Shown: positions 1 to 64,000 of the stretch, in pieces
How the letters are laid out: each line of letters starts with the position of its first letter
How positions within the stretch are numbered: position 1 is the stretch's first letter
Origin: an uncultured Solirubrobacterales bacterium
Lineage (GTDB): Bacteria; Actinomycetota; Thermoleophilia; Solirubrobacterales; Solirubrobacteraceae
Direction: 5' to 3'
Assembly (NCBI GenBank): GCA_963826395.1
Contig: CAWGWP010000001.1
Location: forward strand, 441,768-505,767
Length of the DNA: 64,000 bases
Notes under the pieces: model-generated
What the model was told of the DNA's origin: nothing
Seen by the model: the letters and a program-made list of their open reading frames with translations, nothing else
Database searches by the model: none
Made by a program: the position numbers and the translations under genes

Positions 1-2
1 CC

Positions 3-451
3 GTCGTCGCCGAGCCGTACGCGGCCGCCGCCGCCGAGCTGGGGATCCCCCAGCAACGCCTGCTTGACCATCTTCATGGAATGCGGGAGCGCCGGCTGCT
101 ACGGCGCGTCGCGGCGATCCTGTTTCACCGGCGCGCCGGCTTCAGCGCCAACGGGATGGGGGTGTGGAAGGTGCCCGACGAACGGATCATGGAGCTCGGC
201 CCTCGGATGGCGGCCTTCCGAGGGATCTCGCACTGCTACCAGCGCCCCACCTACCAGGACTGGCCGTACTCGATCTTCACGATGGCGCACGGCCGCTCGA
301 AGGAGGAGTGCGACGCGATCCTCGACTCGATCTCGGCCGAGACCGGAATCGGCGACCGCGCGACGCTCTATTCCTCGACCGAGTTCAAGAAGATTCGCCT
401 GCTCTACTTCACCGAGGACTTCCGGGCCTGGGAACGCGAGCACGCCGGGGT

Positions 452-455
<4 letters not shown>
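3..455 (+). CDS. Siroheme decarboxylase AhbB/NirDL-like (Lrp/AsnC fold), 5' truncated
   Basis: GFSANGMGVW, ISHCYQRP..DWPYSIFTMAHGRS, LYSSTEFKK motifs; frame open to window edge; overlaps hemL start (GTGA). Confidence 0.85.
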
Positions 456-1743
<1,288 letters not shown>

Positions 1744-1747
<4 letters not shown>

Positions 1748-2208
1748 GCAGGGTGCTGTTCGAGGAGCTGCGATCGCGCGGCGGCGCCCTCGGCGAGTGT
1801 GCGAGGTCGCCGGCGAATGGAGCCGAGCGGCCGCCGGGGCCTCCGCAGAAGGCGGCCTCCGGACCGCGGGCCACCGGAAACGAGGCCGAGTACGAGCTCC
1901 TGCTGGAGATGATCCTGGAGGGCTCGCTTCTGCACTACGGCTCGCCCCGCGTGATCCACACCGACGACCCCGACCTGGCGCTGCTGCTCGGCGACCAGCT
2001 GTACGCCCTGGGGCTGGCGCGGCTCGCCGCGCTCGGTGACCTGGAGGCGGTCGACGTGCTCGCGGACGTGATCTCCCAGATCGCTCAGGCCAACGCCGAG
2101 GGCGATCCCGAACGCGCCGGCGCTATCTGGGAGGCGGGGGCGCGGGTCGTCGGATGGGGCACGAACGAAGTGCCGGAAGCGCCCGATCGGCGCCCGCAGG
2201 GCTCGTGA
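1744..2208 (+). CDS. Hypothetical protein, degenerate isoprenoid-synthase-like helix (LLLGDQLYALGL)
   Basis: GTG overlapping hemL stop; in operon; motif resembles polyprenyl synthetase segment. Confidence 0.65.
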
Positions 2209-2279
2209 CGGTCGCCTCGATGTTGACGATAGCCTGTGGCGCGCTGTTCAATTTCGGACCCGCCTAGAGCCTGAAGTAC

Positions 2280-2957
2280 GTGCCTGATCGACGCCAAGCC
2301 AAGTCCAAGTACACCCTCGACCGCAACATGCCGGGCGCGTTCGAAGGCGAGACCGTCAACCGACGGCGGTTCATGAACCTGACGGCCAACGGGGTCGGCG
2401 CCGTCGCGACCGCCGCGTTCACGCTGCCCGCGCTCGGGTTCGCGCTGGCGCCTGTGTTCAAGACCCAGAATGCCCCGTGGCAGGCGATCGGCCCGCCGGC
2501 GGACTTCACCAACGACAACTATGCGGTAAAGGTGATCACGATCGTCCCGGGGATCGGAGAGGCCGGCAAGTCGATCGCGTACGTCCGGGCGCGCAACCCG
2601 TCGCTCGACACGGAGCCCGAGGACCAGTACAACCACTGGATCGCGCTGTCGTCGCGCTGCATGCACCTCGGCTGCCCGGTCCGCTGGGTCGACGCAGCAC
2701 AGCGCTTCATTTGCCCGTGTCATGGGGGCGTCTATAACATCCGCGGGCAAGTCGCCGGCGGCCCTCCGGTCCGTCCGCTTGACCGCTTCTACACGCGCCT
2801 GAACACGAGCACCGGGCTCGTCGAGCTCGGTCCGCGCTACTCGGTCAACTCCGAGTTCCAGCGCTTCTCTCCCCGCGATCCAGCAGAACCGATCGACGGG
2901 ATCAGCCAGTACCTGTATCCCGCCCGCTGGTCCACCAACAACCTGCCCCCGGGCTAG
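2280..2957 (+). CDS. qcrA: Rieske Fe-S subunit of menaquinol:cytochrome c reductase
   Basis: Tat motif NRRRFM + TM helix; CMHLGC and CPCHGG boxes. Confidence 0.95.
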   Translation: MPDRRQAKSKYTLDRNMPGAFEGETVNRRRFMNLTANGVGAVATAAFTLPALGFALAPVFKTQNAPWQAIGPPADFTNDNYAVKVITIVPGIGEAGKSIAYVRARNPSLDTEPEDQYNHWIALSSRCMHLGCPVRWVDAAQRFICPCHGGVYNIRGQVAGGPPVRPLDRFYTRLNTSTGLVELGPRYSVNSEFQRFSPRDPAEPIDGISQYLYPARWSTNNLPPG

Positions 2958-2961
2958 CCAC

Positions 2962-3774
2962 GTGCCTCGCCTACCCGCCCCGCCGCTTCCGAAGATCCTC
3001 AAGCCGAAACCGGGTAAGCCGGGCGAGAATGGACACAACGGCTCGCTGCTCAACCCGGTCGAGGGCGGGATCACCGCCGTCGACTGGATCGACGAGCGCA
3101 CCTCGCTGTCGCCCGCCCTGCGATGGCTCCTGTGGCGGAAGGTCCCGCGCGGCATCAACTGGTACTACACGCTCGGCTCGGCGACGCTGTTCGCATTCCT
3201 CAACCAGGCCGTGACCGGGGTCTTCCTGGCGATGTACTACCGCCCGGACGTTGCGGGCGGCGCCTACGAGTCGATCCGGAACATCGACGACAACGTGTTC
3301 CTCGGCCAGCTCGTGCGCGGGATGCACAAGTGGGGCGCGTCGGTGATGATCATCCTGATCTTCCTGCACATGGCGCGCGTGTTCTTCTACGGAGCCTACA
3401 AGTACCCGCGCGAGCTCACCTGGATCATCGGCGTGACGCTGCTGATCCTGACGCTGGTGATGGGCTTCACCGGATACCTGCTCCCGTTCGACCAGCGCTC
3501 CTACTGGGCCACGATCGTCGGCGTCAACATCAACGGCACCGGGCCGTTCGTCGGGCCGTTCCTGTCGGACTTCCTGCGCGCCGGCCCCGAGTTCGGGGCG
3601 ACCACGCTGTCGCGCTTCTACTCGATTCACATGCTGCTGGTCCCCGGTGCGATGGCCGCTTTGATCGGCGCGCACCTCTACCTCGTCACCAAGCTCGGGA
3701 TCACCGCGCCGCCATGGATCAAGCCGGCGGATGACGATCCGGTGGTGCGCGAGCTCGAAGAGGCGCAGGTGTAA
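2962..3774 (+). CDS. qcrB: Cytochrome b6-like subunit (N-terminal half of cytochrome b)
   Basis: RGMHKWGAS, LHMARVF, FTGYLLPFDQRSYWA, RFYSIH...AH heme ligands. Confidence 0.95.
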   Translation: MPRLPAPPLPKILKPKPGKPGENGHNGSLLNPVEGGITAVDWIDERTSLSPALRWLLWRKVPRGINWYYTLGSATLFAFLNQAVTGVFLAMYYRPDVAGGAYESIRNIDDNVFLGQLVRGMHKWGASVMIILIFLHMARVFFYGAYKYPRELTWIIGVTLLILTLVMGFTGYLLPFDQRSYWATIVGVNINGTGPFVGPFLSDFLRAGPEFGATTLSRFYSIHMLLVPGAMAALIGAHLYLVTKLGITAPPWIKPADDDPVVRELEEAQV

Positions 3775-3778
3775 TCGG

Positions 3779-4516
3779 ATGAATCAGGCCGAGAAGGAGG
3801 CCTACCTCCGCGATTACTCGATCCTGAAGAACGAAGGCAAGCCGTTCTTCCCCTACGCCGTGGCCAAGGACGGAACGATGGCCGTGATCGTGATGGGCGT
3901 GATCATCTTCCTGGCGCTGCTGTTCGGCGCCGAGCTGGGGCCGAAGGCCGACCCGACGACGACCACCTACGTACCGCGGCCCGACTGGTACTTCTACTTC
4001 CTGTTCGAAGTCCTGCGGGTGATGAAGAACGTGCCGAAGTTCACCCCGATGGCGGCGATCGGCGTGCCGACGATCGCCATGATCCTGCTGTTCCTGTTGC
4101 CGTTCTACGACCGCAGCCCGGAGCGGCGGATCGAGCGCCGCCCGATCGCGCTGGCGGCGGGAGTGGCGACGATTGCGGCGATGGCCTACCTGACCTATTC
4201 GGGCGCTAACACAGGCTCGCCGAACTCGGTCGACATGAGTCCCCCGGCAAACCTCACCGCTCAGCAGAAGGCGACGTTCGTAGCCGGCGAACTGGTAGTG
4301 GGCCAGTCGGGGTGCCTGGCCTGCCATGTGATCGGCTCAAACGGCAACAACGGTCCCGGACCGAACCTGACCCACATCGGTTCGCTGCTCCCGGCGCAGG
4401 CGATCGCTTCGACGCTCATCAACCCCACGGCGCCGATGCCGTCGTTCAAGGGCCTCGCCACTCAAACCCCGCAGAAATTCCAGAATCTCGTAGGTTTCCT
4501 CTCGGAATTGCAGTAG
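3779..4516 (+). CDS. qcrC: Subunit IV fused to c-type cytochrome
   Basis: PRPDWYFYF (PEWY equivalent), TM helices, CLACH heme motif, distal MP. Confidence 0.92.
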   Translation: MNQAEKEAYLRDYSILKNEGKPFFPYAVAKDGTMAVIVMGVIIFLALLFGAELGPKADPTTTTYVPRPDWYFYFLFEVLRVMKNVPKFTPMAAIGVPTIAMILLFLLPFYDRSPERRIERRPIALAAGVATIAAMAYLTYSGANTGSPNSVDMSPPANLTAQQKATFVAGELVVGQSGCLACHVIGSNGNNGPGPNLTHIGSLLPAQAIASTLINPTAPMPSFKGLATQTPQKFQNLVGFLSELQ

Positions 4517-4533
4517 CTCCTCCCCGGGACCGA

Positions 4534-5295
4534 ATGGCGCGCGCACACATCGCTTCGGCCGGGGCGCCCCGCGGCTCTCCGGCGACCCCCCCTCCGGGAG
4601 TTCTCGAGGAGGCGCAGGTGCGGGCGATGTTCGACCGGATCGCCGGCCTCTATGACCGGATGAACACGGTGATGACCGCGGGGCTTCACCACCGATGGCG
4701 GGAGCGCGCGGCCGAGCTCGCGGCGCTGGGCGGGGGCGCCACGGCGCTGGACGTTGCCACAGGAACCGGTGACCTGGCGCTCGCGCTGGCGGCTCGAGTG
4801 GGACCGGAGGGCGAGGTGATCGGCACGGACTTCTCGGAGCGAATGCTCGAGCTGGCGCGCGCGAAGGCCGTCGGCGCGAGCGCTCATCCGCGCTTCGAGT
4901 TCGCCAACGCGCTCGCCCTCCCGTACGAGGCCGACCGCTTCGACGCGGCGACGGTCGGTTTCGGCGCACGGAACTTCTCCGATCTGGAGCAGGGTCTGCG
5001 GGAGATGATCCGGGTCGTCAAGCCGGGCGGGCGCGTCGTCGTGCTCGAGATCACGACCCCCACTCGGCCGCCGCTGTCCGCCTTCTTCGAGCTCTGGTTC
5101 GACCGGGTGGTACCCGCGCTCGGGCGGCTCGCGGGCGACCCCGACGCCTACAGCTACCTGCCCCGTTCGGTCAAGCGGTTCCCCGGACCCCTTGAGCTCG
5201 CTTCCCTAATGTGGCGCTCCGGGTTGCGCGAGGTCCGCTACGTCCTGACCGCCGGCGGGATCATCGCGCTGCACGCGGGAGTGGTGGCGGCGTGA
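4534..5295 (+). CDS. menG: Demethylmenaquinone methyltransferase (UbiE/MenG)
   Basis: MFDRIAGLYDRMN, LDVATGTGD, VGFGARN, AYSYLPRSV. Confidence 0.92.
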   Translation: MARAHIASAGAPRGSPATPPPGVLEEAQVRAMFDRIAGLYDRMNTVMTAGLHHRWRERAAELAALGGGATALDVATGTGDLALALAARVGPEGEVIGTDFSERMLELARAKAVGASAHPRFEFANALALPYEADRFDAATVGFGARNFSDLEQGLREMIRVVKPGGRVVVLEITTPTRPPLSAFFELWFDRVVPALGRLAGDPDAYSYLPRSVKRFPGPLELASLMWRSGLREVRYVLTAGGIIALHAGVVAA

Positions 5296-6261
5296 GCGCG
5301 GAGGCGGTACAGGCGGTAGTCGACCTCGGCGGTGAGCAGGTGGCGCGCATGCTCGAGCGCGTCGAGCAGCGGATGGAGGAGCTCGCCGTGGGCCACGGTC
5401 TGCCGCTCTCTCGGCACGCCGCGCAGACGATCGCGGCGGGGGGCAAACGGCTACGGCCGCTGTTGGTCTGCCTGGCGGCGGGCGCTCCGCCCCCGGAGAC
5501 CGACGGCCTCCTCAGGGCGGCGGTCGCCGTGGAGCTGGTCCACGGCGCCACCCTGATCCACGATGACGTGCTCGATGGCTCCGCGCTGCGCCGGGGCCGC
5601 CCGACCGTGTTCGCGGCCGGTGGCCGGGCGATGGCGACGGCCACCGGAGATCTCCTCTTCTCACGCGCGTTCGCTGAGCTCGCGTCGACCCGCTCGGTGG
5701 ACGCGGTGCGGACCCTGTCACGTGCCAGCAGCGAGCTCGCCGAGGGGGAGCTGATGCAGCGCGCCGACGCCTTCGACACCGCCGTGGGCGCCGGGCGCTA
5801 CTTCGAGCGCTGCCGGCTCAAGACGGCCGTCCTGTTCCGCGCCGCATGCGAACTGGGATCGCTCGAGTCCGGAGGCCCCGCTCGGGAGCTGGCGGCGTTC
5901 GGCGAGCAGATCGGGCTGGCGTTTCAGCTGCTGGACGACGTGCTTGACGTCACCGGCCCGGCGGAGCGGACCGGCAAGCCGCGGGGTGCGGACCTGCTCG
6001 ACGGGACCGTCACGCTCCCGCTTATCCTGGCGCGTGAGGACGACCCCGGTCTCGCCGAGCTCGATCTTCGGAAGCTCGGGACCCCGCAGGACGCGGTCAC
6101 GGTGTGCGAGCGGATCGCCGCCACCCGCGCGCTCGAGGAAGCTCGCGAGTGCGCCCTGGAGCTGGTCGCGGGCGCGAAGGCGGCGCTCCCGCCCCTCCCG
6201 CGGCGGCAGCGCACAGCGCTGCGAGCTCGTCGCCGACGGCGTCGTCGAGCGGTATTCCTAG
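5292..6261 (+). CDS. Polyprenyl diphosphate synthase (frameshift near 6220)
   Basis: GGKRLRP, LIHDDVLD, RRGRPT, KTA, FQLLDDVLD; C-terminus ELVADGVVERYS lies in another frame. Confidence 0.9.
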
Positions 6262-6654
6262 AAATCTTCGGGGAGGATCAGGTTCGCGTCGAGCGCGGCG
6301 ATGAAGCGGTCGACCTCGTCGGCCATGTTGGCCTGTGCGAGCCGCTGGAGGTCGGCGAGCATGTCGGCGAGCCCGTCTTCCAGGCGATCCTCCAGGTCCT
6401 CGACCTCGGACTGAGAGTAGACGCCCTCGGCGAACCACTCGCAGTTGGGGCAGAGCAGCAGCAGCTCCCAGCGCGACTCGTCGACCTCCGACCAGGAGTG
6501 CGGCTGCACCAGCGAGCAGTTGCACTCCGGGCAGATGTGAAGCGGCCTGCCGGGCGCCTCGGCATTGTCCTCGTGGAAGCGGACCACTTCGATCTTCCGG
6601 CCGCTCGGTAGGACGATTCTGTGTACGGAGTGGTTGATTCGTGCCTTTGTCCAC
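6258..6654 (-). CDS. Hypothetical Zn-ribbon protein (CPEC...CPNC), probable frameshift just after start
   Basis: GGGAG RBS then GTG at 6654; coding frame HRIVLPSGRKIEVV..LHICPEC..CPNCEW..ILPEDF. Confidence 0.7.
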
Positions 6655-6675
6655 TGATGTCTCCCGGTATGCCTG

Positions 6676-6703
6676 GTATCGGCGTCGGGGTAGGAGACCT
6701 TGA
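6676..6703 (-). promoter_or_regulatory. sigma28/WhiG-type promoter TCAAG-N15-GCCGATAC
   Basis: Close match to TAAA(G)-N15-GCCGATAA consensus just upstream of RBS and GTG 6654. Confidence 0.65.
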
Positions 6704-6771
6704 GTCGATTCTTGCCCCAAACTGCGGGCAGAACGCTAACCTTGGGAACCCCGGTCCCGGAAGGCTTGCGC

Positions 6772-7023
6772 ATGTTCCGAAATCCCCTTATTGATGCGAT
6801 CGTCTTGCTTCTGGTGGTGCTGCTGATCTTTGGGCCCAAGCGCTTGCCAGGTCTCGGCCGCGGTCTCGGACAGGGGATGAAGGAATTCAAGGACGGAATC
6901 ACCGGCAAGGCTTCCGTCGAAGAAGACGACGAGCAGCCTGTCTTGTCGTCCGGGACCGCGCCCGAGCCGCCCGCAGCCTCGCCGCCGTCTGCCGAGGTGG
7001 GGTCCTCGGAGCGCCGCTCCTAG
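6772..7023 (+). CDS. tatA: Tat translocase subunit TatA
   Basis: LLIFGPKRLPGLGRGLGQGMKEFK. Confidence 0.95.
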   Translation: MFRNPLIDAIVLLLVVLLIFGPKRLPGLGRGLGQGMKEFKDGITGKASVEEDDEQPVLSSGTAPEPPAASPPSAEVGSSERRS

Positions 7024-7047
7024 CGGCCAGCGGGCGGAAGACGACCG

Positions 7048-8043
7048 GTGCCGAAGGTCCTGCGGCCGATCGGCCATGAAGACAGGCTGAGCATCGTCGA
7101 CCATCTCGACGAGCTGCGCTCGCGTCTGATCGTCTGCCTCGCCGCCCTGCTCGTCGCGTTCGGCGTGTGCTTTTGGCAGAACCACGCGCTGCTCAGCGTC
7201 CTCAACCGTGCCCTGCCGCACGTGTCCTCCGTATCGGGGCAGCACGGGCTGGGGTCGGTGCCGAACCGGTCCGCCAAGGAGCGCGCGGGACTCTTGAAGA
7301 CGGCGGCCGCGTTTGACGCGCTCGCGGCAGCGCCGGGAACCTCGAATCAGGCCAAGCTCGCCTATGCGCAGGCGGCACAAGGGATCAGTACGGCGGCCAA
7401 CACGCTCCCCGCGACCGCCCAGCTGCAGGAGAAGCCGATCACGATCGGGGTGGGGGAGCCCTTCACCACGACGATCACGGTGGCGGCGTATTTTGCGCTG
7501 CTGTTCACGCTGCCGGTGCTGATCTACGAGGGCTACGCGTTCGTGATCCCGGCGCTCAACCCGAGCGAACGGCGGGCGGCGATTCCGCTGATGGCGGTCG
7601 CGCCGGCGCTGTTCCTGATAGGGGTGGCGTTCGCCTACGTGGTGGTGCTCCCGCCGGCGGTCCACTTCCTCCAGGGCTACAACAGCGACTCGTTCGACGT
7701 GCTCGTGCAGGCCAAGGCCTACTACACGTTCGAGATCTTCACGATGCTCGGCATCGGGCTGGCATTCCAGTTGCCGCTCGGGCTGCTGGCGCTGCACCGC
7801 CTCGGGGTGATCGATGGGCACACCCTGACCAGGCACTGGCGCTACGCTACGGTCATCATCGCGGTGATCGCCGCTGCCATGCCGGGGGCCGATCCGGTCA
7901 CGACCGGCCTCGAGGCGCTCCCGCTCGTAGTTCTCTTCCTCGCCAGTATCGTGATGCTCAGAATCGCAGACCGTCGGGCAGCGGCTCGAGCCGCCGCTGA
8001 GGCTGTGCAACCGTTCGACGCCGGTGCCGAGCTGCCGTCCTAG
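7048..8043 (+). CDS. tatC: Tat translocase subunit TatC
   Basis: DHLDELRSRL, FVIPAL, AFQLP, RHWRYA, PGADP; extra extracytoplasmic loop. Confidence 0.95.
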   Translation: MPKVLRPIGHEDRLSIVDHLDELRSRLIVCLAALLVAFGVCFWQNHALLSVLNRALPHVSSVSGQHGLGSVPNRSAKERAGLLKTAAAFDALAAAPGTSNQAKLAYAQAAQGISTAANTLPATAQLQEKPITIGVGEPFTTTITVAAYFALLFTLPVLIYEGYAFVIPALNPSERRAAIPLMAVAPALFLIGVAFAYVVVLPPAVHFLQGYNSDSFDVLVQAKAYYTFEIFTMLGIGLAFQLPLGLLALHRLGVIDGHTLTRHWRYATVIIAVIAAAMPGADPVTTGLEALPLVVLFLASIVMLRIADRRAAARAAAEAVQPFDAGAELPS

Positions 8044-8046
8044 ACC

Positions 8047-8714
8047 ATGCTTTTCGACCTTCGTAGCCGCGGCCGCCGCCGAACCGTCCAGGGGGTTTAC
8101 CTCGGGCTCGCGCTGCTGATGGGCGGCGGGCTGGTGCTGTTCGGGGTCGGCGCCGGCAACGGGTTCGGCGGGCTCCTGAACGCGTTCAGCGGCAACGGCT
8201 CGGGCAACAACCAGAACCAGGTCGTAAACCAGCAGGTCCAGACCGCGCAGAAGCAGGTCAACCTCAACCCGAGCAGCTCCTCGGCATGGGCGGGGATGGT
8301 GCAGGCCCGGTGGACGGTCGCCGGGCAGGGGAGTAACTACAACACCGCGACCGCCACGTTCAGCGCCTCGGGCAAGCGGCAGCTGACCGGCGCGACGCAG
8401 GCCTGGCAGCATTATCTCCAGCTGACCAAGTCGCCGGATCCCAATCTGGCCGTGCTCGCAGCCCGCGCGTACGCGGGGCTCGGCGACTACGCCGGCGAGG
8501 CGGGCGCCTGGGAGATCGAGACGGTCGCCAGCCCGACCGCGGTCAAGGGCTACGAGTGCCTGGCAGTCTCGGCGTACGCCGCCAAGCAGATCCGCAAGGG
8601 GGATCTCGCCTGATCAAGGCGCTGACACTCGTGCCGAAGACCCAGCGCGCGCTGCTCAAGACGCAGCTCAACCAGGCCAAGAGTCAGCCGGCAGCGTTCG
8701 CCCAGCAGTGCTGA
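8047..8714 (+). CDS. Membrane-anchored helical-repeat (TPR-like) hypothetical protein, frameshift near 8610
   Basis: N-terminal TM after RRR; reading continues LIKALTLVPKTQR...QQC* to 8714 in alternate frame. Confidence 0.7.
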
Positions 8715-8787
8715 GGGGCGGTGGCCGCGCTCTGCGCGCAAGCGGCGACGCGGCACGCCCGGCGGCGGCTAACATCGGCCGACCCCT

Positions 8788-8860
8788 GGGCCGTTAGCTC
8801 AACTGGTAGAGCAGGGGACTCTTAATCCCAAGGTTGGAGGTTCGAGTCCTCCACGGCCCA
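8788..8860 (+). tRNA. tRNA-Lys (CTT)
   Basis: Acceptor GGGCCGT/ACGGCCC-A, D-arm GCTC..GAGC, anticodon CTT 8821-8823, T-arm GGAGG-TTCGAGT-CCTCC; CCA not encoded. Confidence 0.97.
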
Positions 8861-8862
8861 CT
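8818..8862 (+). repeat. attL core (45 bp)
   Basis: actcttaatcccaaggttggaggttcgagtcctccacggcccact identical to 20257-20301. Confidence 0.95.
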
Positions 8863-8863
8863 C

Positions 8864-8894
8864 AAAAAGCCCCGCGCAGGCGGGGTTTTTGTTT
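8864..8894 (+). terminator. Intrinsic terminator after tRNA
   Basis: aaaaagccccgc-gcag-gcggggttttt hairpin with T tract. Confidence 0.8.
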
Positions 8895-8918
8895 GGGCCG
8901 GTTGTTGGGCGAGGAGCG

Positions 8919-8940
8919 AATATGTCCCCAATATGTCCCG
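8919..8940 (+). repeat. Tandem AATATGTCCC x2, candidate integrase arm sites
   Basis: 11-bp period; shares TGTCCC with repeats near attR. Confidence 0.55.
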
Positions 8941-8963
8941 AGATGGGCGTATGGTGCGGCTTT

Positions 8964-10140
8964 ATGGCGGGAGAGTTGCGGGTTCCGACAGGGCATGTGT
9001 TCAGGGTCGAGCGGGCGCGCGGGCCTGTCTGGTATTGCAAAGTACCGGCTGCCCGACGGCAGGCAGGTGCAGAAGAAGCTCGGGCCTGCCTGTACCGAGC
9101 GGGGCCGACCGCCCGCTGGCTACTTCACCAAGCGGATTGCCGAGGATTGGCTGAGGTCGGTTCTCGACGAGGCGCGGCGCGGGACGCTCCCGGGGCTCGT
9201 TCGCACCGGGGCGACCTTCGCAGATGCGGCGGCTGAGTACCTGCGCTACGTCGAGCACGATCGCGGCCGCAAGCCGTCGACGCTGAGGGGCTACCGCTCG
9301 GCGATCGGCGTCCATCTCCTGCCCGCCTTCGGCGAGCTGCCCGTCGAGGCGGTGACGACCGAAGTGATCGAGCGCTGGATCGCCGAGTTCGGCGGATCCG
9401 CTCGGACTCGGAACAAGCTGCTGATCCAGCTGCACGGGATCCTCGGGAGGGCGAAGAAGCTCTACGGCCTTCCCGCGAACGCTGCCGCGGAGGTCGAGAA
9501 GTTCCCTGAGCGGCGCAGCGGCGACATCGACGTCTTCTTGCCGGAGGAGGTGTGGGCGCTCGTGCGCGCCGCGGCGTCTGAGCAGGACGCGGCGATCTTT
9601 CTGACTGCGGCCTTCACCGGCCTGCGGATGGGCGAGCTGCTCGCGCTTCGCTGGCGCGACGTCGACTTCGCCGGCCAGACGATCCGGGTGCGCGCCAGCT
9701 ACTACGCCGGGCAGCTGACGACACCGAAGTCGGGCAAGGTCCGGGCGGTGCCGATGGCTCCGGACGTGGCCACCGCGCTCGCGCGGCTCGGCAGCCGGGA
9801 CGACTGGGTCGACGACGACGACCGGGTATTCGTCGGCGAGACCGGTGGCTATCTCGATGGGTCAGCGCTCCGGCGGCGCTACAAGGCCGCCTTGACAGCC
9901 GCGGGACTGCGATCGCTGCGCTTCCACGATCTGCGCCACACGTTCGGGACCCGGATGATCACCAAGGCCGACATCCGCAGGGTGCAGGAATGGATGGGGC
10001 ACGCGGACATCCAGACGACGATGCGTTACCTGCACTACGCCCCGCGCGGGGAGGACGCCAGCCTCGTGGCCGAGGCGTTCGCACTGGCTTCAGGCGATGC
10101 CGCAACAGCCAGGACTACAGGCTGGGGGGCCGCCCAGTGA
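8964..10140 (+). CDS. Tyrosine integrase (single frameshift near 9036)
   Basis: TGLRMGE, TPKSG, FHDLRH, MGHADIQTTMRY catalytic residues; N-terminus MAGELRVPTGHVFRVER in adjacent frame. Confidence 0.93.
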
Positions 10141-10672
10141 GAGCTTTGGAAACTGCCGATTTGCAGGCAGATGTCCGAAGACGTCCCCAAACGTCCCAAG
10201 ATCTCCGCTGAGAGCACGATGGGCACGGAGCTTCGGCGGCCAGATAGGCCGTCGTTACTGAGGATCCGGATGCTCGGACGTGACCAGGGACGTTTTCAGC
10301 ACATCCTGTGCGTCGAGTGTGTTGCTGTCCGTTGTTGTGGGTTGTTGCTTCGCGGTGAGTCGGTCGAGCGCATCGGGCGGCGGCCTGGAGATGCGCGAGT
10401 CCTGCGGCGGGGCAGGTTGAGGTCTATCGACGACTGGCGAGCAGAGGCAGTCGGAGCACAACCTCTTGTGCTTGTGGTGCAGCGAGCGTGTCTGCGCGAG
10501 GGGGTCGCCCGCCGGCCAGGGACGGCCGGCGGAATCGGTCCGGACGAGGAGTCACGCCGCAGCCCGCGCTGCTGCGTTTAGCCTCAGTGAGCTGTCTGCC
10601 GGAATGCGCTCGTGGCCGCTCCTCTTGCTCACGAGCGGCACCGAGCACCAGGACTACCGGATTCCCAGGCAA

Positions 10673-10713
10673 GAGAAGCAGTCCGCCGTCCGCGGCGTCG
10701 AGCTGATGCTCGT
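10673..10713 (-). repeat. 41-bp dispersed repeat copy 1 (inverted relative to 15076-15116)
   Basis: 39/41 identity to acgagcatcagctcgacgccgcggccggcggactgctcctc. Confidence 0.85.
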
Positions 10714-10851
10714 CGTTCCGATGCGAAAGCGAGGTTGCGATGACTGGAGCGTGTGCGTGCCTGCCGACAGAGGGGCGATCCCATCCGCTTCTGCTGCGCC
10801 CTCGAGGTGTCACGCATAGCGACCTCTGGCAGGGCTTGGCATTTTTGCTGA

Positions 10852-13800
10852 CTAGCGCACCCACAACTGGTCGAGCAGCGCGCCCCACACCGGGTTGTAT
10901 TCGTAGTTGCCGACGCGGTGGGAGACAAAGTCGATCGTGCTCGGGGTGACGAGCGACACCATCGGCGCCTGATCGGTGAACTGCCTGTCGGCGTTGGCCC
11001 ACAGGCCCGCGGCCGCGGGCGAGGTGGCCGCGTCCGCGGCGAGCGCGCTGCGGACCGTGGCGTCAAATCCGGGGTCGCAGAACTCGGCCCAGTTGACGTT
11101 GTTTGCGGAGGCCGGCATGAAGCTCTGGCAGGACTCATATTGCGGACCGAGGAACTCCGACGCGGCCGGATATGCCGGTTCATAGCTGAACAACCCGCCC
11201 TGGATCCTTGCGCGCGAGTCTCCCGGCTGGAACGAAGTGTCGGTGGCGGCGACTGTCCGCAGGCGAGCGTAGTAGCCGAGCCGGTCCAGCAGCGACACGA
11301 GGTAACGCCCGACGGGCGTCAAGTCGGTGACGAACGAGTCGAACAACGGCGACGTCCAAATCGTGATCCGGGTTCCGCGGGTCCTGGAGGCGGCGATCAG
11401 CGCGCGGGCCTTGGCAAGGTCTGGTGCCCGCCAAGCGCCGTCGGCTGACGGGTCGAGCGTGTAGGGACAATATGGCTCGTATCCGGGGACGTAGGGGGGG
11501 AGCAATTGGCAGGTGGGGCGCGAGTCCAGGCCGACCAGGCTTTTGACCTTGGCGCGGTTAACCGCGTAGTTGACCGCGCGGCGCACACTGATGTCGGTGA
11601 ACGGCGCCACCCTCGTGTTCAGCCACAGGATGACGGTTGAATCGCTGGGGCTGACGTTAAGCTGGCTTGCGAACCGGGTCTGCAGTTCGCCCAGACGGTC
11701 AGCTGGCGGCGGGTCCAGCGTGTAGTCGGCGCTGCCGCGTTGGACCGCAGTCACCTCCGCCGCGGGGCTCGCGCCGATTCGCCACACGATCTGGTTGGGG
11801 TAACCGTCCGGGCGCGCCGCGTTTGACCACACGTGAAAGTAGGGGTTGCGCACAAGCTTGACCTCACGTGGCGTGTAGCTCGCGATCTGGTAGGCACCCG
11901 TCGTCGGGACGGGATGGCTGCCGACGTCGTGGTCGGGCGTGCCGCTCGGCACCGCGACAGCGACCGACAGCGCGAGCTCGTGCAGGAATTCCGGGTCGGG
12001 GGTAACGAGGTGAAACGTGACCGTGTTGGCGGCGTCATCGCCGACTATCCCGCGACTGAGATCACAGCCCGCCGGCTGCGCGATGCACCCCGAGGCACCC
12101 ACGATGTGCCCGTAGTACAGGCTGGCGAACCCTGTGTTGAGCTTGAACAGGCGCTCGAGCTCGTGGCGGAAGTCCTCGGGTCTGACCGGCGCGCCGTTTG
12201 AGTAGCGGATGCCGCGGCGAAGCGTGAACGTGTAGGTCGTGCCGCTGTCGGTCGGTGCCGGCAGCGAGATCGCCAGGTCGGGCACGACTTGCGCACCGTC
12301 GCTGCCGCCCACGCGCTTGAACGCCGTCAGACCGTCGCTGGTATCGGTCGTCACCCAGTAGCAGGGGACCGAACCAGTGGGGCAGGCCGGATCGATCGAG
12401 CCAAACGGAACCTGGCTGAGCGCCGTCAGCGTGCCGCCGCCGTGGCTGGTAGCGGCGGGCTGTGCGCCGACCCACACCAGGCCACCCGCGACCGCAACGC
12501 CCTGGGGACGGTTCCCGACCGTGATCGTGCGCGCTGTGTCGGTGGCCGGGTCGATGCGCGAGACGCTGCCGCCGTACTCGTTTGCGACCCACACCCCGCC
12601 CATGCCGGCCGCGATCGCGTTGGGGCCGTCGCCGACTGGGATCGTCGCCTCGATGTCGTTGGTTTGCGGGTTGATCCGCGAGACCGTTCGCGTCGAGGCT
12701 GTTGGCGACCCACACCGAGCCATTGCCAACGGTGATCGCCGTGGGCCCGGTGCCGACGTTGACCATGGCGCTGACCTGGTTGGTGTGTGGGTTGATCTGC
12801 AGGACGCGCCCGTTCGCCTCGTCGCTCACCCAGACAGCATCGAGGCCGGCGGCGACATCGGTGGCGCCGCCGCCAAGCCGGATCGTGTGCGTCACCTTGC
12901 CGCTGACCGCGTCGATCCGGCTGATCGTCCCATCGCTGCTGTTTGTGACCCACACCGACCCGTAGCCGACGGCCACCCCGCTCGGTCCGTTGCCGACCGG
13001 GATCGTTTGGACGATCCTGTACGCGGTTGGGTCCGGCTCGATCCGTGACACCGTCCCGCTGAAGTGTTCGCGACCCACACCGCGCCGGCTCCGACCGCGA
13101 GCGCGCTGGGCGTCGAGTCAACTGGAATCGTTTGCACCGCGTGCGTCGCCGGGTCGATCCGCGAGACGGTCGCGTCGTTGTAGTTCGTCAACCACACTGC
13201 CCCTGCCCCGGCCGCCATACCCGACGGGGAGGACCCGACCGGCACCACTGCGCTGATTGCGTCCTGCGCCGGGCTGATCGCGCCGACCGAATCGGCGGCG
13301 ATCAGCGACACCCGCCTGGCGCCGCCGCCGCTCGACGCAACCACCCCGGCGGTCACCGCGAGCGCGACCAGCGCCGCTCCGGTCACCGCCAGCCTGAGGC
13401 GGTAACGGTAAACATTCGACCGTCGCGGCGCAGCCCTGCCGGTCACGGGTTCCGGGGACGGCCGGCTGGCTGGCGCCGGGTCGAGTGAGGCGGCGCGGCT
13501 GAGGACCGCCGCCTCGAGCTGCTTTAGGCCCGGGCTGGGGTCAAGCCCGAGCTCCTCGGACAGAGCCCGGCGGTACTGCTGATACACCTGCAGCGCCTCG
13601 GCCTGACGCCCCAGCGGTACAGCGCCAGCATCAACTGCGCCCGCAACCGCTCGCGCAGCGGGTTTTGCTCGACCAGCGCCGTCAGCTCACCGACGAGCTG
13701 GCGGTCATGCCCCAGCGCCAGGTCCGCCTCTACGCGCTCCTCCAGCGCCTCGAGATGAAGCTCCTCGAGCTGGCCGATCGCGGCCTGTGCGAACGCCTCG

Positions 13801-14246
13801 TAGGCGAACTCGCCCAGCGGCGGGCCGCGCCACAAAACCAGCGCAGACCGCAGGATCCCCGCGGCCTCGGCCGCGTCACCGATCGCCAGCGCCTGCCGGC
13901 CCTCCTCGACCAGACCCCGGAACCGGTCCATGTCAAGCTCGCCGGGCTCCACTTGCAGCAGGTAACCGCGTCCACGGGTCGCAAGCACCCCGTTCGAGGA
14001 CCCCGGGGACTCGTGGTCGCCGTTACCGAGCACCCTACGAAGACGCGAGACATACCCCTGTAGCGTCTTCAGCGCCGTCGGCGGCAGCTGCTCGCCCCAA
14101 ATACCGTCGATCAGCCTGTCGGCCGAAACCGGCTCATTTGCGTGCAGCAGCAAGATCGCGAGCAGCGCGCGCTGTTTCTCGCCGCCGAGCTCGACCGGGC
14201 GATCGCCGACGAATACCTCAAGCGGACCCAGCATTCGGTAGTCCAT
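10852..14246 (-). CDS. SARP (wHTH+BTAD) - TM - YVTN beta-propeller - family 5 solute-binding domain fusion, ~1130 aa, frameshifts near 13610, 13070, 12690
   Basis: MDYRMLGPLEV, LWRGPPL, PLRERLRAQLMLALYR, EELGLDP; TM; repeated VG..P..VAVG.G.VWV.N..GTVSRID; PDLA..P..D.GTTYTF.LR.GIRYSNG, LVRNPYF, VRRAVNYAVNR. Confidence 0.88.
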
Positions 14247-14391
14247 GCGCCCTCGTTCCGCTGCTCGCGGCCAGGCTACCACCGGTTTGCCGCCGCGCTG
14301 CAACCGCCCCCGTTCACGGTGACGGGCGAACCAGCGATCCGCGAGCCAACCGGAGCCCTCAATGTCACGCCAAAACGCTGAGACGCCCCAC

Positions 14392-14988
14392 GTGCGTTTC
14401 CCAAACGACCAGCCCGACCGTACAGCCGTTGAGCAGAGCCTCGCGCTCCTTAACAACTGGCGCTCGGGAAGCGCGGCCACCGCCATCGTGATGGCCGGCC
14501 TGCTGCCCTTTGCCGTTGCCTGGCACCTCACCTACCTCGCCGCGACCGCGGCGGCGATGATCGGCGCCGCGGTCCTCACCCTCAGCTGCCACGTCGCTCG
14601 CGAGCGCCGGCTCTCGACGCTAGCGCTCTTCCCCGACTTCGCGCGACTCCCCGACCTCGCCGGTAAACGCAAACGACTCCAACGCACCCGCAACCGCCGG
14701 GCGCTTGCCGACGGGCTGCGGCGAACAGCCGCTCCAAACCAGCCGCCGCGCCGGTTCGATTGCTGCCCCGTGCTCACCGACCGCGTCGCCGCCGCACGAC
14801 CCGAACTGCTCGAGCTCGCCATCGCCCTCGAACAAACGCCCAATCCCGACCCCACGTGCGTCGCCCTCATCCACGAACTGCTCACCAACGGCTGCAGCCC
14901 GCTCTACAACCCCAACCTCCCCGCCGACGACCTCCGCACCACCCTCACCCGCGCGCGCGCCGGAATAGCCAACCAAACAATCGCCTGA
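14392..14988 (+). CDS. Hypothetical membrane protein (2 TM), start uncertain
   Basis: Divergent from SARP fusion; two hydrophobic segments; C-terminal LLTNGCSPLYNP. Confidence 0.65.
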   Translation: MRFPNDQPDRTAVEQSLALLNNWRSGSAATAIVMAGLLPFAVAWHLTYLAATAAAMIGAAVLTLSCHVARERRLSTLALFPDFARLPDLAGKRKRLQRTRNRRALADGLRRTAAPNQPPRRFDCCPVLTDRVAAARPELLELAIALEQTPNPDPTCVALIHELLTNGCSPLYNPNLPADDLRTTLTRARAGIANQTIA

Positions 14989-15075
14989 CGCACGCCCGTG
15001 GTTTTCGGCCGACTCCCCCTTTCGAGCAGCGACCAAGCGTTGGAACTTGGAATGAGCTGGCTATTGCTCAGCACA

Positions 15076-15116
15076 ACGAGCATCAGCTCGACGCCGCGGC
15101 CGGCGGACTGCTCCTC
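15076..15116 (+). repeat. 41-bp dispersed repeat copy 2
   Basis: See 10673-10713. Confidence 0.85.
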
Positions 15117-15510
15117 CCTGGGGCACCAGAAGCCGCGACACGCTTGAAACGGTCCCGCGAGGTGCCTCGTCTGGAACGAAACGAGCGCTCAGCCGACGCC
15201 GACCGCGGCCTCGTCCCGTTGATCGAAACTCAGCAGGCGGGCACCGGGTCCGGGGGCCTTCGACGTGGCGCTTGTTCTGACTGCCGGTCCTAGCCCGTTG
15301 CATTGGTCTGCCGAGCGAGGAGCGAGGCGGCTGCTTTTTGTTCCGATGCAGCAGTTCGACTGGAAATGGTGGGACGTTCATGGGTCAAGAAACAGTGGCT
15401 AGGCCCGTCGCGACGGCGGATACTGGTGAGAGCCCCCGTTGGCGGCGGGGGCTCTCACCCGATTCGAATGGTGATGCGGCCGGGTCGCCTCGGTGTCTAG
15501 CCGGTGAGGA

Positions 15511-16239
15511 TCACTTGGCCGCTAATGAAAGCCCGCTCACCGCCTGCTGTGACGTCGTCACTGGCAGTTGGGGCGGAATGTAGTCGGGGCCGGTTTCAAA
15601 GGGGGCGTGAATCCATCCCAGCTGAACCTCCCCCAGATCAGCGGCGATCCCGAAGTCCGCGTGGGGGACCAGGTAGCCACCCTCGATCGCGTCGTAAAGG
15701 TCCGCGTAGGAAGGCGTAGCGGGGTTGCCCCCCTTGAAGACCTGCCACTCATACTGGGGCGTCGTCGAGTAATACAGGTTGATGCCGTAGGCTTCAGTCG
15801 GACGCCCGATACAGCCGGTACCGCCGGGGCAGGCATCGGCGAGGTACTGGTGATTCACCGTGTTATACAGAGCCACCCGCTGGCCGGCCGCTATTTGCTG
15901 CGTCGCGTAAGTGCCGGGCTGCTTGATGAACTCCCACTGGTAGTTGGGGATGTTTGTGTACGTTAGGTCGACCCCGAAGGTCTGGTGGCCGTAGACGAGC
16001 GACTGAGTCCCCGCGCCTAAGTTATCCTCCCCGTTGTCAGTGGTGTCGACGCCCGCTGGAGAGACTAGTTCGGTCGGGACGTTTGCATACGGTGCGATGT
16101 CGGTAGCGGACGCCCCAGGGTCGTTTTGTTGGACGAGCTGCCAAGTCGTGACGTTGGTAGCGAGCGCGCTGGCGGGTAGGGCGAGCGCGGCGATTGCGGT
16201 GAGCGCGACGAGCACCGCGCGAAGCTTGAGACGGAACAT
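15511..16239 (-). CDS. Secreted hypothetical beta-rich protein
   Basis: AGGAG RBS, signal peptide ending ASALA, internal repeat (FGVDL..P.YQWEF / YGINL..PQYEWQV). Confidence 0.8.
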   Translation of the reverse strand: MFRLKLRAVLVALTAIAALALPASALATNVTTWQLVQQNDPGASATDIAPYANVPTELVSPAGVDTTDNGEDNLGAGTQSLVYGHQTFGVDLTYTNIPNYQWEFIKQPGTYATQQIAAGQRVALYNTVNHQYLADACPGGTGCIGRPTEAYGINLYYSTTPQYEWQVFKGGNPATPSYADLYDAIEGGYLVPHADFGIAADLGEVQLGWIHAPFETGPDYIPPQLPVTTSQQAVSGLSLAAK

Positions 16240-16952
16240 CTTGAACTCCTGTTTTCGGGTCTGCCTGAGACCGCGATCATGCGCGCCCGCGCGGCTGGCC
16301 GCTAGCCACCCTAGGGGTGGTCATTCCTCACCCTTCAACGCGACTGGTTGAGACGTGAGTGAACCCGACTTGCGGACCAGAGCAGCCAGCGGCGACCCAG
16401 GGCCCGGGTGGATCACTCAGTCAACGCCGCAGAGAGATGACGGCATCACTACGTCGACCACGCCGACTCGAGCCACGTACGCCACGGCTTTGCACCGAAA
16501 CCAGCAGCTTCCCGCTGAACAGCGACACAGGTGGTCTGATCGATTAAGAGCAGTGTCAGGAGGGTGGCGGGACTGACGTTGCGGCTCGTACGCAGTCAGC
16601 GGCTTGAAGCTCGACAGTGGCGCGCTGCATCAGGCGGTGTAGTTCGGCTCGGGAAGCTCGAGCTCTCTCTTCCGCGGCATCAGCCTGCGCTCGGCGGTCC
16701 GCAGCAGATCGCTCCCAGCCTGGCGGCTTGTCGCGATGTGTTGGCATCTGACAGAAATCTCGGCCGTCGCGAGGGCAACTTGATGTCAACCCGCGCGCGG
16801 TGGACAGCGGTTTGAGGACCGACGCCCGGAGGTCAGGTTTGACTGCTCCTAATCGATCTAAGCGGAAGTGTCTAACCGGACGACACCCAGCTGCCGAGCG
16901 TCAACCGTCCTAACGCGACCTGCGTCTCGCTTCGAAATGAACTCACCAGTCG

Positions 16953-17621
16953 TTAAGGCGGCATATGTGCGGCTCGCCAGTCGAGCGAGTACACCCGCTC
17001 AGGGCTGGCGAGCCCTTTGAGGCTCAGCGACGTCGTCGGACCGTAATTCCATCGCCCCAGATGCTCGGTGTATTCCTTGGATGCCGCTGATACCAGTACC
17101 TCGCCCCCTCGCGCACTACCAGCTATCCGCGCGGCCAGAACCACCGCCCTGCCGAAAAAGTCCTCCTCGACGCTGAAGATGTTCCCGGTATGCATCCCGA
17201 TACGCACTCGCAGAGATCGAGCGGGATGGCTCGCGTTGAACTGCATCAGGGCATGCTGCAACTCGACCGCGCAGGACAGCGCGGAGCTGGCACTCGCGAA
17301 TACGAGCATGAACCCGTCGCCCTGCGAACTGACGACATCCCCGCCGCACTTAGCGACCACGCCGCGCATGAGCTTGTTATGGGCCAGCATCAATTTGAGC
17401 CAAGCCTCCTCACCGAGTCGCTCCATCAGCTCGGTGGATCCCTCGATGTCGGTGAAGACGATCGTCATCATCCCGTCCGGCGAAGTCTGGTGGCGATAGT
17501 CCGGCAGCGCCGGATCGACCTGCGCGACGATCGCCGCAACCGAAGGCGAGGTCTCCTGGCGTGTCACGGAAAGGCCCGGCACCAGCACCAATTCTTCCGC
17601 AAATCTGGACGGGACGCTCAT
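16953..17621 (-). CDS. Class III adenylate/guanylate cyclase, stand-alone catalytic domain
   Basis: IVFTDIEGST, GDGFMLVF, VRIGMHTG, DFFGRAVVLAARI, LKGL. Confidence 0.88.
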   Translation of the reverse strand: MSVPSRFAEELVLVPGLSVTRQETSPSVAAIVAQVDPALPDYRHQTSPDGMMTIVFTDIEGSTELMERLGEEAWLKLMLAHNKLMRGVVAKCGGDVVSSQGDGFMLVFASASSALSCAVELQHALMQFNASHPARSLRVRIGMHTGNIFSVEEDFFGRAVVLAARIAGSARGGEVLVSAASKEYTEHLGRWNYGPTTSLSLKGLASPERVYSLDWRAAHMPP

Positions 17622-17633
17622 GCAATTCAGGCG

Positions 17634-18042
17634 ATGAACGACCGGATGACGCTGATGATGGGCGAGCAGGGCGAAACGCGCATGCACCAATCCTCGGCCA
17701 GCGCTACACCGGCTGCCACACCAGCGCAAGCTCGACCGCCGGCTGCGGCTCGATGTGGCCGGGGATGATGGGCGGCTACTACGCCAACGGCGGGTGGGGC
17801 GCGATGATGAGCTCCAGTCAGTGGAGCTGGATGATGGGCGGGCCTGGCGCAAGATCACCAAGCAGGATTAGCAACACGTCCGACAGCAACTTCTCGGAAC
17901 CGACGGCAGCGCCAACAGCGGCTGGAGCGCGTTAGCGCTCGTCGGCGTCACCCTCGGAGCCACCCTGCTGGTCGCGCTCGCGATCATCGCCTTGATTCGT
18001 CGCCCGTTCAGACGCCCACTAGCCGCCTCACCCTCCTCGTAA
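17634..18042 (+). pseudogene. Remnant of Met/Gly-rich membrane protein
   Basis: Fragments MMGEQGETRMHQ / LGQRYTGC / GMMGG..WMMGG / C-terminal TM across frames with internal TAG. Confidence 0.55.
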
Positions 18043-18089
18043 GGAGGCGTCCGGTCGCTGCTGCTTCGGTCTTACTGGTCAAGCTTCGC

Positions 18090-18276
18090 TGGTCGGCGGA
18101 TGTCGGGAAGAGCGCCGCTTTGGGCTTGCCCGGTCAGAGGGCCGCTTTTAGACCAGCGCCTTCCCGACGTTCCGTCGAGGTGCCCGTAGAGCGGCAACAG
18201 GAGGTCGCGCCCTTGGAGCGCCATCAGTAAGCAACCGCCAGGGTACCTCGCGCCGACCCGTGTCAACCAGGTCGGA
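18090..18276 (+). ncRNA. Putative IS110 bridge RNA (ends approximate)
   Basis: Stem 18093-18110/18160-18178 enclosing target guides; stem 18177-18185/18241-18249 enclosing donor guides; guides match the reconstructed target and donor. Confidence 0.85.
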
Positions 18277-18293
18277 TGAAGGGAGTGAGGGTG

Positions 18294-19511
18294 ATGAGTG
18301 ACGGGCGGTTCGCTGGGGTCGACTGGGCCAGCGAGGAGCACGCGGTGTGCGTGGTCGACGAGCGGGGGCGGATCCTGGAGGGCAAGCGCTATCGGCACAC
18401 CGAGCCGGGGATCCGGGCGTTGTGCGCCAGGCTGGTGCGCTTGCACGTTGCCCTGGTCGCGCTGGAGCGGCCGGACGGACTGTTGATCGAGCGGCTGCTC
18501 GACGCGGGGTTAGCGGTGGTCGCGGTGCATCCCAACCAGGTCAAGGCGATGCGGCCGCGGTTCAGCGTCGCGGGCGGCAAGTCAGACAGCTTTGACAGCT
18601 TCGTGCTGGCCGAACTGGCGCGGACCGACAGCCATCGCTTCCGGGTGCTGGTGCCCGACTCAGACCAGACCAAAGCGCTGCGCGCGATGACCAGGGCGCG
18701 GGACAGCCTGGTGCGCACACGGGTGGGGTTGGCCAACCAGCTGCGAGACCAGCTCGCGACCTTCTGGCCCGGCGCCAGCAACGTGTTCTGCTCGGTCGAT
18801 ACGCAGATCGCGCTCGCGTTTCTGAAGCGCTACCCCACCCCCCTCGATGCCCGCCGTTTGGGCGAGCAGCGACTCGACGCGTTCCTCAAGCGCAACGGCT
18901 ATCCGGGCCGCAAGCCCGCTCGCGAGCTGCTCACGAAGCTCCGAGCAGGCGCCGACGGACGCGCCGGCGAGCTCGAGATGCAAGCCCGCCGGCAAATCGT
19001 GCTCGCTCTCGTCTCCGCACTTGAGCCGGTCGTCAAGCGGATCAGCGAACTGACGATCGAGATCCGCCGCGCCCTCGAGGCTCACCCCGATTGCGCCACG
19101 TTTCGCTCACTCTTCATCGCACAGGACTCATGGCTGTGCGCCGCAACGATGATCGCCGAGATCGGCGACTGCCGCGAGCGCTACCCCACCTACCGAGCCC
19201 TCGCCGCCGACGGCGGCCAATGCCCCGTCGCCGTCGAGTCCGGCAAAGCCAAACACGCGCAGTTCCGATGGGCGTGTGACCACCGGCTACGACAAGCGTT
19301 CTGCACCCTCGCTGACGCAAGCCGCCGGCACAACCCCTGGGCCGCCGACATCTATGACCGCGCCCGCGCCCGCGGCGCCAGTCACACCCACGCCACGCGC
19401 ATCCTCGGCCGCGCGTGGAGCCAAATCATCTGGCGCCTCTGGCAAGACCACGACACCTACGACCCGCTACAACACACCGCCCTGCAACGCCTCATCGCCG
19501 CCCGAGGTTGA
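18294..19511 (+). CDS. IS110 DEDD recombinase/transposase
   Basis: GVDWAS (D), ALERP (E), KSDSFD (DD), AEIGD, ESGK catalytic Ser; uninterrupted; alternative start 18276. Confidence 0.95.
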   Translation: MSDGRFAGVDWASEEHAVCVVDERGRILEGKRYRHTEPGIRALCARLVRLHVALVALERPDGLLIERLLDAGLAVVAVHPNQVKAMRPRFSVAGGKSDSFDSFVLAELARTDSHRFRVLVPDSDQTKALRAMTRARDSLVRTRVGLANQLRDQLATFWPGASNVFCSVDTQIALAFLKRYPTPLDARRLGEQRLDAFLKRNGYPGRKPARELLTKLRAGADGRAGELEMQARRQIVLALVSALEPVVKRISELTIEIRRALEAHPDCATFRSLFIAQDSWLCAATMIAEIGDCRERYPTYRALAADGGQCPVAVESGKAKHAQFRWACDHRLRQAFCTLADASRRHNPWAADIYDRARARGASHTHATRILGRAWSQIIWRLWQDHDTYDPLQHTALQRLIAARG

Positions 19512-19598
19512 CACAGGGGGTCTAAACGCAGCAGCGTGCGTAACCCTCTGCGCGAGCCGTCGACCAGGTATGGCGCCCCTGCGCCGCTCCGCGCTCGC

Positions 19599-19844
19599 AT
19601 GCGAGAATCTGTGTGTGGCCCCAGCTTCGAAGACGGCAGGCTCTCTGACCCTGAGCTAGCCGGGGTCTACGAGGTCGTCGAGCGTCGCCCAGATGGCTCT
19701 TTGCTCCTGCGACCGGAGCGAGAACGCCTGTCCGACGTGCTCAGCGAGACCGAGGGCGCGGTGTTCAAGGACGATGAGTTCATCGCCCACCTCGAGCGCG
19801 TCGCTGCCACAGAGGACGACTTGCCAGGCGAGAACTCGGCGTAG
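19599..19844 (+). CDS. Putative antitoxin (AbrB-like), start uncertain
   Basis: YEVVERRPDGSLLLRP beta-hairpin, acidic tail; 3 bp before toxin gene. Confidence 0.55.
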   Translation: MRESVCGPSFEDGRLSDPELAGVYEVVERRPDGSLLLRPERERLSDVLSETEGAVFKDDEFIAHLERVAATEDDLPGENSA

Positions 19845-19847
19845 ATA

Positions 19848-20135
19848 GTGCCGACGTTCGAGCGGTTGCCGCGGTTCGACCGCGAGTTCCGCCGTATGCC
19901 TCGCGAGCTACACCGGGCATTCCTCGCGATGTTGCCGCTGTTCATCGCGGCGTTGCGCAGCAGCCCGCCGTCGTTTCAGCCGGCCTTGCGGGTCAAGCGG
20001 GTTCGAGGCACCGACGGTGTGTGGGAGGTCACGTTCGCGCCGGACGGTCGGGCGACGTTCGCGTACAGCGGCGAGGTCCGGCCAGGCGAGGCGCGGCGGC
20101 GCGTCGGGGGCCACCAGGTGCTGAGCGGTCCGTGA
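19848..20135 (+). CDS. RelE/ParE-superfamily toxin
   Basis: F.RLPRFDREF, LRVKRVRGTDGVWEVTFAPDGRATF, RRVGGHQV. Confidence 0.75.
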   Translation: MPTFERLPRFDREFRRMPRELHRAFLAMLPLFIAALRSSPPSFQPALRVKRVRGTDGVWEVTFAPDGRATFAYSGEVRPGEARRRVGGHQVLSGP

Positions 20136-20148
20136 GCCGCCCCCCGGA

Positions 20149-20175
20149 AACCGTGTCCCGAACCGTGTCCCGAAC
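20149..20175 (+). repeat. Tandem AACCGTGTCCCG x2, candidate integrase arm sites
   Basis: Exact 12-bp tandem ~80 bp inside attR. Confidence 0.6.
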
Positions 20176-20256
20176 AGAGCAATTCTGACCTGCTCTAACT
20201 GCACTCAGACCACCTCAACTGCCCGTATCTACGGCAAAAGCCCTGCAAATGAGTGA

Positions 20257-20301
20257 ACTCTTAATCCCAAGGTTGGAGGTTCGAGTCCTCCACGGCCCAC
20301 T
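20257..20301 (+). repeat. attR core (3' part of tRNA-Lys)
   Basis: Exact copy of 8818-8862; lacks tRNA 5' half. Confidence 0.95.
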
Positions 20302-20334
20302 AGGAAAGCCCAGGAGAGCTGGCTTTCCTGTTTT
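20302..20334 (+). terminator. Terminator-like hairpin after attR
   Basis: aggaaagcc...ggctttcct followed by gtttt. Confidence 0.65.
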
Positions 20335-20349
20335 GGGCGCGATTCAGGT

Positions 20350-20935
20350 AGTGCGGTGGCTTGAAGGCGGCGACGAGCTCGTCTCGCGAGTGGATGCCGA
20401 GCTTGTTGTAGATGTGCCGGAGGTGGTACTCCACGGTCTTCGGGCTGATGAAGACGGCGGCGGCCGCGTCTCGTGTTGTCTTCCCGTCGGCGAGCAGGCG
20501 CGCGATCTGGGCTTCTTGGGGAGTGAGCTCGTCGAGCGTGCTCGCGTCCCGGCGTCGCGCCGTCTCGCCCGTCGCTGCCAGCTCTGCGGCTGCCTGGTCG
20601 GCCCAGGGCTCCGCTCCGAGGCGCTCGAAGATCTCAAGCGCGGCGCGCAGCTGATCGCGTGCGCGCACGCGTTTACGCGTTCGGCGTAGACGGGCCCCAT
20701 AGGCCAATCGTGTGCGGGCGGTCTCGAACCCGTCGGGCGTGCGCTCGTGGAGTTGGATCGCTTCTTCGGAGTGCGATTCCAGCTCGCCGGACGCCGCGAG
20801 GAGACCGGGGCAGCGCGCAGCGCGGGCGCGCGCCCACGGCTGCCCTTCGCTTCGGCCTGCCTGACGAAATCGGCGGCGGTCGCAGCGGCGTCATCGTCGC
20901 GCCCGAGGCGGAGGTATGCGTCGACGAGCTCGTCG
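20350..20935 (-). pseudogene. C-terminal fragment of LuxR-family (LAL-type) regulator
   Basis: LTPQEAQIARL..G.TTRD.A...FISPKTVEYHL..IY.KLGI.SR; N-terminal ATPase region absent. Confidence 0.8.
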
Positions 20936-21168
20936 CTACGCACCGCCCGTTCGTCTCGCTTCCGCTCGCAAGCCACTTCGAGCAGCAGTTCCACGTCCGC
21001 CAGCGCATGCATCGCTACGGCGCACGAGAGCCGCTCGCCTACGAAGACTCGAGCGCGGAGACGCTCGCCGACGCGATCGTGGACGCGATCGACGCTCAGC
21101 CTTCCTACCGCCCGATCAACCCGCGCGGCGCCTCGAATGCCGCTGCGCTGATCGCCGAGCTTCTCTAG
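20922..21168 (+). pseudogene. C-terminal fragment of glycosyltransferase-like protein
   Basis: ELVATHRPFVSLPLASHFEQQFHV...GASNAAALIAELL*; no N-terminus. Confidence 0.6.
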
Positions 21169-21363
21169 CGGGAGCGACCTGCGAGCGGACGTAACTTGGT
21201 GCCTCCGCTACCGCGCGCTTTGCCGACCTGCCCGACAGCGTGATCCTTGTGATCGACTCCCGCAGTACGTATCGTCGCGCCGGCGCCCGCGCGGCGTTCC
21301 TTCCTGGAGGAGGGGCTATGGCGGGAGGACATGCTGAGCCAGGACAGAGGATCCGACTGATCG

Positions 21364-21843
21364 ATGGCCGATAAGGAGAGACCCGTCGCCACCTTTGCCC
21401 CGTCGATCCGGTCGATCAAGCTCTATCGAAGCGGACGCATCGAGTATCAAAAGAAGTCCGGCTCGGTCATCGGCGCAACCGCCCGGGTTGAGTCATCCGG
21501 AGACAAGCGCGGGCTCCGAGACACGCGCCGAGTCGTCCTGAGGATCGAGGGGCCGCGCGTCGCTATCGCAGCGGGGTTGCCACGCGCGGCATTCGACGTC
21601 CATCGGGAAGCGGAGGAATTCGCGGCAATCGTCAATGAAATGGCGACGCGGCTTACGGCGCCCACTCCGCATGCCGAGCCCAGTCCAGCTCCGACTGTCC
21701 CATCGTCGCGGAGTTCGCCGGCGACGGCGGACCTTCTCGACCACCTTGAACGCCTCGGCAGGCTCCGCGACTCGGGAGTGCTCACAGAGGACGAGTTCCA
21801 GGCACAGAAGGCGGCGCTACTACGGCAGACGGCGGAACCGTAA
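21364..21843 (+). CDS. SHOCT-domain protein
   Basis: C-terminal LERLGRLRDSGVLTEDEFQAQKAALL. Confidence 0.8.
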   Translation: MADKERPVATFAPSIRSIKLYRSGRIEYQKKSGSVIGATARVESSGDKRGLRDTRRVVLRIEGPRVAIAAGLPRAAFDVHREAEEFAAIVNEMATRLTAPTPHAEPSPAPTVPSSRSSPATADLLDHLERLGRLRDSGVLTEDEFQAQKAALLRQTAEP

Positions 21844-21904
21844 GGATGCCGACGCTTCCTCGCGGCCCGAAATGCGCGGAGCGCCCGGTCGGATTCCGCG
21901 GCCG

Positions 21905-22288
21905 TCAGGTGCTGCTGTAGGGCCGGAGCCCCGAGCAGAGCACGCGCATCCAGCTGATCCGGCCGTCACGCTCCGTGTAGTACGCCTGCTGCTCGACCAC
22001 GAACTGCCCGTCGGGGTTGCGGACTCGGAGCCGGTAGCCGACTCGCTGGCGGTCGGCAAACGAGTCGGTCTCGATAGCGAGGACCTGCTCGATCTCGTCC
22101 GAGTCCTCAAACCATCGACGCAGCACTCCGTCGACCACGCCGTTCGAGTCCGTTGCCTCCCACGCTCGGCCTGGCGTCAGGCCTCTGAAGTCGATCTGGG
22201 GGTCAAGCAGGGCCGCCAGCCGCTCGAAGTCCTTCGCGTTCAGCGTCTCGACAAACGCTCGTCCCAGGGACGAGTCCGTGTCCGGCAC
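21905..22288 (-). CDS. SnoaL/NTF2-like protein
   Basis: AFVETLNAKDFERLAALLDPQIDF...DGRISWMRVLCSG; GTG start inferred. Confidence 0.7.
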   Translation of the reverse strand: MPDTDSSLGRAFVETLNAKDFERLAALLDPQIDFRGLTPGRAWEATDSNGVVDGVLRRWFEDSDEIEQVLAIETDSFADRQRVGYRLRVRNPDGQFVVEQQAYYTERDGRISWMRVLCSGLRPYSST

Positions 22289-22307
22289 GCGAGCGCGCGC
22301 GGTGTCG

Positions 22308-22673
22308 TCAGTAGCTGAAGATGAGGGCATCATCGTCTCCGATCCATTCGAGCATGGGTGTTGCGCCGGCGGCGGTCGCGTTGGCAAGCATCGCGTTCTC
22401 GTCGAGCTTGCGGGCGTTCCAGCAGATCGGGCAAACCAGCAGTTGCCCACCGCCCTCGGTGTACTGCTCGAACAGCCGCGACAGCGGCGGGCACCCATCG
22501 CAGGCGACCGCTTCGGCGTGACCGGGCAACGCAAGGCGAACCGCTTCCTTGGTCAGCCACATCGCAACTGTTTCGCCTCGACCAAGAGCGGCGCCGCCCA
22601 CCAAGAACGCGACCGTCACCCGCTCAGGATCCTCCAGCCCGGTAGCCAGATTGATCAGCACCTTACGCGCCAT
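22308..22673 (-). CDS. DsrE/DsrF-like protein
   Basis: VAMWLTKEAVRL, CDGC, LLVCPICW; GGAG RBS. Confidence 0.8.
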   Translation of the reverse strand: MARKVLINLATGLEDPERVTVAFLVGGAALGRGETVAMWLTKEAVRLALPGHAEAVACDGCPPLSRLFEQYTEGGGQLLVCPICWNARKLDENAMLANATAAGATPMLEWIGDDDALIFSY

Positions 22674-22829
22674 GCGGCGTACTTCTCCACTCCGTCGTTA
22701 GCCATGACCGAACTCGCCAAGCATCGCCGCCGCGCCAACGCGCTGCAACCCCCAAAATACGGGGGCTCCACCATCATCCGGATCGGACGTCGAACGCGGC
22801 GCGAGCCCGTCCCGCTTCGGTTGCACGGG

Positions 22830-23852
22830 CTACCGGCTCGGGAGCGATCGTGGTAGCCCGAACGATGGGAGCACGGTGTTCTCGAACCGCGTCATGGCGC
22901 AGATCCGGTCACCGGAAAGCGTGAGCACGAAGAGGCCGACCCCGTGTCCGGTGCCGTCAGGCGCGCGCAGGTAGGCCCCGAACGCCGGCTGACCGTTGGC
23001 TCGCGTCGGCACGAGGTCGAACCACCGGCCAGAGCCAAAGATGCCGGCGCAGAAGCGGGCCACGACGCCTCGGCCCTCGTATTCGAAGGGCATCGGTGGC
23101 ATCGAAATAAAGACGTCGTCGGTCAGGAGGGCCACCAGCGCGTCGAGATCGGCGGACTCGTACGCGGTGACGAACTTGGCCACGATCGCATCCTCAGAGG
23201 GTGAGCCGGAGGCGGGCGGTGGCTGGCGGCCGGCGGCCGACGGCCGTCGGCGCTGCAGGCTGGCGCGTGCCCGCTTGAGGGCGCTGTTGACCGATTCGAC
23301 GGTCGAGTCCAGCATGGCGGCCACCTCGCTCGCGTGGAATCCGAGGACGTCGCGCAAGATGACGACGGCGAGCTGGCGAGGCGGGAGGAGCTGAAGGGCA
23401 GTCACGAAGGCCAGGGAGATGGATTCGGTCTGCTCGTAGCGGGCCTCCGGGCCGAGCGGTCCGTCGATCGCACCCTCGAGAAGCGAATCCGGATATGGCT
23501 CTAGCCAGACGACTTCGCCGAGCCGGGTCGGCTCGGGCGGTTCAACCTTGGGCACGTCCCACTCCTTGGCTGGGCGTCGCCTGGCTGAGCGACGCGCGTT
23601 TAGGCAGCGGTTGGTGGCGATGCGGTAGAGCCACGTACGAAGCGACGCGCGTCCTTCGAACCCTCCAAGACTTTGCCAGGCGGAGAGCAGGGTGTCCTGG
23701 AGAGCGTCCTCGGCATCCTGGAAGGATCCGAGCATCCGGTAGCAGTGCAGCTGTAGTTCTCGGTGGTACGGCTCGGTCAGTTCTTGAAACGCGCTGCCGT
23801 CCCCGCTCCGTGCCCTTGAAATCAGGTCTGCTGTCACTGCGGTCACGGTCAC
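22830..23852 (-). CDS. ECF sigma factor with C-terminal SnoaL-like extension (SigG-like)
   Basis: HCYRMLGSFQDAED, WLYRIATN, WLEPYPD, VNSALKRAR, SMPP, RANGQPA. Confidence 0.92.
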   Translation of the reverse strand: MTVTAVTADLISRARSGDGSAFQELTEPYHRELQLHCYRMLGSFQDAEDALQDTLLSAWQSLGGFEGRASLRTWLYRIATNRCLNARRSARRRPAKEWDVPKVEPPEPTRLGEVVWLEPYPDSLLEGAIDGPLGPEARYEQTESISLAFVTALQLLPPRQLAVVILRDVLGFHASEVAAMLDSTVESVNSALKRARASLQRRRPSAAGRQPPPASGSPSEDAIVAKFVTAYESADLDALVALLTDDVFISMPPMPFEYEGRGVVARFCAGIFGSGRWFDLVPTRANGQPAFGAYLRAPDGTGHGVGLFVLTLSGDRICAMTRFENTVLPSFGLPRSLPSR

Positions 23853-23894
23853 CTCGCCTTCCTCGTGCACATTGTCGTAGTTCCACCCTGTAAC

Positions 23895-23957
23895 GACACC
23901 GGCCGAGACACAAACTGGGCGGTTGATGGACGCCTAGTTTCCGAGTGTCGCGGCGTC
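23895..23957. promoter_or_regulatory. Back-to-back twin ECF promoters CCyAGTTT-N10-CGGyGTC
   Basis: Minus copy 23919-23895 and plus copy 23933-23957 with identical spacing. Confidence 0.6.
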
Positions 23958-23999
23958 TGCATGTCGACAGCTCTGACGACCAAGAGAAAGGAAGCAGCG

Positions 24000-24178
24000 A
24001 TGTTGCTGAAGGACAAGTTTGCGGTGATCTACGGGGCGGGTGGTGCGATCGGCGGTGCCGTCGCACGCGCCTTTGCGAGCGAAGGGGCCAAGGTTTTTCC
24101 CCACCGGGCGCCTCCGACAAGGCGAGCGGGATGACGGGAACCACCGTCAACCTGACCATGGGCAGCCTGGACGACTAG
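24000..24178 (+). pseudogene. SDR oxidoreductase with large internal deletion
   Basis: N-terminus MLLKDKFAVIYGAGGAIGG joined to C-terminus ASDKASGMTGTTVNLTMG. Confidence 0.85.
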
Positions 24179-24229
24179 CACTCCGACGTGCGCTGAGATC
24201 CGGCGACAGCCTCGGTTCAGCGTCCGTTC

Positions 24230-24460
24230 CTACGCGGCGAGCGACTGCGTCCTAGCCCGGTTGCGCGCGACCCGCCTGACGCTCGCCTGGCGCCCCTCGG
24301 GCGATGCAATCAAGGACGGCTGTGTCTGCTGCAACGCGATCGCAATGCTCCACCTACGGCTAAGGATCGCGCCGGCGATCGCGACGGGATCCGCGCGGTA
24401 CTGGCCGCTCGTAACGCGCTTCTTTAGCTCCTGCAGCTTGATGGCGCGATCATCGTGCAT
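24230..24460 (-). CDS. FlgM C-terminal-like small protein, copy 1
   Basis: R..KLQELKKRVTSGQYRADPVAIAGAIL matches FlgM sigma28-binding pattern; AGGAG RBS. Confidence 0.7.
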   Translation of the reverse strand: MHDDRAIKLQELKKRVTSGQYRADPVAIAGAILSRRWSIAIALQQTQPSLIASPEGRQASVRRVARNRARTQSLAA

Positions 24461-24475
24461 AAGCGTTCATCTCCT

Positions 24476-24503
24476 GCATCGGCGCTGCGCGCGCGGCTCT
24501 GGA
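24476..24503 (-). promoter_or_regulatory. sigma28-type promoter TCCAG-N15-GCCGATGC
   Basis: Boxes and spacing conserved before all three FlgM-like genes. Confidence 0.6.
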
Positions 24504-24565
24504 TCCGGTCGTGACCCCAGATCGATGGCGGGATAGACGGGCTCCGGCCGATGCCGAGGAAGTCG

Positions 24566-24802
24566 TCATCGCCCATTGTGTGAGCCGCTTTGCGTCGCGG
24601 TCTCGTTGCGCGCGACGTCGGGCGTAAGTGTGTAGGTCTCACTGGCCCCGCAGCGCGAGCACGTGTAGTCGATCGAGGGGATCGCGCGCGGGGGACCGCT
24701 CGGAGGGTCATGCTGCTCGTGTGCGGTGCTGGGGACAAGGTGATACGTGGTGAGAGCACCGCAGCGACTGCAGGTGTAATCGATTGACGGAACCGGGCTC
24801 AT
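24566..24802 (-). CDS. Small protein with two PSIDYTCSRCGA repeats
   Basis: AAGGAG RBS; exact 12-aa duplication with CxxC. Confidence 0.7.
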   Translation of the reverse strand: MSPVPSIDYTCSRCGALTTYHLVPSTAHEQHDPPSGPPRAIPSIDYTCSRCGASETYTLTPDVARNETATQSGSHNGR

Positions 24803-25074
24803 CCTGATCCTCTCCTTGTGTTAATGATTGGCGATGTCTGTTTGGCGAGCGGCCAACTTGGCATTTCCGGGCAGGTGCCAACCGGGCCGTTCGTCGACGT
24901 GGGTCTTCAAGCTGCGTTCGTGCCTAGTAGACCCGCCGCGGGCTGACAACGGTTCAGCTCGTTCATGGCCAAGCTTCTGTGGCTCCTTCAGCACTAAGCG
25001 CCGGCCGGGCTGCGAGACCCGTGCAGTGCGAGGTGTCCTGACCGATCTACGGTTTCGGAGATAATGCGCCCGGC

Positions 25075-25839
25075 ATGGATTACGGTCTACGCGGCAGAGT
25101 GGCGCTAGTCACCGGGGCCGCCTCGGGCATCGGCCAGGCGACGGCGCAGCTACTCGCCGGCATGGGCGCGCGCGTCGTGGCGTCCGACATCGATGCCGAT
25201 CGCGGTGTCGCCACGGTCACCGCGCTCAGCGACGCCGGGCATGACGCGGTCTTCGTCGCGGCAGACGTCACCGACGATGAGGCCGTTGCCGCGCTCGTGG
25301 CCAGCGCGACCGACACATATGGGCGACTCGACTGCGCGGCCAATTGCGCCGGTGTCGGCGGCGGGCATGCGACAACCCATGAGTACCCCGACGATCGCTG
25401 GGACGAGATCATGGCGATCAACCTGAGGGGCACCTGGCTGGCGATGCGGCGGGAGATCGAAGCGATGCTCGAGCAGGGGGATGGCGGCACGATTGTCAAC
25501 GTCTCTTCGACGCTCGGCGTACGCGGCTCGCCGTTCGCCTCGCCCTACAGCGCCAGCAAGCACGGAGTACTCGGGCTCACACGCACCGCGGCGATTGAGT
25601 ACGCACCGGCTGGCATCCGTGTCAACGCCGTCTGCCCAGGCGCAATCGACACGCCGATAATGGACGAGACGTTCGAGCGCTTCCCCGGATTTCGCGAGAG
25701 CCTGATCGGATTCGTGCCGATGGGTCGCTTGGGCCGCCCCGCCGAGGTCGCCAGCGCGATCGCGTGGCTGAGCTCTGACGCCGCGTCGTTCGTGACGGGT
25801 GAATCGCTCGCCATCGAAGGCGGCCTGCTCGCCCGCTGA
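25075..25839 (+). CDS. SDR family oxidoreductase
   Basis: TGAASGIG, NCAG, YSASK, NAVCPG. Confidence 0.95.
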   Translation: MDYGLRGRVALVTGAASGIGQATAQLLAGMGARVVASDIDADRGVATVTALSDAGHDAVFVAADVTDDEAVAALVASATDTYGRLDCAANCAGVGGGHATTHEYPDDRWDEIMAINLRGTWLAMRREIEAMLEQGDGGTIVNVSSTLGVRGSPFASPYSASKHGVLGLTRTAAIEYAPAGIRVNAVCPGAIDTPIMDETFERFPGFRESLIGFVPMGRLGRPAEVASAIAWLSSDAASFVTGESLAIEGGLLAR

Positions 25840-25899
25840 CCAGCCCGCCAGGGCCGCCATGTGAAGGGCAGTTTCGCGGCTAGAGGGCAAGCTCGAGTC

Positions 25900-26085
25900 C
25901 TCGGTTCACGAGTGGTGAACAAGCCGGTGGCTCCGCCGTAGAGGCCGGTCCCGCTCGTGAGCTTTCCTTTGCCGGTGAACGAGAAGGCGCTATTCGGGTT
26001 CGCGGTGCTCGTCCCGTTGAAGGTGCCAGTGAACGAGCCCGGCGGCCCGAAGTTCGTGAACGCGACATTTAGCCTGCCGTTCCAA
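25900..26085 (-). pseudogene. Fragment of beta-rich secreted-type protein
   Basis: Reads GSFTGTFNGTSTANPNSAFSFTGKGKLTSGTGLYGGATG without start or proper end. Confidence 0.45.
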
Positions 26086-26176
26086 AATGACGCCCGGATC
26101 AGTGGCCCCGCCGGGGCACGACCAGGCGTCTACAGAACTCCCGCTGGAGCGCGTCGTCAGGGCGCGTCGTCAGCTG

Positions 26177-26413
26177 CTAGGCCGCGAGGTCTTGCGCGCC
26201 GACGAGTGCGCGGGAGCGAGCAACGCGTCTGACGCGTGCGCGGGGCCGGTCCGCCGCTGCGATCGAGGACACCGGCTCCGGCGGCAACGCGATGGCGACG
26301 CTCCACCTGCGGCGCACGATCGCGTCGGCCACCGCGTGTGGATCGACGCGGTATTCGCCGCTGGTGACCCGCTTCCTCAGCTCTTCCAGCTTGATGTCGC
26401 GATGATCGTGCAT
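26177..26413 (-). CDS. FlgM C-terminal-like small protein, copy 2
   Basis: RDIKLEELRKRVTSGEYRVDPHAVADAIV. Confidence 0.7.
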   Translation of the reverse strand: MHDHRDIKLEELRKRVTSGEYRVDPHAVADAIVRRRWSVAIALPPEPVSSIAAADRPRARVRRVARSRALVGAQDLAA

Positions 26414-26477
26414 GAGTGCTCACCCCCTGCATCGGCGCTGCGTGGGCCGCTCTGGATCGGGTCATGACCCCAAATCG
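26181..26477 (+). repeat. 297-bp direct repeat copy A
   Basis: Matches 26937-27233 with about 3 substitutions by eye. Confidence 0.95.
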
Positions 26478-26567
26478 CCGGCACTGATCGAGCAGTCGCT
26501 CGGGGCAGAGCAGAGGGACCCTCGGGACGGGGAAGTGGGCTATACGCCGGCACGTCCTCGCTCTACG

Positions 26568-26867
26568 ATGCATGCGTTGAGTCTTCTGGCCTATCTGATC
26601 ATCCTGTTCTTTGTAGGCCTATTCATCGGCGCCTTGGCACGGCTGCTACTGCCCGGACCGGACCCGATGGGGATTGGTCTGACGGCGCTGGTCGGACTGT
26701 GCGGGACCTTCAGTGCCGGGCTGTTCTCGTGGTACGTCCTGCATCGCCACGGCGCGGGCCTCGTGCTCTCGGTTGTCTTCTCGATGCTGCTCGTGTGGCT
26801 CTTCCGCCGCCTGCGTGCAGCCGGATCCGGTCGGAGGACACTTGGAGCCCGGCGAGGGCCCCCCTAG
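26568..26867 (+). CDS. GlsB/YeaQ/YmgE (transglycosylase-associated) stress membrane protein
   Basis: GLFIGALARLLLPGPDPMG...G..G pattern, 3 TM. Confidence 0.85.
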   Translation: MHALSLLAYLIILFFVGLFIGALARLLLPGPDPMGIGLTALVGLCGTFSAGLFSWYVLHRHGAGLVLSVVFSMLLVWLFRRLRAAGSGRRTLGARRGPP

Positions 26868-26932
26868 CCGGCGCAGGTCGGGGCGCGGACGGCCAGCGGC
26901 GCCGGAGCGCGGCGCCGACCGAGTTCTGGCTG

Positions 26933-27169
26933 TTACGCCGCGAGGTCTTGCGCGCCGACGAGTGCGCGGGAGCGAGCAACGCGTCTGACGCGTGCGCGGG
27001 GCCGGTCCGCCGCTGCGATCGAGGACACCGGCTCCGGCGGCAACGCGATGGCGACGCTCCACCTGCGGCGCACGACCCCGTCGGCCACCGCGTGTGGATC
27101 GACGCGGTATTCGCCGCTGGTGACCCGCTTCCTCAGCTCTTCCAGCTTGATGTCGCGATGATCGTGCAT
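26933..27169 (-). CDS. FlgM C-terminal-like small protein, copy 3
   Basis: Differs from copy 2 only at AI->GV. Confidence 0.7.
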   Translation of the reverse strand: MHDHRDIKLEELRKRVTSGEYRVDPHAVADGVVRRRWSVAIALPPEPVSSIAAADRPRARVRRVARSRALVGAQDLAA

Positions 27170-27233
27170 GAGTGCTCACCCCCTGCATCGGCGCTGCGCG
27201 GGCCGCTCTGGATCGGGTCATGACCCCAAATCG
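26937..27233 (+). repeat. 297-bp direct repeat copy B
   Basis: See copy A; offset 756 bp. Confidence 0.95.
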
Positions 27234-27840
27234 AAGTCCGCAATCCGACCCCGGGTACGGTGAGCGGATCCGCGAGCTGCAGTTTCCCTACCGGCCGCTT
27301 GCCGACGACGTGGTACTTCTGCGTGCCTGGGTCTGGGAGGACGTACCCGACAAGGTGATGGCGTTCGCGGACCCCAGCGTGCAGCGCTTTTCGTGGCCGC
27401 ACACGACGGCGTATACGGAGGCGAACGCTCGGAGCTTCTTTCGCTCACAGGACGAGGCACGGGTCCGCGGTGAGGAGCTGAACTTCGCCTTCGTCGAGCC
27501 GCACGAAACGGCCGTCGTCCTCGGGGGCGGGTCCGTCTACGGCATCGATCTTGATGAGGCCCGTGCTGCGGTCGGCTTCTGGCTCGCGCCGGCGGCACGC
27601 GGCCGTGGGGTTGCGACCCACGCCACGTGCCTCATGGCCGCGTGGGCGTTCGACGCATTAGGCCTCGTCCGACTCGAGCTGACCTGCGCACCGGACAACG
27701 AGGCATCCCAACGGGTGGCGCTGCGCTGCGGGTTCGTTCGGGAGGGGGTGCTGCGGTCCCACATGCGTTTCAAGGGAGGGCGTCGCGACACGGTGGTGTT
27801 CAGCCTCTTGCCGGAGGAGCTCCGTGAGGCGACCGCCTGA
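27220..27840 (+). CDS. RimJ/RimL-type GNAT acetyltransferase
   Basis: VGFWLAPAARGRGVAT, NEASQRVA.RCGF.REGVLR; start uncertain. Confidence 0.9.
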   Translation: MTPNRSPQSDPGYGERIRELQFPYRPLADDVVLLRAWVWEDVPDKVMAFADPSVQRFSWPHTTAYTEANARSFFRSQDEARVRGEELNFAFVEPHETAVVLGGGSVYGIDLDEARAAVGFWLAPAARGRGVATHATCLMAAWAFDALGLVRLELTCAPDNEASQRVALRCGFVREGVLRSHMRFKGGRRDTVVFSLLPEELREATA

Positions 27841-27875
27841 CGGTCACCCCTTGAGACCGGCGCTAACGTGAGTAG

Positions 27876-28223
27876 ATGCCCGTCAAGGTGGTCTTCACGT
27901 GTGAGATCTGCGGGGTTCGCCCGGGCCCGGAGACCCAGACGGCACTCGAACGCCAGCTCCTGGACCTGCGTCACGGCGAGTACGTCGATGCCGAGCCGGA
28001 GGGGTGGCTGACCTGGCACGGTCGCGGCACCTACGGCCCCCACCGTTACGCGTGCGGCGAGCACCGGGGTGAGCTCAAGGCGCTGATTCGAAGGCACTAT
28101 GGGACGCTCGGCTGGCATCCCTGGGCAAAGGGACCGCACCCGTGGGCCGGCCGTCGTGGCACCGACCGCGCGCGGCGTCTGGCGCGATCGATGCGGTCGA
28201 CGTTCGGTGGCCGCGGCATCTAA
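27876..28223 (+). CDS. Hypothetical Zn-binding protein
   Basis: CEIC and CGEH motifs; coherent codon usage. Confidence 0.65.
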   Translation: MPVKVVFTCEICGVRPGPETQTALERQLLDLRHGEYVDAEPEGWLTWHGRGTYGPHRYACGEHRGELKALIRRHYGTLGWHPWAKGPHPWAGRRGTDRARRLARSMRSTFGGRGI

Positions 28224-28248
28224 CGGGCGGCACCGGCCGCGTTGACCT

Positions 28249-28737
28249 TCACGGCAGAGCCCGCGCCCAGCTCATCAGGAAGGTCCCGGGAGCCGGATCC
28301 GCGGACGACTCGGCCTGACCACGGGAGGGAAACCGCCGGGCCGCCATCTCATCACGGTCTCGACCGACTGCCCCGGCGCTCAGCGTGAACCACACGGTCT
28401 TGCCGCTGTCCGGTTGCTGCTCCACGCCCCACCGCTCGGAGAGCATCTCGACGATCTGAAGGCCTCGGCCGGTCGGCTCGTCCGGGCTGGGGAAGCGCAT
28501 CGTCGGCGTGCCGCCGCCCTGGTCGGTGATCGCGACACGGATCTCGCCCGCGCGCTGCTCGACCACGAGATTGAAGCTCGTCTGCCCGTGGCGAATGCCG
28601 TTGGTCGCGAGCTCCGAGACCATCAGCTCAACTGACTGCCTGACGTCGAGTGGCACCTCGCTCAGCGCGTCGGTCGCAAACCGCCGCGCCGCCGGAACCG
28701 ACAGGGGATCGGCCGGAAAGGTGCGCTCGGCCCTCAC
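28249..28737 (-). CDS. RsbW-like anti-sigma/HATPase protein
   Basis: SVPAARRF, LMVSELATN, D.GGG, GRGLQIV, GKTVWF. Confidence 0.9.
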   Translation of the reverse strand: MRAERTFPADPLSVPAARRFATDALSEVPLDVRQSVELMVSELATNGIRHGQTSFNLVVEQRAGEIRVAITDQGGGTPTMRFPSPDEPTGRGLQIVEMLSERWGVEQQPDSGKTVWFTLSAGAVGRDRDEMAARRFPSRGQAESSADPAPGTFLMSWARALP

Positions 28738-29057
28738 GGCGTCACCGCCAGTTTCTCGCCGAGTCCCATCGCCGTCACGACACGTCGCAGGAGCGGACTC
28801 GGATTACGGAGCTCGAAATCGTCCACGATCGTCGCCCAGCGCACCCACAGCGCGATCGCGGAGCTGTCGGCGAACCGCAGGCCGGCGGCATCCACGGTCA
28901 GCTTCGGGGGGTGCTGGGCCAGTACAGGGGCGACTCGCGCCTCGAGCGCGTCGATACCGCTGATGTCGAGGTCGCCCCCGATCCGGACGAGCGCATTTCC
29001 AGCCGCGTCTGTCGCCACTTCGACCTGCGGGTTGGTCTCGGCTTCTAGCTCTTCCAT
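28734..29057 (-). CDS. STAS anti-anti-sigma factor
   Basis: GDLD, LRFADSSAI. Confidence 0.88.
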   Translation of the reverse strand: MEELEAETNPQVEVATDAAGNALVRIGGDLDISGIDALEARVAPVLAQHPPKLTVDAAGLRFADSSAIALWVRWATIVDDFELRNPSPLLRRVVTAMGLGEKLAVTP

Positions 29058-30727
29058 CGCAGCCCCACGATCGCTATGTCATCTGCGCCGGACTGGAGCT
29101 CACTCACCAGCCTGCCCAGCAGGTCCGACAGCGCGATGTTCTGGCCGACCGCCGCCCGGCGTAGACGCGCGAGGCCCTCGTCGAGATCTTCTCCGCGGTG
29201 CTCGATCAGGCCGTCGGTGAAAGCCACAAGCGTGGAGGCGGGTGGGGCGGCGATCGTCGTCGAGGTATACGAGGCCCCACGCTCGACCCCGATCGGGAGG
29301 CCGATGTCGCCTTCCACGTATTCCCCGGCGCCGTTCTGGATCAGCAGGGGCGGTAGGTGTCCAGCGCTCGTGACCGTGATCGCGCGCCGCTCGATGTCGA
29401 CGAGCGCAAAGAGAATCGTCGCGAGCTGTCCGCTGTCGGAGACGTTCAGGAGGTGGGAGAGCTTGGTGAGGATCTCGGCAGGAGTGTCGTGCTGAGCGGC
29501 GTAGGCCTTGATCGCGTAGCGCAGCAGCGCCATCGTGGTTGCGGCCCGCAGACCGCGTCCCGAGACATCGCCCACCACAAGCAGCAGCCGACCGTCCTCG
29601 AAATCGATCACGTCGTACCAGTCACCGCCGATCTCGACGCCATCCTCGCCCGCCTCGTAGCGGGCGCTGGTTTCGACACCGGGAATCTGCGGGAGCACAT
29701 CGGGGAGTAGCGCGTGCTGGAGGGTCTGGGCGATCCCACGCTGCTCGGCGTAGAGACGCCGATTCTCGTTTGCGCTGACCTCAAGGCGCTCGGCGAGCCG
29801 CTCTGCGTCGCGGCGGCGGCGGACCAGGCTCAGCGTCACACCGGTCGCCGCCAGCGTCAGCAGTACGCCTGCCACCACGATGATCCATGGCAGGTCCCGC
29901 GGAAGCGAGCCCGCCAGCGGCTCGTGAGAGGACATCGCCAGCGTGAACGCGCTGTTCCCGAACGGGACCGTCGCAATAGACGTCTGGCCGCGCAGCGGGA
30001 GCCGATCGAGATCCGTCACGAGCAGATTCGGGCGTTGCTGGTTCCGCCCGAGATAGAGCGCGTAATCCAGTCCTGCGAACTGGTTGGTGCTCTGTAGACG
30101 CGACCGGCGGTTTGCGGGCAGCGGGCTCTCGCCGTAGGCGACGTACCCCCCGGGCACGCCGGGCGTCGCAAACGCGTATCCGAGGCGAGCGTCAGCGCCC
30201 GTGAGCAAGCCGATCACGTTCAGCTGGGACCCCGCCGCCAGCCGCGCGAAGAACGCCGACGCTCCGGACGGCGATACCCCCAATTTGGGCTGGACCCCGT
30301 CGATGGCGACCGGGCCACGTTGCGGCGACGACTTGCGCCAGAGCGACACAGACGCGAACTGCTTGCCGGGGCCCGTCCCTACGTACTGGCCGATCAAGCG
30401 CTTGAACTTCGCCACGTTTCCGTTGGTCGCATCAGCCAGTTCGGCGGCGGAGGCGAGCGGTGTTTGGACCGTGGGGAGCGCTTCCGCGATCAGTGCAGCG
30501 GCGTCGCGAACGCGTAGCCGCAGAAGCCGCTTTTCGTTGTTGGAGTACTGGGAGCTCGAGACCAGCGCGAGCGCCGCGGTGACCAGGAGCCCGACAATCA
30601 GTGCCGCCACGGGCAGCCAGAGCAGCGAGTGCTGACTGGCCGCGCCGGCCTGTGCCGGTTGTTGCTCGACAGAATCACTCGCGGGCCCGCTCCCGGCCAG
30701 CCGCTCAGAGTCCGAAGAGCTCATCAC
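29045..30727 (-). CDS. Membrane sensor PP2C/SpoIIE (RsbU-like) phosphatase
   Basis: 2 TM + extracellular domain; LQHALLP, IGGDWYD, VGDVSGRG, SAGHLPP, FTDGL, DDIA. Confidence 0.92.
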   Translation of the reverse strand: MMSSSDSERLAGSGPASDSVEQQPAQAGAASQHSLLWLPVAALIVGLLVTAALALVSSSQYSNNEKRLLRLRVRDAAALIAEALPTVQTPLASAAELADATNGNVAKFKRLIGQYVGTGPGKQFASVSLWRKSSPQRGPVAIDGVQPKLGVSPSGASAFFARLAAGSQLNVIGLLTGADARLGYAFATPGVPGGYVAYGESPLPANRRSRLQSTNQFAGLDYALYLGRNQQRPNLLVTDLDRLPLRGQTSIATVPFGNSAFTLAMSSHEPLAGSLPRDLPWIIVVAGVLLTLAATGVTLSLVRRRRDAERLAERLEVSANENRRLYAEQRGIAQTLQHALLPDVLPQIPGVETSARYEAGEDGVEIGGDWYDVIDFEDGRLLLVVGDVSGRGLRAATTMALLRYAIKAYAAQHDTPAEILTKLSHLLNVSDSGQLATILFALVDIERRAITVTSAGHLPPLLIQNGAGEYVEGDIGLPIGVERGASYTSTTIAAPPASTLVAFTDGLIEHRGEDLDEGLARLRRAAVGQNIALSDLLGRLVSELQSGADDIAIVGLRWKS

Positions 30728-30866
30728 GGTCTCCTCTCACGCCTCTCAGTTCGCGTTCGACAAGGGAAACCACGCCCTCGTCACGCACCGACGATCGAAT
30801 ATTTCTCTCGCCGGCTGGGGAGTCTCGCATACTCCGGCCCGGTTCGGTGGGAGTAGCCTTGCGCGC

Positions 30867-31658
30867 ATGTCCCCCTTGCCCGCGCCGGGTGAGACCTCAG
30901 CTTCGCCCTTGCGCGGGGAGCTCCGGTACGGGCTGGAGCTGGCCCGGCTGGTGACCGAGCGGGAGTTTCTCCGGCCGGAGCACCGTGACGACGCTCCGCC
31001 GGTGCTGCTCGTGCCGGGCTTCATGGCGGGCGACCGATCGCTCGGAGCGCTCGCGGGGTGGTTACGCAGGCGCGGCTCCTGGACCGTTGCCGCCGGGATT
31101 CGCTTGAACGTCGACTGCGCCGAACGAGCGGTCACGGGGATCGAGGCGCGTGTGCGCCGCCTGGCGGACCGCACCGGGCGAAGGATCGTGATCATCGGAC
31201 AGAGTCGCGGTGGCGCGCTGTCACGGGTGGCGGCGCTGCGCAACCCGGACCACGTAAGCACCGTCGTGATGCTCGGCTCGCCCGTGCTCGACCCGCTGTG
31301 CGTCGGGCCCACGGTGATGGGCGCGGTCCGATCGGTTGCGCGGCTCGGCGATCTTGGGGTGCCCGGACTGTTCTCGAGCAGGTGTAAGGACGGTCCCTGC
31401 TGCGCTCGCTTCCGTGCTGAACTGCCGGCGCCGCTGCCGAACGCGCTCCGCGCGGTGGCGATCTACTCGCGAACCGACGGAATCGTGGCGTGGACGGCGT
31501 GTCTTGACCCGTACGCGGAGCGCGTGGAGGTGGAGTCAAGCCACTCCGGCATGTCCGTGAACCTCGCGGTGTATCGGGTGCTGGCGGGGGTCCTCGACAG
31601 CGCGACCCGCGACGCCGCGGGTGCCGTCGACCGAGAGGAGGGCGCATGGAGTGGATGA
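30867..31658 (+). CDS. Alpha/beta hydrolase (lipase-like)
   Basis: LVPGF, GQSRGG nucleophile elbow, SRTDGIV, SSHSGM. Confidence 0.85.
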   Translation: MSPLPAPGETSASPLRGELRYGLELARLVTEREFLRPEHRDDAPPVLLVPGFMAGDRSLGALAGWLRRRGSWTVAAGIRLNVDCAERAVTGIEARVRRLADRTGRRIVIIGQSRGGALSRVAALRNPDHVSTVVMLGSPVLDPLCVGPTVMGAVRSVARLGDLGVPGLFSSRCKDGPCCARFRAELPAPLPNALRAVAIYSRTDGIVAWTACLDPYAERVEVESSHSGMSVNLAVYRVLAGVLDSATRDAAGAVDREEGAWSG

Positions 31659-33079
31659 GCCCCATGGACGCGTCGTTCCTGCACATCGAAGGGCCGGCCA
31701 ATCCGATGCACATCGGCGGCGTCAGCATCTTCGAGGGCCCCTCGCCGCCGTTCGAACGGCTCGAGGACATGGTGTCGCGCAAGCTCCCGTTGGTGCCTCG
31801 CTACCGGCAGAAGGTGCGGTTTGTCCCACTCGGGCTGGGGCGCCCGGTGTGGGTCGAGGACCCGCATTTCAACCTCGGCTACCACCTGCGGCACACCGCC
31901 CTGCCCGCGCCGGGCGACGAGGACAAACTGCGTCGGACGGCGGCGCGCATCTTCGCCCAGCACCTCGATCGCAACAAGCCGCTGTGGGAGATCTGGATGG
32001 TCGAGGGGCTCAGTCAGAGCCGGTGGGCGCTGCTGTCAAAGGTCCATCACTGCATGGTCGACGGGGTCTCGGCCACCGACCTGATGACGGTGATGTTCGA
32101 CGACAGCCCGGCTCCGCCGCCGGCGAACGACTGGGAGCCAGCTCCCGAGCCGACCGACGCCGAGCTCCTCTTGCGGACGCTCACCCACCGGACGTTCAAT
32201 CCGTCCGAGCAGCTGCGCAGCGTGCGCGCAGCCGTGCGCGCGCCGCGCGCGTCGCTCGCTCAGACGGGCGACCTGATCCGCGGAATGACCTCCTCGGTGC
32301 GGATGCTGCGCCCGCTGGGGAGCTCGTCGCTGACCGGGCCGGTCGGGCCGAACCGGATCTGGAGCACCGCGCACGTGCGTCTGAGCGACGTCAAGTCAGT
32401 TCGCGCAACGCTCGGCGGGACCGTGAACGATGTGGTGCTGTCGATCGTCTCCGGCGGCCTTCGCGACTTGCTCGAGGCACGGGGTGAGCGAGTTGACAAC
32501 CGCACCATCCGGGCGCTGGTCCCGGTATCGGTGCGTCGTCCGGGAGAGCGCGGGACCTACAACAACCGCGTCTCCGGAATGGTCGCGGACCTCCCTGTGG
32601 GGATCGTCGATCCCGCGGCGCGGCTCGAGGCGGTCAGCCGTCAGATGGACGGCCTCAAGCAGTCCAAGCAGGCGGTTGCCGGTGACGTGCTGACGTCGCT
32701 GTCGGGGTTCGCGCCGCCGATGCTGCTGGCGCTGGGAGCCCGGCTGGCGGCGCGCTCGCCGTCGCTCGGAGTCCAGACCGGCGTGACCAACGTTCCCGGT
32801 CCTCAGCACCCGCTGCAAACGCTCGACCGCAGGCTGCTGGAGTCCTTCCCGTTCGTTCCGGTGATCGGGAACGTGCGGATCTCCATCGCGATCTTTTCCT
32901 ATGACGGAGGCCTCTACTTCGGTGTCACGGCCGACTACGACAGCTCCCGCGACATCGACATCCTCACGGACGGGATCGAGCGCGCGATGGCAGCGCTGCT
33001 GGCAGTCGTTCCCGGCCTCCCCCTCGAGGCCTCGGCGGCGCAGCCGGAGACGACCCCGGCCGAAGGTCAGCAGGTCTAG
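31646..33079 (+). CDS. Wax ester synthase/diacylglycerol acyltransferase
   Basis: PMHIG, KVHHCMVDG (HHxxxDG), TVNDV, TNVPGP. Confidence 0.95.
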   Translation: MEWMSPMDASFLHIEGPANPMHIGGVSIFEGPSPPFERLEDMVSRKLPLVPRYRQKVRFVPLGLGRPVWVEDPHFNLGYHLRHTALPAPGDEDKLRRTAARIFAQHLDRNKPLWEIWMVEGLSQSRWALLSKVHHCMVDGVSATDLMTVMFDDSPAPPPANDWEPAPEPTDAELLLRTLTHRTFNPSEQLRSVRAAVRAPRASLAQTGDLIRGMTSSVRMLRPLGSSSLTGPVGPNRIWSTAHVRLSDVKSVRATLGGTVNDVVLSIVSGGLRDLLEARGERVDNRTIRALVPVSVRRPGERGTYNNRVSGMVADLPVGIVDPAARLEAVSRQMDGLKQSKQAVAGDVLTSLSGFAPPMLLALGARLAARSPSLGVQTGVTNVPGPQHPLQTLDRRLLESFPFVPVIGNVRISIAIFSYDGGLYFGVTADYDSSRDIDILTDGIERAMAALLAVVPGLPLEASAAQPETTPAEGQQV

Positions 33080-33151
33080 GGCTCGAGTCGCCGGACGGAT
33101 CGCTCCCCAAACCGGTGCAACGTCGGCCATCCGTGGGGAGTCCAGATGAGC

Positions 33152-33179
33152 TTGACAAGCGCTGGCCGCTGGGCATACT
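33152..33179 (+). promoter_or_regulatory. Housekeeping sigma promoter TTGACA-N16-CATACT, probably leaderless
   Basis: Perfect -35, near-consensus -10, GTG 8 nt downstream with no RBS. Confidence 0.65.
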
Positions 33180-33187
33180 CAGCGTCC

Positions 33188-33895
33188 GTGGAGGACGACC
33201 TCAGAGGCGCACCTTCCGAGCCCGAAGCCGGCGATGAGCCGGTCGCGAAGACCGAACTCAGACCCGCGCGCGGCCGAACCTTCCTACCCGAGGTGACGGG
33301 GGTCCAGTTCTCCTCGTCCCGCCGCGGCTACGACCGCCCGGAGGTCGACCAGTACGTCGAGCGGGTCTCGAGGATCGTCGTCGAGCTCGAGGCGATGCGC
33401 TCGCCCGATGCGGTGATCGAGCGTGCGCTTGCGGACGTCGGCGAGGAAACGAGCTCGATCCTTCGCCGCGCCCGCAAGGCGGCCGAGGAGATCATCGCGG
33501 ACGCCGAGCAACACGCCAGCGCCCGTGCCGCCCAGGTCGAGGCCGAGGCCGCGCAGGCGCGCGAGGAAGCCGACCGCTACAGCGCGCGCGTCAGAGCTGA
33601 GGGCGATGGGGTCCTGTCCGAGGCGCGTGCCGAAGCCCAGCAATCCTCCGAGCAGGCCGAGGCCGACGCCAGGCGCAGGCGCGAGGACGCCGACCGCTAT
33701 CAGGCACAGGTCAACGCACACATCGAGCAGCTCGCGCGGGAACGCCACCGCCTGATCGAGGATCTGCGAAAGCTCGCGGATCAGTTCCACCGGACGGCCG
33801 ATCGGGCGCTCGAGCAGATTCCATCAGGCGATCCTCTCGACGAAGGGATTGAGGCCAACGGCGGGACCGTTCCCGCCCATGCCGGACCTGCGTAA
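33188..33895 (+). CDS. DivIVA-domain coiled-coil protein
   Basis: FSSSRRGYDRPEVDQYVERV followed by long coiled coil. Confidence 0.85.
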   Translation: MEDDLRGAPSEPEAGDEPVAKTELRPARGRTFLPEVTGVQFSSSRRGYDRPEVDQYVERVSRIVVELEAMRSPDAVIERALADVGEETSSILRRARKAAEEIIADAEQHASARAAQVEAEAAQAREEADRYSARVRAEGDGVLSEARAEAQQSSEQAEADARRRREDADRYQAQVNAHIEQLARERHRLIEDLRKLADQFHRTADRALEQIPSGDPLDEGIEANGGTVPAHAGPA

Positions 33896-33904
33896 GCTCA
33901 CGGC

Positions 33905-34696
33905 GTGAGCTACGAGCTGGTGATCTGGGAACAGGCCGACGGCGTCGGGCGGCTGACGCTCAACCGACCCGAGACGCTCAACGCCTGGACCGGCGAGTTC
34001 GGTTCCGAGCTGAAGCAGGTGATCGAGGGCGAAGCGGCGCAGGATTCGGTCCGCGCGGTCCTGATCACCGGCGCCGGACGGGGGTTCTCGTCGGGCGCCG
34101 ACCTGAAGGCCGGTTTCGACCGAGCGGAGGACGGTATGCCCGACATCCGCAAGGAGCTCCACGACATCTACCACCCGGTGATCGCCGGGATCCGGCGGCT
34201 CCCGAAGCCGGTGGTCGCGGCCGTCAACGGACCCGCCGTTGGGATCGGGTGCTCGCTGGCGCTGGCGTGCGACTTGGTGATGGCGGCCGAGTCGTCGTTC
34301 TTAGGGCTCGCGTTCGTGAACGTTGGTCTGATGCCGGACGGCGGCTCGACGGCCTTCGTGCCGCCGGCCGTTGGCAAGGCGCGGGCGTTCCAGATGGCGC
34401 TGCTCGGCGAGCCGATCCCGGCCGCCCAGGCGCTCGACTGGGGGCTGGTCAATTGGGTCCGTCCCGACGGGCGGCTACTGGACGAGGCGAATGCGCTCGC
34501 CGCCCGCCTGGCCGCTGGGCCCACGCGCTCGTACGCGAGCGCCAAGCGAGCGCTCAACAACTTCATCTACCGCGACCTCGACGCGCAGCTGGAGCTCGAG
34601 GCCGAGCTCCAGCATGCCCTCGGCCGGACCAAGGACTTCCTCGAGGGCACGGCGGCGTTCGTCGAGAAGCGCGCACCCGCGTTCAGCGGCACCTGA
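33905..34696 (+). CDS. Enoyl-CoA hydratase/isomerase (PaaG-like)
   Basis: LNRPETLNA, FSSGADL, AVNGPAVG, GLMPDGG, AFVEKR. Confidence 0.92.
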   Translation: MSYELVIWEQADGVGRLTLNRPETLNAWTGEFGSELKQVIEGEAAQDSVRAVLITGAGRGFSSGADLKAGFDRAEDGMPDIRKELHDIYHPVIAGIRRLPKPVVAAVNGPAVGIGCSLALACDLVMAAESSFLGLAFVNVGLMPDGGSTAFVPPAVGKARAFQMALLGEPIPAAQALDWGLVNWVRPDGRLLDEANALAARLAAGPTRSYASAKRALNNFIYRDLDAQLELEAELQHALGRTKDFLEGTAAFVEKRAPAFSGT

Positions 34697-34705
34697 CCTG
34701 AACCC

Positions 34706-35668
34706 ATGGCCGCGAACGAGGAGGGCGACGCACCGCGTCTTGGCCCGAGCGTCGAGCTGGATGGTTGTCGGGTCCTGACCGGCAGCTGCTCGTGGACCGA
34801 CAAGACGCTCGTCGAGGAGGCCGATTGGTACCCGCGGCGGACGATGAGCGCCGAGGAGCGTTTGCGTTTCTACGCCTCGCAGTTTCCGCTGACCGAAATC
34901 GACTCGACTTACTACGCGCCACCGGCGGAGCAGCAGGCGCGCCGGTGGGCCGAACGCGCCCCGGAGGGCTTTCGCTTCGATGTCAAGGCGTACTCCCTGC
35001 TGACCGGCCACCCCACCCGGCCGCGCACGCTGTGGGCCGACCTGCGCGAGCAGCTCCCGCCCGAGGTCGCAGCAAAGCGAAACGTGTACGCCGGCCACCT
35101 GGACCCGGAAGCGCTGGACGAGGCATGGCGCAGATTCGAGAGCGCGCTCAGGCCGTTGCACGAGGCAGGAAGGCTCGGATCGGTGCTCTTCCAGTATCCC
35201 CCGTGGTTCACCCCGCGGCGGGACAACCGCAAAGCGGTGGAGAGCCTGCGCGAGCGGATGCCGGACTACCTCGTAGCCGTCGAGTTCCGCTCGCCCATGT
35301 GGCTCGCCGAGGAGCGCGATCGCCAGCGCACGCTCGACCTGCTCGCCGAGCATGGGTTGGTGTACGTGTGCGTCGACGCTCCCCCCGTCTCGGGTCTGGC
35401 GCGAATCCTTGCGGTCACCAACGAGGAGCTTCTCGTGACGCGCTTTCACGGGCGTTCGGACGCAACCTGGAAGGACACGTCACGCTCGGCCGCAGAACGT
35501 TTCCGCTACCTGTACTCGCGCGAGGAGCTCGAGGAGCTCGCGCCGGCGCTGGCCGAGACTGCGCGGCAGGCGCGAGAAGCGCACCTGTTGATGAACAACT
35601 GCTACCGCGACTACGCGGTTCGCAACGCGGCCGAGCTACGCAACCTGCTCGCCTCCTACGCGACCTAG
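34706..35668 (+). CDS. DUF72 family protein
   Basis: EIDSTYY, FDVKA, LFQYPPWF, VEFR, RFHGR, RYLYS, MNN. Confidence 0.92.
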   Translation: MAANEEGDAPRLGPSVELDGCRVLTGSCSWTDKTLVEEADWYPRRTMSAEERLRFYASQFPLTEIDSTYYAPPAEQQARRWAERAPEGFRFDVKAYSLLTGHPTRPRTLWADLREQLPPEVAAKRNVYAGHLDPEALDEAWRRFESALRPLHEAGRLGSVLFQYPPWFTPRRDNRKAVESLRERMPDYLVAVEFRSPMWLAEERDRQRTLDLLAEHGLVYVCVDAPPVSGLARILAVTNEELLVTRFHGRSDATWKDTSRSAAERFRYLYSREELEELAPALAETARQAREAHLLMNNCYRDYAVRNAAELRNLLASYAT

Positions 35669-35687
35669 GTCTACGCGGCGTAAGGAC

Positions 35688-36635
35688 CTAGGCGACCCGC
35701 GGCGCGAGCTCCTCTCCGAGCAGCGCGACCGCGTCGAGATCGTCGTGTAGCAGCTGCTGGCACATCACCCGCGTGACCCCGGCCTCGCGGAGCACGTTCA
35801 GCCGTTCGACGACCTGTTCGATCGTGCCGACGATCCATCCGTGCGGCGGATCGGCGAGCATCGCGTCCACGTCCTGCGGCACGCCGGCGCGGGCGAGCTG
35901 GCGCCGGGCGCGGTCACGCAGATCGGCCTCGTCGGACCCGGTGATGACGGCGGTCATGATCGAGAACGGAATCGCCTCGCGACCGGCCTCGGAGCATGCC
36001 TCGACGATCCGCTGCCGACGGGCTCTCACATCGGCCTCGGATGGGAACGGGGTGTTGTACTCATCGGCGTAGCGGGCTGCCAGCATCGCGCTGCGGGGTC
36101 CCGCGTTGCCGCCCATGATCAGCGGCGGGTGGGGGCGTTGCACGGGCTTCGGCTGGGCGTCGAGGTCTCGGAGGCGATAGTGCTCGCCCTCGTACGAGAA
36201 GCGGCCCCCCGCCCAGGTCCCGAGCACGATCTGCAGCTGCTCGGCGAGGATCTCGATCCGCTCCGCGGCCGGGGGGAAGGGGAAGCCGTAGGCCGCGTGC
36301 TCGCGCTCGTGCCAGGCGGCGCCGAGGCCGAGCTCGATCCGGCCGCCGGAGATCTGGTCCGCGCTCGTCGCGAGCTTGGCGAGGTTCGACGGATGGCGGA
36401 ACGTGGCCGGTGACACGAGCGTCCCGAGGCGCACGGTGGTGGTCAGCGCGGCGAGCGCGCACACCGTCGCCCAGGCGTCGAGCGCGGCTCGGTCCGGATG
36501 CGCGCCATCGAGGTTCATGTAATGGTCGGAGCGGAACAGCGCCGGAATCCGGTGCTCCTCGCATGCCCGCGCCAGCGCGACCCACTCGCTCCAGCTCACG
36601 CCCTCCTGCCCTTCGATCATCAAGCACAACTGCAC
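35688..36635 (-). CDS. LLM class F420-dependent oxidoreductase
   Basis: EGQEG, FRSDHY, LGTLVSPATFRHP, DQISGGRIELGLG, PKPVQ. Confidence 0.92.
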   Translation of the reverse strand: MQLCLMIEGQEGVSWSEWVALARACEEHRIPALFRSDHYMNLDGAHPDRAALDAWATVCALAALTTTVRLGTLVSPATFRHPSNLAKLATSADQISGGRIELGLGAAWHEREHAAYGFPFPPAAERIEILAEQLQIVLGTWAGGRFSYEGEHYRLRDLDAQPKPVQRPHPPLIMGGNAGPRSAMLAARYADEYNTPFPSEADVRARRQRIVEACSEAGREAIPFSIMTAVITGSDEADLRDRARRQLARAGVPQDVDAMLADPPHGWIVGTIEQVVERLNVLREAGVTRVMCQQLLHDDLDAVALLGEELAPRVA

Positions 36636-36698
36636 CCGCCGATTCCTCCTGTTCGTCGGTCCTGGATCGTAGCCCCGGCAGGCTAACCTGAGCGGTCC

Positions 36699-37157
36699 AT
36701 GGCGTATACGAGTGAGTCCGCACGCAGGCAGCTTCTAGACGACCTGGCCGCGGCCGTGGATCAGCTCGGGATCGCGATTTCCGCGCTGGGCGAGGCTTAT
36801 GACGAGGTCGACGAGCGGACCGCCGACGTGCTCGAACAGGAGCTCTTCCGCCCGGTCCGGGGGGCCTACGGCCGCGCACGGCGCACGCACGCCGAGTTCG
36901 CCCAGCGCCACCAGCTCGGCGGTCGGCAGTTCACCGACGGTTCTCCCGGGCTGCACTCCGGGGACCCGCGGGTCTACCTCGAGCGGGCGATCGAGGCAGC
37001 TGAGCAGGCCGACCATCTGATCGCCGAGATGCAGGATTCGCTCTTGCCGGTGGAGGTCGGCGATCGCGAGCTCCGCGACGGGCTGACCGAGACGCGGGAG
37101 CTGATCTCCGCGGTGCCAGCGCAGGGTCGCCAGCTGCTGCGCAGGATCGGCCGCTAG
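36699..37157 (+). CDS. Hypothetical helical-bundle protein
   Basis: Clean ORF with normal codon bias, QDSLLPVEVGD; TAACCT -10 just upstream. Confidence 0.7.
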   Translation: MAYTSESARRQLLDDLAAAVDQLGIAISALGEAYDEVDERTADVLEQELFRPVRGAYGRARRTHAEFAQRHQLGGRQFTDGSPGLHSGDPRVYLERAIEAAEQADHLIAEMQDSLLPVEVGDRELRDGLTETRELISAVPAQGRQLLRRIGR

Positions 37158-37321
37158 TTGAGGGGGCGAACGTCCGCCGGGGTGGCCATCGTGCCCCCTG
37201 ATCGCCGTCGTGATATGGCGCGTAGGAGAGCCGCTACCGACAGGTGGGCCGTGGTGTACCACGGTCGACGCTCCGCCTTCGAGTAAACTGCCGTCGCTTT
37301 GCGCGTGGTTACCTGGCCCCG

Positions 37322-37347
37322 GTTTTGCCCCAAAAACCGTCGGGTAT
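37322..37347 (+). promoter_or_regulatory. SigB/SigF-type promoter GTTT-N16-GGGTAT
   Basis: Consensus match upstream of anti-sigma gene. Confidence 0.7.
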
Positions 37348-37393
37348 GTGACGCAGAGATTTCAACGTATCCAGCACACAGTGAGAGCCTGTC

Positions 37394-38251
37394 GTGAGCG
37401 ACGACTCTCCCACCATCAGCCTTAAGCTCGACTCGAGCCCGGAGACCCTGACGCTCGTTCGAGGGATGCTTGGCGGCGTAGCGGAGCTGTTGCAACTCGA
37501 CCCCGAGTTGCTCGACGACCTCAAGACCGCGGTCAGCGAGGCCTGCAACAACGTCGTCATGCACGCCTATCATGGCGGCAGCGGGCCGCTCTGGGTTTGC
37601 CTCTATGTCGAGGCCGACGGGATCGAGGTCCGCGTCCGCGACAGCGGACGCGGCATCCCGGTGCTGACTCCTTCCGACGACCGGCTCCAGGGCGTCGGCA
37701 TCCCGATCATGCGCGCGCTCGCGCAGCAGACCGCGTTTCGGCCGCTGCGCGACGGCGGGACCGAGGTGTGGATGCAGTTCGCCAGCCGTCGCGACGGTAG
37801 GCCGCTGTATAAGCAGCCCGCCGCCGCGGCGCCCGAGGACGGATGGACCGAGCGCTTGGAGGCCGACGCGATCGTGTCGCTGTCGCCCGTGGACTTCGTC
37901 GGCAGCGTGCTCGGCAGGCTAGCCCGCGCGATGGCGGCCCGCGCGCGCTTCTCGCTGGATCGCTTCTCCGACGTGTACCTGGTGACGGATGCGCTCGCGG
38001 CGCACGTCCAGGAGGCGGCGAGCGCGCCGCGCATCGGGTTCGGGCTCGCGACGGACACCAGGAGGCTCGAGCTGACGATCGGGCCGTTCCGGCTCGGGAC
38101 GAGCTCGGAGATCACGGCGGGTGACTCCACCGAGGTCGCTTCCGCGCTGAAGCTGCTGAGCGATGAGCTCGACATCCGCTCCGAGGACGGCACGGAGACG
38201 CTGCGAGTCGTGATGCTCGACGAGCGCCAGCGAGCGCCCGCTTCAGTCTGA
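37394..38251 (+). CDS. RsbW-like anti-sigma kinase with second degenerate HATPase-like domain
   Basis: DLKTAVSEACNNVVMHAY, D.GRG, G.GIPIM, GTEV; second half RFSLDRFSDVYLVTD. Confidence 0.88.
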   Translation: MSDDSPTISLKLDSSPETLTLVRGMLGGVAELLQLDPELLDDLKTAVSEACNNVVMHAYHGGSGPLWVCLYVEADGIEVRVRDSGRGIPVLTPSDDRLQGVGIPIMRALAQQTAFRPLRDGGTEVWMQFASRRDGRPLYKQPAAAAPEDGWTERLEADAIVSLSPVDFVGSVLGRLARAMAARARFSLDRFSDVYLVTDALAAHVQEAASAPRIGFGLATDTRRLELTIGPFRLGTSSEITAGDSTEVASALKLLSDELDIRSEDGTETLRVVMLDERQRAPASV

Positions 38252-38590
38252 GGCCGCCAGCAGCTCCTCGGGAGAATCCGCGAGCGTCAGGCGGTCGGCC
38301 ACGCCGGTGAGGCTGAGCAACCGCTGGACCTGTTGTGGGCCCTTGACGACGCCGAAGCGCTGCCCTTTCTCGGTCGCCCGCTGGTGCGCGCGGACGAGCA
38401 CGCTGAGGCCGGTGGAGTCCATGAACTCGAGATTGCGCAGGTCGACGATCACCAGGTCGGCGCTGGAGGCGGCACCGCGCTCCAGCTCGTGCTCCAACGC
38501 GGGACTCGACGCTAGGTCGAGCTCCCCACTCACCCCGATCACGACGGCGCGATCCTCGTCGTGGACTTCGACGCTGAAGTTGCTCTGCAC
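38243..38590 (-). CDS. STAS anti-anti-sigma factor (RsbV-like)
   Basis: GELDLAS, DLRNLEFMDSTGL, LTG. Confidence 0.93.
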   Translation of the reverse strand: MQSNFSVEVHDEDRAVVIGVSGELDLASSPALEHELERGAASSADLVIVDLRNLEFMDSTGLSVLVRAHQRATEKGQRFGVVKGPQQVQRLLSLTGVADRLTLADSPEELLAASD

Positions 38591-38683
38591 GCAGCCGCGA
38601 GCCTACCGTGTTTCGGAGCGTAAGCGGCGGGTGGGCTCTCCGGGTCCACAGGCCCGCGGGGCGAGTTCGCCCGCGCAGGTCGA

Positions 38684-38708
38684 GTTTTCCGGGCACGGAC
38701 GCGGGTAG
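38684..38708 (+). promoter_or_regulatory. SigB/SigF-type promoter GTTT-N15-GGGTAG
   Basis: Consensus match upstream of small membrane gene. Confidence 0.55.
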
Positions 38709-38851
38709 CCGCCCGGCATGTCAGCGGGTCAGCGGGCCAAACGTCTGCTGGTGGAGGCCTGCGCGTGAACGGCGCAGATGGCGGGTAGCCATGGCAGGCA
38801 GAGCGAACATCGGAGTTCGCTGACGCGTGTTCGCCTAGGAAGGGAGAACGG

Positions 38852-39028
38852 ATGGTTGCTTTGATCGTGCTGCTTCTGATCCTCGCCATATTCGGCGGGC
38901 TTGGGTTTGCGGCGCATTTCCTGTGGTTCATATTGATCGCCGCGGTGATCCTGTGGCTGATCGGTTTCTTCATCGGCGGAGTCGCAGACGCCGCCGGTGG
39001 ACGCCGGAGGTGGTACGGCCGTTGGTGA
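38852..39028 (+). CDS. 58-aa hydrophobic membrane protein (missed by ORF track)
   Basis: AAGGGAG RBS; MVALIVLLLILAIFGGLGFAAHFLW...RRWYGRW*. Confidence 0.85.
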   Translation: MVALIVLLLILAIFGGLGFAAHFLWFILIAAVILWLIGFFIGGVADAAGGRRRWYGRW

Positions 39029-39084
39029 CGCCGGCCCGCCGCGGCACGGCCCCCGGCTGCGCGGCCGTGCCGCGCAGCTGGGCG

Positions 39085-39858
39085 CTATGCCCGCTCTTCG
39101 GTCAGCTCACGGAGCCGCTGCAGCGAGCGGCGCAGGAGCCGTGAGACCTGCATCTGCGAGACGCCGACCCGGTCGGCGATCTCGGACTGGGTGAGGTCTT
39201 CGCCGAACCTGAGGTAGAGGATCTCACGCTCGCGGCTCGGCAGATGACGGGCGGCCGCGAAGATCGTCGCGTGCTGATCGACCAGCTGGAGCCGCTCGTC
39301 CTCCTCGCCGATCGCGTCGAGTCGGCTCGTCTCCTCGTCTTCCTCGCTTGCGAGCGGTGCATCCAGCGAGACAGCGCCGTATGCCTCGGCGGTCTGGAGG
39401 CCGTCCAGGACCTCTTCCTGGCTCAGCTCCAGGTACTGGGCGAGCTCGTCGACGGTGGGCATCCTGCCGGTGCGCGAGCTGAGCTTCTGCTGGGCGTCCG
39501 AGATCTTGCGCGCCCGCTCCTGTGCGCCGCGGTCCACGTGCAGCGCCCAGGCCGTGTCGCGGAAGTAACGCTTGAGCTCGCCGACGATCGTGGGAACCGC
39601 AAACGAGCTGAACGCGAACCCGCGGTCGGGGTCGAAGCGCTCGACCGCCTTGACCAGCCCCAGGCTCGCGACCTGGACGAGGTCGTCGTAGGGCTCGCTC
39701 GACTGTACGTACCTGCGCGCGAGCTTGCGCGCGAGCGGAAGGAACCGCTCGATCAGTTCATCTCTTGCTTGGCGGTCGTGGTGCCGCCGCCAACGCACGA
39801 ACAGCTCTGATGAGCTGTCGGTCGGCGCAGGTGCGCCGGTATTCAAGGTCGCCGCCAT
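39085..39858 (-). CDS. SigB/SigF/SigG-family sigma factor
   Basis: DDLVQVASLGLVKAVERFDP, FAVPTIVGELKRYFRD, TQSEIA..VGVSQMQVSRLL. Confidence 0.95.
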   Translation of the reverse strand: MAATLNTGAPAPTDSSSELFVRWRRHHDRQARDELIERFLPLARKLARRYVQSSEPYDDLVQVASLGLVKAVERFDPDRGFAFSSFAVPTIVGELKRYFRDTAWALHVDRGAQERARKISDAQQKLSSRTGRMPTVDELAQYLELSQEEVLDGLQTAEAYGAVSLDAPLASEEDEETSRLDAIGEEDERLQLVDQHATIFAAARHLPSREREILYLRFGEDLTQSEIADRVGVSQMQVSRLLRRSLQRLRELTEERA

Positions 39859-40059
39859 CGGGGAGTCCCTCCGGGGTTGCAGACACCCGTCGTTGTATCA
39901 CAGACTGCGTTGGCCGGAAAGCTTTTTAGCTTCATTCGGCGGTGGGATGATCTACCGCATTTCGGTTCATCACGCCGAACTTACCCAGCGGGCGCGGCAT
40001 TCAATCGCGGATCTCCGGGCCGGCTCCGTAGTACGCCCACCGGCTAGGTAGGAGGCCGA

Positions 40060-41121
40060 TCAGTCCCGCTGCAGCGCAGGCGAGTCGCTGTTGTCCGCCA
40101 GCAGGTCGAGCACCGCGCGCTCCAATCGAGCACGGTGGCGGTCCTTGGCCGGATCGAGCCGCCCCAGCCGATCGAGCGCGCCGGCGATCGTCCATCCCGA
40201 GAGGTAGCGGTCGAACACCCGCGGATCGATGTAGGAGCGCCGCGCGACCGCGGGTGTGTTCCCGAGCAGCTCCGCGACCGCGCGCACCGAGCGGTCGATG
40301 GCGCGCTTGCGCGCGGTCTTGGAGTCGGCACCGCGGCCGTCGGTGGCGAGCGAGACGGCCGCCAGCACGGTCGCGTTCCAGGTTCGGAAGTCCTTTGCGC
40401 TGAACTCCTCGCCGAGTCCCGCGCTTGAGGTACTCGTTGATCTCCTCCGAACGCACGTCCGACCACCGCGTGCGCAGCGGTAGGCGAGCAGCTGCTCGCC
40501 GCCGGAGCGCCGGCGCTTGAGGGCGCGTACGACCTCGAGAGCGACCGGGTCGACGATCACCTGCGCCCGGCGGATCCCGCCCTTGGCGGGGTAATCGAAC
40601 ACCGCGCCGTCGTCGCCCAGCGAGACGTGACGTTTCTCGATCGTCGCGAGCCCTAGGCCGCCGTCGTCATCGGCGTACTGCTCGCTTCCGATCCTGAACA
40701 TCCCCACGTCGAGCAGCCGCACCGCGCACGCGAGCACCCGCTCCTTTGACAGGGAGTCGCCCCTGAGATCCGCTGCGAGCCGCCGTCGGAGCTTCGGCAG
40801 GAGCGCCCCGAAGCGCTCCATCCGGCGAAACTTCTGGCGGTCGCGGTGCTCGCGCCAGCGCGGGTGGTAGAGGTACTGCTTGCGGCCGGCCGCGTCGATC
40901 CCGGTGGCCTGTAGATGCCCGAACGAGTCGGGGCAGATCCAGACGTCGCGCCATGCGGGCGGGATCGCGAGCCCCCGCAGCCGCTCGAGCACCTCCCGAT
41001 CGGTCACGCCACGGCCGCGGTCGTCGAGGTAGGCGAAACCCCGCCCCCGGCGCACCCGCCGCAGCCCCGGCTCCGAGCAATCCGAGCGCCTGAGCCGGCG
41101 CGTGCGCTGGGTGCTTGCCAT
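40060..41121 (-). CDS. Bacterial DNA topoisomerase IB (compensating frameshifts ~40420-40475)
   Basis: IPPAW.DVWI, GRKQY.YH, FRIGSEQY, AKDFRTW, LGNTPAVARRSYIDP. Confidence 0.92.
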   Translation of the reverse strand: MASTQRTRRLRRSDCSEPGLRRVRRGRGFAYLDDRGRGVTDREVLERLRGLAIPPAWRDVWICPDSFGHLQATGIDAAGRKQYLYHPRWREHRDRQKFRRMERFGALLPKLRRRLAADLRGDSLSKERVLACAVRLLDVGMFRIGSEQYADDDGGLGLATIEKRHVSLGDDGAVFDYPAKGGIRRAQVIVDPVALEVVRALKRRRSGGEQLLAYRCARGGRTCVRRRSTSTSSAGLGEEFSAKDFRTWNATVLAAVSLATDGRGADSKTARKRAIDRSVRAVAELLGNTPAVARRSYIDPRVFDRYLSGWTIAGALDRLGRLDPAKDRHRARLERAVLDLLADNSDSPALQRD

Positions 41122-41208
41122 CCGTGGACCTCGTATCTGCCTTTCCGTGGAGCTAGAGAGGGCGTCCCCCGGGGCGCTTGCCCCAGGGCACGCCTTGCTC
41201 CAGCGGGT

Positions 41209-41739
41209 TCAGACCAGGTGCTTCACCGCTGCGGCTGCGGCCTTGGCGTCTGCACGCAACTCCTTGGCGCGCGACTCGAGGCTTCGTCCCGCGCTGCGGA
41301 CCTCGTGCTCGAGATCGCGGCGGCGGCGGGTCAGAACCCGCTGCCGGCGGTTCAGCGCTCGCGCGCCACGCCGCTCGAACCGATCGAGCTCCCTGACCAC
41401 GCGGTCAAGGCTCGAGTACGTGCGAGCGGTCTGCTTTACCTTCTCGCCGACGGTCGCGGCTGCGCCGACCTGGATCAGCACGGCGCGCTGCGCCTGACGG
41501 CCGATCGCGCCGATCCGGGTGCCGGCGGAATCGAGCCCGCGCCCGGCTGTGCGGCCGGCCTGCTTGGTGGTGCGGCGGGCCTCGCGAGTGGTCTGCTTCG
41601 CGCCGGCGGTCGCCGCCTTCTGGGTACGCCGCGCCGACGCCTTGGTCGCCGAGGCGCTGCGCTTGGTGGTGTTTCGCTTGCGGGTCGCGGCAGCGCGCTT
41701 GGCGGCTGCCTGACGCCGCGACGGTGTCTGTGTCGCCAT
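41209..41739 (-). CDS. Highly basic Lys/Arg/Ala-rich (histone H1-like) protein
   Basis: AGGAGG RBS; AAKRAAATRKR, ATKASARRT repeats, coiled-coil C-terminus. Confidence 0.75.
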   Translation of the reverse strand: MATQTPSRRQAAAKRAAATRKRNTTKRSASATKASARRTQKAATAGAKQTTREARRTTKQAGRTAGRGLDSAGTRIGAIGRQAQRAVLIQVGAAATVGEKVKQTARTYSSLDRVVRELDRFERRGARALNRRQRVLTRRRRDLEHEVRSAGRSLESRAKELRADAKAAAAAVKHLV

Positions 41740-41782
41740 TGGGTCAGTCCTCCTGAGGTCGTTCGTAGCTCCCCTAATGTGC

Positions 41783-41807
41783 CTACCCAGCGGGAGGAGC
41801 CCGAAAC
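41783..41807 (-). promoter_or_regulatory. SigB/SigF-type promoter GTTT-N15-GGGTAG
   Basis: Consensus match upstream of basic protein gene. Confidence 0.65.
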
Positions 41808-41833
41808 GGTCGGCGAGTCATACTGAGGACCGG

Positions 41834-43169
41834 ATGGAGCGCGGTTCCTACACCTCTCTACTGGCCGAGGAACTGGCTCCGGATCTACTCGAGCGCTTTG
41901 TGCGCTACGTGCGGATCGATACGCAATCGCGGCGCGATCGGACCTCCTCGCCGAGCACGCCCGGGCAGCTCGAGCTCGCGCGGCTGCTGGTCGACGAGCT
42001 CCGCGCGACGGGGCTTGCCGATGCGCGAGGTCGACGACAACGGGTACGTGATGGCGACGCTCCCGGCTTCCGCGGGGGCGCCGGCCGACGGAGTCGCGAT
42101 CGGCCTGATCGCGCACATGGACACGAGCCCCGACGCTCCCGGTGCCGGCGTCGAGCCGCTGGTGCATCGCTCCTACGACGGGGGCGTTGATCGAGCTGCC
42201 GCGCGGCGGGACGGCGCTCGATCCCGCGAGCATGCCCGAGCTTGCCGACAAGGCCGGGCACGACATCGTCACCTGCAAGCGGCGACACGCTGCTCGGCGC
42301 CGACGACAAGGCCGGGGTCGCGGAGGTGATGAGCGCGGTCGCCCACCTCGCCGCCCACCCGGAGCTGCCCCGCCCCGCTCTGCGCGTGGCGTTCACCCCC
42401 GACGAGGAGATCGGCCTGGGCGCCGCGCTGTTCGACCTCGACCGGTTCGCCGCGGCGTGCGCCTACACGCTCGACGGGTCTTCGCTCGGCGAGCTCCAGG
42501 ACGAGAGCTTCAGCGCGCTCGAGGCGATCCTCACGATCCACGGGGTCGATGTGCATCCAGGACAGGCGACCGGCAAGCTCGTCAGCGCGCTGCGGCTGGC
42601 CGCGCGGGTCGTCGCTTCGCTCCCGGAGGATCTGACCCCCGAGCGGACTGCCGGACGGGACGGTTTCATCCACCCGTTCGAGCTGAACGCGACCGCCGCT
42701 CGGGCGCGGATCCGGGCGATCCTGCGCGACTTCGACGAGGACCGTCTCCAGGGCCCACGCCGAGCTGCTCGAGCGCACGGCGAGGGAGGTCGTCGAATCG
42801 GCGCCGCCGGCTCGACTGGAGCTCGACCTTCACCGCCAGTACAGCAACATGCGGCAGTACCTCGAGCGCGTTCCAGAGGTGGTTGCGGCGGCCGAGGAGG
42901 CGATCCGCGCGGAGGGGATCGAGCCGGTGCGCAATCCGATCCGGGGCGGCACCGACGGGTCGCTGCTGAGCGAGATGGGATTGCCGACTCCGAACATCTT
43001 CACGGGTGGTCACGAGTACCACTCGGTGCGCGAATGGGCGTCGCTGCAGGAGATGGCCGCGGCGGCTGCGGTCGCGATTCGCCTCGCGGAGGTGTGGACC
43101 CGCCCGGAGTACGCCGAAGTCGCGCGATCGCGGCTCACGCCACTGCGATCGGGCCTCGCTTCGAGCTAG
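41834..43169 (+). CDS. pepT: Peptidase T (several frameshifts)
   Basis: RFVRYVRIDTQS, AHMDTSP, LGADDKAG, FTPDEEIG, PIRGGTDG, PNIFTG.H..H...EW across frames. Confidence 0.9.
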
Positions 43170-43178
43170 GCTGCGCGC

Positions 43179-43982
43179 GTGCACTCGCCGTTCACCGGCT
43201 CGTTGGCCTCGGTCGACGGAGCGATCACGCTCGCCTCGGCGGCGACGATTCCCGCCACCGACGAGGGACTGCTGCGGGGCGACGGCGTGTTCGAGGTGGT
43301 CCGCGTCTACGACGGCCAGCCGTTCGCGCTCGAGGAGCATCTCCGCCGGCTCGAGCGCTCGGCGTCGAACCTGCGGCTGCCGCTCGACGTCGAGGCCGTG
43401 CGCGCGGACGCCAACCGGCTGCTGGCGCACGCCGGCGCGGGGCCCGAGCACGAGCAGCTGCGGATCGTGATCACGCGCGGCGGCCGCAGGCTGCTGCTGA
43501 CCGAGCCGCTCGCAGCGGGCGCCGAGCACGTCCGGCTGGTCTCGATCACCTACTCCCCGACCCGCGTGCTGGACGGGGTCAAGTCGCTTTCGTACGCGGC
43601 GAACATGCTCTGCTCGCGACTTGCCCGCGAGCGCGGCTACGACGAGGCGCTGCTGGTGACGCCGCACGGGCGCGTGCTGGAGGCGCCGACCAGCTCGTTC
43701 TTCTGGGTCAAGGACGACGAGGTCCTGACCCCACCGCTGGACGAGCACATCCTCGCCTCGATCACGCGCAGGGTCGTGATCGAACAGGCGGGCGCGGTCG
43801 AGCGCTCCTGCACGCTCGAGGAGCTGGGCGCCGCGGATGAGGCGTTCATCGCGTCGACCACACGTGAGGTGCAGGCCGTCTCGGCGATCGACGAACGCAG
43901 GTTCGACGCTCCCGGGCCCGTGACCGCGAGGGTCGCGAGCCGTGGTCGCCGAGGCGATCCGCTCGGAGCTCGCCCCGGCTAG
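43179..43982 (+). CDS. Class IV aminotransferase (IlvE/PabC/Dat-like)
   Basis: GDGVFE, HLRRL, KSLSY, DEAL, ILASITR; possible frameshift at extreme 3' end. Confidence 0.9.
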   Translation: MHSPFTGSLASVDGAITLASAATIPATDEGLLRGDGVFEVVRVYDGQPFALEEHLRRLERSASNLRLPLDVEAVRADANRLLAHAGAGPEHEQLRIVITRGGRRLLLTEPLAAGAEHVRLVSITYSPTRVLDGVKSLSYAANMLCSRLARERGYDEALLVTPHGRVLEAPTSSFFWVKDDEVLTPPLDEHILASITRRVVIEQAGAVERSCTLEELGAADEAFIASTTREVQAVSAIDERRFDAPGPVTARVASRGRRGDPLGARPG

Positions 43983-45056
43983 ATGAACGTCCTCACGGTC
44001 GTCGGCAACCGCCCTCAGTTCATCAAGGCGGCGGCCGTCTCAGGTCCGCTGCGCCGGTCACACCACGAGGTGCTGATCCACACCGGCCAGCACTTCGACG
44101 AGGAGCTGTCCGGGGTCTTCTTCAGCGAGCTCGGGCTTCCGTCGCCGGACTCAGAGCTCGGCATCGCGCGCGGCTCCAACACCTCTCAGACCTCGAGGAT
44201 GCTGGCTGCGCTCGACCCGGTGATCGCGGAGACCGCGCCGGACGTCGTGCTCGTCTACGGCGACACCAACTCGACGCTCGCGGGCGCGCTGTCGGCGGCG
44301 CAGGCGGGCGTCCCGGTGGCGCACGTCGAAGCCGGGATGCGCTCGTTCGACCGCTCGATGCCCGAGGAGCTCAACCGGGTGCTCGCCGATCACGCCAGCG
44401 CGCTGCTGCTGTGCTCCTCCGAGGTCGCGGTCGCCAACCTCCGCCGGGAGGGGGTCGGCGGCGCGATCGAGCTGGTCGGGGACGTGATGGTCGACGTCGC
44501 GATGAGGGTCCAGCCCGAGGCGCGTCGAGCGCCTCGACCTGGTCGAGAGCCGCGGGTCTGACAGCCGGGCGAGTACGTGCTCGCGACCGCCCACCGAGCG
44601 GGCAACGTCGACGATCCGGCGCGGCTCGCGCAGCTCGTCGAGCTGCTGCTGGCGGTCCCATCCAAGGTGCTGCTTCCGCTGCACCCGCGCACCCACGCCC
44701 GGCTGCGAAGCGCGGGGCTGCTGGAGCGGCTGCAGCGCAGCGAGCGGCTGGCGGTGACCCCGCCGCTCGGCTATCTCGAGCTGACCGCGCTGATGTGCAA
44801 CGCCCGGGCCGTGCTGACCGACTCCGGCGGGCTTCAGAAGGAGGCCTACCTGGCGGGCGTTCCGTGCGTCACGCTGAGGCCCAGCACCGAGTGGGTCGAG
44901 ACGGTCGAGACCGGCTGGAACGTGCTGGTCGACCTCGACGCGGGCGCCGCGCTGGAGGCGCTCGAGCGCGAGCGGCCGGAGGCGCGGCCGCAGCTCTACG
45001 GCGATGGCCACGCGTCCGAACGCGTCGTGGCCGCGCTTACACTCCACCTCGGATGA
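43983..45056 (+). CDS. wecB: UDP-GlcNAc 2-epimerase, non-hydrolysing (frameshifts ~44520-44560)
   Basis: GNRPQFIK, HTGQH, YGDTNST, HVEAGMRS, PEELNR, TDSGGLQKEA. Confidence 0.92.
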
Positions 45057-45069
45057 GGTTCCTGCCGCG

Positions 45070-46068
45070 ATGAGCTCGCCGCCGGTTCGGGTCGGCGTGG
45101 CCGGGCTCGGTTACTGGGGGCCCAACCTCGCGCGCAACTTCGCCGCGATCCCCGGGTGCGAGCTGGTCTGGTGCTGCGACAGCTCGGAGGAGGCGCTGGC
45201 GCGGATCGCCGAGCGGTTTCCCGGGGTCGAGGTCACGCGCGAGCTCGACGAGCTGCTCGCCGACCCGCGGCTTGACGCGGTCGCGCTCGCGACTCCGGTC
45301 CCGACGCACGGCGAGCTGGCCGCGCGCGTGCTCGAGGCCGGCAAGCACTGCTTCGTCGAGAAGCCGCTCGCGCAATCGGTCGCCGAGGCCGAGCGCGCCG
45401 TCGCTGCTGCCGCGTGACAGCGGACGCGTGCTGATGGTCGGGCACCTGCTCGAGTACCACCCGGGGGTCCAGAAGCTCAAGCAGCTTTCCGCGACGGGCG
45501 AGCTCGGCGACGATCTACTACATCTACGGCAACCGGCTGAACCTCGGCAAGCTGCGCGCGGACGAGAACGCGCTCTGGAGCCTCGGCGCGCACGACGTCT
45601 CGGTCGTCCTCCACCTCGCCGGGGAGGAGCCGCACGAGGTGATGGCGCGCGGCGAGTCCTACGTACGCGCCGGGCGTCGAGGACGTCGTCTTCTGCTTTC
45701 TGCGGTTCCCGTCCGGGCTCTCCGCGCACCTGCACCTGTCGTGGCTCGACCCGCACAAGGAGCGCCGCTTCACGGTCGTCGGCTCGCGCCGGATGGCGAC
45801 CTTCGACGACATGGCGCTCGAGGGCAAGGTGACGATCTACGACAAGGGCTTCGACGAGGACGCCCGCGGATACGGCGAGTACATCACCCGCAGCGGGGAC
45901 ATCTTCAGCCCGCGGATCCCGAACGTGGAGCCGCTGCGGCTGGAGTGCGAGCACTTCGTCGAGTGCATGCTCAGCGGCCAGCGCCCACGGTCCGACGGCG
46001 AGAGCGGGTTGCGCGTGGTCCGGGTGTTGGAGCAGCTGCAGCGGTCGCTCGAGGACTCGGCGAGGTAG
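45070..46068 (+). CDS. Gfo/Idh/MocA oxidoreductase (frameshifted)
   Basis: GLGYWGPN, ATP..TH, FVEKP, LMVGH, SWLDP.K.R. Confidence 0.88.
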
Positions 46069-46070
46069 CC

Positions 46071-46841
46071 ATGGCCGAGAGCTCTGCCATCGCTCGGACC
46101 GCGTCGGTCGCCGACCGAGCGGAGATCGGCAGCGGCGTCGAGATCGCCCCGGGCGCCGTCGTCCACGAGGGAGCGCGGATCGGCGACGGGTCGCGGATCG
46201 GCGCCGGAACGGTCGTCCACGAGCGGGTCGAGATCGGCCAGGGCTGCGTGGTCGAGGAGCTCGTGGTGCTCGGCAAGCGACCGCGGCTGCGGGCCGGGTC
46301 GAGCGCCTCGCACGCGCGAGCGACCTCGCGCCGCTGGTCCTGGAGGCGCGCGTGACCGTCTGCGCGGGGGCGGTGGTCTATGCGGGCTCGCGGGTGGGCG
46401 AGGGCGCGATCATCGGCGACCAGGTGCAGGTCAGGGAGCGCTCGACGATCGGGCCCGGCAGCGTCGTGGGGCGCGGGTCGGCGGTCGAGTTCGGCAGCCG
46501 CGATCGGCGCGCGCGTGAGGATCCAGACCGGCGTGTACGTGACCGCCGGCTCGGTGGTCGAGGACGACGTGTTCCTCGGCCCCGGCGTGCTGACCACCAA
46601 CGACGACACGATGGGCCGCCACGCGCGCGGCGAGCCGCTGCGCGGGCCGGTTTTCCGGCGCGCCTGCCGCGTCGGCGGCGGCGTCGTGCTCGTTCCCGGG
46701 GTGGAGATCGGGGAGGAGGCGTTCGTCGCGGCGGGCGCGCTCGTGACCCGCGACGTCGGCCCGCGCCAGGTGGTGATGGGCGTTCCCGCGCGCGTGGTCC
46801 GCGAGGTGCCCGACGAGGACCTGCTCGAGCGCTGGCGCTGA
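46071..46841 (+). CDS. Hexapeptide-repeat sugar N-acetyltransferase (frameshifted)
   Basis: LbH repeats, VFLGPGV.TTND, VTRDV...VVMGVPAR. Confidence 0.85.
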
Positions 46842-46899
46842 GCGGCCGTCCGTGAGACGATGAGCCACGAGCCCACGATCGATCCACGAGGAGCAGCCG

Positions 46900-47227
46900 A
46901 TGGAAACCTGGGATGTCCGCACGCTGTCGATCGAGCCCCATCATCCGCAGGTGCTGCGCTCCGACGACGAGACGCGCGCGATCGCGATCAAGCTTCCCGG
47001 CGGGTGAGCAGCTCCAGGAGCACCAGGTGCACGAGCGCGCCTACGTGCTGGTCGTCGACGGCGAGGTCGAGATCGACCAGGACGGCGACACGGTCGCCGG
47101 GAGCTGCGGCCTGGTGGCGCACTTCGCGCCCAACGAGCGGCGCACGATCCGGGCGGTGAGCGACGCGCGGCTGGTGCTGGTGCTCGCGCCGTGGCCCGGC
47201 GTCGGGCACCCGTCGCAGCCGCGGTAG
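46900..47227 (+). CDS. Cupin-domain protein (frameshift ~47000)
   Basis: AGGAG RBS; METWDV..., LQEHQVHE..., ERRTIRA.SDARL. Confidence 0.75.
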
Positions 47228-47266
47228 GAGCCGGGGACTCGGCGCCGGTCTGCCGGCGCTGAACTG

Positions 47267-49414
<2,148 letters not shown>

Positions 49415-49418
<4 letters not shown>

Positions 49419-49621
49419 GCGAGGAGAGGGATACCGAGGAGCTGCGAGCACAACAGCTCGCCCGGGAGCGCAAGGAGCAGGAACGGGCGCGGTCGGCGTC
49501 CGCCGAGGACGAGGCGGCTCAGCACGAGCGGCGCGCCGAGAAGGCGCACTACCTGCGAGGGAAGCTCGACGAGCGGGCGGAGTCTGAGCGCGAAGCGGCC
49601 GAGAACGAGAACGACCGCTAG
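49415..49621 (+). CDS. Small charged hypothetical protein
   Basis: ATGA overlap; HERRAEKAHYLRGKL helix. Confidence 0.65.
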
Positions 49622-49625
49622 TCGC

Positions 49626-50336
49626 TCAGTTCCAGCTGCGCTCCATCCGGCGGTCGTTTCCGCCGACAGGCAGCTCGTCGCACATCTCGGTCAGCCGTGA
49701 CACCGTCCGCTCGGTGATCTGCTCGCACAGCGCCTCGCGGTCGTCGATGTTGGTCGTGATCACGATCGAGCGCTGGTCCTCGTAGCGGCCGTTGACGATC
49801 GAGTAAAGCTCCTCGAGCACCCAGTCGGTCGTCCGCTCCGCGCCGACGTCGTCGATGTGCAGCAGATCGACAGCGATCAACCGGTCGAGCAACGCGAGGT
49901 GCGAGCGCTCGGCGCGGTGGGTGTCACGGATCTCGTTCAGGAGCCGGGGCAGCGAGTAGATCGCGACCGAGCGGCCGGCGGTCAGCGCCGCCTTCGAGAC
50001 GAGCATCGCGAGCGTCGTCTTGCCGGTGCCGACGGGACCCATGAACCACAGCCCCCGGCCGGCATCGAGCTGCTCGTCGAGCCTGTCGACGAACCGCCGC
50101 GTCGCCGCCACGACCTGAGGGTCGATGTCGGTGACCGGGGGCCGGTCGAATGCGACGTCGCGGTAGCGCCGTGGGATCACCGCGGACAGGCTGCGCGCCT
50201 TGCGCAGCGCGATCCGCTGCGGGCGGCAGCGGCAGTCGGACGCGGTGTTCGTCTCGTCGTCGAAGACGAAGCCCGAGCCGTCGCAGATCCCGAACGGGCA
50301 CGGAGCGTCCACGTTGCGGAGCGGGACGACGTTCAC
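49626..50336 (-). CDS. DnaC/DnaI/IstB-like AAA+ ATPase (putative helicase loader)
   Basis: N-terminal CP..ICDG..CRC, GPVGTGKT, LHIDDVG, RY..Q..I.ITTN, SRL.EM; GTGA overlap with dnaB. Confidence 0.88.
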   Translation of the reverse strand: MNVVPLRNVDAPCPFGICDGSGFVFDDETNTASDCRCRPQRIALRKARSLSAVIPRRYRDVAFDRPPVTDIDPQVVAATRRFVDRLDEQLDAGRGLWFMGPVGTGKTTLAMLVSKAALTAGRSVAIYSLPRLLNEIRDTHRAERSHLALLDRLIAVDLLHIDDVGAERTTDWVLEELYSIVNGRYEDQRSIVITTNIDDREALCEQITERTVSRLTEMCDELPVGGNDRRMERSWN

Positions 50337-51690
50337 TGCGCGAACCGATCGCCCGCGTAGTTCATGAACTTCGGATACTCGCGCTGGAACGTCAGCACGA
50401 GCTCGCCGACCGGCCCGTTGCGGTGCTTGGCGACGATGATGTCCGCCTCCCCCGGCCGCTCGGAGTCCTTGTCGTAGTACTCCTCGCGGTAGATGAACAT
50501 CACGAGGTCGGAGTCCTGCTCGATGGCGCCGCTGTCACGTAAATCCGACAGGATCGGCTTCTTGTCGCCGCCGCGCTGCTCAACGGCGCGGCTGAGCTGG
50601 GAGAGCGCGATCACGGGGACGTCCAGCTCACGCGCGAGTCCCTTCAGCCCGCGCGAGATCTGGCTGACCTGCTCGACCCGGCTCTCGACCCGGCCCTCGT
50701 GGCGCATCAGCTGGAGGTAGTCGATGATGATCAGGCCGAGGCCGCCCTCGACCTGGTGATGCAGGCGTCTCGCCTTCGCGCGGACGTCGAGCACGCCGGT
50801 GTCGCTCGAGTCGTCGACCCACAGCGGCGCCTCGGCGAGGCGTCTGGCAGGCGCCCAGGATCGTCTGCCATTTGCTCTCGGCGACGCGCCCGCGGCGCAG
50901 CTCCTCGCCCCTGATCCGCGCCTGCGACGCGACGAACCGCTGGGCGAGCTCGGACTCGGACATCTCAAGCGAGAACAGGGCGACGGGGTGGCCCTTGAGC
51001 GCCGCGTTCTCGGCGATGTTCGCGACCAGCGCCGACTTGCCCATCGACGGGCGCGCCGCGATCACGATCAGGTTGCCCGGCTGAAAGCCGCCGGTCATGT
51101 CGTCGATGTCCTTGAAGCCCGACGGCGTTCCGGTCAGCGAGGTCTTGGCGATCGACAGCCGGTGGAGCTTGTCGGTCTCCTCGTGCAGGATCTCGGCGAC
51201 CGAGCGGAACGTCTTCTGGCGCTCGTCCTGTGCGACCTCGAGGACCGAGCGCTCGGCGCGCTCGAGCAGGTCGCGAGCCGGCGCCTCGCGTGACGGTCAC
51301 GCTGGCCTGGATCTCGTAGGAGGTCGTGAGCAGCGCACGGAGCCGGGCGTTGTCGCGGACGATCCGGCCGTAGTCACGGGCGTGGCCGGCGGCGGGCACC
51401 CAGCCGGTGAGTTCGTCGATCGCCGCCGCGCCGCCGAGCTCCTCGAGCTTGCCGCGCTGGCGGAGCGTCTCGGCGACCGTCAGGTGGTCGATCTTGTGGT
51501 CGCCCTGGTGGAGCTCGATCATCGCCGCGAACACCTCGCCGTGCTGCTCGCGGTAGAAGTGCTCGGGCCGCAGGTGCTCCTCGATCAGCAGCCCGTACAG
51601 GTGCCGCTCGTCCAGCAGCACCGCGCCGAGCACCGACTTCTCGGCCTCGAGGTTGTGCGGCGGAACGGCGATGTTCTGGACGGCGCTCAT
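50333..51690 (-). CDS. dnaB: Replicative DNA helicase (frameshifts ~51290, ~50850)
   Basis: PPHNLEAEKSVLG, AARPSMGKS, FSLEMS, IDYLQLM, ALSQLSR, DLRDSGAIEQD, KHRNGP. Confidence 0.96.
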
Positions 51691-51791
51691 GGCAGTCGCC
51701 CGAAGAATAGGTGCGGATCCGGCGGCGGAGGCGAGGGTTCCCGCAATCACCGAGGAGTTCGGCGCGGGGTTTGGACGCGCGTCGGCGGCCG

Positions 51792-52244
51792 CTAGCCGGC
51801 GGCTACGACCATCGTCTTGACCTTGGCGCTCACGCCGTCGGCGACCTCGACGTCGACCATGTAGGTGCCGGTGTGGCGGATCGGCTCATCGAGGTGGATC
51901 TTGCGCCGGTCGACGCGAAGCCCGCGCGCGTCGCGGATCGCGTCGGCGATGTCCTGCGGGGTGACGGAGCCGTACAGGCGGCCGTCTTCGCCGGCCTGCT
52001 GGGGGATCGTCAGCACGGTGCGGCCGAGCACGTCGGCGCTCTCCTGAGCCCGGGCCTCGGCGTCGCGCTTGGCCTGCTCAGCCGCTTCCTGCCGGCGCTG
52101 CGCGGCCTGGATCGAGCCCGCGGTCGCAGGCTCCGCGAGCTTGCGCGGGACCAGGTAGTTGCGCAGGTACCCGGGAGAAACGTCGACGACGGTGCCGCGC
52201 TCTCCGAGCGACTCCACGTCCTGGAGCAGGATCGCCTGCGGCAC
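51792..52244 (-). CDS. rplI: 50S ribosomal protein L9
   Basis: ILLQDV..LG..G.VVDV..GY.RNYL.P; G.LYGSVT. Confidence 0.96.
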   Translation of the reverse strand: MPQAILLQDVESLGERGTVVDVSPGYLRNYLVPRKLAEPATAGSIQAAQRRQEAAEQAKRDAEARAQESADVLGRTVLTIPQQAGEDGRLYGSVTPQDIADAIRDARGLRVDRRKIHLDEPIRHTGTYMVDVEVADGVSAKVKTMVVAAG

Positions 52245-52249
52245 GGCCG

Positions 52250-52579
52250 CTACCGGTCGCGGTCGCGATCGCGATCGCGGTCGCGATCTCCACGACCGCC
52301 CCGCTCGCTACCGCCTTCGGCGACGTACGGCAGCAGCGCCAGCTCACGAGCGCGCTTGACCGCGCGCGCGATCTGGCTCTGGTGGCGTCTGCAGGCCCCG
52401 GTGATCCGACGCGAGCGGATCTTTCCGCGATCGGAGATGAACCGCCGGAGCGCCGAGATGTCCTTGTAGTCGACCTGTGCAATCTTCTCGCGGCAGTAAG
52501 GGCACGGCTTGCGGCGGCCTGAAGTCGCCGCTCCCTTCCTGTCGCGCCGGCGAACCGGCCGTCTGCGCTGCTTTGCCAC
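52250..52579 (-). CDS. rpsR: 30S ribosomal protein S18 (Zn-binding C+ form)
   Basis: [35 protein letters not shown]. Confidence 0.96.
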
Positions 52580-52621
52580 CTTCGATCACCTATTCGGGTC
52601 TGTCTGTTTGGATCCGGATCC

Positions 52622-53077
52622 CTAGAACGGAATATCGTCCTCGGCTGCCGCGGCACCCACGGGGGCAGTCTGGAAGTCGCTGGCGTCGATCGGAACGTCG
52701 CTCTCGGCCGGCTGCGCGCCGCTCGAGTACCCGTTCCCGTTGCCGGCGTCATCACGCCCGCCAAGGAACTGCACGGAATCAGCGATGATATCGATGGATT
52801 CGCGCTTCTGTCCGTCGCTCTCCCAGGTGCTCCACTCAAGGCGCCCGTCGATCGCGACGGGACGACCCTTCTTGAGGTACTGGCCGCAGCTCTCGGCCTG
52901 GCGGCCGAAGACCGTGACGCGGAAGAAGTTGGGCTTCTCCTCCCACTGACCGTCGCTGTTCTTCCGGCGGGTGTTGACCGCGATCCCGAGCTTGCAGATC
53001 GCCAGGCCACCGCCGGTCGCCCGGACCTCTGGGTCGCGGGTGAGGTTGCCCGTCAACACGACTCGATTGATGTTCAT
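52622..53077 (-). CDS. ssb: Single-stranded DNA-binding protein
   Basis: NRVVLTGNLTRDPE, DDIPF tail. Confidence 0.97.
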   Translation of the reverse strand: MNINRVVLTGNLTRDPEVRATGGGLAICKLGIAVNTRRKNSDGQWEEKPNFFRVTVFGRQAESCGQYLKKGRPVAIDGRLEWSTWESDGQKRESIDIIADSVQFLGGRDDAGNGNGYSSGAQPAESDVPIDASDFQTAPVGAAAAEDDIPF

Positions 53078-53281
53078 AAAGCGACTCCTTTCCAGACGCT
53101 TTGAAAGCCTGCGGCGAGTCTAGGCCCGGTGCAGGCGGTAACCCCGTTTCTCCACGGAATATGCACGGAAACGTTGCGGCCGCGTTGCACACCGTCACGA
53201 TTGCGCGACAAACGGCCGCGGCCAACGTTAGCCATGCGTGCGGCTTGCGCCCCTCGCTGAGGCCACCTGTACAGTGCGCGC

Positions 53282-55900
53282 GTGCTCACCCGGGCGGCCC
53301 TGACCGCGATCTCGTCGCTCGCGGTCGCCGGGGTGCTGGCGCCGAGCGCGAACGCCACCGCTCCGTACACGCGCCGGCTGCCGCCGCTGCTGACGCCATG
53401 GACGCGGTCGGTGTCATCCGTCGCGCCGCTGCCCGACTATCCCCGCCCGCAGCTCGAACGAGCGCGCTGGGTGAACCTGAACGGTCGGTGGCAGTACGAG
53501 CAGGGCTGGCAAGGAGAGGCGCCCCCCTTCGGGCGGGAGCTGGCACAGACGATCCTCGTCCCGTTCCCGGTCCAGTCGCCGCTCTCGGGGATCGAGCGCG
53601 GCGACTCCTACGGGTGGTATCGCCGCACCTTCACGATCCCCGCGTCGTGGTCCGGAAGCCGCGTGATCCTGAACTTCGGCGCGGTCGCCTGGCAGGCCGC
53701 CGTGTACGTCAACGGGACGCTCGCCGGCACCCATCGCGGCGACTACGACTCGTTCTCGTTCGACATCACTCGGCTGCTTCACAAGACCGGACGCAACGAG
53801 CTGCTGGTCGGCTTCTTCGACCCGGTCGGGGCGGCGGGTGAGCCGGTCGGAAAGCAGGTCCCCGGGCCCCCGCACTCGATCTACCACACCGCCTCGAGCG
53901 GGATCTGGCAAACCGTGTGGCTCGAGCCCGTCGGCTCCGACCATCTCACCGCGCTCGAGCTCGTTCCGGACGTCCCGCGCGGCCGGCTCTTGATCACTGC
54001 CTCCACCTCGGGCGCCGGGGCGCGGGTGGTGGCGCAGGCGCTTGCCGGCGGCACGGTCGTCGCGACGGCGACGGGCCCGCCCGGACAGGCCTTCTCGCTG
54101 CGAATCCACGATCCCCACCTGTGGTCGCCGTCGGACCCCTACCTATACGGCCTCCACCTGCAGCTGGTGTCAAGGGGGCACGTGATCGACGACGTCCAGA
54201 GCTACTTCGGGATGCGCTCGATCACGCTCGGCCGCGTCGGTGGGGCCACCCGAATACTGCTCAACGGGCACTTTCTGTTCGAGACCGGCGCGCTCGACCA
54301 GGGCTATTGGCCCGACGGGCTCTACACGCCCCCGACCGACGGCGCGATGCGGTTCGACATCGCCACCGCCAAGCAGCTCGGCTACAACCTCCTGCGCGAG
54401 CATCAGAAGATCCAGCCGGCACGGTGGTATTACTGGGCCGACAGGCTCGGGTTGCTGGTCTGGCAGGACATGCCGCAGATGCATCCCCCCGGCAACCTCG
54501 CGCCGACTCCCGCCGCCGAGGGCGAGTTCCGCCGCGAGCTGCAGGCGATCGTGGCGCAGAATCGGTCTCACCCCTCGATCGTCACGTGGATTCCGTTCAA
54601 CGAGGGGTGGTCGCAGTTCAGCCCGTCGGGTGTGACCCAGGAGGTCAAGTCGCTCGACCCGTCGGCGCTGGTCGACTCGGACAGTGGTAGCGCCGACTGC
54701 TGCAACGCGATCGAGCCCCCGAACAGCAACATCAACGACACGCACTTATACACGGGACCGTTCTCGGTATCCGCCGACAACCGCGCGTCGGTGATCGGGG
54801 AGTACGGAGGCGTGCTCGCGTATCCGCCGCCGGCCCACCGCTGGCCTGGGGTGCTGACCAGCATCGGCTCCGCCGTCGCGCCCTGGGGCCAGGGTCCGGT
54901 GACGGGAGTGCTCCGGGCTCAGTACGCCGAGCTTTCGCAGGAGATGCGCATGCGTGGTCTGTCGGGCGCGGTCTTTACCGAGCTCTCAGGCTACGAGGAC
55001 GAGCTCGGGATCCTGACGTACGACCGGCGCGCGTTCACGATGCCGCCCGCGCTCGTGCGGAGCCTCAACGGTTCGCTGATCACGGCCTCAGAGCAGTCCG
55101 CGGCCTCGCTACGACCGGATGGCCCCGCGGTTCCGGCGGGGACGACGGGATTGTGGACGTTCAACGAGGGCGCCGGCACCGAGGCCGGCGACTCGAGCGG
55201 CCACGGTCACAACCTCTCGCTGAGCGGCGGCGCGGGGTGGACGACGAGCCCCTTCGGTGGGGCACTTGCGATCACCGCCGCCGGTCAGTCTGCGGTGGCC
55301 GAGGGCCCGCTGATCGACACCGCCCGCTCGTTCACGATCTCCGTGTGGCTGAACTACGCGCAGGTGGGCGAGTCCGGGACCGCTGTCAGCGAGCCGGGAC
55401 CCGACGGCTCGAGCTTCTCGCTCGGGCTCTACACCGGAAACCAAGGTGCGGAGTCGTTCGGGGGGATCCCCGGCGTGAGCTCTCTGCCGAACGCCACCTG
55501 GTGGACGTTCGTGGTCCCGGGGAGCTCTACGTGCACGTCGCTCCAATGCGGCGTACGCGCCAACCTCCGCTACGACGACGGTCGCTTCGACCCGCGCCCG
55601 GGCCGCTGGCACGAGGTGACAGGGGTTTACGACACGAGCACCGCGACGATCACGATCTATGAGGACGGGGTTCCCGAGGACGTGGAGCACGTATTCGGGA
55701 TCCCGCCGGCGCGCGGGCCGCTCACGGTGGGAGCCGGCGTCGATGATTACAGCCCCACCGATACGTTCCTCGGTGCGATCGCGCGCTTGAGGATCTACTC
55801 CCGAGCCCTGGCCCCGAGCGAGGTGTGGAAGCTCTACGAGGCCGAGCGCCCGGGATCGTCAACGGCGCACGCACCCGCTCACCGGCCGAGGGTTCGTTAG
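53282..55900 (+). CDS. Secreted GH2 glycoside hydrolase with C-terminal LamG/ConA-like domain
   Basis: Signal peptide; YPRPQL, NLNGRW, SGIWQTVWLE, LDQGYWPDG, HPSI..W..FNEGW, GEYGG; LamG at C-terminus. Confidence 0.9.
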   Translation: MLTRAALTAISSLAVAGVLAPSANATAPYTRRLPPLLTPWTRSVSSVAPLPDYPRPQLERARWVNLNGRWQYEQGWQGEAPPFGRELAQTILVPFPVQSPLSGIERGDSYGWYRRTFTIPASWSGSRVILNFGAVAWQAAVYVNGTLAGTHRGDYDSFSFDITRLLHKTGRNELLVGFFDPVGAAGEPVGKQVPGPPHSIYHTASSGIWQTVWLEPVGSDHLTALELVPDVPRGRLLITASTSGAGARVVAQALAGGTVVATATGPPGQAFSLRIHDPHLWSPSDPYLYGLHLQLVSRGHVIDDVQSYFGMRSITLGRVGGATRILLNGHFLFETGALDQGYWPDGLYTPPTDGAMRFDIATAKQLGYNLLREHQKIQPARWYYWADRLGLLVWQDMPQMHPPGNLAPTPAAEGEFRRELQAIVAQNRSHPSIVTWIPFNEGWSQFSPSGVTQEVKSLDPSALVDSDSGSADCCNAIEPPNSNINDTHLYTGPFSVSADNRASVIGEYGGVLAYPPPAHRWPGVLTSIGSAVAPWGQGPVTGVLRAQYAELSQEMRMRGLSGAVFTELSGYEDELGILTYDRRAFTMPPALVRSLNGSLITASEQSAASLRPDGPAVPAGTTGLWTFNEGAGTEAGDSSGHGHNLSLSGGAGWTTSPFGGALAITAAGQSAVAEGPLIDTARSFTISVWLNYAQVGESGTAVSEPGPDGSSFSLGLYTGNQGAESFGGIPGVSSLPNATWWTFVVPGSSTCTSLQCGVRANLRYDDGRFDPRPGRWHEVTGVYDTSTATITIYEDGVPEDVEHVFGIPPARGPLTVGAGVDDYSPTDTFLGAIARLRIYSRALAPSEVWKLYEAERPGSSTAHAPAHRPRVR

Positions 55901-55931
55901 AGCCGTCCGAACCGCGGCGTACGCTGCCGTC

Positions 55932-56300
55932 GTGGTCTCGTTCGAGTTTCGTGAACTGGTTTACGAGCTCACCGACAACGAGGCCACCCTGCTCGCCGAG
56001 CGACTGCGCAACTACGCCAAGGGCACTTTCCCGGCAGCCGTCAAGCGCGTGACGGATCTGAGCGGCAACCCGAATTGGACGGACGGGGCGCTCGCTGTCG
56101 CCGACTTCACGGAGGAGGTGCTGGTCGGCAACCTGGCCGGCCCGCTCCCGCTCGAGGGCAAGTCGGCCGAGGCCACCTACTGGGCGCTCAGGCTGATGCA
56201 GGGGCTCGGGCGCTCGCCCGGTCGCGCCGACGCCACCGCGCTGCGCGACGCCCTCGCCGAGCGCTTCGGCAAGCCGTCGCCCGTGAAGCGCGCCGCCTGA
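55932..56300 (+). CDS. Hypothetical protein
   Basis: Clean ORF with high-GC3 codon usage. Confidence 0.65.
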   Translation: MVSFEFRELVYELTDNEATLLAERLRNYAKGTFPAAVKRVTDLSGNPNWTDGALAVADFTEEVLVGNLAGPLPLEGKSAEATYWALRLMQGLGRSPGRADATALRDALAERFGKPSPVKRAA

Positions 56301-56310
56301 GCGTGGCTCC

Positions 56311-57441
56311 CTACCGACCCCGCGGGGCCAGGTCGAGCTCGTCGCTCTCGTAGACGACGTCCACGGGCTCGAGGATCACCCTCCGAGAACCCGACTCGAC
56401 CGCGCCGGCCACCCACGCCGCGAGCCCCAGCTCGGCGGCGCGACGAACCACCTCGTCGCCACACCCGGCGGCGCAATAGACGGCAAAGCCGGCGCCCATG
56501 TTGAACGTCGAGTAGGCGGCCGCCGCAGACAGCCCCGCCTGCTCGGCGAGGAACGCGAGCACCTCCGGAACCTCCGGCAGCCGGCGGATCCGGTAGCTGA
56601 GCTCCTGGCGCGGGCGCATCAGCTTGAGAAAGCCGTGTCCGGTAATGTGGCTCAGGTAGTTGATCTCCGTCCCGGCGACCAGCAGCGCCTCGACGAGCCT
56701 CACGTAGATCACACTCGGGTCGAGCACCGCCTCGCCGAAGGTGCGGCCGCTCGGCAGCCGGGTCTCGTATCCCTCGGGGAGCCGGCCGGCGACCATCCGC
56801 GCCAGCGACGCGCCGTTGGCGTGCAGGCCGCTGCTGGCGACGAGCACGATCTCGTCGCCGGGGCCGAGCTCGGCGCCGAGCACGGGACCGCGCCCCTCCG
56901 GCACCAGCCCGACCGCGCTCCCCGCCAGCTCGATCTCCTCGCCGGTTACCAGGCCCGCCAGCGACGGCGACTCGCCGCCGCCCCAGGTTGCGCCGGCATC
57001 GACGCACCCCCGGCGCCAGCCCTGAAGCAGCGCCGCCTGCCGGTCCGGGTCGCGATACCAATCAGAGGAGCCCGTCGCGAAGTACGCGTTCACGACCAGC
57101 GGCAGCGCGCCCACGCAGCACAGGTCGTTGACGATCGCCGCCACCGTGTCGTAGGCAACGTTCTCAAAGCCGGACGCGCCCAGCCGGTCCTCCAGCTGGC
57201 GAGCGATGATCGACTTCGTACCGAGCGTCTCCAGCACGAACCCGAGCGTGCGCCCGCCGGCCTCGAACACAAACGCCGGCTCACCGCGGGACTCGTCGAT
57301 CGCTCGGCCGCCGCGCGCCGCGAGCAGTTCGGACGTACTGAGCGCCGCCGTGAGCGCGTTGCGCTTGCTTGCGTCGAGGGCGTCGTAGTCGACGCCGGCG
57401 GAGCTGTAGGCAGAGCTGCGGCCCTCCGGCGGACCGGCCAT
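56311..57441 (-). CDS. purM: AIR synthase (phosphoribosylformylglycinamidine cyclo-ligase)
   Basis: Y..AGVD, LGTK, VNDL, GGE, SSGLHANG, HITG.G, TFNMG. Confidence 0.9.
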   Translation of the reverse strand: MAGPPEGRSSAYSSAGVDYDALDASKRNALTAALSTSELLAARGGRAIDESRGEPAFVFEAGGRTLGFVLETLGTKSIIARQLEDRLGASGFENVAYDTVAAIVNDLCCVGALPLVVNAYFATGSSDWYRDPDRQAALLQGWRRGCVDAGATWGGGESPSLAGLVTGEEIELAGSAVGLVPEGRGPVLGAELGPGDEIVLVASSGLHANGASLARMVAGRLPEGYETRLPSGRTFGEAVLDPSVIYVRLVEALLVAGTEINYLSHITGHGFLKLMRPRQELSYRIRRLPEVPEVLAFLAEQAGLSAAAAYSTFNMGAGFAVYCAAGCGDEVVRRAAELGLAAWVAGAVESGSRRVILEPVDVVYESDELDLAPRGR

Positions 57442-57461
57442 CTAGTGGCCGCCCCCAATCA

Positions 57462-57953
57462 CTAGGACTCGGCGGAAGCCTCGCCGCCCGACTCTTCAGC
57501 GCCCTCTGCACCGGCCGCGCCATCCGCCTCGAACTCGGCGGGCTGGCTCTGGCGCTCGTCGCCCCCACTGACGCCCGATGCGCCGGCGCCGGAGTGAGAG
57601 GACGAGGCGACGGCCGCCACCACCGGTGGCGGTGAGGAAGGCGGAGGCGGCGTGCCGGGCCGCACCTTGATCACGCGGAAGCGCAGCACGCCGTCCGTGA
57701 TCCGGAGCGTGTGTGAGAGCTCCTCGATCACGGTTGGCGGTGCCTTGAACTGGAGGAGGTGGTAATCGGCCTCGCCCTGATGGCGGATCTCATACGCCAT
57801 CGGGCGCTCGCCCCACTCGTCGTTGCGCTCGATTGAGCCGCCCGCGCCGGAGATCGAGGACTCGACGTCCGCCAGGATCTTCTTGCGCTGCTCATCCTCC
57901 TCGGAGGTCGAGAGCAGCACCACCAGGTCGTAGAGGGGAGCTTCCTTGGCCAT
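57462..57953 (-). CDS. rpsF: 30S ribosomal protein S6 with long acidic tail
   Basis: WGERPMAYEI, YHL, ELSHTLRITDGVLRF. Confidence 0.93.
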   Translation of the reverse strand: MAKEAPLYDLVVLLSTSEEDEQRKKILADVESSISGAGGSIERNDEWGERPMAYEIRHQGEADYHLLQFKAPPTVIEELSHTLRITDGVLRFRVIKVRPGTPPPPSSPPPVVAAVASSSHSGAGASGVSGGDERQSQPAEFEADGAAGAEGAEESGGEASAES

Positions 57954-57984
57954 GCGAGCGCCCGAGGATAGCGTTCCGCCAACG

Positions 57985-58560
57985 ATGAGCACGGGGCACG
58001 ACCTTCCGATCGTCGAGGCCGCCGACCAGCAGACGTGGCGCACGTGGCTCGAGGCCAACCACGCGTCTCCCGGTGGCGTATGGCTGAAGTTCGCCAAGAA
58101 GAGCTCGCCGACGCCGACCGTGAGCTACGGCGAGGCGGTCGAGGAGGCGCTCTGCTTCGGCTGGATCGACGGGCAGGTGCGCCGTTTCGACGAGCACTTC
58201 TACCTGCAGCGCTTCACCCCTCGGCGCGCGAAGAGCAAGTGGTCCCAGATCAACCGTGAGAAGGTCACGCGCCTGGTAGCCGAGGGACGCGTCAAGCCGG
58301 CGGGGCTGGCCCAGATCGAGGCGGCCAAAGGCGACGGGCGCTGGGACGCGGCGTACCCCGCTCAGAGCGCGGCACCGGTGCCAGAAGACCTGCAGCAGGC
58401 GCTCGATCAGAAACCCGAGGCCCGGGCGTTCTTCGAGACGTTGACCGGCTCGACGCGTTATGCGTTCCTGTATCGCCTGCACAACGTCGTCACGCCCGAG
58501 TCCCGCGCAAAACGGATCGCCGATTACATCGAGCTGCTGAGCGCGGGCAGGACGCTCTAG
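57985..58560 (+). CDS. YdeI/OmpD-associated family protein
   Basis: WRTWLEANH, EEALCFGWIDG, FTPRR.KS.WS..N, PEDL. Confidence 0.92.
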   Translation: MSTGHDLPIVEAADQQTWRTWLEANHASPGGVWLKFAKKSSPTPTVSYGEAVEEALCFGWIDGQVRRFDEHFYLQRFTPRRAKSKWSQINREKVTRLVAEGRVKPAGLAQIEAAKGDGRWDAAYPAQSAAPVPEDLQQALDQKPEARAFFETLTGSTRYAFLYRLHNVVTPESRAKRIADYIELLSAGRTL

Positions 58561-58563
58561 GTC

Positions 58564-60222
58564 CTAGGGGTGAGCGAGGATCCTGGTCGCGACGTCGTAC
58601 GGATATATGTACATCGTGATCTGACCGACGTGGAACACGCCGGACGGCGTTCCGAGGTCGGGGGTCGGCCCCGGCACCAGTGCCAGCGACGGGTCTCCCA
58701 GGAGGAAGCTCTTGGTCGCCGGCCGCGGCGTGTACCAGCTGGTGATGTAGTGCAGGTCAAAGCGACACAGATGCTCGCCGCGGTCGCAGATCGAGACCGG
58801 ATAGACCTCGACGCGGAAGCGCGCGGCCCATGTGATCGGGGCGGCGTCCCAGTAGCCGGAGTAGCCGACCGGGGCGCCCTCGCGCGCGGCGATCGCCGCG
58901 ACTCGGGCGGCCACTGCCCCGGGCGGGAACCCCTCGGTGTTGCGCGCGTCGGTGCCCTGCGCGATCGAGACGATGCCGGCGAGGGCGAACAAGCATGTGC
59001 CCGCGACCGCGAGCGCCTCGGTTGCTACGCGCCGGACGGCCAGCACCGGGACCACGGCCGCCGCCACGTAGATCAGCCCGAGCAGGTAGCGGTCGGCGTG
59101 GATGTCGACGGGGATCGCGCTGACCAGGAAGGCGCCGGTCAGGAGCGCGGCCGAGGAGCACCAGAACGTCATGAACGCGAGCCTCCCGGGCGCCATCCGC
59201 GGGGACCGCGCGGTGCCCCACCCGGACCGAGCCACCGCGACGATTGCGCCGAGACTGAGGACTGCGCAGACGACGCTCAGCCCCGAGGTGAACGACAGGT
59301 TTCTTCCGAAGAAGTCGCCGTCGCCGAGCACCGCGATCGACTGCCACCAGAGCTTGAAGTTCGTCCCGATCTGGCCGACCGTCGCCAGCGCGGTCGTGTT
59401 CAGCCCCGGCTGTGGGGCGACGTGCATCGCCGACATCGCCGCGGCGGTGATCGCCCAGCTGGCCCCGGCGACGGCCAGGGTGAACAGCCCGACCGATGCC
59501 GCCCGCGCCGCTCCGGGGCCTCGCCCGACCGCCAGCTCGGCCCCCAGCGCGAGCGCGAACGGCGCCAGTCCCGCGAACACGAGCAGCACGTCCCCGGCCG
59601 CGTTGACGCCGACCAGCACCCCCACGAGCAGCGCCCCGGCGAACACCGCCGCAGTCCCGAGCGTCGCCGCGCGCCGGGCCAGCAGCACGGCCCAGGCCGC
59701 CAGCAGCGCCGAGCAGAACCAATCCGGCGCGTGCTGGGTCATCGACAGCAACAGGTGGAGGGTCGCGGGGGCCGCGCACACCAGGAGCACGGCGGTCAGC
59801 CCCGCGGCGACTCGTCCCGCGACCTGCCACACCGACCACGCCGCGAGCGCCGCGCCGGCGAGCGCCAGCAGGTAGGGCGCGAGCTCCCAGATCTCCCGAT
59901 GTATGGGGAGCGACCTGGTCGCGAGCAAGAACAGCAGCGTCGAGTACCAGCCAAACTCTCCGAGGACGACGTGTGCGTGTGGGGACGCGCCCGTGAGCAG
60001 CTGGCCGATCACCGGCGCCGAGACGGTGTCGGCGTCGAGGTAGGCGGTCGAGATGATCGAGTGGTAATTGACCGCCAGCAGCGCGAGGTAGACGACGCCG
60101 AACGGCAGCGCGGCACAGCGCCAGCGGCGGCGCGCCGCGCCCGCCAGGACCCGCCATCGCTCGAGCGCGCTAGAGCGCCGCTTTACGGCGGATGTCTGCC
60201 AGCTGGTCGTCGACCCAGTCAC
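58564..60222 (-). CDS. Polytopic membrane protein (possible GT-C glycosyltransferase), start uncertain
   Basis: About 12 hydrophobic segments, DAD in first loop, RYL, GY.GYWDA. Confidence 0.7.
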   Translation of the reverse strand: MTGSTTSWQTSAVKRRSSALERWRVLAGAARRRWRCAALPFGVVYLALLAVNYHSIISTAYLDADTVSAPVIGQLLTGASPHAHVVLGEFGWYSTLLFLLATRSLPIHREIWELAPYLLALAGAALAAWSVWQVAGRVAAGLTAVLLVCAAPATLHLLLSMTQHAPDWFCSALLAAWAVLLARRAATLGTAAVFAGALLVGVLVGVNAAGDVLLVFAGLAPFALALGAELAVGRGPGAARAASVGLFTLAVAGASWAITAAAMSAMHVAPQPGLNTTALATVGQIGTNFKLWWQSIAVLGDGDFFGRNLSFTSGLSVVCAVLSLGAIVAVARSGWGTARSPRMAPGRLAFMTFWCSSAALLTGAFLVSAIPVDIHADRYLLGLIYVAAAVVPVLAVRRVATEALAVAGTCLFALAGIVSIAQGTDARNTEGFPPGAVAARVAAIAAREGAPVGYSGYWDAAPITWAARFRVEVYPVSICDRGEHLCRFDLHYITSWYTPRPATKSFLLGDPSLALVPGPTPDLGTPSGVFHVGQITMYIYPYDVATRILAHP

Positions 60223-61618
60223 CGGGGTTTCGCGCCGTGACGATCGACCGCAAACCTTCGTGGCGGCGATGACGCTCGTCGGGGGACATGGTCAGGGCGG
60301 CGTGGATCGAGTCGGCCAGTTCCTGGATGTCGAACGGGTTGACCGACAGCGCGTACTCGGCGAGCTCCTCGTGCGCACCGGTGTTCTCGGACAGGATCGA
60401 CACCCCGGCGCGTTCGTTGACCATCGGGCCCTCCTTGGCCACCAGGTTCATGCCGTCGAACATGGCGTTGACGATCAGCACGTCGTAGTGCTTGTAGGCG
60501 GCCACCGCCTCCTCGAGGTCGTCGCGGAGCTTCAGCTGGATCGGCATCCAGTCGGGCGAGCCGTGGCGGTGGTTGACGACCGCCACGACGGCCTCGATCC
60601 GCTCGAGGTACTCGGCGTACTCGGGGATGTCCGTCCGCGAGGGCATCAGCTGTGCGATGAACGTGATCCGCTCGTGGAACTCGGGGTGCTGCTCCAGGAA
60701 CACGTCGAACGCACCGAAGCCACGCAGGACATTCTTGGACAGGTCCGCGCGGTCGACCCGCAGGATCAGGAAGTCACGCCGGCGGCGCAAGAGCTCGCCC
60801 TCGAACTCCTGGGTCCGGGGGCGCGCCGCGACCGCCTGGACCGCACCCGCGTCGATCGGGAGCGGGTACGCGCGGACCCAGACCTCACGGTCGCCGCACC
60901 GCACCACGCCGCGCTCGTAGTCGACGTCGAAGTCGAGCAGGTCCTCGCAGCACTGCAGGAAGTTGCGCCGGTAGGAGCGGGTGTGAAAGCCGATGATGTC
61001 GTTGGACAGGATGCCGTCGTAGATCTCGTCTCGCATCGCGGAGGGCAGCACCTGCCAGGAGTCCGATTGGCTCCAGGGGATGTGGACGAAGTGGTGCAGA
61101 AAGGCGTCGGGGCGCGCACGCCGGATCAGCCCCGGCAGCGTGTAGAGGTGGTAGTCGTGGACCATCACGACCGGCTGCTCGACGTCCTCGATCTCCTCGA
61201 GGACCGCCCGCGCCAGGTCCTCGTTGACGACGTTGTAGCCGAACTCGAACGCCTCGGTCTCGTTGCGCCGGATGTCCGGCGCGTTGGAGAGGTCCCAAAG
61301 GTAGTGCTGGATGAACCACAGCATCGGGTTGGCGATGATGTTGTAGAAGCGGTCGTAGGCGTCCTGGTCGGATGCCACGAGCTTGACCCGGTACTCGCCG
61401 CCCTCCGGCGCCTGCACCGTGAACGGCCGGCCTTCATTGCGGTTGGCGGCATCGATGTCCTCGTCGGTCATCGCCGACGCGATCCAGGTCACGTCGCGGT
61501 AAGAGGCCAGGCCGATCAGCGCGGTCACCAACCCTCCGGTGCCGCGCCGGATTTCCCCGTTTGCCTCAAAGGTCACCGGTCCCCGGTTGGAGACCAGCAC
61601 CAGTGGCGCGTCCGCCAT
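60170..61618 (-). CDS. otsA: Trehalose-6-phosphate synthase (GT20)
   Basis: VSNRGP, GGLVTAL, VHDYHL, HIPW, VDR.D.SK, DGMNLVAKE, VNPFD. Confidence 0.92.
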   Translation of the reverse strand: MADAPLVLVSNRGPVTFEANGEIRRGTGGLVTALIGLASYRDVTWIASAMTDEDIDAANRNEGRPFTVQAPEGGEYRVKLVASDQDAYDRFYNIIANPMLWFIQHYLWDLSNAPDIRRNETEAFEFGYNVVNEDLARAVLEEIEDVEQPVVMVHDYHLYTLPGLIRRARPDAFLHHFVHIPWSQSDSWQVLPSAMRDEIYDGILSNDIIGFHTRSYRRNFLQCCEDLLDFDVDYERGVVRCGDREVWVRAYPLPIDAGAVQAVAARPRTQEFEGELLRRRRDFLILRVDRADLSKNVLRGFGAFDVFLEQHPEFHERITFIAQLMPSRTDIPEYAEYLERIEAVVAVVNHRHGSPDWMPIQLKLRDDLEEAVAAYKHYDVLIVNAMFDGMNLVAKEGPMVNERAGVSILSENTGAHEELAEYALSVNPFDIQELADSIHAALTMSPDERHRRHEGLRSIVTARNPGDWVDDQLADIRRKAAL

Positions 61619-62850
61619 CAGACTTCCAGCTGCTCGAACACCTTCAGCCAGTCTCGCAGGAGTCGAGGCATGAGGAATCGCCGCCTGACCGATTCCTTGC
61701 CCGCGCGCCCCAGCTGCTTGCCGAGACCGGGGTCCCGAAGGATCCTCAGCGCGCGGTCGGCGCACTCCTCGACGCTTGAGACGAGGTAGCCGGATTCGCC
61801 GTCGGTCACCTGCAGCGGGATCCCGCCCACCGCGCCGCCGATGAATGGCCTGGCCTTCCAAATGGCCTCGGTTACGGTCAGCCCGAAACCCTCCCTGGTC
61901 GACTTCTGGATCACCACGTCGCAGTGCGACTGGAACGCGTTGACCTCGATCGCGCCGACGTTGTTGAGGTTGTTGAGGATGTGGATGTCGGGGTCGCCGT
62001 CGGCGTGCGCGACGGTGGCGTTGAAGTAGTCCCAGCCCTCGGGATCGTCTGTCGCCATCGAGCCGACGAGCGCCAGCTGCACGTCAGGCTGCTGCTCCTT
62101 GACGATTCTGTAGGCGTCGATCACGCCGAGCGGGTCCTTCCAGGGGTCGAACCGCGAAACCTGGCACAGCAGGGGGCGGTCGACGTCGATCCCAAACTGC
62201 TCGCAGATATAGACCGCGTCCTCGGGCGAGAACGCCATGTTCTTCGGGGCCAGCGGATCGATCGCCGGTGGGATGATGTGGGCGCGCCCATCCATCCCGA
62301 CGGGGACATATTGCTGCAGGTGAAAGACGGCCGCCTCGTAGGGCTCGAGGTAGGGCACGAGCCGCGCGAGCGTGTCCGGGTTAGGCGATGAGAGATCAAT
62401 GTGGCAGCGCCACACCCAGTGGCGCGCCTTCTCAGGCACGAGCGACGCGATCGCGGCCGGCTGTGGGTCGTGGACGATGCACACATCCCACCCGTCGCCC
62501 AGCTGGCTGGCGTTGATCTCGTTGTAGCGAAGCCAGGTCTGCCACTGCTCCTCGTTGAGCGCCTGGGGGTTCCCCTGGAGCGCGTTGTGCATCAGCTTCG
62601 TCGTGTTGAAGAACTCCTCACGGCCGTAGATCACCTGCCACTCGCACTCGAGCCCCACGTCGATCATCAGCGGGACGAGTGTGTTCAGGATCTCCGCGAC
62701 GCCGCCGCCGAACGACGTTGCCGAGAGGTGCAGGATGCGCTTGCCCTTGATCCGTTCGGCCAGGGCGGTGATCTCGTCGACCAGAGGGCGACCGACGATG
62801 CTCGCGTAGTCGGCGAGGTGCTTGTTGGCGACGGAGACGGGCTGGAGCAT
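61618..62850 (-). CDS. treT: Trehalose glycosyltransferring synthase (GT4)
   Basis: GGGVAEIL, HNALQG, HDPQP, WRCHID, SRFDPWK, QKSTREGFGLTVTEA.WK. Confidence 0.9.
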   Translation of the reverse strand: MLQPVSVANKHLADYASIVGRPLVDEITALAERIKGKRILHLSATSFGGGVAEILNTLVPLMIDVGLECEWQVIYGREEFFNTTKLMHNALQGNPQALNEEQWQTWLRYNEINASQLGDGWDVCIVHDPQPAAIASLVPEKARHWVWRCHIDLSSPNPDTLARLVPYLEPYEAAVFHLQQYVPVGMDGRAHIIPPAIDPLAPKNMAFSPEDAVYICEQFGIDVDRPLLCQVSRFDPWKDPLGVIDAYRIVKEQQPDVQLALVGSMATDDPEGWDYFNATVAHADGDPDIHILNNLNNVGAIEVNAFQSHCDVVIQKSTREGFGLTVTEAIWKARPFIGGAVGGIPLQVTDGESGYLVSSVEECADRALRILRDPGLGKQLGRAGKESVRRRFLMPRLLRDWLKVFEQLEV

Positions 62851-62900
62851 TGAGCTGTGGCGCGGCGTGCGGCGCGCGCGGAAGATAGCGGAGGCCGGGG

Positions 62901-63854
62901 TCAGCCGCGCGTCGCTCTGAGCCTCGCGATCCCGCGATCGACCTCCTCGACCAGCGCCCGGTGCAGCGCCGCGTTGCAGGCGGAGATCGACGAGATCTGG
63001 AACTCGTGCCCGGAGCCGAGCAGCCGGTAGCGATCGAGCGGTGCGCCCCAGCCGTCCGAAACGACGCCGCCCGCCTCACTGAGGCAAAGCCAGGCCGCCG
63101 CGAGGTCGTATGGCGAGTTGTTGAGAACCTCGCCCCGTCCGACCCGCTCGAACTCCTCGCGCATGCCCGCGACATCCTCGATCAGCCGCGAGCCGACCTC
63201 CACCACAGCGTCGAGCTGGCCGGTGGCGATCCGCGTCATCACGAACGACTGCGAGCCGAGCTCGAAGGTCCCCCCGCCGACCGACGATGCGTCGATCAGC
63301 CCCCCGAGCACCTCGACGGTAGGGCGCGCCGGGCGGCCCCTGAAGCCGTAGCCCCAGAACATGCGGCTGATGTCGGTCTCGCCGCTAAGCGCCAGGGGCC
63401 GGCTCGAGCGCAGCCCGGCGCCGCGTTCGGCCAGGAACCAGTCTCCGGACTTGATCTCGACAACGCAGCCGAACCTGAGCTCCCCCATCGTCGGCTCTCC
63501 GTCGCCGAGCGGCGCAAGCGCCACCGCCACGCACGCGGACTCGAGCCCCGCCATCGCCGGCCTGGTGCCGTCGATCGGGTCGACCACCAGCACGTCGACC
63601 GCGTCGGGTGGCGCGACCAGGCCCCGGTCCTCGGAGTAGAACGCCATCCGCGGCGCCCGCTCGGCGAGGAACTGCTCGAGTGACTCCTCGGCGAGCTCGT
63701 CGACGGCGAACGTGAGGTCCCCGCCCGCCCCGGCGGCGAGCGCGGCGCGTCCGGCGTGGGCGCCGAGCTCGGGCAGCACGCGCTCGCGCAGCCGCCGCGC
63801 GAGGTCGAGGACGAGCTCGCGTGCCGCGTTGCCGGAGGTCTCAGAGGCGCTCAC
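62901..63854 (-). CDS. Inositol monophosphatase/FBPase (FIG) family phosphatase
   Basis: SED.G, VDPIDGT, YDLAA; GTG start at 63854 inferred. Confidence 0.85.
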   Translation of the reverse strand: MSASETSGNAARELVLDLARRLRERVLPELGAHAGRAALAAGAGGDLTFAVDELAEESLEQFLAERAPRMAFYSEDRGLVAPPDAVDVLVVDPIDGTRPAMAGLESACVAVALAPLGDGEPTMGELRFGCVVEIKSGDWFLAERGAGLRSSRPLALSGETDISRMFWGYGFRGRPARPTVEVLGGLIDASSVGGGTFELGSQSFVMTRIATGQLDAVVEVGSRLIEDVAGMREEFERVGRGEVLNNSPYDLAAAWLCLSEAGGVVSDGWGAPLDRYRLLGSGHEFQISSISACNAALHRALVEEVDRGIARLRATRG

Positions 63855-63889
63855 TTGCGCGTCATTGTGAAGCTGCGAAGATCGCGCGG

Positions 63890-64000
63890 ATGCCAAGGCC
63901 GAACATCTTCAACGCCGAATTCGAGTACGACGAAAGCGATCCCGACGGGTATCGGTCGGGGATGGCGCGCGTCGGGCGGGCGGCTGGGGGCGACGAGCTG
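63890..64000 (+). CDS. Probable cupin-domain protein, 3' truncated by window
   Basis: MPRPNIFNAEFEYDESDPDGYRSGMARVG... open to edge. Confidence 0.55.
   Translation, partial: MPRPNIFNAEFEYDESDPDGYRSGMARVGRAAGGDEL

Follow-up and report, generated by a model that had tools for sequence, protein, structure and literature searches.

An intact IS110-group insertion sequence lies in the window (the whole 64,000-nt stretch of DNA analysed here), where it occupies the centre of a two-armed host site and was likely inserted via RNA guides. The site is likely a crossover site of a cassette system that may be run by a small tyrosine recombinase, and we hold this combined reading to be probable. What is new lies in the target, a two-armed site of the host that is occupied at its centre and likely forms the cassette joint of an undescribed system distinct from dif. 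Since each copy sits in such a likely joint, a well-known kind of element leads here to a host system that is probably new.

Element boundaries and recombinase

Four copies of the element are present in the genome, with DNA 99.4-99.7% identical and identical protein. Sequence common to all four extends only from the left CT core (18071..18072, the first bases that all share) to the right CT core (19522..19523), giving an element of 1,451 bp including one CT core (18071..19521; this and all features below are on the + strand unless otherwise given). The ends proposed in the earlier note, 18056 and 19536, reach into the host target by 15 and 13 bases, respectively. The same note described the element as bounded by GGTCT. 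The shared CT core of this description holds, but the pentamer fails as a general repeat because G rather than T precedes the left CT in two of the four copies; the boundary repeat is therefore CT, with GGTCT occurring at some junctions only. The same comparison rules out a 5-bp duplication of GGTCT.

The recombinase gene (18294..19511; 405 aa, or 411 aa from an ATG at 18276) is an unbroken open reading frame whose product matches Pfam DEDD_Tnp_IS110 and Transposase_20, and NCBIfam NF033542, above cut-off. In a profile of 14 relatives aligned to IS621 and ISCro4, the catalytic residues D10 (18321), E58 (18465), D98 (18585), D101 (18594) and S316 (19239) align with D11, E60, D102, D105 and S241 of IS621, bearing out the earlier description of a recombinase that is intact and not frameshifted. 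The alignment also places approximately 80 extra residues between the domains relative to IS621 and ISCro4. A PDB search with the single recombinase sequence gave no match, and the profile search gave only IS621 and ISCro4. An N-terminal DEDD RuvC domain and a C-terminal Transposase_20 domain with the catalytic serine place the element in the IS110 family, and a 221-nt left end containing the RNA, a 10-nt right end and a 5-bp sub-terminal repeat place it in the IS110 group. Membership of the IS1111 group was rejected, as the RNA is not downstream of the gene and sub-terminal inverted repeats of 7-17 bp are absent. The nearest named relatives (up to 94% protein identity) are mostly from uncultured Solirubrobacterales; the best annotated plasmid matches to the recombinase reach ≤ 46% identity, and a search of Rfam gave no match for the element.

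The left arm of the short sub-terminal inverted repeat (18078..18082) pairs with 19508-19512, and the full 5-bp form is found in 45 relatives, being degenerate in the rest. Its partner arm lies within a TTGACA (19508..19513) that overlaps the stop codon and is the predicted -35 box of a circle-junction promoter. The predicted -10 box (18080..18085), which retains A2 and T6 in the seven variants most often found in relatives, is spaced 17 nt from TTGACA only once the ends are joined by circularisation, and a sigma-70 scan of the linear element found no promoter match. In IS621 a promoter is described as forming at the circle junction (PMC11208160). Among 20 sequencing runs listed by shared words, three had half of the words or more. 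Neither a circle joint nor an empty allele was found in four DNA contig sets, which come from one study, possibly the source, and leave the right junction uncovered.

Several features of relatives were observed in passing. In about 40 of the 107 relatives whose right end was parsed, a GC-rich, strongly folding insert of 128-170 nt lies between the stop codon and the donor arm (seen in L001:2700-2860, L013, L040, L133 and L141). Its core is common to distant clades; it is absent from the window element and has no match in Rfam. Four close relatives (L012, L020, L024 and L077) have bridge RNA deletions or a replaced left end and are likely decayed copies. Distant relatives with 46-49% identity (L066, L067, L069, L071 and L072) have, by eye, an apparent GT core with matching right guides.

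A bridge RNA in the left end

Folding of the left end gives two internal loops flanked by stems (z -2.3; 6 of 200 shuffles equally good), in agreement with the earlier note, whose two stems, four guide strings and two GGTCT pentamers all lie where it had placed them. The predicted fold was 94.6% paired across 19 aligned relatives, nine of its 33 pairs having changed on both sides, and its conservation score exceeded all 500 shuffles (0/500) and all slid controls. Only the inner donor hairpin was less regular, being 74% paired among the 19 relatives, partly from misalignment.

Fold and relatives together delimit a target-binding stem-loop (18099..18172) and a donor-binding stem-loop (18177..18249) of the predicted bridge RNA. 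The target loop holds a left guide of 8 nt plus CT (18117..18126), a right guide of the core plus 5 nt (18145..18151) and a handshake guide, AC (18152..18153), complementary to GT at donor positions -2 and -1. In the donor loop a left guide of 9 nt plus C (18197..18206) matches the 9-nt left donor arm (19513..19521) at eight of nine positions, and a right guide of the core plus 5 nt (18225..18231) is the exact complement of the core and the 5-nt right donor arm that it reads (18073..18077). It is followed by the handshake guide CA (18232..18233), whose C is complementary to the G at target position -1.

For covariation, 168 loci were gathered (79 from genomes, 80 from metagenomes and nine more), and guides were parsed by profile alignment in 146, comprising 64 elements in the guide class of the window element and 82 sister elements whose guides differ. 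In the tree, those members of the window guide class that were entered, 30 in number, formed one clade (support 100). Covariation is unreadable within this clade because its guide is nearly fixed. Among sister pairs, the right target guide matched the flank at +1 to +5 in 57, 55, 55, 54 and 51 of 57 pairs (49, 50, 28, 23 and 23 when shuffled), with no match signal at +6, and the left target guide matched at -1 to -5 in 67, 55, 45, 51 and 35 of 70 pairs (63, 32, 21, 27 and 23 when shuffled), a comparison that overstates significance because sister pairs are related. The left signal was weak at -6 (24 versus 17), marginal at -7 (18 versus 14) and nil beyond, supporting pairing of 5-6 nt next to the core. 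Guide and flank therefore covary across homologs in the sister clades, the check that the earlier note had proposed for its four-guide, CT-core layout of IS621 type, and that layout is upheld.

The earlier note also suggested that the left guides are longer than those of IS621. This is so for the donor arm, which has 9 nt (7 in IS621) throughout and equals its guide in 62 of 65 sisters, with four sequence variants. Its first four bases are invariant, so their pairing is deduced from register. One mismatch in the donor guide occurs in 32 of 42 elements of the window clade, the window element included. A longer left target guide was rejected: 7 nt, the IS621 length, precede the core in 78 of 82 sisters, and covariation ends at -7. 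In the window clade itself 7, 8 and 9 nt precede the core in 9, 38 and 17 members, respectively, via a variable run of T.

Handshake positions were also compensated in nature. Of 107 elements, 98 combine AC in the target loop with GT in the donor, and two (L028 and L073) have TC and GA instead; in the donor loop the handshake C has become G in the two elements (L181 and L190) whose target position -1 is C. As AC follows the donor and not the target across relatives, the exact 8-base match of tttagacc to the target, reported earlier as the right target guide, includes donor-directed bases; its last bases (18152-18153) match the donor among relatives.

The pre-core base is sometimes swapped between junctions. 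Of 59 clade members, 6 have a donor-type T on the left, and of 42, 3 have a G of target type on the right (window positions 18070 and 19521), which suggests repair at the handshake position. The original target of the window copy may have had G before the core, a better fit to the guide.

With two loops, four guides around a dinucleotide core, covariation across homologs and handshake complementarity all found, the window element almost certainly works by a bridge RNA. The mechanism itself is already published for IS621, and the element is one more, clean ortholog. Bridge RNAs are predicted in 85.7% of IS110-group elements, with pairings of 8-14 nt (PMC11208160), and the IS621 account defines the handshake guides and puts the core at target-guide positions 8-9 (PMC11208158).

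The target is the centre of a two-armed site

Each of the four genome copies occupies the 6-bp centre of a two-armed site with an 11-6-11 layout. In the window the insertion splits a site whose 11-bp arms, located by the site matrix, lie at 18057..18067 (left) and 19525..19535 (right). With the insertion taken out, this site reaches a score of 25.8 of 31.4 under a matrix from whose training this genome was left out. The consensus of 48 left and 39 right flanks from the clade is RCTGYYGCWWY, the centre GGGCTA and a mirror arm, symmetric to -14/+12, and such a site holds 27 of 36 clade insertions in its 6-bp centre, its outer arms being beyond the reach of the guide. In leave-one-out scoring 27 of the 36 targets scored at least 11 and nine below 11, and 25 passed on the outer arms alone, figures to be read with a matrix that was trained on IS targets and with related insertions that are not independent. 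Two held-out metagenome insertions scored 19.1 and 17.9. A search of the genus for further held-out targets gave no new complete ones (three were already in training, two had left flanks only and two were unparsed). Confinement of the clade to the dyad centre is well supported, and we regard it as very likely.

Guide matches by themselves do not mark the occupied sites. Free guide-matched sites (≥ 9 of 14 positions) number 665 in the genome, with outer arms in seven; 199 of them lie outside crudely called genes, again with arms in seven, and none of the 192 armless intergenic sites is occupied. Occupied sites have outer arms in four of four cases and guide matches of only 9-11. Among targets of sister elements the dyad was found in only 1 of 50 (L147), with a different centre. 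Reading of the arms, attraction by a bound protein and mere survival in such places are indistinguishable from sequence.

L147 and a second sister element from outside the clade, L130, share the dyad centre GCCGCT and a left guide of 8 nt that includes a T run. L147 lies in the GCCGCT dyad and L130 beside one arm of that dyad type, a possible case of independent retargeting to the same kind of dyad.

The symmetry could also arise from hairpin formation, the target being a DNA stem-loop gate as in ISPpu10, where a target stem-loop raises specificity (10.64898/2026.03.19.712850); the window's own site, with its 9-bp complementary arms, would suit this. Arms of one site pair at 5.36 of 11 positions, however, versus 5.30 between sites (405 of 1,000 shuffles as high), so sequence rather than pairing is conserved and the site is a sequence dyad, not a hairpin. 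The ISPpu10 stem is moreover described as lying 5' of the core (10.64898/2026.03.19.712850), whereas the symmetry here is centred on the core. A hairpin target of this type was rejected for want of arm covariation, and we consider such a gate very improbable.

Empty sites and gene modules

Empty dyads cluster near IS copies (13 in one 20-kb bin versus approximately 0.8 expected; 174 genome-wide) and lie between small accessory genes. In the window, empty two-armed sites were found at 16840..16871 (centre TCGATC, score 24.6), at 16525..16556 (centre GATCGA; a neighbouring dyad, at 16479-16510, is 46 bp distant) and at 15278..15309 (centre TAGCCC, the class that this element targets, in reverse orientation). 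Two candidate cassettes are bounded by sites: a gene for a 242-aa protein without a Pfam match (15511..16239, - strand), between two sites, and an adenylate/guanylate cyclase-domain gene (16953..17588, - strand), flanked by the 16840 site and the site that holds the IS. These candidate modules had no close homologs among 300 relatives; fragments with 65-74% identity occurred in 10 of the 300 genomes.

A few centres recur. GATCGA is the centre of 25 of 105 distinct free sites, the other recurring centres being represented 6, 5 and 3 times, and sites with GATCGA, GGGCTA or GGTCTA centres number 34 in the genome versus 3 in the reversed genome. Ends of pairwise homology are concentrated at the centre's far edge (13 at +3/+4, with IS-occupied sites removed). 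Ends within 6 nt of sites were 22 of 675 versus a random mean of 4.6 and maximum of 12, a count that reduces to about six independent cases and is to be set against displaced-centre controls reaching 14. The clearest single module measures 670 bp, contains one universal-stress-protein gene and is present in the genome as two copies, 92% identical and in opposite orientation. Its homology begins and stops at centres and its flanks are unrelated, so that, as in dif modules, the same module stands in different contexts with homology ending at the centre. For a two-gene module, homologs with good flanking sites were found in only one of five other genomes.

An 11-6-11 dyad with crossover in its centre is the layout of tyrosine-recombinase core sites. 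The dyads are likely to be crossover sites for gene modules, as the recurring centres and the edge breakpoints suggest. The degenerate, symmetric arms would equally suit a dimeric DNA-binding protein, and the dyad could be an operator or a REP-like repeat enriched in genomic islands, with the IS using base-pairing only and surviving in neutral spots. Neighbours at 37, 46-48 and 55-61 bp are compatible with this, REP sequences are a known target of IS110 relatives (PMC11187229; 10.64898/2026.03.19.712850), and sequence comparison does not separate post-insertion selection from targeting. A small set of fixed, asymmetric 6-bp centres, or breakpoints at their edges, would however serve no purpose in an operator, and base-pairing alone leaves the 192 vacant armless sites among the 199 intergenic guide matches to be explained. 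We therefore give an operator or REP-like repeat a low probability and prefer crossover sites.

Other arrangements of sites were noted. Spacings of 37, 46-48, 55-61 and 82-83 bp, roughly one helical turn apart, recur between neighbouring dyads, in the window at 16479-16556 as well as in other clusters; such neighbours may be accessory binding sites. A gene-less module of 60-70 bp between two centres recurs several times. To the right of the insertion (window 19536-20135) are two short adjacent ORFs with no Pfam match, which by size and layout we take to resemble an antitoxin-toxin pair. Two IS copies in direct orientation 6.4 kb apart (L080:11857-19747 = G000 C1 879856-887746) flank several site-bounded modules and have the first nine right-flank bases in common; they are possibly a composite or a rearranged pair.

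Candidate enzymes for the sites

A gene for a tyrosine recombinase of approximately 230 aa, consisting of the catalytic domain PF00589 only, is found in three site clusters and lies 1.4 and 3.0 kb from two IS copies. It is present in 31 of 150 genomes of the family and within 1.5 kb of 3 of 79 related IS loci. In a phylum sample it occurred in four of eight genomes of this family and in 0 of 392 others, matching the occurrence of the clade. ESM Atlas matches of the protein were to generic PF00589 clusters only.

Sites are concentrated around this gene. None of the conclusions depends on genomes G142, G1065, G1070 or G1098. With own-genome loci left out of recombinase and control counts, and L208 (from the unpublished genome G142) also left out, 32 sites were found in 29 independent loci (97 kb), versus 1.0 in shuffles (maximum 5) and 5-7 with other centre lengths. 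Another 35 sites lie beside clade insertions (102 kb) and none beside sister elements (35 kb). At the level of single loci, only 18 of 29 have a site scoring at least 13 and only 6 of 29 a close site on both sides. The control was a 357-aa phage-type integrase (window 9067-10137), the family of which is present in 68 of 150 genomes, at loci free of dyads apart from 2 sites in 28 loci (109 kb).

The small recombinase may be the enzyme of the sites; on its genomic association we call this an even bet. The sites may instead be recombination sites served by the host XerC/XerD or by a nearby full-length integrase, with the small recombinase only cargo. The small protein has PF00589 alone, and its genome copies look broken: two are near-complete with a frameshift and an in-frame TGA, damage that may be assembly error, and the third is partial. 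The gene is absent from the 64,000-nt window, which has sites; integrases of 357 and 404 aa lie 9 kb from two IS copies, and the centre of the genome's dif is the second commonest site centre. Against an integrase of the window's family stand the two sites in 109 kb given above. XerC/XerD fit poorly with a host dif that is a different, asymmetric site with a TTATGT arm, whereas the dyads are symmetric and have no such arm, and neither alternative accounts for a small recombinase confined, within the phylum sample, to this one family in step with the clade. Service by XerC/XerD or a full-length integrase is thus unlikely, and the small recombinase stays our candidate.

The TTATGT-armed dif pattern of the family was found in 32 of 61 genomes searched and was single-copy in 31 of the 32. 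Identity of the dyads with pdif or dif was rejected, the host dif being a separate site with this arm. The likely chromosomal dif is at G000 C7 799521-799538. The commonest dyad centre was also found in the dif of three other genomes. One genome, G035, has six dif-like sites, possibly true dif modules.

Proposed mechanism and its significance

The proposed mechanism starts from the recombinase, the CT cores, the two-loop RNA and the matching, covarying guides, all established from sequence. By analogy with IS621, circle formation would join TTGACA to the -10 box 17 nt away and switch on the bridge RNA. The target loop would then read approximately 5-6 nt to the left and 5 nt to the right of CT and the donor loop 9 nt to the left and 5 nt to the right, with the two handshake dinucleotides pairing crosswise after strand exchange. 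The guide of the clade is frozen on GGG-CT-A, a recurring 11-6-11 centre, and the clade is found almost only in such sites. These would be tyrosine-recombinase core sites of which only equal centres recombine, so that the genes between them would move as modules. The least certain steps are the last, namely that the recombinase of approximately 230 aa beside the sites may be their enzyme and that the IS may prefer the sites because a bound protein, or read-out of the arms, adds to base-pairing.

A fuller version is offered tentatively, at slightly under even probability. Solirubrobacterales would exchange cassettes, as modules of one or two genes and independently of integrons and XerCD, by means of a catalytic-domain-only recombinase. 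Its substrates would be symmetric 11-6-11 sites having several centres that exclude one another. The RNA of the IS110 clade would be locked on one centre and would need the arms or the bound recombinase too, and L147, perhaps with L130, would have been retargeted separately to another centre.

Taken alone, the element is another ortholog, yet its 7-bp right guides and the handshake compensations are natural ones, and its left donor arm has 9 nt. If the sites are as they seem, soil Thermoleophilia possess their own gene-cassette system, and the window clade would be the IS110-group counterpart of the attC-hunting IS1111 elements. The findings bear on what, besides RNA-DNA pairing, selects the targets of bridge recombinases, as hundreds of equally good guide matches are unused versus four of about a dozen armed sites occupied.

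Comparison with known systems

A literature search of the available article texts found no report of this site or of an IS110-group element in it; the clade may be in published tables. Work on 'dif site hunter' insertion sequences is reportedly to be found in papers on the IS1202 family.

As in IS621 and ISCro4/IS622, the element combines a DEDD plus serine active site, a left-end RNA with target and donor loops and a CT core (PMC11208160, PMC11208158, 10.1101/2025.05.14.653916), together with handshake dinucleotides, a short sub-terminal repeat and a promoter, here predicted, at the circle junction. Unlike the recombinases described for IS621 and ISCro4 (about 326 aa), that of the window has 405 aa, the approximately 80 additional residues lying between its domains. 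The left donor arm is of 9 nt versus 7, the right guides are naturally contiguous over 7 bp and the target is the centre of a 28-bp dyad. Whether IS621 exits by cut or copy is described as an open question (10.64898/2026.08.31.748434; 10.1101/2025.10.25.684509).

The IS1111-attC group (ISKpn4, ISPst6) likewise comprises RNA-guided insertion sequences homing to gene-cassette recombination sites, as the sites here are likely to be (PMC11187229). Those elements belong to the IS1111 group, carry the RNA in the right end and long sub-terminal repeats, and hit one end of the folded attC (PMC11187229), whereas the window element is of the IS110 group and hits the centre of a non-hairpin dyad.

Integrons share with the present loci a tyrosine recombinase next to small single-gene modules. 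An integron was nevertheless rejected on both of its components. The small recombinase scored 57 and 50 bits against IntI cut-offs of 265 and 435 (with a query containing approximately 30 wrong-frame N-terminal residues), and an attC would be a structure-conserved hairpin, whereas the arms here do not covary. Unlike integron sites, the dyads have no covarying hairpin, fall into several centre classes and occur in both orientations within a cluster. Integron integrases carry an IntI-specific insertion (PMC8138268).

The pdif/dif modules of Acinetobacter plasmids resemble the present arrangement in having accessory genes between 11-6-11 sites of tyrosine-recombinase type, with a module occurring in different contexts, and the 'dif site hunter' elements resemble the window element in seeking such sites (PMC9455709). 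Unlike pdif sites, the arms here are symmetric and include no XerD arm, the sites lie in chromosomal islands and a dedicated small recombinase is nearby; unlike the dif-site hunters, the IS enters the centre and not the sequence next to the site.

Finally, ISPpu10 and its REP target offer a precedent for an IS110-group element whose targets are conserved beyond the bases read by the guide (10.64898/2026.03.19.712850). In ISPpu10, structure is described as covarying more than sequence, whereas here there is no covariation between the arms, and the symmetry extends across the core.

Follow-up and report, generated by a model that had tools for sequence, protein, structure and literature searches.

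Background

The export information of FlgM resides in its N-terminal region. FlgM (PF04316, TIGR03824; PDB 1RP3) is the described protein closest to the small proteins analyzed here, which we denote mini-FlgM: they share the C-terminal domain, a sigma28-type promoter of their own and the presence of a sigma28 in the genome. Mini-FlgM differs in that it has no N-terminal half, flgN neighbour, flagellar cluster or detected export apparatus, in that its likely partner is WhiG2 rather than the flagellar sigma factor, and in that one branch ends in LAA.

Several described systems resemble parts of what we propose. The FlgM of Helicobacter pylori, according to a review (PMC3930126), is mainly cytoplasmic and is relieved without secretion, as proposed here for mini-FlgM, but it is tied to the flagellum via FlhA, whereas no flhA was found in the genome under study. 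In Bacillus subtilis, DegU~P raises flgM transcription and thereby damps the sigma28 regulon (a secondary statement in PMC4793158); an input from a response regulator is proposed here as well, although the operator is a palindrome distinct from the DegU system, and the B. subtilis FlgM is reported to be secreted, whereas mini-FlgM is proposed to be non-exported. The HsbA-FlgM pair of Pseudomonas aeruginosa releases sigma28 independently of export (PMC5085249), as also proposed here, but the HsbA switch combines a flagellar FlgM with a STAS protein, and a conserved STAS linkage was not seen at the mini-flgM loci. Finally, RsiG-(c-di-GMP)2-WhiG of Streptomyces, Rubrobacter and Thermoleophilia involves the same type of sigma factor and a similar predicted regulon (pili, DGC/PDE), but RsiG belongs to a different family with a different fold, and mini-FlgM would act without c-di-GMP.

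In published accounts, RsiG is the anti-sigma factor of WhiG2. According to a 2026 survey, nearly every flagellar cluster of actinobacteria lacks FlgM, and the control of WhiG1 is unknown (PMC13595943); in Table S2 of a 2023 survey, flgM is blank in four Solirubrobacterales rows (PMC10746217). Our literature searches retrieved no description of a flagellum-free FlgM-type inhibitor of WhiG2.

The mini-flgM genes and their predicted promoters

The window, i.e., the whole analyzed stretch of 64,000 nucleotides from an uncultured Solirubrobacterales bacterium, contains the following features:

6676..6703, minus strand: TCAAG-N15-GCCGATAC, ahead of a small Cys-containing ORF, outside the cassette
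24230..24460, minus strand: mini-flgM copy 1, 76 aa, with FlgM C-terminal domain, basic linker and LAA C-terminus
24476..24503, minus strand: predicted sigma28-type promoter of copy 1 (-35 TCCAG, 15 nt, -10 GCCGATGC)
24503..24520, no strand: palindromic operator of copy 1, degenerate, with GGTCGTGACC as its core (24507-24516)
26173..26477, minus strand: 305-bp duplicated unit (operator, promoter, ORF, stop), copy 2
26177..26413, minus strand: mini-flgM copy 2, 78 aa, LAA end
26429..26456, minus strand: predicted sigma28-type promoter of copy 2
26456..26473, no strand: palindromic operator of copy 2, with GGGTCATGACCC as its core (26459-26470)
26929..27233, minus strand: 305-bp duplicated unit, copy 3
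26933..27169, minus strand: mini-flgM copy 3, 78 aa, LAA end
27185..27212, minus strand: predicted sigma28-type promoter of copy 3
27212..27229, no strand: palindromic operator of copy 3, with its core at 27215-27226

The sequence-only reading of this DNA had reported three ORFs of 76-78 aa with the FlgM C-terminal pattern, each preceded by a sigma28-type promoter with a palindrome beside its -35 element. All three ORFs are present on the minus strand and start with ATG, the promoters lie at exactly the positions given, and the palindromes are found as described (that of copy 2 ends 2 nt upstream of the -35), the combination of promoter and palindrome being conserved also in relatives. The comparison with the Pfam FlgM profile (PF04316) that the same reading had proposed places the three ORFs above the cut-off of 25 bits (26.8, 29.0 and 27.5 bits for copies 1, 2 and 3), and with the fourth copy of this genome, at 25.3 bits, all four pass. 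Two features had escaped the sequence-only reading: the LAA end of all three proteins and this fourth copy outside the window.

The match of the window copies to FlgM covers only residues 3/5-33, corresponding to profile positions 24/26-54 of 55. The full-length FlgM equivalog model TIGR03824 was missed by the two of the four copies that were scanned (27.0 and 28.1 bits against a cut-off of 40.75), with the alignment restricted to model positions 64/66-95 of 98. The N-terminal half of FlgM is absent, given that the domain begins at residue 3-5 and an in-frame stop lies two codons above the ATG; because this half is lacking and the equivalog cut-off is missed, the affinity of mini-FlgM could be low. 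Among 151 relatives with the motif, 129 have the conserved Tyr no further in than residue 30, its median position being 21, and the short N-terminus is therefore a family trait. A PDB search with the family profile yielded two significant matches, both FlgM chains (9wsf_B, residues 77-99, E 3e-5; 1rp3_B, residues 57-77, E 3e-4). Mini-FlgM did not match the RsiG domain (PF22802) with its c-di-GMP motif, PF04316 being the sole match at E<=1.

Coding is indicated by the third codon position being the commonest class of change in 8/8 core or whole-ORF comparisons, with a lead over position 1 that is never a tie but is narrow in some. Modelled as a single chain, the 78-aa protein reaches a mean pLDDT of 59.8 and a pTM of 0.23, too weak for a fold search; the model contains helices at 4-17 and 25-41 and a tail without regular structure.

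The pattern TCCAG-N15-GCCGATGC occurs three times against 0.01 expected, and none of 100 shuffles reaches three, with the proviso that the three sites belong to homologous copies and thus are not independent draws. In the whole genome (4.56 Mb), the palindrome core GGGTCATGACCC occurs just twice, each time in the window (26459-70 and 27215-26). Across 42 distinct promoters, the spacer is variable but the unforced columns are conserved: position 5 of the -35 is G in 42/42, and the palindrome columns are conserved at 83-95%. From these sequence comparisons, we infer that mini-flgM is transcribed from a sigma28-type promoter. The similar promoter that had been noticed at 6676-6703 is there as a sequence but lacks the in-register operator; it is possibly a further WhiG promoter.

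Sigma28, RsiG and the search for flagellar genes

The genome contains one match to the sigma28 model TIGR02479 above the cut-off, along with 10 further long matches, all below it; the proposal of an anti-sigma28 hinged on such a factor being present. The best family for this protein is WhiG NF004935 (370 bits vs 343), and in an alignment, it has K-Y-V-A-G-R with the spacing of the c-di-GMP residues K57/G61/R62 (PMC13595943). By these sequence features, the only detected sigma28 of the genome is of the WhiG2 type. Genes for RsiG, ClpX and type IV pili are present as well; RsiG is encoded separately from mini-flgM and is found in 113/121 genomes of the family.

A check for flagellar export genes found none in this genome: neither flhA nor flagellin was detected at 83.8% completeness, and 96 ORFs from the flagellar regions of two relatives gave only matches of the paralogue type or to flanking genes. 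The syntenic site of the flagellar cluster is empty, collapsed to <4 kb. The mini-flgM genes sit at the sortase-thiL locus or free-standing, not beside flgN or in a flagellar cluster.

Distribution, copy number and locus

The FlgM core domain is encoded, usually once, in 89/121 family genomes, including 37 of the 49 with flhA and 52 of the 72 without it. It went undetected in 12/49 flhA-positive and 20/72 flhA-negative genomes, and the gene is therefore dispensable. Among 77 high-quality family genomes, 19 lack flhA and encode mini-FlgM alongside a single sigma28; the four that lack sigma28 all lack mini-FlgM (0/4).

The sequence-only reading had pictured a multicopy cassette spreading as promoter plus gene. 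The unit indeed extends from operator to stop codon, but the gene is usually single-copy, at a fixed sortase-thiL locus. In a sample of the genus, 47/60 genomes carry one copy, nine carry two and four carry none; mini-flgM is present in 28/28 high-quality genus genomes. A count of paralogues, also suggested earlier, gives four for this genome alone, the fourth lying at contig positions 510877-511161, ~5 kb past the right end of the window, between sortase and thiL. Copies 2 and 3 differ at 5 positions over the 305-bp unit, and the DNA of copy 1 is ~76% identical to both. Nothing points to a MITE- or IS-like mobile element: at the boundaries of the duplicated unit, neither terminal repeats, inverted ones included, nor a target-site duplication were seen. 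Inspected by eye, 12 free-standing loci represent ~9 different gene contexts. We read mini-flgM as a probably ancestral gene that mostly occurs once, in a constant position between sortase and thiL, and has occasionally given rise to free-standing offshoots. The additional copies of this genome would be duplicates from a branch that is related to this sortase-thiL gene.

The LAA end

A C-terminal LAA is found in 9/20 free-standing and 0/54 syntenic mini-FlgM proteins, against a genome background of 10/2441; in the genus sample, one of the four free-standing copies has this end. (A count of 27 among 62 profile matches is inflated because the search profile contained the tail.) The window copies belong to the free-standing branch that ends in LAA. 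Both the LAA codons and the stop codons vary among mini-flgM genes, and the genome's own tmRNA tag ends in YAAA, not LAA. An LAA C-terminus is recognised by ClpXP. The likeness to ssrA-type degrons thus consists of a C-terminal LAA that is kept at the protein level in a genome encoding ClpX, and the chances that this sequence is a working degron appear to us about even. Among the literature matches listed, there was no report of an LAA-type tail on any FlgM.

Operator, response regulator and candidate regulon

The operator counts given here refer to a strict pattern, which replaced an earlier, loose and noisy one. Family-wide, GGGTC-N2-GACCC has 74 matches in 43/121 genomes against none for the reversed control, and the genus sample shows the strict operator-plus-promoter pattern at 17/41 syntenic and 1/4 free-standing copies. 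The same operator lies upstream of a NarL/LuxR two-component operon: at 20/30 loci, it sits where the kinase gene starts, ~1 kb ahead of the gene for the response regulator, compared with 1/30 for the control. Strict operator sites outside this operon occur in 28/63 genomes with the regulator vs 3/58 without it, a comparison among related genomes, in which kin are not independent. With one query and the best 25 candidates scored per genome, the response regulator was unmatched in 31/89 mini-FlgM genomes, including both same-genus genomes of that sample. Within the genome studied here, the operator alone stands out only weakly against shuffled sequence: 4.6 Mb contain 3 sites scoring above 17, and 2.1 Mb of shuffled sequence contain 0-2. 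The regulator reached no NCBIfam cut-off, and a search of papers for the operator motif returned nothing. We consider it fairly likely that this response regulator binds the operator.

Other genes preceded by the operator include those for pilins and FtsH, fliA and c-di-GMP riboswitches. Near-consensus sigma28 promoters precede two pilin genes, two GGDEF genes and genes for a PilT-like ATPase and an MshEN protein; these were chosen by eye from 117 genome-wide promoter-only matches, a noisy scan that therefore supports near-consensus cases only. From promoter sequences, WhiG2 is predicted to control genes for type IV pili and for c-di-GMP; a similar WhiG regulon has been reported in Rubrobacter (PMC8325347).

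Proposed mechanism and alternative explanations

We propose, with a probability of roughly 0.6, that mini-FlgM is a non-exported, cytoplasmic feedback inhibitor of WhiG2 that acts beside RsiG and is probably removed by proteolysis. When c-di-GMP falls, RsiG would let go of WhiG2, and the pilus genes, the c-di-GMP genes and mini-flgM would be transcribed; mini-FlgM would then bind region 4 of WhiG2 and damp it, a negative feedback independent of c-di-GMP. The NarL/LuxR response regulator, bound to GGGTC-N2-GACCC beside the -35, would set the amount of this brake, probably as an activator, and extra mini-flgM copies would raise the inhibitor dose. In the free-standing branch, the LAA end would make the protein a substrate of a ClpXP-type protease, replacing flagellar export as the exit.

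That WhiG2 is the target seems to us rather more likely than not. The structure prediction suggested for mini-FlgM with the genome's sigma28 bears on it in part: the complex model scores 0.59 vs 0.00 for the best control, at least 74% of contacts are shared between its runs, and the partner pLDDT is at least 74. The mark that it passes is reached by 116/157 solved and 2/215 mismatched pairs, and scores of up to 0.60 within the passing set comprise 18 solved pairs and both mismatched ones; the support is weak, and resemblance to the FliA-FlgM complex, whose structure is solved, may account for the pass.

Mini-FlgM could, alternatively, be a relocated anti-sigma factor for the flagellar, WhiG1-like FliA, left over in genomes that, like this one, lack flagella, with the three extra copies here being neutral duplicates. 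The flagellar sigma factor is the known partner of FlgM, no other flgM was found in two flagellar clusters, the operator precedes flagellar fliA in 2/65 sites, and copies 2 and 3 arose by recent duplication; nevertheless, the gene is kept without flhA as often as with it, including the 19 high-quality flhA-less genomes with a single-copy sigma28 alone, it is found in every high-quality genus genome, and free-standing copies that have diverged from one another still retain the promoter, the operator and the LAA end. We regard this alternative as unlikely. Distinctly unlikely, too, is that mini-FlgM binds WhiG2 in another capacity, as a competitor of RsiG, a shield of the sigma factor or an LAA-bearing adaptor that delivers WhiG2 to a protease. 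This would fit a protein comprising only the C-terminal part of FlgM, and the unstructured tail in the model would suit an adaptor, but an adaptor is at odds with the lack of LAA in all 54 ancestral, syntenic copies, and covering sigma region 4 should block polymerase binding anyway. RsiG likewise contacts sigma regions 2 and 4 (PMC7005675), and FlgM-modulated proteolysis of FliA has been reported; both would be compatible with such other modes of binding.

Release by a STAS anti-anti-sigma through partner switching, for which the HsbA-FlgM pair of Pseudomonas is the precedent (PMC5085249), instead of by proteolysis, is brought to mind by a kinase-STAS-SpoIIE trio located 1-3.5 kb from copy 3 (window 28249-30727). 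This trio, however, recurs at none of 12 other free-standing loci (by eye, with one RsbW-like neighbour), its clients could be the 10 sub-cut-off TIGR02479 matches, and the LAA would be left unexplained, so we regard partner switching as quite improbable. Very improbable, in our view, is that copies 2 and 3 are an assembly error or that no protein is made from the ORFs, the promoter-operator DNA alone being of importance. Although two 305-bp stretches that are 98% identical and separated by 756 bp invite suspicion in what appears to be a metagenome-type assembly, the five differing sites and unique flanks argue against an error, and the biology would be unchanged with one copy fewer; translation is favored by copy 1 and many relatives, which retain an intact frame, the Tyr motif and an LAA end written in varied codons.

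More tentatively, and with doubts about the scenario as a whole, we suggest that the FlgM of Solirubrobacterales was freed from the flagellum, such that a remnant of ~35 residues became a second anti-sigma of WhiG2, connected to an undescribed two-component regulon and, in one branch, carrying a ClpXP tag in place of export. In that case, a single sigma factor would be subject to two structurally unrelated anti-sigma factors. A short FlgM outside the cluster in ~3/4 of one basal family changes the picture of FlgM absence in actinobacteria. Mini-FlgM would stand, as a concrete case, midway from FliA-FlgM to WhiG-RsiG control; it is a candidate inhibitor of either type of sigma factor and bears on whether proteolysis can replace secretion as the exit of FlgM. 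In addition, an uncharacterised two-component system of an abundant soil lineage gains a predicted operator.

Additional observations

A search of the ESM Atlas gave best scores of 0.86 and two clusters with a minority FlgM share (24% and 13%), which are leads only. The conserved-looking tail of the syntenic copies (...QNECSYP...GTQTHSS) is not regarded as a functional motif, because this tail lies over the convergent gene thiL and, judging from the overlap, appears to be the antisense shadow of thiL.

Mini-flgM genes in the window and among relatives

The mini-flgM observation is real and extends beyond the window. The three minus-strand open reading frames (ORFs) noticed in the sequence-only reading, along with their promoters and palindromes, were re-located in the sequence at the same positions, and the proposed relationship to FlgM held, all three ORFs scoring above the Pfam FlgM cut-off. 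The matches are limited to the last 31 of the 55 profile positions, beginning at residue 3-5, and each of the proteins terminates in LAA. The source genome, G000 (4.56 Mb, 7 contigs, 83.8% complete), carries a fourth copy, the ancestral one, with a 3' tail that runs into the thiL-like gene convergent to it (thiL and infA labels were assigned by reading the sequences). The principal features are:

24230-24460, minus strand: mini-flgM copy 1
26177-26413, minus strand: mini-flgM copy 2
26933-27169, minus strand: mini-flgM copy 3
G000 C1:510877-511161 (L003): fourth FlgM-like gene, between sortase and the convergent thiL-like gene
G000 C7:360882-367423 (L319): type IV pilus locus with PilB containing MshEN, PilT-like, PilC and two near-identical pilin genes
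G000 C5:533460-535133 (L320; family loci L255-L318 and L400-L429): HisKA_3 kinase and NarL/LuxR regulator, with palindrome GGGTC-N2-GACCC upstream and a rhodanese/MoeB-like gene in divergent orientation

A 305-bp block, differing at 5 sites, is common to copies 2 and 3 and extends from just above the palindrome to 4 nt past the stop codon; copy 1 is ~76% identical to them in DNA and 58-60% in protein. The alignment of a metagenome relative spans the same 5' point, also the beginning of its contig, through its stop codon. Neither terminal repeats nor a target duplication were seen at the duplicated unit, and the ~36-kb region holding the window copies lacks synteny to the related genome G010. 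Two other Solirubrobacterales MAGs each contain two free-standing copies (outside the sortase-thiL locus) ~2 kb apart (L097, L100), so local duplication recurs.

Copy 1 is directly preceded, on its own strand, by a 78-aa ORF that carries two nearly identical CxxC zinc-ribbon repeats (24566-24802, minus; all Pfam matches sub-threshold), and immediately downstream of copy 1 lies an apparently truncated short-chain dehydrogenase-like fragment (23998-24178, plus). Copies 2 and 3 are separated by a hydrophobic ORF of 97 aa (26574-26867, plus; no Pfam match), which we take to resemble transglycosylase-associated membrane proteins and which could be deleted through recombination because the 305-bp direct repeats flank it on both sides. 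A trio of RsbW-like kinase, STAS protein and membrane SpoIIE phosphatase (28249-30727, minus) is located 1-3.5 kb from copy 3. Elsewhere in the window, a small Cys-containing ORF without a Pfam match (6273-6703, minus), under a TCAAG-N15-GCCGATAC promoter, is divergent from a tatA-like gene; an ORF end similar to its own occupies the syntenic place in G010.

Of 41 loci located on genome contigs, 40 are titled Solirubrobacterales, Solirubrobacteraceae or Thermoleophilaceae, and one belongs to a Deltaproteobacteria MAG. The FlgM domain was detected in 64 of 121 family genomes by Pfam and in 89 by a core-only profile of 63 rows. Near-duplicates were kept out of this profile, as were two mis-anchored rows, several loci from the Pfam search and six that were fragmentary or seemed foreign. 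Mini-FlgM is encoded by 56/60 genomes of the genus sample, with two copies in 9; the suggested multicopy state is exceptional, four copies occurring in G000 alone. Most copies reside between sortase and thiL, as do 41 of the 45 that were scored in the genus (from 48 loci). Outside the family, mini-FlgM was detected in 14/22 genomes of the remaining families in the order, and 13/165 genomes from the rest of the class gave weak, putative matches. Among the genomes counted are three unpublished ones, G003 in the family sample and G334 and G368 in the genus sample, with no claim resting on these alone. In L020 (G032 C2:463820-466915) and other long ORFs, HD-GYP-like by eye, the FlgM core forms the C-terminal end, which may represent fusion with a c-di-GMP enzyme.

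Putative sigma28 partner and flagellar genes

The presumed target is present: G000 encodes one sigma28 above the cut-off, with the WhiG family as best match. Its K-Y-V-A-G-R has the same spacing as K57/G61/R62, the residues of WhiG2 for c-di-GMP (positions as listed in PMC13595943); the sigmas encoded in relatives' flagellar clusters carry K-Y-I-V-[YF]-K at that place. G000 also encodes ClpX and a single-motif RsiG, the c-di-GMP-dependent anti-sigma of WhiG, and each of the two L319 pilin genes is preceded by a sigma28-type promoter together with a c-di-GMP-I riboswitch.

Neither flhA nor flagellin was found in this 83.8% complete genome, and searches with 96 ORFs taken from the G010 and G088 flagellar regions yielded paralogue-type or flanking-gene matches only. 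In G000, the place of the 48-kb G010 flagellar cluster lies between two genes <4 kb apart on contig C1; this empty site is good but incomplete evidence of absence because the G088 cluster sits at another site. Mini-FlgM occurs in 37/49 flhA-positive vs 52/72 flhA-negative family genomes (28/39 and 26/38 in the high-quality subset, n=77), sigma28 in 114/121 and RsiG in 113/121. Nineteen high-quality genomes combine mini-FlgM and one sigma28 without flhA. Two of the 7 genomes without a sigma28 match have mini-FlgM (73% and 79% complete, both RsiG-positive), compared with 0/4 of the high-quality ones, three of which represent one genus. The case for WhiG2 as the target follows from this co-occurrence.

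The significant PDB matches of the profile are two FlgM chains, in the C-terminal part, which in FlgM binds sigma region 4. For the claimed interaction, a predicted complex between WhiG2 and the first 40 residues of copy 2 offers weak support (score 0.59 vs 0.00 for the best control), with inter-run contact agreement of at least 74% and partner pLDDT of at least 74. In calibration, 116/157 solved and 2/215 mismatched pairs reached the mark; the pairs that did so with a score of 0.60 or lower comprise just 18 of the solved ones but both of the mismatched. As a similar complex has already been solved, the prediction may simply reproduce it, and the model does not distinguish WhiG2 from FliA, the flagellar sigma28.

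Promoter, operator and candidate two-component regulator

Among 42 distinct upstream regions, from 89 loci, that passed the loose filter T..A[GT]-N15-G[CT]CGA[TA], the spacer varies and the fifth -35 base is always G. The operator GGGTC-N2-GACCC, outside the selection filter, ends 2 nt above the -35 with column identity of 83-95%; it is present within two mismatches in 34/42 promoters. Of the 84 loci having sufficient upstream DNA, 54 have it. When G000 was scanned with the resulting matrix, the three window copies ranked first and the fourth copy seventh. The strict pattern TDGGGTCNNGACCCBAT has 74 matches in 43/121 genomes (reversed control, 0). The commonest flank of 65 operator sites is the HisKA_3 kinase-NarL/LuxR regulator operon (at least 15), then an FtsH-like gene (11) and mini-flgM (6), and also pilins, flagellar fliA (2 upstream) and c-di-GMP-I riboswitches, the last confirmed in 3/3 relatives' loci tested.

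Conversely, loci picked by the regulator protein have the palindrome (at most 1 mismatch, 750-nt window ~1 kb upstream) in 20/30 cases vs 1/30 in the control; the G000 palindrome upstream of this operon has two mismatches. Operator sites apart from the operon occur in 28/63 regulator-positive vs 3/58 regulator-negative genomes, kin counted separately. Judged by position, the regulator probably binds GGGTC-N2-GACCC, as an activator rather than a repressor, with a predicted regulon including FtsH-like/QRPTase-domain genes, pilins, fliA and c-di-GMP riboswitches. A universal link is unlikely: the strict operator-promoter composite precedes just 18/45 genus copies, and 31/89 mini-FlgM genomes have no regulator match with this query. 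At G000 C1:649206-649948, two operator-like palindromes flank a gene for a secreted-looking low-complexity protein, beside an ECF-like sigma gene.

Proposed function and alternatives

We consider it reasonably probable (about 0.6) that mini-FlgM proteins are cytoplasmic negative-feedback inhibitors of WhiG2: a WhiG promoter would drive the gene, the two-component system would gate its expression, and the protein would act alongside RsiG and, in the LAA branch, be removed by proteolysis. ClpX recognises C-terminal LAA, which ends 9/20 free-standing and 0/54 syntenic distinct C-termini (loci found by core peptide patterns and confirmed with the full-length query), 1/4 and 0/41, respectively, in the core-only genus set, and 10/2441 G000 proteins; AAL, LAL or VAF ends 5 more of the 20. 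Among copies, the codons for LAA and the stops that follow differ, as do linkers in length and sequence, and the G000 tmRNA tag ends in YAAA. Syntenic tails extend antisense into thiL and, despite their conserved look, are probably its incidental shadow. Compared with FlgM, these proteins share the domain and a predicted mode of action but lack the full-length, location and export features, and thus appear to be a flagellum-independent variant.

A relic inhibitor of FliA, compatible with the complex model and with fliA beside operators, is unlikely given mini-FlgM in flhA-negative genomes. Slightly less probable is a competitor of RsiG or a degradation adaptor: the profile matches are confined to the C-terminal part of FlgM, but none of the syntenic copies ends in LAA. 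Release of WhiG2 inhibition through the nearby STAS module, suggested by proximity to copy 3, is improbable. An artefact or non-coding sequence is least probable, the variable codons under a constant LAA pointing to proteins.

PMC13595943 separates WhiG1 from WhiG2 and has FlgM missing from nearly every flagellar cluster of actinobacteria; the word Thermoleophilia is absent from its main text. PMC8325347 describes single-motif RsiG in Thermoleophilia and a pilus/DGC regulon in Rubrobacter. PMC10746217, the sole paper found on FlgM and Thermoleophilia, has FlgM missing from later classes compared with basal ones, yet blank flgM cells in four Solirubrobacterales rows of Table S2. PMC7005675, PMC3930126, PMC5085249, PMC4793158 and PMC13083903 provided further background. 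No prior description of mini-FlgM was found in the literature covered, which excludes most subscription papers; in databases, some relatives already bear an automatic 'FlgM' label.
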